A stretch of DNA of 64,000 bases from Lytechinus pictus (Eukaryota): contig NC_087251.1 of the NCBI RefSeq assembly GCF_037042905.1, positions 49,291,358 to 49,355,357 of the forward strand, written 5' to 3'. The stretch's first letter is position 1. Each line of letters opens with the position of its first letter. A program made the position numbers and the translations under genes. This document shows positions 1 to 64,000 of this stretch, piece after piece. A model generated the notes under the pieces. That model was not told where the DNA came from. It worked only from the letters and a program-made list of their open reading frames with translations, and searched no databases.

Positions 1-3000
1 TGGAGCAAAATGAAAGTATCATTCAAGTGCTTTTAGGGTTATGAATCTATTATCCAAAAAATGAACAGATAGCAAATACTTATTAAGTGGATGGCAACGG
101 GATTATCATGTGATTTTTCTGTTAAATGTTTAAGAAATAAAAGCTTAAGAATTGTTATCCTTAACACTTGAAACTAAAAATCTCAAAAATCTTAATGTCA
201 AGTGATTCAACTTAATTTCTCTTTCATTTTCCATTGACTCATAATTTGTTTATATTTTCTTTAGCAAATTAGGCAAAGAAAATTTCTCTACTAAGATTGA
301 TGAATATTGAAAGCTGGATTTTCCATTCTCCTATCTTTGATGTGATCTTTGACTAGCAATATTCAATGATTCGCCCTCAGTTTTATTGATTTACAATCTT
401 TTTAACAAGACTAGAAATCATGCCCAGAGTGGTAAGACAAGAAAATGTCTGTTAATTATAACTTCCTTGAATTGTAAATATTGTTGATAATAATAATTTG
501 AAAATGCAAGAAGTAGCCATTCTTTCCCTTGTATTATAATACAATTACACTACTGTAGTATATTTATTTCATTTAATGTTTTTTATTTGAAGGACCAGTA
601 TCTTTGCTTTGCAAATAAAAGCATATAACATTTGCTCACGACAATATGGACTAATAATTATCCCCTATACCCAATGTGGACAACTCACTATATCTGTCAT
701 TAGTGTACTATATTATATTCTCCTCCCTTCAAATCAAGCCAGCCTTTCTTTTTTCATCCCACTTTCGTGCTTTCCATCCTCTCTCGCACGCTCTCAAGTA
801 AAATGGCCAGTGCATGAGTTTTCTGTTTGAAAAATATCTGTTATCGGTGAGCAGGTCAACATGTAATTATTGGCAGGTAGAAAAGCGTAATCATCTTCTG
901 ATCAAATCCCCCTCCGATGCAGAATTTAATTTATTCCGCTCCAATATTGTCTTCTGTTCATCATCTTCTTTTCTTCTTTGGTTCTGCTTGCTCACTTTGA
1001 ATGAATGCTCTGCTGTCACTCCGAGATCTTCCCGTCTGTCGTCGTGACAGCGACAGAGATGTGAGTGATTTTTATTTCTGCCTGGCTTTTTTTTCATGTC
1101 TTCATAAAAAAGGAAAGATGAAAAAGAGAGAAAATTACGAGGGGGTACATGGGCTGTGTGTTAGATTTTGTGCAGAATGAGTTCATATGTGTGTGAAATT
1201 TAAAGGAGGGAATGTTCAATAAATTTGAAATATATGTGAAAATAAGGTTAAGTTTCAGATATGTTTTGTTATCTTTTATTTTCATTTCTTATCTGATTAA
1301 TAGGAGATCATCATGGTAATGGCATAAAACAGGAATATCACCATAATTTATGTACAGATCATAAAAAGATTGATAATTAAGTAGTTTGTGAATGTGGGTG
1401 TATAGGAGCTCCAAATAGACGTAAATTATGAAAATAATTATTTCATAAAAGCCGACATCATTGACCAGTTTTTATTACCTATTATCAAATCATATAGTAA
1501 GAGGTAAGATTAAATTTTTATGAAAATAGATTAATTTACGACCCTTTTGATCCTCCACTGTTATTATTTTTAAAAGGCTGTGTAAATCGTTTGTTGATAT
1601 AATTGCATATGAGAAGCATAAACTGATTTTTATAGTTGATTTTCTTTATTTTACATCCATCAGATGAGGATATGTTTGGTTACTAAATTATGGTGTTGAA
1701 AATTTATTACAATAAATCATTCAGATTCATTGAAAATATAAGGGTAAAGATAGCAGCCAAGACCTGAAGTTGAAGTGAATGATTTATCATGAAAGTCTAT
1801 AATATGGCTTATTACATAAACATACAGCCTTTGAAAGATGGCCACTAATAGTTCATTTGTTTTTAGTTTCTGAGAGAGTAGAAATAAATGGTATAATTAG
1901 ACAACTTCATTAACCTTTTGTTATTACGCTAAAGTGTTACAAAATTTATGAGCTAATATAAACCTAATAAATGAAAACAACAGCGTATGTTCTGTTTGGT
2001 ATAAAACCATTTTCAATCCTGGAGTAAGCTAAAAATTTCAGGATATAATCTTTGTTTATAGCTTCTTGATATACAACCTTTAAATTTCCATTTTGAAAAG
2101 GAAAAAAAAAACACACATAGATAGAAGTTGCTAAATATATTTAAATGTAATGTTTGAATTTTCACAAATAATTAATAGATGAAAAAGATGTGACAGTCAC
2201 TGCACTTGTTGTAAGATTTCGTATTTAATATAAATAGATATAGATCCCAATATGATTCACTTTACTGAACCATTACCAAAGCTTTAGACCTTCGTTAGGC
2301 TTTTAAAACACGTAGTTAAGCTTTGAATATTAGTAAGCATTCAAAGCTTTAAAAATATAATTTAAATATAAAAAAATTATATTCAAGCTAGTAAATCCTA
2401 TGATAGACTGTGATTAGTGACCAACAGAGCTGCAATAGTATTGTTGGCAAAATAAAATTATATAAATTCTCCTTGTTAGTTATCCAATAAAGATTGATGT
2501 GGTAACCATTCACAGTAAGCACTCAAAGTGCTTTATGATACAATCTATAATTAATGTAAAGTTCCCCGTGTCCAACCTCGCTCGTTTCACATTTTCAGAA
2601 TACGTGAAAGTTCTATGGACTGCTGCTGATCATCTATTTTAGATTTTTTTTTGTTTAGATTGAAAGCAGAATCTTTATGTGAGCACTGCTGTATTATTGA
2701 TACGATGAGTGGTATTGGGCTGGCGCTGTATATATTTCACCTGCTTGTGCAGAATACAAATGCATCATAATGACCCCCAATATTTGGGCGGCGATTCCTA
2801 AATGAGATGAGCTGGCACGATTTGGATCGTATTGATTTAGATAGCAATTAAAGGGTATGCGATTCAAATTGGTGCTGAGCTTGTGTATCTATTCCACTCC
2901 ACATTACAGCTCTTATCGTCATCATTTGGGCACGCTTTCTGTTCTGTTGCAGAAGCAGTGATTAATACGATGAGCATGGAGATAATGCTGGGGATATTTA

Positions 3001-3677
3001 CAATGCTATTGCTGCGTTTGGTTTGTGACCACTGCAGGTATTGATAAAATGTTTCCTCCTCCCTTGATGAGAAAGAGTTTGAAAGGGGTTTGGTTATTAC
3101 AGGAATAATTACTTTGTGGGGAAAAAGACTGCGATTGCCTTGGATTACTACTTAAATTGCATGCAGAGGATAAAATTGAAATGAAACAGAAGATTGATCA
3201 ATTTAATTCCTTGTTTATAACCAACATTTTATGTAGATTACTCAACTAACAATAAAAGCTTGGAATAATAAATCTGTCTATCTCCATGACTTTAACATAT
3301 TAATGGAGAATGAATGATATTATGTTTGAACATTTGTGGTTGACTTTGCATAAAAACAACACATTTATTGGATTACAACTCAAGGTATCAATCAACCATC
3401 TTGGGCTTTCAAATAGCCTAATGTTCCCTTTTGAAAAAGTGAAATTCTTTCCTCTTCTTTATGAATTTAATAAGAATAAAAGTAAACACTTTACAAAATT
3501 AAATGAAGGTAAATATGAGAAACTTGAATATGTAGGTCAATAGCACTTGATTTTCTGAATGTTTTGTTGATAGGCGGTTCGGCTGAGTAATGTTGAAAAT
3601 TCTGCAGGATGCTCACTTGGAGAGCTGAACGGGGCCAATTAGATTCAGCTGCGAAAACTCCCGATATGGTCTACTTG

Positions 3678-4487
3678 GGGTGCGTTTATCCGCCACTTTT
3701 TCACCCTAGAATCATGATCTGAATCATGATTCAAATCACGATTCTGCAGAATCACGATTGCGTTTAGTCGAAATTGAATATAATCATGATTAGAATCACA
3801 AACATGAACTACGAAAAAAGGGGCGTTTGGAAAGACGTTTCTACAGAATCACGTATGAAAATGTTCGAATAAACGATATCGTGATTTGAATCATGATTAT
3901 ATGACCTCACTGTGTCGGGCTACTTTCGGTTTGACTCTTGCCAAGCTCAAGGCTCTCTATATGCTCATTGTATGTACATGGTTACTCTGCATGCATTTCT
4001 TGTCATGTTCAAGTTCTGTGTTGGTCATCGCATCGTCCACTACTTTTCATTTTTTGGTCATGTCTTCAACTTCAAGTTCTAGTGAATGAATTAACTGGAC
4101 AGACAATGATCTCAGTTGTTGTTGAGTATAGAGTGTTAATATTAAATTGGATCTACGCTGAAATTCACTTCCGAACACCATTTTGGATAAACTAACAAGA
4201 TGAATAGAAGCATATGGACCCTATAGAAGTAAACAAAATTAGGTATAGACTGAATTCTGGAAGCAAAAGATTTTTCGAGAGCCGAAACACGTGCGAAAAA
4301 CTTCCTCTGTCAAACTGCGCACTAGTGATGCGCACTGGATTGGCCCGAATCTGAGGAGAAACAGCATTGTAATGAAGGTCGTCTAAACGCTGATTCTGTG
4401 ACATCGTGATTCATGTTTGTGTTTTGAATCATGATTCAAATCATGATTCAAATCATGATTCTGGCTTGAGGTCGCATAAACGCAGCC
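3678..4487. mobile_element. Non-autonomous PIF/Harbinger-like DNA transposon
   Basis: Termini gggtgcgtttat...ataaacgcagcc (11/12 inverted match), subterminal aatcatgatt arrays at both ends, 3-bp TSD TTG at 3675-3677 and 4488-4490. Confidence 0.8.
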
Positions 4488-7400
4488 TTGGACAGGCAAC
4501 GCCAAATTTCAATTAGGCACAGGTGTCCAGCGTGCTGAAATAATGAGGTCTAGTTTTTCTTATGCATTATGGCTCGACTTTTTTTCCCCAACCTGCCCCT
4601 TTTTGTCCCAATTAGCACAATATTAATTCTAAGTAGTGTTATGGTTGTAATATTTTTTTTTAGAAGGGGAGGTGAAAAAATAATAGTAAGAGAGGTAGTA
4701 GATGACAGCCATTGAAGATTGGAGTGGCAAATAGAGAAGAGGAAGGAGAGAGGGAGAGAAGGAGAGAGAAACAGACAGAATAAGAGAAGGGAGAAAGAGA
4801 AAGGGTGAAAATAGGCAAAGAAAGAAAAAAGGGAGTTCATCATACAGGGTGAAAATGACAAAGTTAGTCTGAAAATGATAATTGGAGCTTTAAAAAAAGT
4901 CTTGAATGAAAAGCAATTTAGGAGTTGTAACTTCCAAATAAAAACCTGTCCTTTTATCAACCATTATGTACATCACAGTATTTCATTTCTGTAGTCTGTA
5001 CACACATAACACTGTTAATGTTCACACGTAAACTTAAACATTGAAAAAGGATCATATCTGTATTAAATACGCTTCCTTGTCACATCTTGGCACCCCCCCT
5101 CCGATGAATGTGATATTTCTACTGTCACCGAAATTACTGGAGCCCTGTGGCTACATTGCACCATGGGACAGACGAAGATAATTTGCGGGTGAGGGGTTGC
5201 ACACAAGATAGATCTGTTTTTTCTTGCATATCTGTATTGTTTGCATACACGCATTAGGAGAGGGTATGCTCTTAAGTCAGTGTATGTGTATATTATGGCA
5301 AACTAACAGGATTATTAGCCGCCGTTTTGGAGGATTTAATCGGGCATCAGGCCACTCAGGCGAACAAGCAAAGGGAAAGAAAGTTGGAGAGGGCAAATCA
5401 TGCAAGCAATTTTCTAAATTGCCAGCCTATGGGATTATCGGTCCATCCCATTTGAGAAATTAAAAAATGGAGGGAAGGAGGGGTGGGGTGCCAAAATCCA
5501 GCTCATACAGAATAGAAAATTCAAACTCATGACTTTTTCCTCTTGTCTTTTTTCTTTAACTCGTCATCAAAATCGGCTCCCCACTCTCTTTTCCTCTGTG
5601 TGGTATTTGTTGAACAATACACGGGAGGCGGACCTACACACTTTACATCCGAAGCAGCAAGCCGATGTATTATTACCGTTGATTATTGCTGCGGCCCATC
5701 TCATTGTAAACTTGATACGTATGTCTATGAGCTTAACACCTACAGTGAAAGAAGAGGGAGCAAATGTAATAAATTGATTGGGGCCGTGATTGCTTTATTA
5801 TCTCCAGCTCATTGGGAAGCATTGGGAGAAATCCCTAATCTTGTACATGGACTATCATTTCGGGATTTAGGCATAAATGGGAAGGTAATTGAATTGCGGA
5901 TTTGATTCTGATCTCATATTTGTATGTGAAGGCTTCAGGCTGATGGGCAATGCCCAAGTTCACCACGGTGTAATGGATCTATTTTGTTTTCGCTGTGGTC
6001 TTTTCCTTTAGCTGTCCAGTTTAAAACCTCAATTCTGTTGAACTGATGATGAAAGAAATTTAGTCCAATTAATTTGTACATAAATTTTGTACATCAGATC
6101 ACATATTTATGAATAAAATTGGCTTAGGAGAAACAATGCTCATTATAAGGGTATTTCATGCATTCAAATGTTTCATAAAGGAGACTTCCATGATTTGGCT
6201 TTCCCCAAAGGGGGTCGCCAATAAACTATGATTTGATGAGATTATCATTTTAAAAATTAACTGAAATAATTTAGAAACTCTACAACAGACAAACCTCAGT
6301 TTACATATTACATCAGGATTTACCATTATTTTATCAAATGCTTATTTGAATGGGTTCATAGTTTGTAATGAAATTTGTTTATAATGGTATCATCTACACT
6401 TCTTTGAAGAAATGACAAAATTGAGAAATATTGTTATTTGTAGAGTTTAGAAAGAACTTGGTCAATTCTACCATAGATGGTTGATCAATACCCTTCTTGT
6501 TCAGGGAAGAGGACGGATCATATGTTATTAATAGTATACAATGGAAACTAGGTACATGAAAGGAAAAGTCTTTAAAGAGTAATATTTCCTGTTCTTCCCT
6601 TGTCCAGGCTGAGGGAGCAGGTGTTCTGTTGGGGGGTAAGTGCATAATCATTGGTTGGATGATGTGTGAACGAAGCACCCCCTTAGCACTGAATTAGCAC
6701 TATCGTAGAGCAGCTGTGTACAGAGTACATAAGAACAGACCAAAGGGGTCAACCGCAGTCAGAAAGTCAAACCCACCGTGACACTGGATTCACTTTGCCC
6801 AAGAATGTCGGCGGCTCCCCCGCTTGCTAACAAGCCCCATGTCCAGGAACAAAAACGCCCCAGAGTTGTGCTAATAAACCTTGAAGCTTTGTACAAGCAT
6901 GGACGGTCCATGGTACAAGAGGGGTGCACTTCTCCCAAGAAGTTAAGAGGCGGGTGGAAAGAATAGAGGGAAAGGGGAAGAAATTGTTTTATGTATTTGT
7001 GCAGGAGAATTGTGCCGCAATTGCTCTCGGGTCTTATTCAAACAGAGGGTAAGGAGAGAAGGAGGGAGAGGTGCATGAAGAGGATTGCGCAAATAGGGGT
7101 AGAGAGAGAGAGAGGGAGGGAGGTAGTGGGCATGGGTGCGTAGGGGGTGCAGAACTGCGTGGTAGCAAACCCAGCTGCCTGCCAAAGTTGACAGAACAAA
7201 CACCAGAGAGATGGGAGTTTGCCCTCCATGAGTGAGCTGGGTTTGGAAAATAAAGTGAGAGGGAGAAGTCAGTCGCCAGTTAAATCTCCTGAAAAAGTCT
7301 GAAGAGAGAGAGAGAGAAAGAGGGAGTGGAGGGGTGGGTATAAAAGAAATGAAATGAGCGAAACAAAACCAGTGCAAGCTTGTAGAACATGGTATCACAC

Positions 7401-8538
7401 AATGCCCTCCAAGTATGTGTCCAAGTACAACAAAGGTCCAAATGCGGATTAGCCACCTAGTCAAAGCCGAAGAAATCACAAACGCTCACTCAAGGCTGTT
7501 TGTCCTAGGCTCAGAAATCAAGTTTGCGAGCAGGAAGCCAAGTCATGGGCCCCCTGCGCTAAATTAAAAAGTGGTTTTAACTGTTTATTCTGAAATGCAA
7601 TACCAGTTCAAAGTTTTTTAGGATCGGTATCGGTTGTAAATTCCCTCCATAATCTGGCTATGACACGACAATGGAATTTGCTCCTTTGTCCGTCTGGCCT
7701 TTGTGGTGGGGGAAAATAAGCGGCTGGTTTCATTTCAATCAAAATTTGAAACATTTCAAAGCTGGACTATTCATAGGTAATACAAAACATCAATATTCCC
7801 AGAATGTATTCTCACTAACTCCTTATATCATAGAAAATAAAGAATTAGGAAAGTACAGACTTTTGAATTTCACCTTGTGTTCCATTTAAATTCCAGAGCC
7901 AAGGTAAATTAGAATCCAAAACTCATGAAGGCTTTTATAATCCCGAGTCTCTTTTAAAAATTTATATTTGGTTGGTAAGTCTATGGAATTAGTATTTGAT
8001 ACTCATAAGAAATATATAAGGCCTATATTCCACCTGCTTTCCCTTCTCTTTTTTTTACATTGGTTTTTTTTCCTCTCATCCCATATTATGTTATGTATCT
8101 GACATTTACATTCCTGGCTTTAAAGCGATAATAACCTTTCATCATATGAAATGAAAATATTAAAAACAATATATATATATCCGTTGTTGTAAAAAGGAAA
8201 TCCCTACAAATATGTATATTGTTTGTTCCACAGGCATGAGTACTTAGCCTCTTTGTCTAGTATCATGTAAAACCATATGGTCAAGTATAAAAGCAATACA
8301 TTATTGCTTACATGGGGCACAGATGTGATTTTGTTCAGTATGAAATGCAGGTATACATGAGTTAAAATGTCATAAAACCCAATACCTTTATCAGGGTTGA
8401 GCTGGTAAATCCTGGATTTTTTTTTTTACTCTGTGCCATATTTTATTATTTGGTAAAAAAATGAACTTCCTGTCCTTCTTGCAGGTAGGTCATACTGAAG
8501 GCAGATGAGATGCAAGCCTTTGGACTTGCCCATGAGGA

Positions 8539-8677
8539 GAGGAGCATAACATGAAACAAATGGTCATTGATTTTCACTGACTAATGTTATAAGCTACTGT
8601 AAATCCTTGCATCTGATTGGCTCAGAGCTAATTAGTGAGTGAAAGTCACTGACAAAACTTTTCATGAAATACTCCCC
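8539..8677. mobile_element. Short palindromic MITE (~140 bp)
   Basis: Inverted arms gaggagcataacatgaaa...gtcattgattttcactgactaat and attagtgagtgaaagtcactgac...tttcatgaaatactcccc. Confidence 0.65.
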
Positions 8678-9827
8678 TATAAAGCACATATATTGTTGAT
8701 ATCATATCAAACATTTTCATTCAACAAGCATTTAGAACTATTATCATTACATTGACATGGGCTATCCTGTCAAGGTATATTTAGAGTAAATACTTTATAT
8801 TTCAAAAAGTGCAAAATTTCTGTTCCATTCTGTAGGCTGTAGGCCTATATTATTCCTATCCCTATAGGCTCAAATCCTATGTATAGCTTCAAAATGTGTT
8901 CAGTGATGTGAATTGGTAGTATCCAATATTAGAAGTGTAGAGTCTGTTAATTTTTGATATTTTATCTCTCCAGATTAAAAATAATAATCTAGATAGCAAA
9001 GCTTGTGGAATGGGATTTCCCCTGATATCATCTGCATCTCATATCAATTCAATGAAACATTATTATGCAAAATATTTTTGTTGAATTTTGATTATGGATT
9101 ATGTTTGATATAGTTCAGAATCAAGTCTTGAGTAAACATGAATATCATTAGCTATCTGTTTCTGCTTATCCATATCTCAAACATACTTTGTTAAAACATT
9201 ATGCAAATATTTATACACAATGTATGCCATATCTAATCTGATATAGTATTTAGTTCTTGTAGCTAAATGAATAAACATGGTAACATATGCAGGACAATAC
9301 AAGACAATATTTTCCTTTATTTTCTTCATTATGTTTGACTTATCAAATAAAAAATGATTATGATAGTGCTGTAATTTTTTTTTTTTATAGATGTAAAGAT
9401 TATTAATTGATTGCTACAGACTCTTGATATAGATAATTTTCCACCATTTACAAGGATGGGACCCAGGCAGGCAGTCAGTCAGTCAGCTATGTGTTCCTCA
9501 TAGTACCTATTGGTGTAATCCAGCACTCATTCTAACTCAACATTTCCTGAATTGAGGGTGTCAAACGATCAAAGATTGGAGGTGTCGGGCACGGGGAAGA
9601 GGGCGCGTGTGATCTCTCGCATCTCCTCGGGGGTCATCATTGAGCCCCTGGTTGGTAAATTAGAATGGTACTCGAGGAAGAGGGTGAAGAGGGCTTGCAT
9701 CACGCGCATTTTTAGCCGGGGCATTCGCTAGCACTCTCACGTCACGTGACGAGTCGAGATATTAATTTCATCCATTCTTGTTTATAAGCATGACTTCCTA
9801 TATTGTATGAATCTCAGAGAATACATA

Positions 9828-10589
9828 TTTAGCACATCCGGTCCGAAGGGCCAGATGAGCTTATGCCGTGGCGTGGCGTCCGTCGTCAGTCTTCCGTCCA
9901 CAGTTTCAAAATGCTTCTTCTTCGTCATTTCTAGTCCGATTTCAATTCTGTTTGCTTTATATTATAGCACTAGGTGGGGGATTCGAAACTTCTACACAGA
10001 ATTTTGAAATTCATTAAATATGCTAATTTAAGCGCAATTTTCAAAATTCACAAAAAATGCTCCTTTATTTGTTGACCGATTTTGATTTTTTTGCTTCCAT
10101 CTGGTAGAGCTTCATTAGGTTCACCAAACTTCTACACAGAATTTTGAAATTTTGGGTAGTAAATTATTTATGATAATTTATGCAAAATTCATAAATCACA
10201 GAAAATGTGTCATCTTCTTTGTTTGTTGACCGAATTTCAAAATGCTCTTTCTTTGTCATTTCAAGTCCGATTTCAATTCTTTTTGCTTTATATGATAGCA
10301 TTAGGCAGGGGATTTAAAACTTCTACACAGAATTTTGAAACTCATTAAATATGCTAATTTATGCACATTTTTCAAAATTCACAAAAAATGCTTCTTTATT
10401 TGTTAACCAATTTTGATTTTTTTTTTCTTCCATCTGGTAGAGCTTCATGAGTTTTACCAAACTTCTGCACAGATTTTTGAAATTTCGAGTAGAAAATTAT
10501 TTATGCTTATTTATGCAAAATTTATTCATAGTCACGAAAAATGCTTTTTCTTTATTTGTTGACCAATTTTTTTTTTTCATCCATCTGGT
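9828..10589 (+). mobile_element. Helentron/DINE-like non-autonomous element with internal tandem array, 3'-truncated
   Basis: Starts in a T-run with hairpin agcacatccggtcc-gaa-gggccagatgagct, then a gtcc/gtc microsatellite-like tract and a ~330-bp dimeric repeat (aaacttctacacaga anchors near 9987, 10127, 10318, 10459). Confidence 0.65.
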
Positions 10590-10619
10590 TTTATGTTGGT
10601 TTGGAATTAGTGAAGTCTG

Positions 10620-11050
10620 AACATCTTTGTGAGTTTTTACATTTAATTTGCCCAGGCCAGTTCTATGGAATAAATTTCCACGGGCATCAGTAATATTTTC
10701 TCCTGTTATTAACATCTTCAAAATCTCAATAAAAACCTGGCGATTCAGACTGTTCCAGTGCAGATGTTATTCTTACCTCCTCTTTAATTACAAGTTTATA
10801 TTTCCTTTCTTTAGTGCACCTTGAGCTTCTATTTATGGATACCAGCTCATTACAAATCACTGGCGGATCCAGGGAGGCACAGCCAGCCTGTGCCCCCCCC
10901 CCCTTTGAGAGGCACTATTAAAATTTGAAGTGTAAATTTTTTTTGTTCGTTTGCTTGTCAAATTTTTTCTCGGCACAATTCCCCCCGTTTGGAAAATCCT
11001 GGACCGCTCCTGTTACAAATGTTTATATTAGTATTATTATTATTATTATT
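10620..11050 (+). mobile_element. 3' remnant of an L2/CR1-group LINE, interrupted by a MITE
   Basis: From 10657 reads PVLWNKFP...NIFKISIKTWRF, like the LWNxLP...FKxxLKTxLF end of L2/CR1 ORF2; tail gcaccttgagc...cattacaaat continues after the MITE into (tta)n. Confidence 0.55.
10858..11012. mobile_element. hAT-like MITE
   Basis: Imperfect TIRs cactggcggatccagg / cctggaccgctcctg with a perfect 8-bp TSD TTACAAAT at 10850-10857 and 11013-11020. Confidence 0.85.
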
Positions 11051-14000
11051 ACCATGTATATACCAAGAGTACCCTATAAACAAATAGTGTTGTACATTCT
11101 TAAGTGGGTAATATGCCTTGTGCACTCTACAGAATTGTTTTGGTGCCTTATAAGTCACATAATTATTATCTTTAATTAATAATAATGAGATACTAGATTC
11201 CTCTAATTTTACACATACTTGCTCTCGAGTCAGCAATTGGTGTCAACTCAAAAGTCTCTGGTTATAGGCTGCATGGTGAGGCTGCAAGGCGTTTGGTTTC
11301 TTTTCTTCCAGAGCTTTAATTTGCATCTGTCTTTAACAGTTGCAGCCCAGTTTGTTGACAGTAACAGCTGATAATCTGTGTTTACCCAAGATTAATAAGG
11401 AGGTAATATCATTATCCAAATAATGACAATATCATTTGGTTTTATCGCATAGCCTTTATCAGGGTTAGAAGATTGTTGACATTGGTCCTTTGTTGGTTAT
11501 GTTAGCTTTTGTGTAATTTTATTTGAGGTTTATGTGTCAGATCTTGACTTGACAAAGTGTTAAAAACATCATTAATCATGAGGTTTTCTTTAATGTATTA
11601 GATAGAAAGGGTTTGTAACAATATATTCACTGCAAAGTGTGAATAAACTGAACAAATCAAGCACCTAAATGTTTGCAGATAGAAGAGCGGTGTACGTTCT
11701 CAAGTTTCCCCATTTAGTCAATTATTGAATCGCTATCAGTTCTGAAACATTTGTCATTAAGTGCCTGATAATTGGGTTTAATGAATATAAATCAGAGAAA
11801 AAATGAAACTGAGTTGTGGGGGATCGCGTCTTAATGCGTAATAAATAGTGATCAATCAATGTTGAATACCTATCTTATGATAAAGGTACCCAGATTTATG
11901 ACAGACGGAGCCAGAGTAGGCCTACCTAGGTCTTACTTGGAAATCTGCAAAAAGTTTACAAGAAGTATTCCAGATTATAAGAAATGTGCACTTCCTAGAA
12001 CTTTTTATCGTCTTGCCATGTAAAACAAAACACCTATGTGCCTGTATAGTATATACACATCTTCAGAGATCCTTAGTAGTTAGCCTTTCCAACCTGACTT
12101 TTTATTCTCTACATTTCTCCCGATAACATGGGAGTGAGAAAAAAATATCATGCATTATTCCACCGGCTGCCCCCAAATGTATGCTCGGCTTGCATCTTGC
12201 GTGCGAAAACAGTTTGAATATTGTTGAGTGGCTAGGGGTATCTCGCCAGGCAGATGCTGTCCCAGCGCTTCCCTTCACTCGCAAAGGACCAAGCAAGAAG
12301 AAAGCGAAGAAGGGAAGTCATCATGTTAGTTTACCGTCGAGTGTTTAGTCATCTGTCATGAATATTTTATACCGTTTCGGTAACGCTCCTTGTTTTGGCC
12401 GTGTCAGAGAGACGTTCCCGTACCCATCTGCTTTTGGTCGGTCAGATCACTTGCAAGTTCATTATATGACATCTCTTTTGGAATATAGGGAAAAGATTTA
12501 CACAATAAACAATGAACATTTATATACTACATACCTATATCATAAGGGCATATGTTATAATTTTTGAGAAAAGCAGTTCTACTGACAGATTTTATGAGGT
12601 ACAGTACATGAAATTTCATCATTCATTGTGATTTTAATCTCCCATAAACTTTCATTTGTGACATGACTGTAATATGGTTTTATGTATTTTTTAAATTACG
12701 TATAAGAAGTCTTTGGCGAATTTTTTTTTTGGGAAAAGAACAAGTACTTTTTGCATTTGACATTATCAACAGGACAAAAATAGATTTGCAGAATGATTTC
12801 TTTGCATTCATCTTGTAGGGATGCATTACCATGATTACTTACACATTATTCAAGTAATTACAAAAATTAAAGATACTTTGAATTTCAAATATATATCTTT
12901 GAACATGTGTTGAATGCTGTGAACATTGAAGTGGTTCTTCAGTAAGCACTTTTTATTTTGAGGGATTAGGGATTAATCAGGGATTTAAAATATTTTGGTT
13001 GAGGCGATAGATTTTTTACCATTCTTATTGTTAGTCTTTGTGAAAAAACCTACCATATTTCTGATTAATAATAGACAATGAAGAAAATCAGCACAAAATG
13101 CTGCCAAAGGGTTAGCTAAGATTATTTTTTTGAACATCGATACAATCTTGGTGTGACAAAATCAGTCTATTCTGTGGCATCATGTTCCCCTTGTCCATCT
13201 CTCTCTTTGACCAGGTGCAAGCATGTTAAAAAGACAAAAGATTTTTCAAGTCAAGTCACAAGAACCCTTGACAAATCAAACTTTTTTTTCACAAAGGAGT
13301 AGCAAATTTCCATTCGCAGTCCAAAAAACTTTGTGAGAGAATAGAAGCCAATTTAAAGTGGTAATTGTCCTCTTCCATCTGAGATAATACATGCAGTGTT
13401 TACATGCAACTCCCAGAGTCAATATTGACAGTATCATTTGGAATGGGGGTGCATGAGGAGGGAGAGGGTGGAATCCAATGTTTGCCTGCTATTTACAGCC
13501 TGTCTGTTTCAAGCCAATCTTTTAACTTTGTGTTAAGTTGTCAGGGTACTAGATGAAGAGTTCGTTTAAGGACACATCCACACCTGTTTACATCAAGGGC
13601 CCGTTATAGTCCTGGTTCGGAGGCGAAGCGATACGGGAAGGGTATAAGTAAATATGGTGGAAGACAAGAGTGACAAAGTGAAGCAGAAAGTCAAGTGGCT
13701 ATCTTCATTTTCTCCAGAACACTTAAAAAAAAAAACCTTGTTCTTTCTTTTTTGTGCTATGCAAACTGTTTCTTTTGGGGCCGTGTACTGTTCATTGAAT
13801 TGCTCTGACTTGGAGAGCCAACAAGAAAAGAGACAACCAGTCCTTGAAACTTTGCCTGCAGTCAGATCAAACTGTGTGGTGGAGTGGTTAAACAATCGTA
13901 TTCTTACTCCACATAAGACCTCAGAAAGGCCCTTTTCTCAAAACACGAGGGTGCAAGGCCAATTTTCAGTGATGATTGGACCAAGCTTCTCTTTGGTTTA

Positions 14001-14224
14001 GAAGTAATATTAGATTGATAAGAAAAAAAAATCTATAACAAATATTTCAATTTTTAGTTCTGAAAGTTTCAATTTACAATGTAGCAAATCACAAATTATG
14101 AGATGTCGTGATATATAAAGCTTGTATATAAATCTAGTCCGTTTCTTCAACATAAGGAAGCTTGAAGAATAGTCACCTCATGTTTCGAGCGTTTCATAAA
14201 ACAAATAGTGATCCAATGCTTTAA

Positions 14225-14807
14225 AGGGATGGTACGGGCTGAATTTGTTTATCTTAATACATAGAGTAAAATTCACAGAGCAGAATGATGAAAATTTCAT
14301 CAAAATTGGATAACAAATAACAAAGTTATTGAATTTAAAAGTTTAAAATATTTTGTGAAAACAGTTATATGCACATTGTCATGAATATTCATTAGGTGGG
14401 CTGATGATGTCACATCCCCACTTTCTTTTTTCTTGTTATTACATGAAATCTTAAATGTTTCATTTTTCATACATGTGTAAACGATGTGTCTCCATTTTGA
14501 TGAAATAAGTTGCGGCAATTAATAACTAATGCACTTAATCAGTTGTCAATCCAATCGTTTTAGTTCTTGGTAGAAAATTTTTGAATAAACCTAATTTCAT
14601 ATAATAAAATACAAAAGAAAAAGTGGGGATATGACATCACCAGCCCACCTAATGAATATTCATGACGACATGCCTAGAACTGTTTCACCGGAATAATGCA
14701 AATCTTTAAAATTTAGTTACTTCGTCATTTGTTATCTGATTGTGCATTTTGCTCTGTGAATTTTACTCTATATTGAGATAGAAATATCTCCAGCCTGGAC
14801 CATCCCT
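14225..14807. mobile_element. TTAA-target foldback MITE (Kolobok/T2-like)
   Basis: TTAA on both sides; termini agggatggtacgggctg / cagcctggaccatccct; ~200-bp inverted arms, e.g. ttcattaggtgggctgatgatgtcacatccccac vs gtggggatatgacatcaccagcccacctaatgaa. Confidence 0.88.
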
Positions 14808-15256
14808 TTAACTCTGAGGAAAACTACTACAGGACTAATTCATTGGCAGTTAATAATATGAAAGCAAAATGCACTGATAAATGAAACATATAAACTTTAA
14901 GATTTGTGCTGCATTTGGCTTTCTATGGTTAAACAACTGATGAAAACAATAGTTTTAACATGATCCAATGAAACTAGTTTAAAATATAGGCCAATGAGTT
15001 GTGTTAGGCAGCAAATTATAATACCACAAGCGCCTTGGCCTTACTGAGGACAAACCACGGCTAGACCCCTGAGGGCTAGGTGATTAAAGGATGAAGGATT
15101 GGGGGGGGGGGGTGGTGAAAGGGTCCAAGTTAGTGGTAGGTATGCAGATCTCCAAGAAAAGTAAAGGCCTAATGATCTGGGATTCTTTGAGGGTTAGGTA
15201 AGAGAGGGAGTTTGAAGGGAAGGGGGACATGGAGGTGGGAGAAAGAAATTAGGATA

Positions 15257-15875
15257 CCGTGAAACCTGGTGGTAGTGGCCACCTGTCTATAGCAGTCACT
15301 TATCTATTGTGACCACTGAAACTGATTGCTAGAAGACAGAATGTGTGTGTGTGTGTGTGTGTGTATAAGACCCCTTTCTCATTACACTTTATAAAACTAG
15401 TTTACTGGAAACCGGTTCAGGAAACCAGTTTGGAAGATCACTTTGCTAGCGTTCCCACTTGATCACACGAAAGTGGTTTTCAAAATCACTTCACGTAAAG
15501 CGATCTTGTTGCTATGGGAATGCTCTCAGTGGGATGACACATTTCACATGAAATTCGAAACCGCAGCGTAGGCATTCTACACACAGTGTGTAGAGTAGCG
15601 CGCTCAAAATGTGCGAAGAAAGGTTGTGTCCTCACTTTCTCTAAAACCAGTTTAATAAGGCAAAGCGATCTTGAAAACTATATCGTGAGGTGGTTTTATG
15701 AACCGGTTTGGAAGATCGCTTCGACTGTTCTCATTTCACGCTGAAACTAGTTTTCACTAAACTAGTTTTAGGGAGGTAGTGAGAACAGTGTCTAAGAACC
15801 TGTATATTGCAGCCACCTGTCTAATGGCCAAATTTGATGTTTCCCTTGAGTGGTTACTACAGATAGGTTTCACTG
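15257..15875. mobile_element. Tc1/mariner(pogo)-like MITE hosting a nested insertion
   Basis: ta|ccgtgaaacct ... aggtttcactg|ta termini; the motif gccacctgtcta occurs on both sides of the insert. Confidence 0.7.
15369..15792. mobile_element. Harbinger-like MITE nested in the mariner-like MITE
   Basis: TIR gacccctttctcattac / gtagtgagaacagtgtc, subterminal aaactagttt palindromes, TSD TAA at 15366-15368 and 15793-15795. Confidence 0.8.
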
Positions 15876-18800
15876 TAGGCCTAGATTTATATGGAAAAGT
15901 GTTCAGAGTAAATACCAGATCAACTTTGGATGGAATGGTGGAGTTTTGGGTGATAAAAAGAATGTATTTAAAATCTGAAAATGTTTACCAGGCCCTCTTG
16001 TCACCAATAACTTGTTTCATGATGTTTCCTGTGTAGTTATGCTACAGTTACATGCATATACTATAGACTCTTGACAGAATAAATCTTACGTTATTGTAAT
16101 GACGTACTGTTGCTGTGTTGGTTGGTTCAGAGTCTGCTTCATCGTATGACTATTGCATTAGAAAGGAATTTCTTTGTAGTAAAAAATGACCTCAAGTAAA
16201 GATTGGTTGTAGCAGTAGGTCATATAAATTCTCTGAAGACCCTTCTATTTGTTGCACGTAGAATTATTCCCATCAGTCCTCTGGATTAACAAATCAAGAA
16301 TTTTACATCTGTCTTTTTGTAGATAAACTTAGGACCCCCTCCCCCACCCTCGGCAAACCAAGGTGAAAACAATGATAATAATTTGTGCCTGCACTTTATA
16401 GTGATCCTTATCAATTTAGAGGTATCCATACGTATTGGCACTGCCAGGAAATATCATTTGGAGCTGGTATTACTACAAATCTCCATGAACATAATAGGAA
16501 CCATGTGGAATCTTGTCAGGTTTTTACATCATAGCTATTGTGGTCGATGAGATGACTGCATAGGGAGTAGACCCCAAGCGGCCAGCCGAGGCTAGGCTAA
16601 GGGTAGGGCTGGCTTTAAAGTTTAGGGTGGTGTACGCCCCATTGCTGCACTGCTAGCATGAGAGAGAGAGAGCACAAAGTCGGGGTTTCATTCTAGAGAG
16701 GCCAAGCCGACTGGGTCGATGACCCCACAAGGTCACTATCCACCAATAGTATTTTGACCTTATTGTGTCGTTTCAAAATGAGGCTTATCCCTGGAAGGTT
16801 TTGTGGTGTTGTGTGGGCATTACTCCTCTTGTTTTCTCCATCTGTGTAGCAGCAGTGGCTCCACAATGGAGTCTCAATATTTATGTGTGTTTATATGATG
16901 TATTATTACAGCCATGCTGGTGTATATTTTTGTCTATGCATGCAGACTGATGGTATATAATATATACCTCTCCTGCAGGGCGTGTAATGATGAGAGATGA
17001 ATATACAGAAAAAGCTTTTTGTGAATTGGTTTGATTCCGTTTATCAGTAGAGTCTAAATATGTGTCATTTTGTAAACTATAATAATATGTTTTTGTACAT
17101 TACCATGAAGGCATATCCCTAGTGAATAAAAAGAGTAGTGGCACTTTCTGAAATATTCCCATGAATGCTATTATGTTTACGTTACAAGTTCAATTTACAA
17201 AATTGATATGATGATGTATCTCTGGATTAATGGTTTTATTTTTATGACATGTTTTCTATGTTTTTTTTTAATCCAGAGATTTCATTTGTGAAGGCGTACT
17301 GTTTGAGCTTGCTGCATGCCTCTTTATGTATTTTCTTCATTAAAGTAATCTTAAATTTATTCCAGAATATATTTTTTATATTTCTGTTTTAAATTTGAAA
17401 GGTTGGAGATTGCAGGAGTGTTGTTGATTATAATCCAACAACATCTGCATATTGTTGAAAGTGAATGCAACTGTGTTACTCATAGCTTCAAGGCTATTAT
17501 TCAATGTCAAAGTTATGAAAAAAGTCATGAATTTAAAGAGAAACCTTGCATTATTGACAAATTTAATAATATCGTCAATTAAGAGTAGGCCTATTTATCA
17601 TCATCATTTGAAACCAGTCAGACTTATTATGCCACAGATATTCAAGTGCAGAAAATATTAATTCATCAATTGGTGATTTTTTTTCAATTACTCCCTGCTT
17701 ATATTGAAAATGAAAGAATAAAGGTGAAAATATGACTATTTTAGTCTTTGTCTGTTTTCATACTCATGTTTGCAATATTAATACACATGCTGAAAATTAT
17801 AGGAGTTTAATCATTAGTGATATTGAATTTTTTTATCCAACCATTACTTTGATGTTCATTTTTTTTTAACGAGTATTGCAGTGAAAATGCCATAGATGCA
17901 AGCATTTTTACTCTAATGAGCATGCTTAGAATGTGATTAAATGACAGCTGATTAGCGCTCAAGGATAGTTAAACCACTGCTGTGCTCACGAGCCCGAACC
18001 GTTTGTGGCGGTGCGTGTGGCCCATATCTGCCGAGCTGCATTGTCCTACGTGGTTCGTGCGTGTGAAATTTCTCCCGATCCACAACAATGCAAGTGCAAT
18101 TTCATGGGGAGGACGACTGACTGCTTTTCATTGCGATCGGTGTAGCGATTAATTTGCTTATCATAAAGCTATTCGCTTGGTGTTATGTGTTGCGAGTAAT
18201 CTGGTGGATGTTTCCAATTTGCTAATGAATTGTGGAATTTGATTTCTTCTCTTTGAGCTGCAAAGTTATAGCTGATGAATTCTCTGGGTGTCTTTTTAAA
18301 ATGTTTTTAAATTTCAATTATTAATTATGAAAATCAAATCTGATAGAAATCATGCTGTTTGTTTCAGAATAATGTTTCAAAGATTCAGTAGAGTTTAGGT
18401 CTTCAAATTTCTTGAAAGATCTAGCTGCGCCCATGTAACCATCAGGACCAAATATCTAGAAGTTGTTGAAAAATGAATATCCCTTGAGATATTTCATATA
18501 TCACCCTGGTAACAATATCATGGTAAAAAATGAAGTTAAGTTTGCCTACACGAATATTAGCAAAGATGTCCAAATGTCATGAAATGGCAAATTTTCTTAT
18601 CTGTTTCCGTCAGTTTATGTTTTATTGGTATGTGATTGTATAATCTTGAAAGCATGAAATTCTGCAAGTGGTGGCTGTATTATTCAATCATTTTGTTTGC
18701 AGTAATCTGTAGTACTAGTAAATTCATGACAACTACAGAGGGACTCCAAGATGAAATATGATTGCATTTTAAGCATAATTTGGATTGCTTATTTGACTTG

Positions 18801-21800
18801 TGGGGAAAGTGCAGTTGAGCAGAAGGATATCTTGACTCATCTTCTCTTAGGAGATTCAACTAGGGACGAAAAAAAAAAATATGTAGGCCAAGAAAATAAA
18901 TCTTTGGATCCGTTGGGAATGACGTTTTTGAGATATTTGGGTCTTTTGTGAAGCTGCACATTTATGACTTCATATTGTTCTTGTATGGAGAGTGAAGCAG
19001 CCGGATTAGAGTGTATAATGTTAATGATCCCTGTGCGTAGAAGAGAGAGAGAGAGAAATAACGAGAGGGAATGAAAGAGAGAGAATGAATTTTACTGTTG
19101 GTGGGCCCTGTGCATAAAGAGTTGCAATTAATTATGTATATTGTAAAGCTTATGAAGTGTGCAGCAATCGGTGGGATAAACTCGTGGGGGTCATTTAGCC
19201 AGGGGTCTTTCAGGCAAGCTATAGCTCCCTCAGAGCCAGGGATGAATAACAAGAAGATGTTTAGTGATATCTAGGATGAAGGTTGGATGATTTAAAGAAA
19301 GATTGGGGAAAAAGGACAAAATGAAAGAGTGTATAAAAATTCACTCGAAAACTTTTTTTGTTATTTTCATTCACCTATTTATATATTTGTTCATTATTTT
19401 ATTTATTTTATTATTATCATTATCATTATTATTATTATTGTTCTATTTTGTGGGGGTTGGGAATGGTTTGAATGCAAAAGGCCCTACCCCTTTTTATAAA
19501 AGGCAACTTTTTTTCTTTAAATTATAATGAAGGGAATGAAGGAGTTGGAGGGGAAAGAAATGGAGGATAGAAATGAGATGAGAGTTGGAATGATGCCATA
19601 GGTGAAAGGAAAGGAGTCCAGGGGAACACAAAGCTTAGTGATCGATCCTTGGGCTGAATTTTGCAATTGATCATACATAGTAAACCATGCAATCAATCGT
19701 AACAATCAGCCCCATGAACAATTACTGAGCTTCATGTCACAGGGCCTTGGTATGTTGATGAGAACGTTTTGCTCGTTAGCCATGTCTGGCTGCATGTACA
19801 ATAAACCCTCACCTATATAGCCATAGAACTCACCATGATCTCCATTCACTTTTTGGCTTCATCAGTTTCTCAGTACCTTCACACGAACACAAGATTTACC
19901 AAGCCTCATCCTGCATTCAACCATCTCTCTTCCTTCTCTCTTTCTCTTCTTCTTTCTCTCTATCTCTTTAATTCTCTCACCCATCTCTTACCCACTCTAG
20001 GCTGTAAAAACATTTGTTACCTTCTTCTTCCCCTTGTTTTCCGCAGATTGACTTTCTCGCAATTAAGTTAGCGCGTTGACTGGCGGGAAGGTCGGAAAAC
20101 GCAAGGAAAAAGGCATTGGGGGTGGCTATAGGCACAGGGGCTCTCTTTCTCACTCTATCTCTCCCTTTAGATTCACGTGTACGTAACTCTTGCATTTAGG
20201 CGCTTGTCCTTTTCCTCTGCCATATTTCCTGACAAATTGGGAGGGAAAGGGAATCCGTAATTTCATAGAGACCGAGCGCTGTGGCTGCTACAGCATCATC
20301 AGCCGCCTGTAAATTGCATTAAAATTCACTTAGCTTGAATTTTGTGGACTCAGTCAGTGTACTAATGGCAGGGATTTTTGATTGATTGCCTAGGTGAAAA
20401 GAGGATATGATCCCTTTCTTGTGTTTGTATCAAAATTTTACTTTCATCGTTTATATAAATCCATTTTTTACAGCCAGGAGGAGGGTGATTCAATACTCTA
20501 AGCATAAAGTAACACCAAAAATAGATGGATTTGATTTTAACCCCTCTGTCTCCCCCCTTTTCATGTCCTTGCAGCCTGTTTTGAAACCTGCTCCCATCCC
20601 CCTGCCCCCGTCCCCCCTGCACACATTCCTTTCAAACCCTTACACTTTCCTTTCCCCCTTTTCAATTCACCCCTTTCCCCTCCATCCTCACCCCATCATT
20701 TTCAACACATGACCAAGCTTCATTCATTCAGGTCTTATAGATAAGCAATCTTCTCTTATATTATAAACCCACTCACTCTTCACAGTTCTAGTCATTATTG
20801 TTTGCAATTGTAGATCATTTGAATTGTGAGAAACAGGATGAACATTCCACATATCATGTTTATTACACCTCTGAGGAAATTGTAAATAATTACTCTTGAA
20901 TGATAAGTCTTGGACACCAGCATTGCCTGTTCAGTTCAGTTCATTTACTTTATTAATCTTTCTTTCTTTCAAAGTTCAGATAATGTTTCATAAAGCTTTT
21001 GAATGAATAGGACTGAATAAAGGTCTCCAGTATGGCTAGCCCATTGTGATTCTCCTTGATATTTAAACAAAAAATGAGCAGAAATTTCGATTTTTGTCAA
21101 ATTGTCAGGAAAAATGCGCAAATGACTAGTACTTGTTCAAGTTGTTTGAAAGTTAATTACAAATTGGCATGAATTCTCTCCCTCTTTGCACTCATTATGA
21201 ATATTATCAATTGTAAACTCCAAACAATTCAGAGTCTTAGTGATAATAAAAAATACATTTCAGATTATATTCGATGTTCTTCATTTTATTTGAGACTTTG
21301 GTATTAATATATATGGGCCGCTTCTCAGATGAAAAGTAGGGCTTATGTCTTTAGATGTTCACACAAATTCTATGACGCTCTTGAATTTCTTTCTTGATTT
21401 TTTTTCATCAAATCTGTATATGATTGTTATATCACTGTATATGGTGTACTTTCTCAAGTTAGTTTTTGAGAAGATGTGTAGTGTGTCTGTTTCCTTATTG
21501 GAGCTTAGAGGAACAGTGTTTTTCTGCTTAATATTATACTGCTGCGGTTTTTTCACTCTTCCCCTTTTTCATGCTCATATATACCCAGACTTTGTGCATA
21601 AGCACGCAACATGCAAATCCTACTATGCACAGATAGACAGGGACATGATTCTTTTCTTTTTTAATGAAATTTATGCAGAATGTAACATGGATATAAGAAT
21701 CTATGAGAACATTCTATGCAGGAATTAAGTCTTGAGATTTGAGGGTTATCAAATTGTTAGTAACACCCCTGAAGCGCTAAACTGGGTCCGAGCATCAACT

Positions 21801-24295
21801 TAATTGGATTTTGTACAGTAATGGCTGTGGATGTATGCTATAGCATGGGTAATACTACGTGCAATTGAAGACAAAAATGCAGATATTTACATGATATCAA
21901 TTCAGTTTAAAAATGGTATTTATTGACTTGAAATGTATACTCCTATTCACAAGAGAACCTGTATAATTTATATTTTGTTATGAGCACTATATCATTACTT
22001 GCAGCTTAAAGTTTGCAATTTGTTCAATGTAAAGGGCTATTAAAAAGACAGATGATGGTGAAGGAAGAGTTTTGCTCCAATTGGTAGGCCTGACTTCTGT
22101 CTTGTTCATCTAATTTGAGGAAAATAATGAGAGCATAGTTATTCTAAAAGAAAAAAAATGTGGCCAACTACTTTTTTTAAATTCATGTACAATATTGAAT
22201 AGAGAGAATTGTATTACTAAGCATTTTCAAAACCATGATATTTAAAATAATAATCATGCCATAGGCCTGCTCATTATTTTGTTGTATCAAGAAATATTTA
22301 TGTTAAATATAGTACTATATTAAAAAAAAACACAATTCATGAATGGTTCAAAAATTAAAGAAATGGGGTGGAAAATTAAAGTGTCTGCCTAATTTTAAGT
22401 CCTGAAAAGATGCATGTTATTTGTTTTATGAAGAAATATTTGTTAAGGGAGTAAAAGGTTTTCATATTTTTATTTCAAATGATAGACCTGTGTATAAAAA
22501 GCCCAGGATTAATTCAGCCATGCAAGTATTTTGTAAGTGCTTACTTGGACAGTTCAAACTAAAAAATATTGAAGAAATGGGTTGGAATGCACGTGATCGA
22601 AAGATGAAAGTGTCCACAAAACTGACAAAATCTAACACCACAAAAATCTTGAAGCAAAATGAGAGTGGTGCATGCTTGAATGAGCTGTCAGTGGGAGGAA
22701 ATGCAGTGAGGAAATCACAAGTTAAATCCTGGAAAGCCAAAAGTCGTTATGACCTCAATTCTTCTCTTCGTCAAAGTGAAACGGTGAGGAGTAAAAGGCG
22801 TGAAAAAATCCCGCTGATGAAGAGTGGCAGTTCTGCCATAGATCTGCAATCTGAAATGTAATTTCCGTCTTATTTCTGGTCTTCTTTCCGTTTTATGGAT
22901 CTTATGTAGCTGTTTGTGTTGCATCTTGATTTAGAAATCCTCTTTTGTGAGAGCAATATTTTAATTTGATATATTGAGTCATTGACTCTACGTGATATGC
23001 TTATATCTGGGGCGATGTTGCCTTTCTTTCTTCTCAAACTATTGGATGATCCGAAGTTAGTGATTTCTTACAAGAATAGATTACAATTTAGCTTACAAGC
23101 AGATGTAATGATTGCAAAATCTACTAAATCAAATTTACCATCAAATATAGTTCTGTTTGATTGATATTTCAAAAATAAGTAGTAGTATATATTTTAGGGT
23201 AAATTCATATTTTATTAATAGGTCTTTGCCTCTTGTCAGGTAAGTGCACCTTCATTCTCTTAGCATTAACCAGTACAGCCTTGCGTTGATTTTAAAGTAA
23301 TTTGCTATATTTTAAAATTGTTAAACTATTTATTTATCAAATTTCCTTTAACATGGACACCTTGCTGCACACTGAAATTTACTGTTTCTTTTGATATTAT
23401 TTTAACTCGAAGTAATATTAATTATGTTCTTATCTACACAAGAGATTTACTACATTTATATTTCCATCACTTGACCCTTGCTTCAACTACACCACTCATT
23501 TTCTGCTTTTGTTCATTGTTGTTCATTTAGCCCTATTTGTTTGTTTCTGTATTTTGATTTCAAACATAATTGTAGAAAATCAATTTATTGTCATTTCTAT
23601 CAATTGCATTTGGCATTTTATCAATGTTAATTCAATTTATGTTTAATCTCTCACCATTGTATAATTGTATACTATTTCTGTTGATTTTTTGCTTGTAATT
23701 GAACATTTTCAGCCTGTGAGCTGCCTGTTTGATTTTTTTTTTTCAATAAACCAATTTAATTCAATTCAACAAATCAAAGTACTTCCTTTGATCTCGTTTA
23801 TCTGAAAATGAACACAATCCACAATTTCCACAATTTGTAACTATACCTATTCTACATAAAGCAAATATGAAAGATGTGTTCCCTTGTAAAAACAAAATAT
23901 AAGAAAGTAAAAATAAAAAGAAAGAAAAAGAGTCCAAGAAAGAATGAATCAGACCGTGCGTGACAGAAGAGAACCTATTCAAGGTTAGAGATAGAAAGAA
24001 TAGCCAAAAATAAGTGATCATGTGGTGCCAGCCACATAGTCATCATAAACGTCAAGAACGATGCAAACATGGCTGATCATGGATAGACCCCCCCCCCTGT
24101 TTTTCGTGCAATTTGAACGTGTTTAGAGGTCTATTGTTTTACATGCAAAATGACATATTTTCATTTTTTTTGTTTAGGCCTATAGAGATTCCATATTTAT
24201 GGTTTAGTCAACTTTGGTTACAAACACTTTATAAGTTATCTAAATAAAGGAAAATGCACCTTTGAAGGAAAGTACTCTATCCTTGATGAATTCTT

Positions 24296-24390
24296 CAAAG
24301 CTGTGAGCAGCAGAATCATAAACTAGTTTAGGCAGGGTAATATAAGAGAGCCTTGAGCGCCGAGCAAGGTGGATGTGTGCACTAAACAAT
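24296..24390 (+). mobile_element. 3' fragment of the tRNA-SINE family seen at 35241
   Basis: aaagctgtgagcagcagaat...gggtaatataagagagccttgagcgccgagcaaggtggatgtgtgcacta aligns by eye with the reverse complement of about 35262-35356. Confidence 0.7.
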
Positions 24391-27300
24391 AGAATTTGAT
24401 ATCCATTCATTAATTGCAATCTTTCAAATTAAGGATATTCATTGAATAATCTGCTATCAATTGGTGAATTATGAAAGAAATAGGCCTTCAAATATATATA
24501 TTTTTGAACTAGGAGAGTCGTCACTGTATTTTAAATTAAGTGAATCTGTTTTCCTTTTGTTGCTGCAAACCCATTGACTAATAGATAGCAATGGATTGGT
24601 ATTTAAAATGAATGACCCACTGGATAAGGCAATATTGAGAATTGTCTTGGATCACAACTGTACTATCCTTGAGACTGTCAAAGTCAACACAGTAACATTG
24701 GTATTCTTGACAAAGTGCAGAAATGCATTAGAAGTCAAAATTATACTCATGTCATTCTGACTAATACTTCTTACATAATAATAACTGAAATACAGCCCTG
24801 TGTGGAGCAACGTGAAGTTATAAAGAAGAAAACAAATAGCGTGGGGAAAGGGGAAATTTAATAGCAGTCATTTCTTATCTCTCTTTCCTGTTTCTTAGCC
24901 CCTTGAATAGGCAGTAATTACTTAATCCCTTTGAGCTAGTTTCTGAGTTGTGGTCATCATATAGGGTACACGTGCCAGAGTACTTTTGGAGTTGCATCTC
25001 CACCTTTGCAGATCTTCTGGAACTTTACTTTAGTGAACAATGTCAGTTCCTTGGTTTGGACTGACTCTTGAATTAGGAGATAATTTTTTATTTTGCTTGA
25101 TTTTCTTAGTCTAATAGAGTTATGAAATATTATGTTTTAAATGAGATTGTTGTACCTACGCCTAGTTGTAATTGTTTTAGATTATTTCCTAATTTGTAAA
25201 ATTAAGGATGGGGTTTATATATAGGAAAGTACATGGTGGATTGATCATTACATGGTCTATTGATATTTGAGAATGATGTCATTGATCAGAAAAAAAATAT
25301 AGCCATAGTTAGTATGTTAGTATACAACAGCCAGAAAAAAGATGTCTACATCTAACTTAGATCAATGGAGTGATTTAAGAGAATGATTGAAAAGACTTAC
25401 AAATCCAACGGTTGTAATTCAAAACCAACAAATGGATCCGGATGAGGTTTTTCTGACATTGTTATTAAAATTCAACATTATAGCTAATGAAATTGTGTTC
25501 TTTTATTTATTCAAGTAAAAACTATGGACAAGTTGTTGTTTTTAGAAGGGAAGCAGTAATTGAAATTTTTCATTTTGAACAATTTCAATATATTTTGTGT
25601 GTGGGATATAGGCTAAAATAATTATTGTAATCCTTATCCTATTTGTAGGCCTGGTTAAATCAATTGGGAAAAGTTTTCATGAAAATATGGGTACAACTCT
25701 CTTCGTGCCCTCTTCTGATATCAATCATTTCCAAAACAAGTACAAGTGCGTATGACCTGGTATATGAATATTTCTACTAGAATTAAACAGTTGACTTCCT
25801 TTCTATTAGAGTGCAAATATCAGGGGTGTCTTAAATTTTGAAAAGTCCATTAAATCAAGTCCATCAGTTTAGGTTCATGCACTGTGTTTATCTGACTTCG
25901 GCACGAATTGACCCCCTCCCCCGCCCACCTCTGCCCCCTTTTTCACCCCTGCTTACCCCTCCCAAACCTAAAAGTGGAACGACAAGACAAGAACCACGTA
26001 CATAATAGTTCTATGTGTATTCCTGTTGCAGTCATTATTTCTCTCAGCAGAGCGGAGGAAATGTCAAATAGGAAAGAATGTGTCATCTAATCTCCTGGCC
26101 TTGACCAAAATTGGCCCAGGGGCTATGATGTGCGTTGCTCTCTGCCTCCGAAAAAAAAAGAGAAAGAAAGACCCCTTGTCTTAGCCCCAACATTTCTTAT
26201 AGTTTCCCCTCATTTACCTTTTTTCCTCCCCCCCCCTCCCCCAATTTATCACCCCATCCTCAGATTTATCATAGGTTGTTTATGAATGGAGGAACTTGTA
26301 ACTGACATTGTGGGGTTGGACGTCCTTTCCGCAGAGCCACAATTTCACTGCAGGTGTAAGAATGACTGTTAATGCCCTCAGTGCCAGGTATTGGCCACTG
26401 TAGTGGAAGAATAGCCTATCCATCTAGTTTTCAATGCATCTATACTATTTTAAAAATGAGATAAGGTTTTCTCCTACGCGTTTGCTTCCTTCATAACGAA
26501 GTATAGGTATTGCTGTCACATCTCATCTTCCCATCCTCTTATCTATCATCTTACAATAAACTGTCTTATTTTATTTTGTGCTATTTATATATCCCCTCCT
26601 GTTCTGTTCTTTGTTGTGTGTATGCATCATAAGAATTTACCAATTCATGAATTTGCAATAGTTTTCTCAAGAGGCTCTCTGCTCTCTCTATCACTGTCTT
26701 TCTTTCTATCTCTCTCAATCACTGTCTTTCTTTCTATCGATCTCTCTCTTTGTCTGTCTGTTTCTCTCTGTCTCTCTCTTCTCTTCCATCCACCTTTACC
26801 CCCATTCTCACTCTGCTCCCGTCTCCCTTTGCTGGTGTTAGACTCTGTGATTGATAGGCCCTTGTCTTTGTCTAATGACTCTGTGGCATCTAATGGAGTA
26901 TTACTGCAGCCACTTCTCCTGCAGTGTTCTCATTGATGCGGTATCTCCCACTCCATATTACGCAGTCCATCTTATGGACGCTTGGTGCATGCATGCGAGA
27001 GTACTACGTAGCCATTAGCGCAGGAACTCAAAATTGACTCTACGAGAAAGCAGGGATAAATGCCCTTTGAATCATTAACCGATTGTTTTGCCATCTATAG
27101 GTCTGAAGAGTTGAACTTAAAAGAAGAAAATGGTGATGGTGAGATCTCAGATCCGAGAATAGAATTTTTGTGAATTGTTACATTTGAAATGGTTCCAAGT
27201 TTTAGGTTTCTCTAGATGTCTGAAGATTCATTGAAAATTCATCACCCCCCCCCAAAAAAAAATGAAGACCTACCCATTGGTTAACCTGATCACAAAGACA

Positions 27301-28495
27301 CTGGACTTGAAGTAGACTAAATACTGTTACTGCCTGATATATTGTGATGTATATTGTATCTATGGTGGCCAGGGATGGTATTGCAAAGCACTGTAGTTCG
27401 TATCTCATCAAGAATTCCTAGTATTATTGTTATTAAAATCGTTTTTATTAACACTGTAATAGCTTTTCCCCTCTCCATCCATACCCCTCTGACTCTGTCA
27501 AACTATCTGATGGTTGTACACCACATCGCTTTTTGAGACGTCAGAGAGCATGTTAGTGGGAACATGCCTAAAACTCTGTACAGAATCTCTCCTCCCTCCC
27601 CACTTTCCCTGCATACATTAGCCATTCAGCATACTCATTACCGCAAATTCTACACATCTCACTGCCTAATTTACTTAAATTTTTTATGAGTTCTACGCTG
27701 TTTACTAGGCTCATCACGTTAGTCACGCAAAGAACAAGTGAATAATTTACCAGACAATTTGCACACTCTTTGACACACATTTTCTTAGCGCTTCATTCCA
27801 GATTTTGCTTTCATAACCCAACAATAGTATTGAGGTTGCATATCAGCTAATTATGGTTGGGAGAGTTATTGAAAGTGGGCAGATTATTCAACTTTATGAT
27901 GTAAATGCATCAAAAGTGTGACCTTAATATAAATTGGTTAGGAACTTAACAAAAGAAAGGGACAAGAAAATGAAACCAGCAGAAAAATTTTGAATAAGTT
28001 TCTTTTACATTCTTTGCTAAAATTAAAGTTGGGGATGAAATTAGTTAATTTCATACCTTCACTCATTATAATGAAATTATTGATAACAATATCTATACTA
28101 TACCACTTATACCATGGATTTGACTAGAACTAAGATCCACTGTATAAGAAGCGAAAGTCTTATACATGTAGCATATATATGAAAGAAATCATGGGCATAG
28201 ATATGCGACATCATGCTATTCAAGTTGAGGAGGGGGGTGGAGTAATAGATCTTCCCCCTGAACAATAGTTGTGATGCAAGGATTTATGCCAGTGAAAGAA
28301 ACTCATGATACATTTAAAAAGCGGACTAAAAACTTTTTCAGTCTTATTGACTATTTCCATATGATGTTTCTAGATTTGTACTTATACAGACTCCCTGTTT
28401 GTGTATTCTGTCTAAAGTCAATGCTCTTTATATCTTATGAAAAGGCAGTTTGTGAATAGATCATTATTTCTGTTTTTTCCTTCATCTCATTACAG

Positions 28496-28679
28496 TCATC
28501 ACAATCTGGTAGCCAGAATCCCGCCCACACCCCTCTGGTAGGCGGTGGGGGAGGTGGCCCCAATTCAGTTGGCTATGGACCGCCCGATGATCTTCAGTCC
28601 AATCCCGGCTCAGATCCGCCCCCTCTCACGAATGTGATGTCCTCAATACATGGTGGAGGAGATAATGGAAGTGAAACAG
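28496..28679 (+). CDS. Meis: Meis/homothorax internal coding exon (equivalent to vertebrate MEIS exon 7; linker before the homeodomain)
   Basis: Acceptor tgttttttccttcatctcattacag| and donor acag|gtaagg. 184 nt, phase 0 in and phase 1 out. Translates SSQSGSQNPAHTPLVGGGGGGPNSVGYGPPDDLQSNPGSDPPPLTNVMSSIHGGGDNGSET; the end resembles MEIS1 HSGDNSSEQ and joins in frame to the exon at 60630. Not in the ORF track. Confidence 0.9.
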
Positions 28680-29182
28680 GTAAGGTTTAGTTGCCATGAC
28701 AATTAGGGAGCCATTTTCATTTGGGAGTGTTTGCAGATATATTGGTTACTGTATAGCAAATTAATAAGTGATGATTTTTTTTGTTACAGTTTTTCATGAA
28801 ACAGACTTGATAGGGTTTTACAGCTTTGGTCAAATTAAGAAGTACACAGGCTACCCAGTATTTCTCATGAATGCTCTGTATACATTTCAAAGTTATGCAG
28901 TTTTAGCCATCTACCTTCTGATGACTAAGGTTTAACAAATTAGTTTTACAGTAACATATTGAAGCATGGATTTGATTGTTAAAGACAGTCAAATGGTAGT
29001 GGTTCTGTGTTGTCTCATGCAGTTGTGTGTTCAGAGATGTTTTCATCCGGACCATCTTAGAATGCACGGGCCTAACCATTGGATACCAGATATTTTCACC
29101 AGACCAAGATGCCTAGAGTATTTTGCATCATTGACAAACACAGATAGTGCTCCACTCCTACTGCTGTTATTTAAACTGTGAT

Positions 29183-29313
29183 CAGGGCCCTATGACATAC
29201 AGCTGATCATAAGGCTTATATTTACAATCAATCATACACAATTTAATCAATGCAATCAATTACAGAAATCAGATCCATGATCAATCGCTACGCTTTTATG
29301 TTACAGGTTCCTG
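29183..29313. mobile_element. Small MITE (related inverted copy near 49760-49877)
   Basis: Ends cagggccctatgacata / tatgttacaggttcctg; core aatcaatgcaatcaattacagaaatcag matches the reverse complement of ctgttatctgtgattgattgtattgatt near 49785. Confidence 0.55.
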
Positions 29314-29324
29314 TTATGTTGAAT

Positions 29325-29742
29325 TGAATATACAAATAATGAATGTTCATGAGTGCAATGGATCATTTCATCTTTTACCGAATGAAGTATTCTGTCCATT
29401 ACACGAATGAAAAGAACATTCATTGTTTGGTTTATTTGACACCTAAAACATGATTCTTTTTCATATGAAACTTATAAATTTCGATGCAAAATATGGTCAT
29501 GCGGTGCTAGCTCGGTCTGCTGATTATCGCGTACATACAACATGTGCGCTTCAAACATGAGTGGTATTGTGGTGCCTGCTGTCTCGGTGCGTGCGTTCAA
29601 TGGACAAAATCGTATGGGTCCAAAATTGCATGATGAATGGATCCAAAATTGCATGGTTGATGACGTCATTGTAAAATGGGCCGAATGATCGATATCAAAC
29701 AACCAATCAAATGACAAGGATCTTTCTAGGTGTCATATAAAA
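29325..29742. repeat. Interspersed element with subterminal hairpin (class uncertain)
   Basis: Inverted pairs aataatgaatgttc / gaacattcattgtt and tgacaccta / taggtgtca; CpG-richer interior. Confidence 0.4.
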
Positions 29743-30454
29743 ATAATGGTTTTAAAAATGGAGGCAAAAAATAGGAGATGAATGAATATTAGAGCTGAGC
29801 TGTAAGGTTTGGATTTCAAAGGTTCATTAGGAGGAGGTTGCCCTGATATGGAGTCCTGCACATGTATTGAACCATATAGAGAAGTCAGTGAAGTATGATT
29901 ACATCAGGCCAACGGTTAAAGATCTCATTTTAGTTGTTTACTCCCACAGTTCCTCATCATGCCAATCTATAATTCACAGATTGCTTATGATATATTATGC
30001 ATACTAGGCTGTGCCTTCTCAAAATTTCATATGGAGGAGATCAGGGTTTGTCCTACTTATTTTATAGAGCCTTCTCAATTAGATGGTTTATTCATGAAAC
30101 AAGTCTTGAATGATCTAGATCACGTTTATCTCAGATAAGCTTTTTTCATTTCCTTTGAATTTAGTTCATATACAATAAAATATCTTTGCTGGTGGTTCTG
30201 CAGTATGTATGGATAGAGTACTATGAAATGCAAATGAGAAATGTCAAGATTATTGTTTCCTTTGATAGCGTCTCATTGGCAGAGACTAGCCACGATCACC
30301 CTGTCTTGAAGATGATGCAGTTGTCTTGAGTCATTCGTGGTGAGGCGTCCATCCATCAATCATCCCCCCTCACGACTCCCCGGGGTGTGGGCCCAGTTAA
30401 TGAGAATGCAGCATCTCCTGATGCCATACCGGTCCTATACTTGTATTGGTGCAA

Positions 30455-31090
30455 CTACCCATTGCATCACCATGACCATAGCAACATCCGTGGAGATGCT
30501 GTCTTCAGTTCTCTTACCCCACCCATTCATCATTTCTTATGCAACCAGGAGTGACGTCTTACCTCTGCTTTCATGGCAATTCTTCAGAGAAGTATGATTG
30601 CATCACCAAGGGCGTAGCAATGTACTTGGAGAAGGGTGTTCTCTTACCCCACACTTTCAGCATCTTTCCTCCACTAGGATTGTTGTTCAGTACCAGTATT
30701 TTGTAAACTTTCTTTGTGATTTTTCACCAAAACCATACGGCATCAGCCTGCAAGAAGGATGTCCCCAATTCTTTTACCCTGCAGCATCTTTCCTCCACCA
30801 GGATTGTTGTTTTGTGCCAGTCTTACTCCTCTGGTTCCATGGCAATTCTTTAGGAAAACATGGTTGCATCACCATGACATCTTTGGAAAATGCAACTGTG
30901 TCTTGGGTTTTTTCCTCTATGCCCCACTTCTCCTCCCACCCCACCCTACAGCATCTTCCCTCCACCAGGAGTGGTGTTTGTGTACCATTCTTAAATATGT
31001 TTATATAGTGACTACTAGAAGGATTGCATGGTTGCATCGCCATGACCATAGTAACATCCTCTGAGAGTGGAAGATATCTGGGTTCTCTCC
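30455..31090. repeat. Degenerate minisatellite, about 5 units of 125-170 bp
   Basis: Recurring ttgcatcaccatgac (about 30462, 30598, 30864, 31033), ctcttaccccac and tcctccaccagga motifs. Confidence 0.65.
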
Positions 31091-33433
31091 TCTCTGCCCA
31101 ATTTATGTCATGTTAGTGCAAGAATTTTTGAATAGCCTACCTATACTTTTGTATCGAATCAGTCTGAACACTAACAGCCTGACCAAGTGCATAATACGCC
31201 TACATCATACTAAAGTTGATCATGCTGAAGGTGGTCTTATTTCAATGCAACAAATTATGTTACATGGCTAAGAACGTTCTTCCAACAATACAACTTCTCC
31301 TCCCATCTCATTCCCTCCCTTATTTTCAATGATTTGATAATGATGAGTCTGGGGTTTGGAATGTCCTTTGATTTTAATTTTAAATACAAATAATCCAATA
31401 CTATTGACAAGTAACCTTTACCAAAGTTTCTCCAGGCTTCAACTCACTTGCATAAAAAATACATTTACCTTACAGATGCATATGGATCATGTGTATGGTA
31501 GGTCATTGCAATAAAACAACTCTTGAAGAGAGACTATGACAACCAGTTCATGAACTCAATTACACATCACTGGATTTGCAACAAAAAAGTGGAACAGTAC
31601 AGTTTATCTAGTTAAGTCCTTCCCAAAACATTACATCCATCATCTATGCCAAATAGCTCATCTACTCCTACCAAGTCTAACAAAACATAATATTTACCTG
31701 TTCTACTTTTAAAAGGTCTACATTTGTCCATGTCCTCTATAACACTACCTAATTTGTCAAATAGAATTAGGCTTAGGATACCCACTTATAGCTTTTCTTT
31801 GCCCCATGTCTTGATTTATCGTCTAGGTTTGTTTGGATAGGTAGTGCATTGCTTTTTTTTCTTTCTGCTTGTTTTGTTTTTATCTTTCTTTGAGAATGTT
31901 CTTGCTTCAGCCTGTACCATATTTTCTTCTGATTTACCTGTCTTAATGTTTTTTTTTGTTATTTGATTTCAGTTCATAGTTAAATCTTACTTAAAATGTA
32001 TATATATATATATATATATATACTTCATTTTATGTACAACATTTATTTCAATTATAAGGGTGTGAATGCCCACCACTTAATTGCCCCCCCCCCCCATGGC
32101 TTTCTCCATTAATATATTAATAGAAATGAAATACTTTGATATTCCATTTGTAGTAAATGATTTTTCCCTCTTCAACTGATACCACGTTTTTATAATATCA
32201 AGTTGGCTATAGTTTGTGAGAGGGGAGAAAGATATTGTTGTATTCAAGTTGGCTCTCCATACCTCAATTTGGGAGGTTTTGTATTTTATGTTACCTTGGT
32301 AACATAAGTCAACATTTGGTGAGTAGAGTTCCTAACCTTCGGTCGTGCCATGTCCAGTTTCCCTCAGATTGCCAGAAAAGTTTTGTGTTGCTATGTTCTG
32401 CAGTCAACACAAGTGGGCTCTTTCATGTAGAAGTGAAGATGGGTTTAATGCATAGTTGAATTGCCAAGGAATGCCTGTGAAGGGATGCCACAAAGATTAA
32501 TATGTGGGACTAAAAGGCCTCATTTATCACTCAAGTACAGGTGTATTGAGTGATTTATAACAAGTACTACTATAGTAGGATCTTGAGAGAGAACCATTGA
32601 AGAAGATGGTTTTAATGGTATGTTACTGAAAGCATAATTACTGAACAGAAACACAGAAAGAAATAGGGTCGCTTATGTGAAAGACAAGCTATGGAAATGA
32701 TCTGTCTCAGAATTCTGGGACCTTTTATGTGTCATACCCAGGATCAGTTCTTGCGAAGTTGGAATATCCACAAAAAGATAAACATGAAATAAATCTTACT
32801 GAGTTTAGGTTTTTCTAGGATTTGATATTCAAGAATGTTGCTGAACGAAAAGAAAAGCTCGAAATGTATATTAAGCCTGCATACATGTATTTGTAGTTTG
32901 GCAGTTTCAGTTTAGGGTCTATGTTATTGTTTTTATTTAACTCTTTTGATTCTGGACATGTCATTGGTTTAGCATTTGTTGCCACCCATCCTCTATCATA
33001 ATTATCTACTCTGCTGCAATAAAAAAATAAAAAAGAATTCTGCCCCAGTTTTCTGTTAACATCTCCTTAAAGAAAAAAAAGGAAGAAAGCGGAAGTCTGT
33101 TGAAAAAGAACCACTCAAGCTTGGTGGAGAACGTGCTTCTTATTCCTCTTGTGATATTGCCCCTAGTGGTTCCATGTTCAAGTCTGTCTGTCGTACTTAG
33201 CTGAGCTGCAACGTGGAGAAACCATTTAGATGATGTGGCATACATACATAGCACATGTTTGGTGAGCTTAGGGTATAGGTATAATGACAATAGCATCTTC
33301 ACACCAGTGAACTTGAGATAGCATGAGCGGAGAGAAAAAAAAAATTGGGGAAAAGAGAGGGGAAATGGTTTTTGCTTCTCTCACCGTGACCTGAAATAAC
33401 CCAGTGTCTCAGAGATTCCTAACTACATATATA

Positions 33434-34308
33434 AACTCCTCAAAAAAAGTTTGGAAATCTGACTTTGATCGATAATCCCTCCTCGGATTTATTAAATATC
33501 AATCTGTAATTAATAGCAATGAATAGATCATTTAAATTTTTTTTATAATGATACCCTAAATGATATGATTATGGTTCACATGGAGGTGCAGCGCTTTGAA
33601 ATGTGGGGCAAGGTCAAATTCAAAAGTTGCAAAATGACACATTATTGAAAGTCACTGTTCTTTTTTCCGTGGTGATGAGTGAGTTTCTCAGCGGTTTCTT
33701 TTAATTGTTTCATGCACCTTAACATCAACATTAACATGGAATCAAACGCACCTCTGCACAAGCAAACACATATAACAAACAAACAAACCATCACTACATA
33801 AACCACAACAAAACATAAAAAAATGAAGAAGCAGGGGCTTGATTTGAATGGATTTTCATCTCTATTGACACAAACAAAAGAATCATGTTCTGTATTGACC
33901 CTTCATGACTATTTCTGCTCGTTTTGCAGCTTTTCATTTCAGACCTCATCCAACACTTTTGAATCCTGCTCTTTTCGTAATGGCATGATCATAACAAGCA
34001 TGGTATCATTTTAAAGAGAATTAAATGATCTTTTGAATGATATCAAAAACGCATTGTGTTAAATTTGGAGTTGGGAGAAATTAATGGCCAAACTCAGATT
34101 TCCAAACTTTTTTTGCTCGTTTTGCAGCTTTTCAATTCAGACTTCAGCCAACACTTTTGAATCCTGCTCTTTTCGTGATGGCACGATCATAACAAGCATG
34201 GTATCATTTTAAAGAGAATTTAATGATGTCAAATATACATTGTGTAAAATTGGGAGTTGGGAGAAATTAATGGCCTAATTCAGATTTCCAAACTTTTTTT
34301 GAGGGGTT
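33434..34308. mobile_element. Tc1/mariner-like non-autonomous element in a TA run, with internal duplication
   Basis: 28-bp TIR aactcctcaaaaaaagtttggaaatctg / cagatttccaaactttttttgaggggtt (1 mismatch), TA flanks; ~198-bp tandem duplication starting at 33916 and 34114. Confidence 0.85.
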
Positions 34309-35240
34309 TATATATATATATATATATGCTGAGCAGCCAACCTTATCTGAATGCCCTTTTGACGATGATGTAGTGAACTTTCCATTGGTGTTAGCATGAT
34401 TTGGCATTTAGTCTTAACCCAGTGGGTTGCATGTCTGTTAAGAGGTCACTTATTGTTAACGCATCCACTTGTGTACAGAAGTTCATTTTTTATTAGTGTT
34501 ATTTGGACCCAAATAGGCCTATAGGCAAGACAAGGGTATATTATTGCTCTTTCTTATGAACATTGACAATAAAATACCTCCATTAATTTGTGTCACTTTG
34601 ACAATGTATGTTATTGACTTTGTTAGCATTTTGTAAACGAATGTAATTTTGAACTCCAGAGTTTTATGATGTTTCTTCTATCCATCTGTCTTATCATCCC
34701 TTAACTCCTCCCATCTATAGCATATGGTAATGAGACTCCAAGAAAATCCCAAGACGGCATTGTGAAATTACAAAGTCCTCCATCACCTCCGTCCTCTGGC
34801 CGCAGTATTCCCTCATCATGGAAACCCCTCTCCTATCCCACCCTTTATCCATCCTTTCCCTCTCTCTCCATCTCTTTCTTCTTCTCTCCTCATCTCGGTT
34901 GCAGTCTTAGTTTCTCCGGCCCAATGAAGCGTGACGGCCACGCATGGCTGTGCGTCAGCGTGGCTTGTTCATTATTGATAATGCAGGCACTTACAAGAAA
35001 ATTGCTTGCTTCTGGTGTCATAAAATCAGCATAATTACTGCGCTATGATATGAAATCTGACTTGGTTGTTGTTTAATGAGCATTGTCTATGAAATGCCTT
35101 CTAGGTTATTTAAAACACTATTTGTGACACCTAATGTAGTTTCAACTGCTTTTATGCCTTCTGTCAGTTCCAGATATGTTTCTTATGTTATTCCTCCATC
35201 CAAACCTATGCTATTCTAATTTTTATTATTGGAAATAAAG

Positions 35241-35504
35241 TAATAATAAATAATATAGGATTTGTATAGCGCACGTATCCACCTTGCTAGGTGCTCAAGG
35301 CGCTCCGATATTACCCAGGCTAAGCTAGTCTACCAATTCTGGTGCGCACAGCTTTTTGCCAGTACCCATTTACCTCACCTGGGTTGAGAGCAGCACAGTG
35401 TGGATAAATTTCTTGCTGAAGGAAAACACACCATGGCTAGGATTCGAACCCACAACCCTCTGTTTCAAAGGCGAGAGTCAGAACCACTAGACCACGACGC
35501 GCCC
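35241..35504 (-). mobile_element. Near full-length tRNA-derived SINE
   Basis: Minus strand begins gggcgcgtcgtggtctagtgg (A box) ... ggttcgaatcc (B box), central aacccaggtgaggtaaatgggtac, and a (tta)-rich tail. Confidence 0.88.
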
Positions 35505-36523
35505 ACCAGTCCCACCAGTGGTATTTTTGAGTTTCAATCAAAATCGAAATGAACATATTCCTTTTTATTTCATTTGATCAGTTTATTCTATTGAATGTAT
35601 GCAAATACTTTCTAAAAAATAAATTCTATTTTTATTCTTTTCTATTGTCAATGAATAAGAACTGATTAGGTGGCAGAGGTGATTTTGAATTCTGCTGACA
35701 GCTCTTTAATGGTTTGTAATGAGGTCATTGATTGCTATATTGGGTATGTGGGGGTATGTGTGTGTGTGTTTGTGAGAGAGAGAGAGAGAGATGAAGGAGT
35801 GAAATGATGCAGGTTCAAGTAAAATAAGACGAAGATAAAGAATGAGAAGGGGAGGGGGATAAATATTTAAGGAAAGGAAGGGTATTCCTTGAAGAAAATA
35901 TAATAGTAAAAGTTTTTGATATCTGCAACAAGAACTTATCAGATGCCTTTTTTTTATGGAAAACCTAAAAAAAAATCCTCATTAGGCACTTAATTCAAAT
36001 GACAGGGGCAAGAACGATGCGATTTGGATGATTTAGCAGTAAACCTAAGCGAGAGTTAAGGCAGCTGAGCTTGGCGAGTGGACTGAGTTCATGCAACTTT
36101 GATTGGCCTTCCTCCCCCACTCCATATACCTGATTATATGTGGGACTCGGCTGGATTGCGCTCGGTGGGATCGTCCTCTAATTAAGCGTTGTCACGGTTA
36201 CTGCTTATGTCTGATGTAGTCTTCTCCAATAACTTCATCGGAGTGCGTGTATGGCAACGGCGTGGAGCGCCCAAGATGGCGGATGGTGATAGGACGCTTC
36301 GTAAGATTATTTTTTGGATAACGGAAGTCTTGAAATATTCGATATGATAATCAATTGAAAATTTTGCTTCTTCAGACATTATTGCAAGGACATGAAAGTC
36401 TGAGTAATATGCTCCTTGTAAAAGAAACTGACGATGACTTAACCAGTGGGACTTCAATTATAGCCTCTTTAAATTTGAATTATTCACTATGATTTTAGGA
36501 AAGATAAGTTTTAAGCTTTCATG

Positions 36524-36720
36524 TAATAATAATAATTCTCATGAGCCCCATCTGTCTCAACGTAATCTATTCCAAGTTGCACTGTTATTATTATTAACTG
36601 GCTTAGCTCGAGCTGCTGCTTCCAGTGCCTTGCATTCAAAGGATTAATCCTGCCAGGTATCCATTTATCTCACCTGGGTTGAGTGCAGCGCAATGTCGAT
36701 CAATTTCTTGCTGAAGGAAA
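36524..36720 (-). mobile_element. 5'-truncated SINE sharing the central domain of the 35241 element
   Basis: ccatttatctcacctgggttgagtgcagcgcaatgt...aatttcttgctgaaggaaaa matches about 35366-35426; (taa)n tail at 36524. Confidence 0.75.
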
Positions 36721-38120
36721 AAAAAAACACTCTGCGCCTGCGATTCTGAAACATGATGTCAGAGAAAAATTTGTGACTCTTCATGTACGGTTTACAATGA
36801 AAACTTTTCTTGGAGACGCATAATAGTCTATGCCTGTGGAAGATTTGTTTTGATTTTATACAGGGCTAATACAAGTAGCAGTTAATCTGGCGATAAGTTT
36901 GTGTTCGGCTCTCTGTTAATTTTTTTCTTTTGGTAAGCCACTTGTCGACTATAGCTCTGTCTTTTAAAACCATTGTTACCAAAAATAGACCAAATCTTAA
37001 AGGCACCTGATGTGCAGGACACCATGGGCGAGAAACGAAGCAAAACTTGCCGGGGAGCAATCGCCACCGGAGTGACCTTTCAGTGACCCAATTCCTAATC
37101 GTCTTCTATTTTTTTCCCCCACTCATTGGTTGGCGGTGATGCTCAAAACATCTGCCCGACATTTCTTGCATCCTTGTTTGCAATGCTTGTAAGTAGAGCA
37201 GTGCTGATATTACATAGGGCTGACAACGCTCCGTATTTACTACATGGGATAAAAACAATGGCAGATGTTAATGCAACCCCAGCCCAGACAGTTTGAAATC
37301 GGAGAACATCTTCTAAATGTATTCTACATTTAATGAGAAATAGAACAAAAACAAAATGACATTTTCATTAGTATTCAATCAAAGTTTTATTTTTATAACT
37401 TGAAGGTTCCATGGATAATTACCAAATTATTAGCAATGAAAAAGCAGAGTTTGACAATCTCCTTATTTAATTTATTGAAGGTTCCTGTGAATGGCTGACA
37501 GTTATAGAGTGAGAAAATCTAGCTAATTTTCTTAACCTTTTTCACTCATGGATATTTTGTGTCCATATTTTGCCATATTATTTGGTAGTCCGAGATTTAA
37601 TCATTAAAGTATTTACCTTTTTTAGTAATTCAAAGAGTTCTCCCTTTAGTGAATAAAGGAAAATTCAAGGAGGCACATATTGATAATGAATCAGTGTCTT
37701 TTGTTGATTTCTACAGAATGAGATGAAAATTCTGAGCATAAGTAGTAAGGCTATATACTTGTACTTACCTAACATATTGTATCCCCTCTAGTACTACTAT
37801 AACTTTTGACTATATCCAAAACTATTGCATGAATTCCTAATCCCGAAACCCACGTCTATCATGCAGTGTACAATTAGCACCACTATTAACGCTTCCATTG
37901 AAACTATATTCATTTATTCATTCCCTTTTTTTCTTCATTTTTTCCCCACAATATACCATTTTGAAGTGGCTACCGTGTGTCAACTTCTGTATTAGCATAT
38001 TTTGCTCTGTAGTTTAGTGTGTAGTGCATTGGTAATTCTCTTATAGAATGGTAATTTATTCAACACATTTACAATGAACCCATCAATCAAGTGTAATGCA
38101 TGTGTATGCTTAATGTCGCA

Positions 38121-38550
38121 GAGTGAGAATATTAAGTGGTGTCGGGCCGATGACGACAACGTTGTTCAATTGCAAAGGGGGTGATGTGGAAAGAATTCTT
38201 TGGGGGGTAGGGTGTGGAGGAGGATGGGGGGGGGGGTGAGTGAGAGTATTTAGAGATGTCAGGCTGACAACAAGAATGTTGTTCAAGTGCAGGGGGGGGG
38301 GCAATGTGAACAGAATTCTGTGGTGGGGGGAGGAGGGGGTTGAGTGGAAATGTTTAGAGATGACATGCTGACGACAACAATGTTCAACTGCAGAGTGGGG
38401 GGGGGGCAATGTGGAAAATATTCTGAGTTACCGTGGGGGGGAGGGGTGAGTGAGAATATTAAGTGGTGCCAGGCTGATAACACAATGTTGTTCAACTGCA
38501 GAGGGGGGGGGGGGGGCAATGTGGAAAGAATTCTGGGGGGGGGGGAGGGA
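38121..38550. repeat. G-run-rich minisatellite, 4 units of about 105-120 bp
   Basis: Units start gagtgagaatatt/gagtggaaatgtt near 38121, 38239, 38342, 38448; each has gttgttcaa...gca-(G)n-caatgtggaa-like text. Confidence 0.8.
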
Positions 38551-38759
38551 AAAGGGTGAAGTTCAGAATGATACAGAAATAAAGGTTCATCCCTGTAATG
38601 TATGTCCCTGCTTGTCCTCAGGCAATGTTTGTTACCAAATTGGGTTGAATCAAGAATCTTCACTTGTTATCTAGATGACTCAGTTTCTTGTAGGACCAAG
38701 AAAGTGAAATAGTCAAATTAAAACGATATATGTTTTGGGTTCAAGGATTTGTGTTCATT

Positions 38760-39081
38760 CAATATATCTCTTCTATCACATATATTTCTGTTGTGTTCAG
38801 ACAATATATCTCTTTATTAAATATATTTCTGTTGTGTTCAGACAATATATCTCTTTATCACATATATTTCTGCTGTGTTCAGACAATATATCTCTTTATC
38901 ACATATATTTCTGTTGTGTTCAGACAATATATCTCTTCATCACATATATTTCTGTTGTGTTCAGACAATATATCTCTTTATTACATATATTTCTGTTGTG
39001 TTCAGACAATATGTCTCTTTATCAAATATATTTCTGTTGTGTTCAGACAATATATCTCTTTATCACATATATTTCTGTTGT
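38760..39081. repeat. 41-bp tandem repeat, about 8 copies
   Basis: Unit caatatatctctttatcacatatatttctgttgtgttcaga at 38760, 38802, 38843, 38884, 38925, 38966, 39007, 39048; no spacers. Confidence 0.95.
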
Positions 39082-39677
39082 GGCCATCTCAATTTTATTT
39101 ACATTTCTTTTTATTTCTGTTTATTTCTGTCTTTCATCGTCTCTCCTTTTTTCTTTTCATTCTCCCCTTCTCTTCCTCTATTTCTCTCTCCTCTCATCTT
39201 TCTTTCTCCCTATCTTTTTTCCCTGTATTGTTTGTATAAAGGGGCTATGTGAAATTATACTGTTAATGTGAAAAAATATTTCGAATGAGTATGTCATGTT
39301 ATTTGAGTTTTAACTGGAAAACTTTCACAAAATTGACAGAGGCTACTTTTCGAAGCAATGAGGTTATTAAAAAAAAACACCAATCTTCATAGATATCACA
39401 TATAACTTCTAGGTACATGTAATTTATTTCTAATGTTTTATGAAATTCATATTGAATTGGATCACCGTAGCAGTGTGTTTATTTACAGAAATGTTCATAA
39501 TACTTAGAACTTGAAAAATGACATGAACAACTGGCATGCGTTGTTCATCCAGCACACACAAGGGACCACCCCAACTATCTGTTTTAGATTGAATTTTGTA
39601 GTTTTTTGAAGAAATAAAATAGACTTTTACAGTAATACCAATCATACTCAAGGAAGGATATATTAGATTTAGATTTA

Positions 39678-40057
39678 TACCCCTTTCATAAACCCAATTA
39701 TGCGGCTAATAGCAGCATAATTTGGTCGTAAAATTGGAGGAGGACCAGAGTTATCCGCATTATTCTGATGCTGCTATTATCCGCATAATAGCAGCACCGG
39801 GACAAGATTTTGAGTTTATGAACGCATTTCCAAATAATGCGGATAATTGCCATGGTGCGGTCACAAGGTCACCCTTTTCCAACACAACCGCATCGGAGGG
39901 GGCGTGTCCAGTTGTCATGACGATTATCCGCCTTTTTCAGGACGGGCGCTCGTAAAAATAATGCGGCTTATTTTCGGAGTTTGTGAACGCAAATTTTATT
40001 GAATTATCCGCATTACTCTTAGGCGGCTAATTGGAGGATAGGTTTATGAAAGGGGTA
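39678..40057. mobile_element. Harbinger-like MITE
   Basis: Perfect 17-bp TIR tacccctttcataaacc / ggtttatgaaaggggta; TSD TTA at 39675-39677 and 40058-40060; internal ttatccgcat repeats. Confidence 0.9.
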
Positions 40058-43000
40058 TTAGTAAGTGAAGTGTCCTCAATACAGGAAAAAGACGTAAAAA
40101 TGTGAAGCTACTTTGTTGAACGTGGACTGAATGTATACACACCTTCATTCTATACACATGAATACTAATAATATTTAAATGATGGATTACTAATCTTTCA
40201 CAGTGTAATGGTGATGGTGATAAATGAGTGGAAAGCAAGAATGTTTAGAAGAGAGAGTTTCTCCTTTTGAAAGGTTTTAATTGAGAAGGTAGAGCATCAA
40301 TATATCAAGATGTGATTAAATTGGTATCATCAATGAAATTCTACTTTCATAACTTGGCATCCCCTGCAGAATATATAGTCTTTTTCTTTTGAGATTGTAC
40401 ATAATAATGTCAACTTTCAAACATCATGGTCTTTTGTTATGCTCAACTATTGTACGTTTAAGTACTGTTATTGCTCTTCCAAATTTATTTAAACATACAT
40501 ACAATAATTCATTAATTTATTCGGAATTGATTTTATATAATGAATAGCAATTGGTAGTAATCTGAATAGAATTTTTGTCCAACCTGCCAAAGGGTATTCC
40601 GAATGATTGGCAAATAATCGATCTACAGAGAATACAATGTCTATTAAATTTCCTGATCTAAACTAAAATGAAATGTGCCCCTAAGCTGTGTTAATGACAT
40701 CAATTCGATTCTGACATGGATTCAACCATAATACTGCTTAGATAAAGATATCTTTATCTTAATCTTACCCCCCTCCCCCCCAAAAAAAAAAACTTGAAGG
40801 GAACATAGAATGGCCCATTTTATTAATTCACTGTTTCTTTAATAATTAGTAATACATTATTATTCAACAATAATGCGGCCTGGAAGTGAAAGGTGCACCC
40901 CCTTTATAAATCTGAAGAATGACTTCACAAGGTCAGATAAAAGTATATCTTAGATATATAGTATAGCTTCCTTTTTATTACTTCATATGAAATCTGCTAT
41001 GTATCACTTTAATGTTTATTATCAGAAATTTCCAACAAAGCAAAAGGAAAACAAATATTGAGTCCAGAATCCTATTTTCACTTAATCTCTTGTAGCAAAG
41101 CAATCATTTACATTGATATTTTAACCCTGTCATGGCTTTTGGCGCAAAACGACTGCTGTCTGTGACAACAATTATCATCTTGCGTGAAACATGGAGCTTA
41201 TTGCATTGGCAGCACTAGCAAGAAAATATGATTGCAGATGGCCGGCTAGTAACAGGATTTTAGAAGTCCCTCAAGGATTAATTGCAATTTAAGAGATTCC
41301 CCCCCCATATTCAAATTCGATTTTAATGTCTCTTAGAAGCAATAAGGGTAGAATTAATTGGGCCATTCCCTTGCCATTATTTTTTTTCCTAAGCGTTTAG
41401 TCTGTTAAAGGCGTGGATTGCGGGAAGCTTATAGGCACTGTTTACACTTTACACAAGATGAATGCAAAAGGGTTGATGGTGATAAGATATAAAAATGTGC
41501 GCTTATTCTGAGGATATCAAATGAACTTAGCTGATTATGAGGTGTTTTCCTCAAAGTGATATGAGTTGAAATCTACAATATTGAACTGAATATTATAGTA
41601 AATAGATGCAGAAATATTGGGATTTTTATTACTTGTCTGTTTTAGAAATTCAATTTATTTCAATCATTAAATAATGGAAACATAAACAATACAAACAATA
41701 CATCAACCCTTTAAAATCAAGTCTTGTACTGAGAGAGTGGCCAAGAACTTATTTGAATATTATGAAAAAATGGTCTGTTGTATTCAAGCTTATGAATTAA
41801 GTTTTAAAAAGTAAGTATTGTTATCTCCAGCTATTGGAAGTAAACTGTGATAGACCATACATTGCTTGGAACTACATAAGCTAGAAAATGCTTAGCTTGA
41901 CAATCTATCACCGATTATCTTCTAGGTGCTCTGTCTCACAGTGTCTTGTGAAAACGGGGTTGTGCTATAAAAAGCCTCTTAGGGGTACAAGGGACGAGTA
42001 ATCAGGTTTTCTTCTGTGAAAGCTTTTAATAATCTAAAGTAGTCTTTGATAATTCAATGTATCGAGGCTGTGAAATGTGTGTACTCTGATGTGCAGTTGA
42101 TATATGCTCCAGTACATAACCTTATGAATAATTAAAGTCACGCGGAAGACGCTGCTACAGGCTGATAATTTCTTACAGCCAAGTCATCAAGATTTGTAGA
42201 TATGCTTTTGAAATCAATAAATGAAAAGGAAATTTATATGATAATTTCATGGTGTCTATGATACCCTTTCTAGATGACATGAGTGAGGCATTTTACTTGT
42301 ATTTATACCAAATTCTTCATTATAGTCCATTGAAACATGAGTGAAAACCCTATAAAACATTATTTAGCTTAAATTGAATCTCTAAACTAGAAAAAAAAAT
42401 TGTTATGAAGAAACCCTAATAAAAATATGTTCTAATTTCACAAATAGTCCTTCATTTGAGATTATGTAGTGTGTGAAAATTTATATATCATACTATGTAG
42501 ATTTAGTTTGTATTGAGATAGTCATAGGATTTTTTTTCTACAACTTCATTTTATTAACAAACACTTATGGACAGCATTTTCCTTTGGTTACGGATTTGAC
42601 TTCTTTTATTACTCTAAGTTATGCTTATCTAAAGTAGATTGTAAAGTGTTTCTTCTTTAATCAAGACAATCAGAAATATCGTAAGATTTGAATTTCAGCA
42701 GAATTATTGATGTATGAATTAATGATAGTTGTATTATGTTTTGTAATACTACAAGTAGATATTTACAGCTATTTTTTTAAAAGACACCTTTAACATTCCA
42801 AAGAAAAATTGTATATGTGGGTGAATAAAAAAAAAGATAAGTACTGGTTATACACTTTTTCTTACAAACCTGTAAAATAAACCCTATGCTTTAAAGATTT
42901 TGCTTGCTGTCCAAATCTACAACAAACAAAATTATTAGTGTATTTTGTTAAAAATTATTTTCATGTATAAGCATGGAGGGCAGTTAATCTGCTTGCAAAT

Positions 43001-45398
43001 AAGTGACATGCAAGAGTCCAAGGCAGTATCATTTTAAAGACTTTAAGATGATCCTCGGTGAGGCCTGAAAGCCATAAGTCCTTTGGTTTTGTACTTGACT
43101 TTACAGTTGTTCTTTACTGCAAGATGAACCATGTACCACATTTATCAAGCTTGCATTTGAGTGTAACATTATACCACATATAGAGGGCAGCATTGTTGTT
43201 TCTTTGATCCATGACTGCTCTCTAAAAAATGTTCTTTTCAGATCTATTGATGTACAAATAGAGTAATGAAATATCTGGATTTAGAAATTGGGACCTCAAA
43301 TATATGGTTTTGTGGATATGATGATGGAAGCGAGCTTTATTATCAGAGATGGGTGATGGGATTGGAATATTAGGGTACCATATTATCATGATATTAATGA
43401 ATCATGAGTTTGGGATTTTCCCTTTCTGGTCAATGCATCTCAGGAGAACCATTGTTGTATATATATGAATTATAAAAAAAATGAGCAAACGTCAATGTTC
43501 TGAAGGCATGAAAATAACAGATCTGTAAAGTTTATACCCTTAAGACTGCTGAATGATGAATTCCTTTTTTCAACAAAAATAGACAGCATTTCTTCGTATA
43601 CAAAATTATGTAATTTAATTGCATGTTTTGAATTTGTCTTTCAATACTTGGAAAATAAAATGCTACTACTTTGATACTGTATTCCAGTGGTGTAAAGAGC
43701 AACAAATTTTAAGGGGGCTAGATTTGGCCTATCGTGTAAATTTCATTTTAAAAATTGTGATAAAGCCAAGCAACCAAGCAAAGAATTTCCAAATTTTTAT
43801 TACAAGTCTGTGATAGACTTTGACATATTCAGAAAATTATATCACATTTCACCCTTTCTTTTTTCCTTAATTGTGAAAATTTATTTATTTATTCATTCAT
43901 TCATTCATTCATTTATTTATTATTATTTTTTTGGGGGATGATGTGCCCCCAGCCCCCCCCCCCCCACATCTGTATGCAAGTGCTGTATTCTGTTAACACT
44001 ACATAGATACAGGCACAAGAAGCGATGGAGATGGATTTAAGTCATGTTTGGTCTGTAGAATTCTTCTTATCCTCTTAATACAATGTTGGAAAAATCCCAG
44101 AATGAAAAGAAACCTAATTTGTTTTTAAAAATATACATGTTGCCATAATAGTCTTGAGATGAGTTTAATAAAGGGCAATTATTTATGGTATTAAGATTAG
44201 GTTATACATGCATCTATATTGATATTTATTCATGGGAGAAATCATCAAAAGCGGAGAACCATCATGTTGACCCCCCCCCCCCGCCCCTCAATACATTGAC
44301 ATTTTTTCTTTTCTTTAGATGTTACAACATAGAGCCAGAGGTGGCGTTGGTTCATTGTCAATGCTTTCATCCCCTGTACAAGCTTATACTCATCCTGTAA
44401 GGTTTCTTATCCTATTTTGCTGTTGCCAGTTTTTCATCCATTATTATTTTCTTGATTATCAACTGGTATTATTCCTTAAAGCAGCTCAAGAAAATAGATT
44501 TAGACCTTCAGTTGGAAAAGTTTGATAAAACTATACTATGAAATCTTTAAGAACTATTTCATGGTGATTCATTTACTCATTCTGTAAATTCTCCCTGCCC
44601 TTAATTATACAGGACATTCATATCCAAATGACTAACAAAATATGAACTCTTCTGTGATTTTTTACTCTAAATCCTTTTGTGTACATTTTTTGGCCATTTA
44701 CCTACTGTCTGCTTTTTCCCCTGTTTGCATGACTCGACTCCCTGTCATTAATATCCTGCCAAACGACTTCATTATCAAGAGATTCTTTCTTTCCAATCCA
44801 ACCCCAAAAAGGGAACACTCCCAAATTTAGAAAAATGAAACACACTTCCCTTATTACCCCTGCCTCTTATCTTAACCATTCCACTCAACTTTCCTGAACA
44901 ACATTCATGATTTTAGGAAAAAGAAATAATAAAATCAGAGTGAGAGGGAGTTATTCACATTCCATGCACATGGATGATATTAAGGATATTTCCGCTTGTA
45001 GCCAGCGCAAGTGAGGGCAGACGGTTTGTCGCTTTACATCAGGGGAAAGGAAAAATGGAAAAGTTAAGGATGTGTGACACATAGACATAAAGTTTTCAAA
45101 ACGATGTTATTTATTCCATTTCCACCCCTTTCTTTCGTGAGAGACCCAGAAGTATCAGGACTCACCCCTAGACTCGATAAATAGTTTCCGTTATTGTTAC
45201 AGAGGCAAGAAAGCTTGTTGTGATACAGGCTCTCGTATCCTATTGATCTCTGCTCTGATTTATGGATTGATGTGATTGGTTGGAAGTTTAGAATAGTTTC
45301 TTTCTGTGGAGGGGAGTGGGAGGCAGAGCTTGCAATCAGAGAGTGCGCGTAATGTGTGCTCCTGCCTTTGGTAGGAAGGATTACTTTTTCATCAAGAT

Positions 45399-45610
45399 GT
45401 CATGGTGTAGTGGTTCTTAATATGATCTTGAAATCAGAGGCTTGTGGATTCAAATTCTACTTAAGGCTTTAATTTCCTTGAGCAAGATATTTCCCCATAT
45501 TGTACTCCATTAACACAATTGAGGTAAATGGGTCCCTGGCAGGAATTTATTCCTTGAAACACAGAGTGATTTAGATACTTAGGTGCTAAGCACTAAATAA
45601 GCAAGTATAA
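45399..45610 (+). mobile_element. Old diverged tRNA-SINE copy
   Basis: gtcatggtgtagtggttct...ggattcaaattc (A/B box remnants) and tgaggtaaatgggtccctggcagga central domain. Confidence 0.65.
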
Positions 45611-48600
45611 TTGAATTTGGAAATGTTCATTTGAAGCATACTGATTTAAAATTATTTTCAGTAAGATTTTTTTATATAATTTTGCAGGTATGTTTCTGAC
45701 AGAATTCTACCAATTTGGTCAGCATATTTGAAAGAAGGACACTTATAATTTTTTTTGGCCTTTTTTTGGAACTATTTCAATCTTGTGGGATTAATAAGAT
45801 GCTGCTTTCAACCAACATATAGGTAAAAGTTATTCTGTTATAGAAACATGTATTAAAACAAAACAAAAGGAATTGGAACATGTTTTTCAAAGTACAAGAT
45901 TTACATTTTTCATTTTTTCATAGCTGCCATAAGATATGCTGATAAATAAAACACCTCAGCAACGAATTATGAGGCTGTTATATAATTTGTCTCCCTCTTA
46001 ACGTGAAAGGCACGCGGACATGTGTGTTTTTGAGAGTTTCGTCCTTACACACGTCACTCCGTGCAAGGGATCCGATGACATTTATGCACCTCGAAACCTA
46101 TTGGGCATTTTGCCAGGTGCCGGAAGGCCACAAAAAAAGTCTGCCAAACCCGAGCTAGTTAAATAAATTTCATCATTACTCGGTGCAGAAAGCCAGAAAA
46201 CCACCCATAAATTGAGTTATGAAAAACTAATTAGCACGAAAAGTGCAGATAACACTATATAGTTTAGTGTTACCGGAAGATGGTCTCCTGGAATCTAATT
46301 TAGAGCAGCCCCTTTCCCGGGCAGATAGAAAATTTGGGAAGTTGGGCGATTAAAACATCATCAAGATAGAAAAATGAGAGGAGAGGAAGGGAGATTTAGT
46401 GTTTTTGCTAGATTCTGATAAAGAGGCAGAAAATATAGGATGATGCATGATGGATAGAGACGTTCACTTCAAACTTAGCTATCAAAAATTTCCATAAATT
46501 TGGATGTAGACTTTTCAGAAAGAGCCGTGGATTCAATTCATATTTCCTTTTCTCAGGGTTGTATGGATCAGAGGCCTGTTCAGTGTATGTTATTCCATTG
46601 GATTCTGAAATATTTCCTCAAACTAAGCTTCTCTTTTTAAGTTTTGGTAAATCCTCCCACCCCCCTAAAAAAGTGTTCTGTCACTATTCCAGTTCATCGT
46701 TAATTTATATGAATGTGTACATGTCCCAAACTTTCATGTGTGCATGGTATGAAAGAAAATATGTTCCAGAGGTTGCATTTTGTGGTTTTACCCAATTTAT
46801 TTGTATCATTATCCTGACCATATTTTCTCTTTTCTTTTTCATGTAGACCATTCCATTCAAGCATAGAATATACTGGAGATGTCAGGATATAATCTTTTTG
46901 CTGATATACAGTCACTAAATTTATAAGGTTGCAGTCAAAGCAAGACAGGCTTTTAAAATTCTTACCTATGTAGCTATTTACCAATTACAACACATGTAAA
47001 ATTAATCAACAATATAAAATAGTAATATACAGTATTCATAAGGGGTCCTTTTTTTTTGGGGGGGGGTGGGGGTATTGTTCATACATGCTTTGTATCATGT
47101 ACCACGACCTATCCTCTGTGAAGTCGTTTGAAAGTCAACCAGTGATTACTCATGTAGAGTGAAGAGATTATTCCAATTCTTTGCATCTGTCTTTCTAGGA
47201 ATGTAATTGATAGTCAATCTAGAAATAAAGATCGCAATAGAATTAGAATATTTAAATTCAAAGACCTCTTTTAAAAAGCTATATTTTCTACAGGGCTATT
47301 TTGTTTATGATGTAGATTAAAACAACATACCTCTCCACTTGGCTCTACTAATTGTTATCGCAATATATTGAAGATAAACACTTCACAGCTATTTTGTAAT
47401 CATCAATATGATCCAATTTGCTTGTTTTGCAAGAAAATTATTTCCCCTGAATATTATAAAAATTGACTCCCTTTAAAGTGTATTAGAGAAAGCTTAGCTT
47501 CACTTCACATCTGAACTTCAGGATGAATTAATTAAAGATGACTTATTGATGAGCTCTTGCAATCTAATTGCTGTATCAGACTAATGTCTTAAACACATGT
47601 CTCCCCCATCACCGCAAAATATGATGCATTTCTTTCCATTTGCACTCCTACTTCATCGTACAACTGCTGCGAGAAAGGAAAAAAAAGTTAATATATACTT
47701 CCAAATTATGAGATGAGATGTGGAGTATGTGACCATGCATAGTGTGTGGAGAATTAATTATTTTTTCTTTCATATTTTTTGTAAGACAGTATTCTATAAC
47801 TTTCTTAATATACTGTACATTGTAGGTTGGTCAACTAATTCCACAGTGTTTTACAGTAGAAATCAAATATCCATATTTTTTTTTCTCTTCTTTTGAATAA
47901 GACTTTTTATGGGGGGGGGGGGTGGGGGCAACTTTGGGCTTCTTTTTCTTCATAGTATATCAATTAATTATTGCTTTTTCCATCATCAATTGATATGAAA
48001 TTTTGAGATAAAGCGAAGTATAGAAGAATAGTAATACTATTGTGTTATTATTTAGTGGTAATTATGGTGTCTTATAAAAGATTTTCACCAATCTTTGTTC
48101 ATTAAAAATCAATGGGGTATTATAATTTGTGACTAATGTAAGATTAATTATATGCTGATAAAATAATCAAATCTACAGTTTTCCATTTAATCATATTGTT
48201 TTCTCATGCATTTTATCATCCAGTGATAATCTGGCATTTTCACAAGTTGTATTGTTCTTATTTAGAAAACATTAGTGACACATTATGGAGTCACCTGGTG
48301 TATCAAAATGATGCATCTGATCCAATCATTCCTCATCAGTTTCTTGGAGCAGGCAGGGAAGGGGTGCTTAGACTTGTTAATCCACCCCCTATTAATCCCC
48401 ATCTTCCATTATGTAATCTTTTGTCTGTGATAAAGCTTTATCCATATTGAATTGTCTCATATACTGATGATAGGTATATTAAAAGGATTATTGTCTTACA
48501 TGGATGGTAATGACTGGAATTTTGCTTTTCATTGATGCCTTATTGACACATTATATTCATACATCCAATATCGATGATGAGTAAAGCTATGCATTATTGG

Positions 48601-48621
48601 GTCTCATTGTTATTGCATTAA

Positions 48622-48965
48622 AGGTATTGTTTAACTTTGTGAGCAGCCAATTAAAAAAATTCTCAAACCAAGATGAAACATGTGTACAAGTGCATGTATT
48701 ATAACTAATAAACCCTGAAAACAACCATTATTGAGAATGAAAAGCTAAAACTACAAGGCAAACCCCGATTTTGTAAATAGGCGTCTTATAGACGCCTAAA
48801 TAGTACACATAAGTGTATGGGATTAAATTTTTGAAGCACTAAATAATTATTTTCGAACGCAATTTTTTCTGGGCTTCATTTTTGTAACATTTCACAGACA
48901 CAGGTGACAAGTGTGACCTTCTAGCTCAGATTTTTTTTAAGTCAAACCAATGTTAACCAATCACT
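48622..48965. mobile_element. TTAA-target MITE (Kolobok-like)
   Basis: ttaa|aggtattgtttaac ... gttaaccaatcact|ttaa. Confidence 0.65.
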
Positions 48966-49099
48966 TTAACTTTATACTTGGTTGATGATATTCTGTGGCA
49001 GAACATTTCAATAATTAATAATTCAATTACACATGAATATTAATCATGAACCTAAACCACCATCAATTTAAGACTGAATTGGGGCTATTGATGGAGAAA

Positions 49100-49620
49100 T
49101 ATAGGTCTCTTTAAATCCAACTTAACGGTGCAAATTTGCATACCTTTCATCTGATCATCCGTGATCCAATAAGTCCTTCCTTCAAATAGCAGTAACATGG
49201 ACTGTCTATGCTCCTCAGTCCTCACATTATTTCACAAGTGATATAATTCCTCTTGAAATTATTTTGCCTTTTATGAATTAGAACTTGGAAGGTTCTTATT
49301 TCAATATCAATGCAATGTCAGGATCTTTTTCAAGACATAACCTCTCAATTCATTCACTTGTTACAAATAAGAACTTACAAGATTCTGTTAAGTCAATGCC
49401 AATGCTATATCAGGTTCTCTCTCTTCAAGACAGGCAGCATCCTTCCTGTTTGACTAGCTATTAACATGTAGGGGAAGCCCGATTCTTCCAAACAAATCAA
49501 ATTTATCGTGTTTCAGGAATAGATTCCTGTGGACCATTGACTGGAGAAATAGGCCTCTGTTCAGACTCCTTCCCAGGGTCCTTCAACATGAAGCTTATTC
49601 CCAAGTCACTATTCCTCTGT
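49100..49620 (-). mobile_element. Possible highly decayed LINE reverse-transcriptase remnant
   Basis: Minus strand reads GISFMLKDPGKESEQRPISPVN, reminiscent of the IPKxGK...YRPISLLN RT motif; later motifs only with frameshifts. Confidence 0.3.
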
Positions 49621-52200
49621 GGTGGCCATATGGCAAGTAAAAAAAAAACATCTGTTTTAACATTTTTTGTACCAGCTACATATAGATGGTTTGAATAAAA
49701 TTGAATAAAATGGCTGTTTTCGACTCGGCGTACGGCTGCCATAGAGCAAATGTGACTGAGGTATTAGCAATTGATCTTTGGGCTGTTATCTGTGATTGAT
49801 TGTATTGATTATTGTGTAATATCAATCGTAAAATACGCTCTACAATCAATAGCTAAGCTTTTTTTAATAGATCACCTTAGTTCTGCATTTTACTCATTGT
49901 TGATTCATTGTTACTTCATTGATGACATGTATATTTTTTTGTAGAATTGAAAATAAACTTGAAACTTGGGTCAGATGAGAATTGTTCACTTTATATGAAT
50001 TCAAATAGGGCCTACATCTCCGGCAATCTATTGTGTGAACACTTCATAAAGATATGCCTTTCACAGGAAAATCCATTTCAACTTTACAAAATAAAAATAC
50101 GCATATATTCCTCATTTACCTGAAAATCAAACTAATATGGGCGAGGGTAGTGATGCCATGGCTACATACTTTTGTAATATCGGTTTTCATATACTGACCA
50201 TCAAAAGTTCTTTTAAAGATGAACTGATTTCATTATGTACGACTATTCTATTGCTTTAAAAGTCTTATTCTTTCGTGAAGTTAAATACAAAACTGTATAA
50301 AAATGTCCCAAATGTGAACAAACTGTTAAGCCTTCAAGCCTGTGATTAGCGTTTTGCCTTGGACCAAAACTACCAGGTACTGAAGAGCGATCTTTCCCCT
50401 GTAACATCAACTGATATCAGAAATGAGATCGAAATGAACAGTAAATGCCAGCTGCGGTATGCCAAAAGGAATGCAATTCTATCGATAACATCCTCTAAAT
50501 TGTCCCGAGATTTGATCAATTTTTAGCATTCTAGTGTTGATCATAAAGGCTTGTAGTAGCTTGAGCAATAACAACCAATCCATCTCGACTCCAATGGGGC
50601 ATATCAGTGGATGTAATTGCTTCTTGTATCCAGGGGAATGATAAGGGTAGGATATAGTGATGACTTTGATTAAATCAAGAATCGTTTTTCATCCAGACTG
50701 TGTCGGGATCTGGTGAGACGCTAGAGGAACAATCAGGAGGATAACGAGGTTTGAACGAGATCGTGTTTGTTCGGTTTCAACCAAATTTTAAGTTCACCGT
50801 TAAACATGGTGACACCCATTTATCAACATTGAAATATTTTTTGATTGAATTCATTGAATGTGATTTCTTGTGATATTTGGATGGAAATTTGAACAAATTG
50901 AACTTTTTATACCAATAAATGTGATTTTATGTGTTTAAAGAATCATTGCTTGTTATCAAAGATGTGAAATGCCTGTACTTTCATGGCTGTGAGGCAGTCA
51001 TGATTGGTAACAGCACAGAGCGTTGTTAGTTTATCCTCGACATGTGTTGTGACAATATGAAGCCAGTCTGTCACTGGGTCTCTCATCGGCCGGGAGAATT
51101 GGTTGCCGTCGCTTTTAAGAGAGGGCGTTTGGGGAGAAGACAATGACAGAACTATATGGGATTACTTAGGGAAACACTAGAATCTGGCTTTGGAAGGAGT
51201 TCTGATGATGGGTGATGATGCTGTCCTACTTCCACATCACCAGGGCTGTGCATTCTGCGCATTTCTTGTGATCTATTCTGTCAACGGCGCTGAGACTGGC
51301 CAATCGTAGTACATGAATAGGATGGTAAGCCACGGACAGGCTTTAGTCCACTTTTATGTCGAAGTAGTGGCATCCAGAGCCATTGACAGGCTTGCCTGTC
51401 CTGGTCTCTCGGGTTCGTCGGAACGATCTCTTGTGTCATCTGTTTATCATAGGGTAGGAGCAAAACAAGGAGCGTCTTAACCAGGGCTTATCTCTCAAGT
51501 TCTTGCCATGCCTGGAAGCGTTCATTTGCACCAAAACATTTGCCACAGAGGAAAATCCCTCAGCTGTTAGCCATCCAGCATGGTATCTCTTGCCGTGCCG
51601 AGCTACGACCCACACGAAACCCTCACCATAGTTTTACAACGGGTTACAAGAAGACAGAGAGGCATGGAGTTGGGGAATAACTCATTGACAAGGGGCTTAG
51701 AGTGGAAGGAATCCCCTCCTTTCAGCCAGGTTGCATGTGTGCCGAGACTCATTGTCTTGACAGCCTTAATTTCCCCACCTGTAGTCCTCGATTCTTATCA
51801 CCTTCATAACCGTCTGCAGTCTTAAAGCGGAGCCTTAATTTGAAATTCAGGCAAAGAAAATATTGTATCTCCAGGTTATCCTAACCCAAATATTGTCTTT
51901 GGTGCTTGATGACATTGTTTGCAGCATCTTTTTGCTTCTTGAGTTCCCCCCCCCCCCTCTGCCACTTTTAACTTTCATGTATTTTAGAGACATGACTCAC
52001 TTGGCTCCTGAAGAGTCAATTCACCCCAACCTTTTGATGTTAAGAAGATATCTCCTACACTTTCCTAATTTCCTAATTAAAGCACACAAAAATTGTCCTG
52101 ATAAAAAGCTGTATATTATAGCCTACAACTTTTAATTAGGACCATTTTTTGGTCTTAAAGAGATGTTGCAGGGATTATAATAAATTAAAAATAATTCTTA

Positions 52201-52411
52201 TTTACCCAGGGTAGCCTCTTTGGCTCTCATGAACTGTTCTCTCAGCGGGCCCTGCATAAAAGAGTGTTATTATAACCTTCTCCATTCTAGTAAGTTGAGT
52301 CCCAGACAAGATGGCATAAGGTCCCACTTTTAAAAATTCTTTGGAATGACTTGGCCTGGGGTTAAACCCTGACCTCCCATTCATGAGACAGCACTCTACC
52401 ACTGAACCACC
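52201..52411 (-). mobile_element. tRNA-derived SINE, second family
   Basis: Minus strand ggtggttcagtggtagagtgctgtctcatgaatgggaggtcagggtttaaccccaggcc (tRNA-like head); ends ...gaggctaccctgggtaaa. Confidence 0.65.
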
Positions 52412-52959
52412 ATGTTGGATTACAAGAGGATTGTTGGGTCACATTAAATTCACAATATTAGCATAACACCATGATAATCCTAACCAATTAATTGCAATAC
52501 TTGATTTGTTTTGAAATGTGGAAAATGTCAACAATTTTATTGATCCTTGGCATCTATGCATTGGCACAAATTTCTTGCCTCTGCGTAATCGATTGATCAA
52601 GATATGTCGATGGTTTATGTCTTCCCTTTGCTCTGCTCTGTTTCTCTCTGCAAGATCCAGGAAACTAGAAATTTTAATGAGTCATAGTAAATATTCCTCA
52701 TACATGTCCTATTTCCATTTTACCACCTTACCGGTGTACCAAGTAATTTAGACCTCGCGGGGTTGGATTTTCGTGTTACGACATTGCTTCTCATTAAAAT
52801 ACCTGTCATCACCCCAATTATTGAGACTTTAAGATGGCCGAGCCGCCTAATCAATACATCTATAGTTTTCCTTGGTAGTCCTTCAGGAGGAGATATGGCT
52901 TCCCGTCCTCTGGCGCTGACCCTGATGGCTTGTTGTCTAGAATATATGCAGGAAAAGAT

Positions 52960-53410
52960 GAAGAGGAAAACAGAGAGGTGGAGAGAGGGGGGGGGGAGGG
53001 GTGGAGGGAAGAGAGATTTAGGAGTATGTGAGGGGATGGGAGAGAAAGTAAAAGTGAGAAATAGAAGAGATAGAGAGAGGGAATGCAAGGGGGGTGGGAG
53101 AAACTTAAAGAGAGAGGATACAGTGGGGGAGGGGTGAAATAGAGGGAAGATGGCAGTGGGTTACAAAGTGAAAGAGTGAATGCGGGGGGGGGGGAGATTA
53201 GGTCCATAAAGACAAGAAAATAAAGGAGTGATTCAAAGAGACAGAGAGAAAAGGGAGACAGAGAGAGAGAGGGGGGATTACTGAATGATAGAGGGGAGAG
53301 AGATAGAGAGATGTATAGCAAAATAATAGGGGGGGGGGCAAAGGGAGAAAGACTGAGAGAAAATGAAAGTAAGGGAAAGTCAGAGAATCAAGGATAGGAA
53401 GATAAAGTTT
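52960..53410. repeat. Long purine-rich (GA) low-complexity tract
   Basis: About 450 nt dominated by A/G with GAGA and poly-G runs; similar CT/GA tracts near 4720-4830, 19925-19990, 26680-26830 and 63130-63250. Confidence 0.8.
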
Positions 53411-56400
53411 CGTGAATGTAGGATACAGGAGGAGTTAAACTAGGAGGAGAGAATCTGGAAGAAATTGAAATAGGTCAGCAATTTGATATGATCTGGGTTG
53501 ACATGGTCCCAGGACATGGCTAAACAGGATTGTACCTTGTCACAATGGTTTCTTCCATTGTTTCCCTTCGACCTATTAATCATGCCCACAGCACACAGCC
53601 AAAAACGAAAAGTCCCCCTTTTTATTTGTCGAGTAACGTTCTTGCAGCAAGGGATGGCTTTCAACAAAGGCTATTAATAATCTCACCCCCTGAGTAACGG
53701 ATATCATCAACAAATTGGAATTTTCTTTTTGTTTTGAAATGCTCCCAGTTAAATCATCTGTTGAAAGCTGAATTCCCAGGAAAAATATACTTTGGAACTT
53801 TCTTTAACAGTGGATTTTATGAACTCCTGACAGCTTTTTTAAAAAGCATGTTAGGTTAGTTATTTAACTGAAGCTTATTTTAATTATGAAATTATACATT
53901 CTTCAGGGTATTAAAATGGTATATGATCTAAGTACAGTATATATTTTATAAAGTGTAGCTCTCAAAATTTTAAATTTCCATTATCAGGCCTTTTCTTTAT
54001 TTTCTTTGTCCTTTATTGGGAACTTCTTAGAACTTTAGAACCAATTTTACTCCATTCCTGTATCTGCTGTTATTAAAATCATTATTGCTATCAAAATGAT
54101 CAATTTTTTTTTCTTCACTTTCAGAATTAAAAGTTTCACCTCCCCCCTCCTCTTTATCTTCCACTTTCACTTAACTCTTAATACAAGAATTCTGATAATC
54201 CTCTCAGAACCAAAGGGTCATAAAATCATGCGTGATGAGTTAATACCCTTTTACCATACACACACTGCATTTGCAATGAATGGGAGGAAAAGGTCAAACG
54301 AAGAAGAAAAAATGGGGGCTTTGAGATCATGTTTCATTGATCCGTCCACTGATTTGGATGCCCTTGGGGGCTAAAGTTCAACTTGCATATTTGAGATATA
54401 GATACAGAGGAAAGATGGGCGGGGTGAAAGAACCTCTAGATTGCCAAGGTCAGATAACAATCTAAAGGCAAGAAAGGAGATAGCAAAATAACAAGAGTAC
54501 CAGTGCACTTCTGTTGTTTTTGTTGCTGTTTACGTTGTTATTGTTGTTGCAATTTATATAATAGTGCCAGTGCCATTACACGGTTGTGTCCTGTGCACCA
54601 ATTGATGCAGAATTCTTATTTTGCAGTTATTGATTTAAATCCTTCAAAAAAGTTATAAAAACAGTAAAAAACAACATTGACAACAACAGAAGTAAACTGG
54701 TATTTGCTGTTGTTGTCATTGTTAATGTTACTTTGAGAAGTCAAATTGTTAATGTTTTACTTTGCAGAAATCTCATCTAGCTGTTATTGATTTAAATAAA
54801 AACAAAACATTGACAACAACAAGAAGTCCAATAGTACTTGTTGTTGTTGAGATTGGGAAGTTCAGGACAAGTATGAGGTCAAAAACCCTGATCACAACAC
54901 TTCTTACTGACCTAATCAACCTCTGTTATTGTGTTCTGGAGGAGTATAACAAGTAATTTCTGGTCATAGTGGTTAAAGCCAGGAAAGTGGATAATAGGGC
55001 TATGAAGGGGGTGAGTCACACCAGATTGTTCTTGTTGCAGGCATAGGAAAGCCATGGGATATCTGCTAGGCTGGACTGGATAAACTTTAGGAGGAGATGG
55101 GGTCCGCCCATGTCCCCTCCTCTTTCCCCTGTACCGTAAGATGAACCGTGGAGTAGAGACTGAATGACTGAGAGTGATGGAACTGTATTTGGGGGGGGGG
55201 GGGGAGGGGTGGGTACCAGAATTTATACCTTTTTCGTTAGGCAGGATAAGCTTGTTTCTATTTGATGGCAATTTTATCAATTTTTCAGCAACTTAACACA
55301 CAAACTTTAATAGGGTTGATTTTGATTATGATGCTGATGTGATAATAGTGGTGGCGGTGGTGATGATGATGCTTGATGATGATGAGGAGGAGGAGAAGGA
55401 TAATGATGATAGCCTTGTACCATTCTCAAATGGTGCTATCTACACCTGATGTAGAAGTATTATGCAATAGGAAATAGGAAGAACTGTCCATTGCTTGTAT
55501 TGACCTCTGCAGGAGATATCCTCAGTTGTGGCAGTTCAAGCATCCCTGCTCCCTGGCCTAGTATTAGCTGCTACTGGTGTGACAGCAGCCTCTGCAGGGG
55601 TGCTGGGTTTGGCTTTACGCAGCGTCACTGGGCCGTATCACCTGTATGGGTTGAGGGAGGGGGGCAAATCTCCGGGGACGAGGCGTTCAACGCGGTGATT
55701 CACGCTACCCTTCTCTGGCTGACATGCTTGCCTGTCATCTAATGCTGAGCTCCTAATTTCCTCTTCGTGATGAGTAACATAGTGAACATCAGCCAGCCAT
55801 TGACCTTGATTCGCTTGTAGAAAGACAAAATTCAACAAGAAAGATGGAAGGATTGCCTATCAGAAATAGAATATTCCTACTTGTAATTTGATATATTTAG
55901 ACGATATTGAATAACATTGCCCGGCAACAGGTAGAGAGGATAGTTGGTGTGCATGTTAAGTTAGTTAAGGTTAATGAAGATCGTATCAGACATATATCCT
56001 GCCAAAACCTATCATCTTTCTCTGATTTTCTCTGTCTAGTTTAGATTTTAGCTGAAAAGTGGCCTGTTGCCTCTTTTCCAGCTACTTTCCAGTGAAAAAC
56101 TCACAAAGCTAGAGCCTGGGAGTCAGACTAGCTGATTCATCTTGTATGAATTATGAACATGGTTAAGTTGAATAACCTGGAGACTGATTTTTTATGAAGC
56201 GATGATCATAGAAAAATATTCTTTCGACATCATAAAGTTGAAGAATACATCAAGTATACCTCTACCCATTGTCTGTAGACTCTTTATCCTTCTTGTTGAC
56301 GATATTTTACTGCCATTGCTCATGGATTTGTTACAGGACAGTGAACCCCTACACCTATTTGCAAGAGGCTTTGTTTTCAAGTGAGACACTCTTTGGTTTA

Positions 56401-56713
56401 TGTTTTACAATGTTTTGACAAAAAATCCAGGGAATAATGGTAATCGAGTTTTTTTGTGACTATATTGCCCATGTTTTACACCCTTGACTTCATTATTTAT
56501 GAATTTTTTTATCTTGAGGAAAGTATTTGACAGGCAGGAACAAAAACAAAAGGACAAGAATAAGCCTCGCTATGTAAACAAGAAGATTATCAAGAATACT
56601 TTGTAGTAAATTATTTCATATACACAAATTTCAATTTAAGTATATGAATATAAAATGATGACTCAAGTACATGACAGTTCATTTATTTTAATTACATCAA
56701 GAAAAACAAAATT

Positions 56714-57028
56714 TGTGGTATTCGCCTTGGTTTAGTTAAACCAAGGTTAACTTAGACATCGCTTTTATGGAGTGCCACTTGTCAACTTCTTCATCAATTG
56801 AAAATTATTTTACCTTGCTCCAAAAAATGTAAAAAAATTAATTGAGTTGTGAAATGGAAAAGGACAGGAATATACAAAAATATAATGGACTTCTATGAAT
56901 TGATTTGTAGATTATAATTGCAACAAATATAGGACAAATATTCTGAATTCCAGCATTCCACAGAAGAGTGGTTTAAAATTCTAGTTTAGACTAGGGTTAA
57001 ACCTAGGTTTAGTTATCAGAATACCACC
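56714..57028. mobile_element. MITE with subterminal palindromes
   Basis: gtggtattc / gaataccac termini; ttggtttagttaaaccaa and ctagggttaaacctag hairpins. Confidence 0.5.
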
Positions 57029-57131
57029 AAAAGACTTTTGGTTTGTTCAATGAGGATTTTTTAAGGATAATTTTAGAATCTATATATATTTGTTAAGCTG
57101 TAGAAATATTAAGATAACTAACAATGTCCTG

Positions 57132-57287
57132 GGCTCCGTAACACGAAGGTGTGCAATTAATCGCTGAAAACCAATGACCAATCAAGATAATCGTTGCATG
57201 CGCGCACTTTTGAAATACCAACCGGGAACCAATCAGTGCTGTTCTTTCATATTTGCAATTCATCGCGAACCTTTGTGTTTCGGAACC
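57132..57287. mobile_element. Harbinger-like MITE with CTG target duplication
   Basis: ctg|ggctccgtaacacgaaggt ... acctttgtgtttcggaacc|ctg. Confidence 0.7.
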
Positions 57288-59204
57288 CTGATCTTTTCTT
57301 ATACAAAAGCTTTAGTCATTTTAAGTCGGCAATGATATCATGATCTCAATTGTGTACTATTGTTTAAAGCAATTTGCCAAATAAAAAGTAAAGAAGCAGG
57401 AATCGCAAATGATTTCTTTTGATGTGCTGTCACGACTTGGGCAAATCCATCTTTCAATGTTTTTATATTGATGTCTCATCAAAAGTGACCCTTTTTATCC
57501 CTCCCCGAGAATGAAGTACCCATTAGACTGTCTTGAAAAAGCCAAAGTTAGATTCATCTTCATTTTGATATCGGGCATTGAATGCCCATTTCACATTCTG
57601 CTCTTAAACTGATTCTCATATATATTTTACTCTCAAACCGATTTTATTTCAATTTGCATTTTTATTTTCTAGTGTGAATTTGATAGCATGTTTTTGTTCG
57701 TTTTAAGTTATCAATTTTTAATCATCGTCCCTTTCGTAGTCATTATCAGTGTTGTTGTTATTATTAATGTGCTAAACATGTCAGTCACAAGAAAAGGGAG
57801 TTTGGAATTTTTCAATATCCATCAGATTGCATGGCAATTGGTTTATAACACATTTCTATGGAAATTAATCTCTAAAAGTAAAAAAATGAATTCACTTTCC
57901 ACATAAGATCAGAGAGAGAGAGAGAAAAAGGTAGGAGAGAAATAACCCCCCCCCCCACCATGCCTTCTTCTACCAGTGTTACATTCATGCGCTGAAAATG
58001 ATAATAATGAAGTCCCTTGAATATTCGTCTGTCAGAGTTGGGATATTTCATATGGCAATATATCATAGAGGGATAAAGTCTTCCTTGGGAACACTCTTGA
58101 TTTGTTTTTGACTGTCTCCAAAGATTTGCAGAGGTCAGACGAAGGTCCCCGCTAATGCGCAGTAAACACGCAGGTCACTTTTCTCCTTCAAAAGAAAGAA
58201 GGAATTCCTGAATTCGATACCGAAGAGGTTGTTTTCTTCTATGCCCATTCTTCAAGGCATTGTGCGGAAAAAATTCCTGGTCTTTTTTTGAAAGAGAAAT
58301 CCTTTCCTTCTGTACTAATATTTGACTTCTCTGCATTTTTAATAGGCCCTTTTAAAGCGGGTTGTATTTGATTTCAGTTCCATCCTTGTTATTCTATTTT
58401 CTGCAACCATAACCCAGATTTGGGGGGATTCTGATGATAAGTTCAATTACTGGTATGCGGTTGTTAACCCAAGTAACATTCTTGTATTTCATGAGATTAT
58501 GTGCTGTGATTGTGAAATCATAGATGTGTTTGCCTCAATTTCATATCTCTATGGTTCCGTACATGCCAAAAACCGGTGTCAGTTTGTTCCTTCAAAATAT
58601 ATCTCTTTATAAATATATCTTTAGGTGATGAAAATGTTGCATTTGTTGTAATGGATATTAAAGTACTAGTAGTATTTATTAATCCATAATTTATGGGAGT
58701 CTCTGGTGGTTCATAGGATATTAAGAATAGGGAAAATGTAATTATATCTTCGATGGACTGAAAAGGTAGAAAGGTTTAAAGTTTTAGATACTGTTACAGG
58801 CTTTTAATCATGCATTCAAAGAAAACAATAAGTACCATGTAGTCATAATTATAACTATACAATTAGATTTTATGATATAGTTCGTTTGAAGAAGTAGGAT
58901 AGCTTTGAATTGAAATGGCAGTTTAAAAAATAAAATTATTCGGATACATCATCGTTTTTTTAATTGACATGCTAATATTGCTAAAATAGCAGTGATGCAA
59001 TTCAAATGAAGCTGAGTTGAATAAGAGCAAGATAAATAGGTTACTACTGTCAAATAAGAAATGAATTAATTGACATTTCCAAAAACCCTTGTATGAATAT
59101 ATTCCGTCCATTTTCAATAGGTTAGGACACCTTAAGTTATTCTGAGTTTAATTCAGTTTTATAAAGTAAATTTGCTCTTGGTTTACACCCAAATTGTGTA
59201 TTTT

Positions 59205-59725
59205 CCGTTTGGTATCACCTTACATGGTAGTCTTGGTTCGTCTACAACCAGTTCGTCGGCTAATCATTTGGTCTAATTGCCATTTAGCCCATTTAACATT
59301 TTGTCTAATTTTCAATTTGTCTATGTCCATTTCATCTTATATCTACTTGGTCCTACACCACTCAGTCAATACAAATTGATGAACTTTTTTTGAACCAAAT
59401 TTATTCAATTCATTTCAATTTGGCTATACTTATTTCATCTAAATATACTAATTTTTATGTGACAAAGTGCAAAATGATTATTAGACAAAGGGGAAATGAG
59501 ACTATCTGGGTATTAGACGAAGTGACAGTAAGACAGAGTGAGTATTAGACAGAGATGGTTTAGATAACTGTCAAATAGACAAAATTGATTGTACACCAAG
59601 TGGGTTTAGCCATGATGGTGTTAGATGGTGTGAGAATTAGACCAAATGCTACAAGACCAAGTGGGTTTAGCCATGATGGTGTTAGATGGTATGAGAATTA
59701 GACCAAATGCTACAAGACCAAGTGA
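59205..59725. mobile_element. Degenerate foldback element of short subrepeats with a recent 61-bp duplication
   Basis: Left arm has ttggtcta/ttgtcta units, right arm tagacaaa/agaccaag units; accaagtgggtttagcc...gctacaag repeats at 59595 and 59656. Confidence 0.55.
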
Positions 59726-60629
59726 ATGCCAATGGTTATGTATTTTAAAATCACATCCCAAATAATCTGAATTTAGCCCCTCTTTCCTTTTATTTTATTA
59801 AGAATGAGAAAAGGTTGTAGTCGGCCACAAATTGCTTCCAACATCTTATTTTCTTAGCTCTTCACGGGCAATGGACATGGAGGGAAGATGGGGAAATCAT
59901 TGTTTGTTGAGAGCAAGCTTAAATTGCTTGTTTTGTGTTTAATGAAAGTCGTCCTCTTCACTATGTAGATCTAAGATTTTCTTCATCTGCCCCTGTTGGG
60001 GGAGTCGTGTGTAATTAGATGGAATGAAAGTTTGTCTTTTCAGACAATGCAATTGACTCTTATATTGGTGTGATTTCTTTAGAGTTTTTTTCCCTATTTG
60101 ATAATGATTGAGTGAATTTTCAGTGGTGATTACTGATTGGTCCCTATTATTCAAAACATTACGAAGTGTAAGATTTTCCAGAAGGACATTTGATATTTTA
60201 ATTTATGATATTATTATTATATTTATTTGTTTTGTCAAAACTGAAATTGTTGAAATGAAACAGCATATACTGTCTACTGTTAACTGTGACCTCTTGAATC
60301 TCTTCTATTACTCTGTAATGTAAAAAGATTTGATCTACTTTATGATTATTTTAACCACTTTTGATAAAATGTGGTTAAATGACAGAGATTATGTAGAAAG
60401 AATATTTAAATCATGTCCGGAGTATAGAATAAATTCATAAACTTGTAAATGTAATACAACATGAATTCAACTTTGCAAACGTCATGCAGATCTCATGCAG
60501 TGTGAAAGGCATTTTGCTTTTCAAGCTGAACTTGCTTTGATTTACGCTTCTGGTGTAAAATAGCCATCTCTGTTTGATTATTCATTTTAACCTAAATTTG
60601 TATTAATTCATTGTTTTCTTTTATGATAG

Positions 60630-60778
60630 ATGGAGGATTAGAGAATAGTCTTGGCTCAGGAGATGGAACAGGAGAAGAAGATGATGATGACAGACTAGCC
60701 AAAAGACAAAAGAAAAGAGGTATCTTTCCCAAATCAGCTACCAACATCATGAGGGCGTGGCTATTCCAGCATCTCACG
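60630..60778 (+). CDS. Meis: Meis/homothorax coding exon with acidic patch and TALE homeodomain N-terminal arm/helix 1 (equivalent to MEIS exon 8)
   Basis: Acceptor ttgttttcttttatgatag| and donor acg|gtgagt. 149 nt. Translates (D)[49 protein letters not shown], nearly identical to MEIS1/2 [23 protein letters not shown], with the conserved intron just before HPYP. Confidence 0.97.
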
Positions 60779-63700
60779 GTGAGTAGTATATATCCCTCTT
60801 CAGCTATAAGTGCAGCTCAAAGAGGGGTAAATTTCTTGCTGATGAAAATGGGTATAGCAGAGCTGCCAGTAGTTGCAAACACTGTGTTGTTATGAAAATG
60901 TGACAATTACGAAAATGCAATAGGGCTTCCAACAAAGTCTGCTACCTTCATGTTGGGATTGGTTTTTATCTCATAAAGCAACTAAGCATTCCCCTAATGT
61001 GTTTAATTGTTGCTATGTCAGGCAAATCATTCCCAACATACTTATTATATTGCCACATTACCTCCTATCAGAGAATCAAATGAGTATAGTTTATCTCATA
61101 GGATATGTTATTCCTGCTAAATCAGGCAAAGACTTGTGCATTGCATACTGACTTTTAGAGAATTATTTAGAATTGTAGAGTTCATTTTATTTTTGCTTTG
61201 AAAGTTTTGCATATTCATGTTAGATATAATTATGATCTACATTGAAAATACATTTTTGAAGTATGTTGTAGTCGGCTTTTCTCTCTATTACAACTGATTA
61301 GAAATGTAACAATCTACTTTTGTATACTATTCTCTCATTTTCAAAATTTTCAAAGAATTTGAAGCGGTACTTGTGATCCCTTTCTCAAAATGCTTTGACC
61401 CAGTTCTGTCTGTAGAGGGGTATGAAAATTAAAAAACTGACATTGTCCTTGCCACGTACAGATCGTGGTTATAATACATGTAGTTTGAAAGGACAGCAGT
61501 CTTTATGGTGTACATAAATTCCCTTTAAAAGAGTATGTGTATGATGACAAGGTGAATTGCAGTAGCGGGTTCAGTTTACCAGGCTGTGGTAACCATGCAA
61601 CACATTAGCATTAGGAGCTTTGATGAATTGAAAAGGAATAGTTAACTAAAGGCTGTTCATTCTTCATTTGTCTGCTTTTGTTGTTGTCATACTCTCCCCC
61701 CTTTCTCCTCTCCCGTGCCCTAGACAGCTAGCTATAGCCAGGCTTTCTCTCTTTGAGTTCGGTTGCTATCCTCTGGATTCGCAACCCATAAATCATCCCG
61801 TCTGTAATAATTGAAATGCTGGGTCGGTTGGCAGGTAGGGTAAACATAGTGAAATGGTACGTCCAATAGGATCAGACTCGTAGGCACCAGCCATGGTAGG
61901 CCCTGTATTAAAAGCACACACTCATTTTGTTTTCATGGGATCCACTCCATACTTCCCCCCTCCCTCCCCTTTTTCCTCCGTCTTTCCTCCGTCTTTCCTC
62001 CCGTCCCTCCCCTTCCCATCGATGAGTCGTGAATAAAGCATCTTGGAAAGCATCCCACCGTGACTTTGCGCGCCGAGCGGCTTCCCAGATCCACGGCGTC
62101 GTCCCCCCGTGCGAATGCATCCCTGATCGAAATTAATGCGCATACGATTTCGTCCTGTCGTGGGCTTGCCCGTGAGTCTATTAACAGGCAGACAGAGCAT
62201 ATTGTACAGTATGATTGTTTTTTAGCTGGAAGGTGTAGAATTTTGACATATCCATGACAAGGTCCTGACAAGGGGATTTTTTTTTAGATGATCCAGGGGT
62301 TGGTCGGTCAAAAAGAAGTTACCATGTTTTCAAATAATCATAACTCTGACCAAAACAAGTCTGCATTCTCTAAGATATTCATGAATTTTGTTAGAATAGA
62401 ATGGTTATATTAAATCTTTTTTTCTTTTTTTGAGTGTATCAATAATCAAATGCAGATGATCGCATTATAGGGTATCTCCAATTTATCTCTTCTTGTCCCT
62501 TTCTATATGCATTTCTCACCACATTCTTACCCATTCTAAGAACATTTCAAGTGAGTAACACACGAGAAAAGCCTAAATGATTCTCTTTTCTTTGTCAAAT
62601 AGTAAGAAATCACTCTTAACTCTTCTCTTAATTTGAAGAAATATTATTAACAATTCATATTAAACAAAGGTACAAAATTGAAAAATATGCTTGCGATTTT
62701 CCAAGGGACGTTCAATTCGTAACGCCTAAAAAATGTTCTAATATGAAGGAAATGCCCAGAAGATATCTTAATTCCCATGCATCCAGAGGTCACTCACATT
62801 TATTTTTGTTGGATTGTAACCAAAAAATACTTTCCCTTTCTGATCATTTTGCTGTAAAGTTTTGTGTATATGCTTTCTCTTCCCTGCTCTTTCTTCATCT
62901 TTGTCTAGCTTTCACTCTGTCTTTCCTCTTTACTAATTGAAAATTTCTTTCAATGACAATAGAATATTGCTCAATTCATTAATTTTAGTTGAAAATATGT
63001 TGATTTTATTCCTATTTTCTTTGTATTCTTTATTTGTATCGTTTCATGTACATGACCCTTTTCCCTCTGTTTCAAGGCTCTTTTTCTTGTTGTGTCTTCA
63101 TGCTGTCTTTCAGTGCATTTTTCACCCGTCTCCTTGCCCCCCCTCTCTCTCTCTCACTTTATTGCTTCCTTCAATTCCCTCTCTCTTCTTACTCCATGTC
63201 CCCTCTCCCCTATCTCTTTCTCTCACCCCCAGCTCTCTCTTCCTCCCTAACTCTGTTTTATTTATTTTTCTTCCTATCATATATTTGATATCAGGGCATG
63301 TATGTCTGATAGCACACCTCATTTCATGTTTGACCTTCTTTTTTTACTCCTCTAATTCTTCTGTTTCCTGTCGTCCTCCTATCATGCCTCTCTAGGAAAC
63401 CTCTTTTTACGTAGTCCTCTGTAAATTTCTGCTTAAGAAACGGAGTGCGACCACCGCAAGACCTCCGCAAAACTATCAAAAGTTGAAATATAGTTCATCT
63501 ACTAATAAAAAATGTGGTTATTATTTTTATCACATCATATCTGAAATTATTTTCATATTTTAATTCAAACCCCCCCCCCCTTTTGATAATCTTATACAGG
63601 TACTTTCCTTTTGAAAGGTTTGAAGAAAAAAATAACCTGTAATTGCTCCAAATCTATTTCCTTTGTCACTTGCGTCAAGATGATAATCATTGGTGCTTTA

Positions 63701-64000
63701 TGTTTCCAGCCTAATTGTGCTGTATTTTTATGGAGTCCCCGTAGAGAATGAATATTCTAAAAACAAATGGAGAAATAGCCCTATGTAAATATCCTCAGGC
63801 GAATGGCTTCGAGATGGTTATCCTAACTTATTTCATTTCCTGTTCCATTTTACGTTACTCTGTGGGTTCCACACAGAGGATGCTTGCTACTGTAAATGTC
63901 GTAGCTGGATATTTATTCATATTTATGATTTTTTCTTCATTGTTACTTTGAGTTCATACACACACCTTTTGAAAATTACATTTCTTATGACGTTTCTTTG
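60779..64000 (+). other. Meis: 5' part of the intron interrupting the homeodomain
   Basis: Begins GTGAGT; the next expected exon (HPYPSEEQK...) was not seen in the window. Confidence 0.85.

What the first reader, a model, noticed from the sequence alone, without database searches (positions are those of the whole stretch)
23222..23245. Best candidate recursive-splicing (ratchet) site: gtctttgcctcttgtcag|GTAAGT
Seen: on the Meis sense strand a pyrimidine tract plus CAG is followed directly by a perfect GTAAGT donor (junction 23239/23240), in apparently unique sequence 5.3 kb before the coding exon. Known: this zero-length-exon architecture defines ratchet points in long Drosophila introns (e.g. 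Ubx) and some long vertebrate genes. Inference: this Meis intron is removed stepwise. I know of no description of this for an echinoderm Meis gene, but could not search.
Basis: partly seen in the sequence, partly recalled or inferred. Interest (0 to 1): 0.75.

Follow-up and report, generated by a model that had tools for sequence, protein, structure and literature searches.

The report
Likely recursive splice site, unproven
A 46.5-kb intron of a sea-urchin Meis gene carries a fused "intron end / intron start" signal, with two or three similar ones elsewhere in the gene, so these long introns are probably cut out in steps as in flies, but the RNA data had no reads there to prove it.

Summary
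The motif is real: branch-point-like TTAAT, pyrimidine tract, CAG|GTAAGT at 23239/23240, 41.3 kb into a 46,518-nt phase-0 Meis intron. It is the best of 1,354 AGGT sites over 234 kb on both strands; chance gives 0.05-0.08 per 100 kb. The three best sites all lie on the sense strand in Meis introns (also window 8484 and C7:49260773; 0.26-0.35 expected). Published work reports 8.2-fold sense enrichment of such sites in sea-urchin long introns, and a recursive site in the fly orthologue hth. Use is not shown: rRNA-depleted reads gave depth 0 at the site and almost no intron signal. Against: no convincing downstream cryptic donor, G at -5, conservation untestable, and the site is not clearly unique DNA (it abuts, and may lie within, a LINE-like 3' end). 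Verdict: probable ratchet point (about 0.55), a new member of a known kind. This scan noted similar candidates in other genomes (95 findings).

The parts
23214..23239 (+). Candidate recursive 3' splice site: branch-point-like TTAAT (branch A about 22 nt upstream of the junction), pyrimidine tract, CAG
   Evidence: acceptor log-odds 5.5, against 3.4 and 1.9 for the two real Meis acceptors in the window
23240..23245 (+). GTAAGT: donor regenerated after splicing to the upstream exon (which ends CAG); also the donor of the rival microexon
   Evidence: donor log-odds 8.9, against 5.4 for the upstream exon's own donor
23222..23239 (+). Rival reading: 18-nt in-frame, stop-free microexon (VFASCQ in phase 0) behind a weak TAG acceptor at 23219-23221
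   Evidence: acceptor log-odds -1.5; absent from 10 junction reads of X20 and from the X12 contig; 0 of 185 proteins hold the peptide
23294..23302 (+). Best downstream cryptic donor AAA|GTAATT (would close a 57-nt RS-exon); weak, and inside the repeat's edge
   Evidence: score -0.2, between the median (-0.8) and upper quartile (1.0) of the best donor near random positions
23293..23788 (+). Dispersed repeat, probably the 3' end of a non-LTR retrotransposon (AATAAA plus short-unit tail, nested 5' truncations), same orientation as Meis
   Evidence: class inferred, Pfam gave no hit for the ORF upstream of copy L007
8465..8490 (+). Second candidate ratchet point in the same intron (cttcttgcag|GTAGGT, junction 8484/8485; no AG for 81 nt upstream)
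28496..28679 (+). Meis coding exon downstream of the 46.5-kb intron
   Evidence: reads and contig join it to both neighbouring exons
45668..45693 (+). Weaker candidate ratchet point near the middle of the next, 31.9-kb intron (attttgcag|GTATGT, junction 45687/45688)
   Evidence: rank 1 in 2 of 12 matrix variants, in the top six in 5 of 12
60629..60779 (+). Meis exon that begins the homeodomain (end approximate)
   Evidence: 4 reads of X19 join 28679 to it

Best explanation
The site is an intronic ratchet point. While the intron is being transcribed, the upstream Meis exon (ending CAG) is spliced to the AG at 23238-23239. [quoted passage not shown] With the site at 8484 the 46,518-nt intron would leave in pieces of 26,507, 14,755 and 5,256 nt, and the mRNA would look like one direct splice. 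Shown: the motif, its rarity, the gene structure, the direct join in mRNA. Inferred: every step of the stepwise removal.
For: Best of 1,354 AGGT sites; the top three all sense-strand inside Meis introns, the next (72.5) antisense outside the gene. Three sites at >=77.3 in 131 kb of sense gene against 0.26-0.35 expected under three null models, and 0 in 337 kb of antisense and flank. The same three or four sense sites lead the list under most of 12 matrices. PMC2773006 Table 2: sea-urchin introns >50 kb hold 0.540 sites per 100 kb against 0.066 on the other strand; my background rate at this site's score is about the same as that 0.066. Fly hth has a recursive site (PMC8605326). The segment sizes fall in the fly range of 2.6-63.6 kb (10.1101/006163).
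Against: No junction read and no saw-tooth: depth 0 at the site, with almost no intronic reads anywhere, so the test had no power. Positions -6/-5 are T,G where 196 of 197 fly sites have TT, although real acceptors of this gene also show T,G. No convincing downstream cryptic donor. The site lies 89% along the intron, whereas fly sites tend to space evenly (PMC6110457). It may sit in repeat-derived, hence possibly young, DNA. The scoring matrices are recalled approximations and the 77.3 cut-off was set after seeing the data. The published enrichment is for another species and for introns >50 kb. Strict patterns found no site in the 140-kb Pbx intron, and genome-wide counts are modest: 32 against 16 and 19 for permuted donors and 48 for the reversed pattern.
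Confidence: 0.55

Rival explanations
1. A chance motif without selected function, perhaps arisen in a decayed LINE-like 3' UTR that already supplied the T-rich tract. It is ignored, or used only as low-level stochastic splicing noise.
For: Window 23198-23292 aligns in register with the repeat family at 45-54 identities in 98 columns; other copies have TTTTCTTATTGT at the tract and no AG|GT (0, 4, 11 and 35 of 1,000 shuffles reach the score for L009, L007, L006, L008). Weak downstream donor.
Against: Does not explain why the other top sites are also sense-strand and intronic. The repeat homology is weak: the start was chosen after seeing the alignment, a first test on 40-nt blocks was not significant in 12 of 12 comparisons, and unanchored local alignment was not significant (213 and 78 of 300 shuffles).
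Confidence: 0.33
2. An 18-nt tissue-specific microexon (23222-23239) that adds VFASCQ to the linker between the MEIS domain and the homeodomain. GTAAGT is then an ordinary donor.
For: AG at 23220-23221 behind an A/T-rich tract; length a multiple of 3; no stop in phase 0; perfect donor. Sea cucumbers (34-35 aa) and crinoids (27 aa) have optional inserts at this junction.
Against: Acceptor log-odds -1.5 against 5.5. All 10 X20 reads with a loose end at 28493 give the upstream exon directly (agreement 0.99), as does the X12 contig, and no joints were listed; 0 of 10 still allows up to about 26% inclusion (hand arithmetic). 8 of 8 echinoid proteins spanning the junction read MDQ-SSQ; 0 of 185 proteins hold the peptide. 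tblastn of the holothurian and crinoid proteins showed no match to their inserts in the part of the output shown (cut at 6,000 characters).
Confidence: 0.1
3. End of a longer poison or truncating exon from the AG at 23196-23197 (42 nt, stop in frame), removed by nonsense-mediated decay.
For: Perfect donor; Meis/hth genes make truncated isoforms (recalled; P0134 is such a model).
Against: Acceptor log-odds -4.9; no reads.
Confidence: 0.02

Closest known systems
Drosophila intronic ratchet points (Ubx, kuz, osp, fz, luna; Duff et al. 10.1101/006163, whole text read)
   Same: [quoted passage not shown]
   Different: No junction, lariat or saw-tooth shown here; T,G rather than TT at -6/-5; conservation not shown; possibly repeat-derived.
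Drosophila homothorax (hth) recursive site (Joseph et al. PMC8605326, passages and section 8 read)
   Same: Orthologous gene family (Meis/hth). A hth recursive-splicing reporter gave the skipped product.
   Different: In hth the ratchet donor is weaker than the RS-exon donor; here it is the reverse. Which hth intron holds the site was not seen, so positional homology is untested.
Predicted RP-sites in sea-urchin large introns (Shepard et al. PMC2773006, passages and section 6 read)
   Same: Same consensus (y)nncag|gtaagt; 8.2-fold sense enrichment in introns >50 kb.
   Different: Genome-wide statistics only; no gene named in the passages seen; no experiment; this intron is just under 50 kb.
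Vertebrate RS-exons (Blazquez et al. PMC6224609, two passages read)
   Same: A donor regenerated at the exon-exon junction; sea urchin is included in their count of annotated RS-exons.
   Different: Those are mostly annotated, expressed exons defined by a downstream donor; none is evident here.

Membership tests
Intronic ratchet point (recursive splice site) | AG|GT with strong acceptor and donor, juxtaposed | tested here: met
Intronic ratchet point (recursive splice site) | Sense strand of a long intron, not an annotated exon boundary | tested here: met
   46,518-nt intron; direct exon-exon join in reads and proteins
Intronic ratchet point (recursive splice site) | Junction reads from the upstream exon to the site | tested here: inconclusive
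   depth 0 in bin 22917-23245 in 4 of 4 runs; about 6% of each raw run read; exon depth only 2-17
Intronic ratchet point (recursive splice site) | Saw-tooth intron coverage with a step at the site | tested here: inconclusive
   raw runs cover 6, 6 and 5 of 30 bins, nearly all repeats or exon
Intronic ratchet point (recursive splice site) | Lariat starting at the regenerated donor | not testable with these tools
   no intronic reads
Intronic ratchet point (recursive splice site) | Conservation of the motif in related species | not testable with these tools
   no relatives held; organism B contigs do not cover the site; 0 matches in metagenome contigs
Intronic ratchet point (recursive splice site) | Cryptic RS-exon donor about 50 nt downstream (PMC8605326) | tested here: inconclusive
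   AAA|GTAATT at +57 fits the spacing but scores like random DNA
Drosophila-type ratchet point | TT at -6/-5 (196 of 197 fly sites); a fly trait, not shown to define the class elsewhere | tested here: not met
   T,G here; TT at 8484, 45687 and C7:49260773
Microexon (3-27 nt) | Frame-preserving, stop-free, AG before and GT after | tested here: met
   18 nt, phase 0
Microexon (3-27 nt) | Included in mRNA or protein | tested here: inconclusive
   0 of 10 reads, 0 of 8 echinoid proteins; tissues unknown
Neural (eMIC/SRRM4-type) microexon | UGC motif just upstream of the acceptor (feature recalled) | tested here: not met
   no TGC in the 60 nt before 23222

The most novel reading that the evidence does not exclude
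Echinoid Meis carries a full ladder of working ratchet points in three successive long introns (7+12, 26.5+14.8+5.3 and 17+15 kb). Fly-style recursive splicing would then operate in an invertebrate deuterostome and on the same gene family as fly hth, and this particular rung would have been built from the 3' tail of a LINE-like element, showing how new ratchet points arise.
Probability: 0.15. Interest if true: 0.6.

Novelty: new member of a known kind. Interest (0 to 1): 0.3.

Why it matters
If used, this would be a named, testable recursive splice site in an echinoderm. The searches found only a 2009 statistical prediction and a count of annotated RS-exons for sea urchins, and no experiment (the library lacks most subscription papers). 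It bears on whether fly-type intronic ratchet points are ancestral in bilaterians and were largely lost in vertebrates. The mechanism itself is known and the protein is unchanged, so a specialist would find it plausible rather than surprising.

Tried and rejected
RNA: no holder on record as RNA was listed; three raw rRNA-depleted runs and one contig set were laid once on 19298-29152 and had no intronic signal, so the blank is no evidence either way; 16 loose-end rows were not shown. Conservation: metagenome scan gave 0 matches; organism B contigs miss the site. Genome-wide strict pattern counts (32 against 16 and 19 permuted, 48 reversed; 71 against 108 reversed) cannot separate ratchet points from exon ends and repeats. 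An independent full scoring of the 140-kb Pbx intron could not be done; strict patterns, which match only 1 of the 3 top Meis sites, found nothing there. Ion-channel and nuclear-receptor searches gave no further long single introns that were used. The 151-aa open frame at 22406-22861 has no Pfam family, no atlas hit at 0.9 or more, no copy in fetched loci and no reads: treated as chance. hth was not found in 9 supplementary files of PMC6110457 held as text; the Joseph 2018 paper is not held and the supplements of the Duff preprint were not seen, so the position of the hth sites is unknown. Searches with loose term matching listed nothing on recursive splicing in echinoderms, Meis, or transposon-derived ratchet points; only listings were seen.

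Full report
Observation. The sequence gtctttgcctcttgtcag|GTAAGT is at 23222-23245 on +. The gene is an echinoid Meis: the exon at 28496-28679 translates to a stretch identical to P0134, named by NCBI as a Lytechinus pictus homothorax-like protein. The MEIS-domain exons lie upstream on the same contig. The upstream exon ends MDQ at C7:49273334, so the intron is 46,518 nt, phase 0, and the site lies 41,262 nt in and 5,256 nt before its end. A TTAAT branch-point-like word puts an A 22 nt upstream of the junction. The nearer AG at 23220-23221 is probably too close to that A to be used (established rule, recalled).

Is it more than chance? The 8-mer alone is not: one copy on each strand of the window. 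For the whole signal I scored all 1,354 AGGT sites in 234 kb around the gene on both strands with approximate, recalled splice matrices. Two Markov models and a half-site permutation give 0.05-0.08 sites per 100 kb at the site's score (0.07-0.11 per gene), and 0.26-0.35 per gene at 77.3, where three were seen; antisense and flanks (337 kb) had none. Under 12 matrix variants the site ranked 1-4 in 11 and 9 in one, and a fourth sense site, 45687 near the middle of the next 31.9-kb intron, joined the top six in 5 of 12. No strong site was found in the 24 kb between the last exons. So the single site is only moderately unlikely, but the gene as a whole shows a sense-strand set.

What is in print. 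PMC2773006 (passages and section 6 read) reports 0.540 such sites per 100 kb in sea-urchin introns over 50 kb against 0.066 on the other strand, while donors alone are not enriched (25.6 against 24.4) and acceptors exceed by 0.46 per 100 kb. My inference: that acceptor excess is about the size of the ratchet-site excess, so hidden ordinary exons are an unlikely cause. If my score matches their threshold, as the similar background rate suggests, most sense sites of this strength would belong to the excess class. PMC8605326 (passages, section 8) describes a hth recursive-splicing reporter and the need for a cryptic exon of about 50 nt. 10.1101/006163 (whole text) gives fly intron and segment sizes and TT at -5/-6 in 196 of 197 sites. 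PMC6110457 (passages) says 63% of fly introns over 40 kb have a high-confidence site, evenly spaced. No experimental report for echinoderms or for Meis turned up (listings only).

RNA test. Three raw rRNA-depleted runs of the same species label and one contig set of a related organism were laid on 19298-29152. About 6% of each raw run was read; 39, 65 and 64 reads were laid, most on repeats. Depth in bin 22917-23245 was 0 in all four runs and the intron was almost empty, so neither junction reads nor a saw-tooth could be seen. This is a lack of power, not a negative. The exon was covered 2-17 deep. Ten X20 reads and one X12 contig join it directly to the upstream exon, and four X19 reads join it to the homeodomain exon. 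No joints were listed; rows need three reads, and 16 loose-end rows were not shown.

The AG at 23220-23221 turns the 'tract' into an 18-nt, in-frame, stop-free exon (VFASCQ) with a perfect donor. Sea cucumbers and crinoids do have optional inserts of 34-35 and 27 aa at this junction. But its acceptor scores -1.5 against 5.5, it lacks an upstream TGC, it is absent from the 10 reads, 8 of 8 echinoid proteins that span the junction read MDQ-SSQ, and 0 of 185 fetched proteins hold the peptide. The two other top sites offer no such exon: 8484 has no AG for 81 nt upstream, and the 21-nt stretch at C7:49260773 ends in a stop in frame.

Points against a selected ratchet point. The site has T,G at -6/-5; the other three candidates have TT. 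The best downstream donor, AAA|GTAATT at +57, has the right spacing but scores like random DNA. The surroundings are not clearly unique: a repeat runs from about 23290 to 23788 with 24 other matches. It ends in AATAAA and a short-unit tail, shows nested 5' truncations, and one copy follows an ORF resembling a LINE ORF2 end (resemblance recalled; no Pfam hit; atlas hits at 0.94 to unnamed clusters, nearest named PF09004 at 0.83). Other copies continue upstream, and window 23198-23292 aligns to that continuation in register at 45-54 of 98 columns; 0, 4, 11 and 35 of 1,000 shuffles reach the score. A first test on 40-nt blocks and an unanchored alignment were not significant, so this stays unresolved. 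If homologous, the tract was inherited from the element and AG|GTAAGT arose in place. Genome-wide strict counts show at most a modest excess (32 against 16 and 19; reversed control 48), and none falls in the 140-kb Pbx intron, although those patterns catch only one of the three top Meis sites.

Verdict. Most likely a working ratchet point (0.55), one of a small ladder that cuts the long Meis introns into 5-27 kb pieces; otherwise a chance or noise-level motif (0.33), a rare microexon (0.10) or a poison exon end (0.02). It works like a fly ratchet point on paper, but membership is not established, because the defining RNA features were inconclusive and conservation could not be tested. The mechanism is known and was predicted for sea urchins in 2009, so this is a candidate new member of a known kind, interest 0.3. 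Earlier notes of this scan list similar unproven candidates in other genomes and none near this place; they were not used as support.

Noticed in passing
Not covered by the read lay.
   Followed up: partly
window 30269-30309: Candidate alternative last exon (tttgatag| then ASHWQRLATITLS and stop) matching the end of predicted protein P0134: a homeodomain-less Meis isoform model.
   Followed up: partly
window 28652-29149: Contigs of organism B read through the donor at 28679 into the intron at depth about 27-53, against 211 for the spliced contig: possible homeodomain-less 3' end, or DNA in the run.
   Followed up: no
window 20170-20365: An organism B contig matches this intronic stretch with 4 differences in 196: possible conserved non-coding element.
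   Followed up: no
proteins P0137-P0143 and P0020, P0036, P0152-P0157 against P0012, P0013, P0031, P0158: Sea cucumbers and crinoids have unrelated optional inserts (34-35 and 27 aa) at the junction of this same intron; several crustacean-like hth proteins show inserts there too.
   Followed up: partly
L001:1645-1660 (G000:C7 near 49250545): Tandem donors 9 nt apart would explain the VHE insert that separates echinoid Meis isoforms X1 and X2; position approximate.
   Followed up: no
G000:C15:8665763-8806137: The PBC-domain (Pbx) gene has consecutive domain exons about 140 kb apart: a good independent test intron.
   Followed up: partly
window 22406-22861: 151-aa purine-rich open frame just upstream of the site; no family, no reads.
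   Followed up: yes
window 35379 and 36674 (- strand): Two copies of a repeat carry cccag|GTGAG on the antisense strand, showing that repeats here can supply moderate ratchet-like motifs.
   Followed up: no
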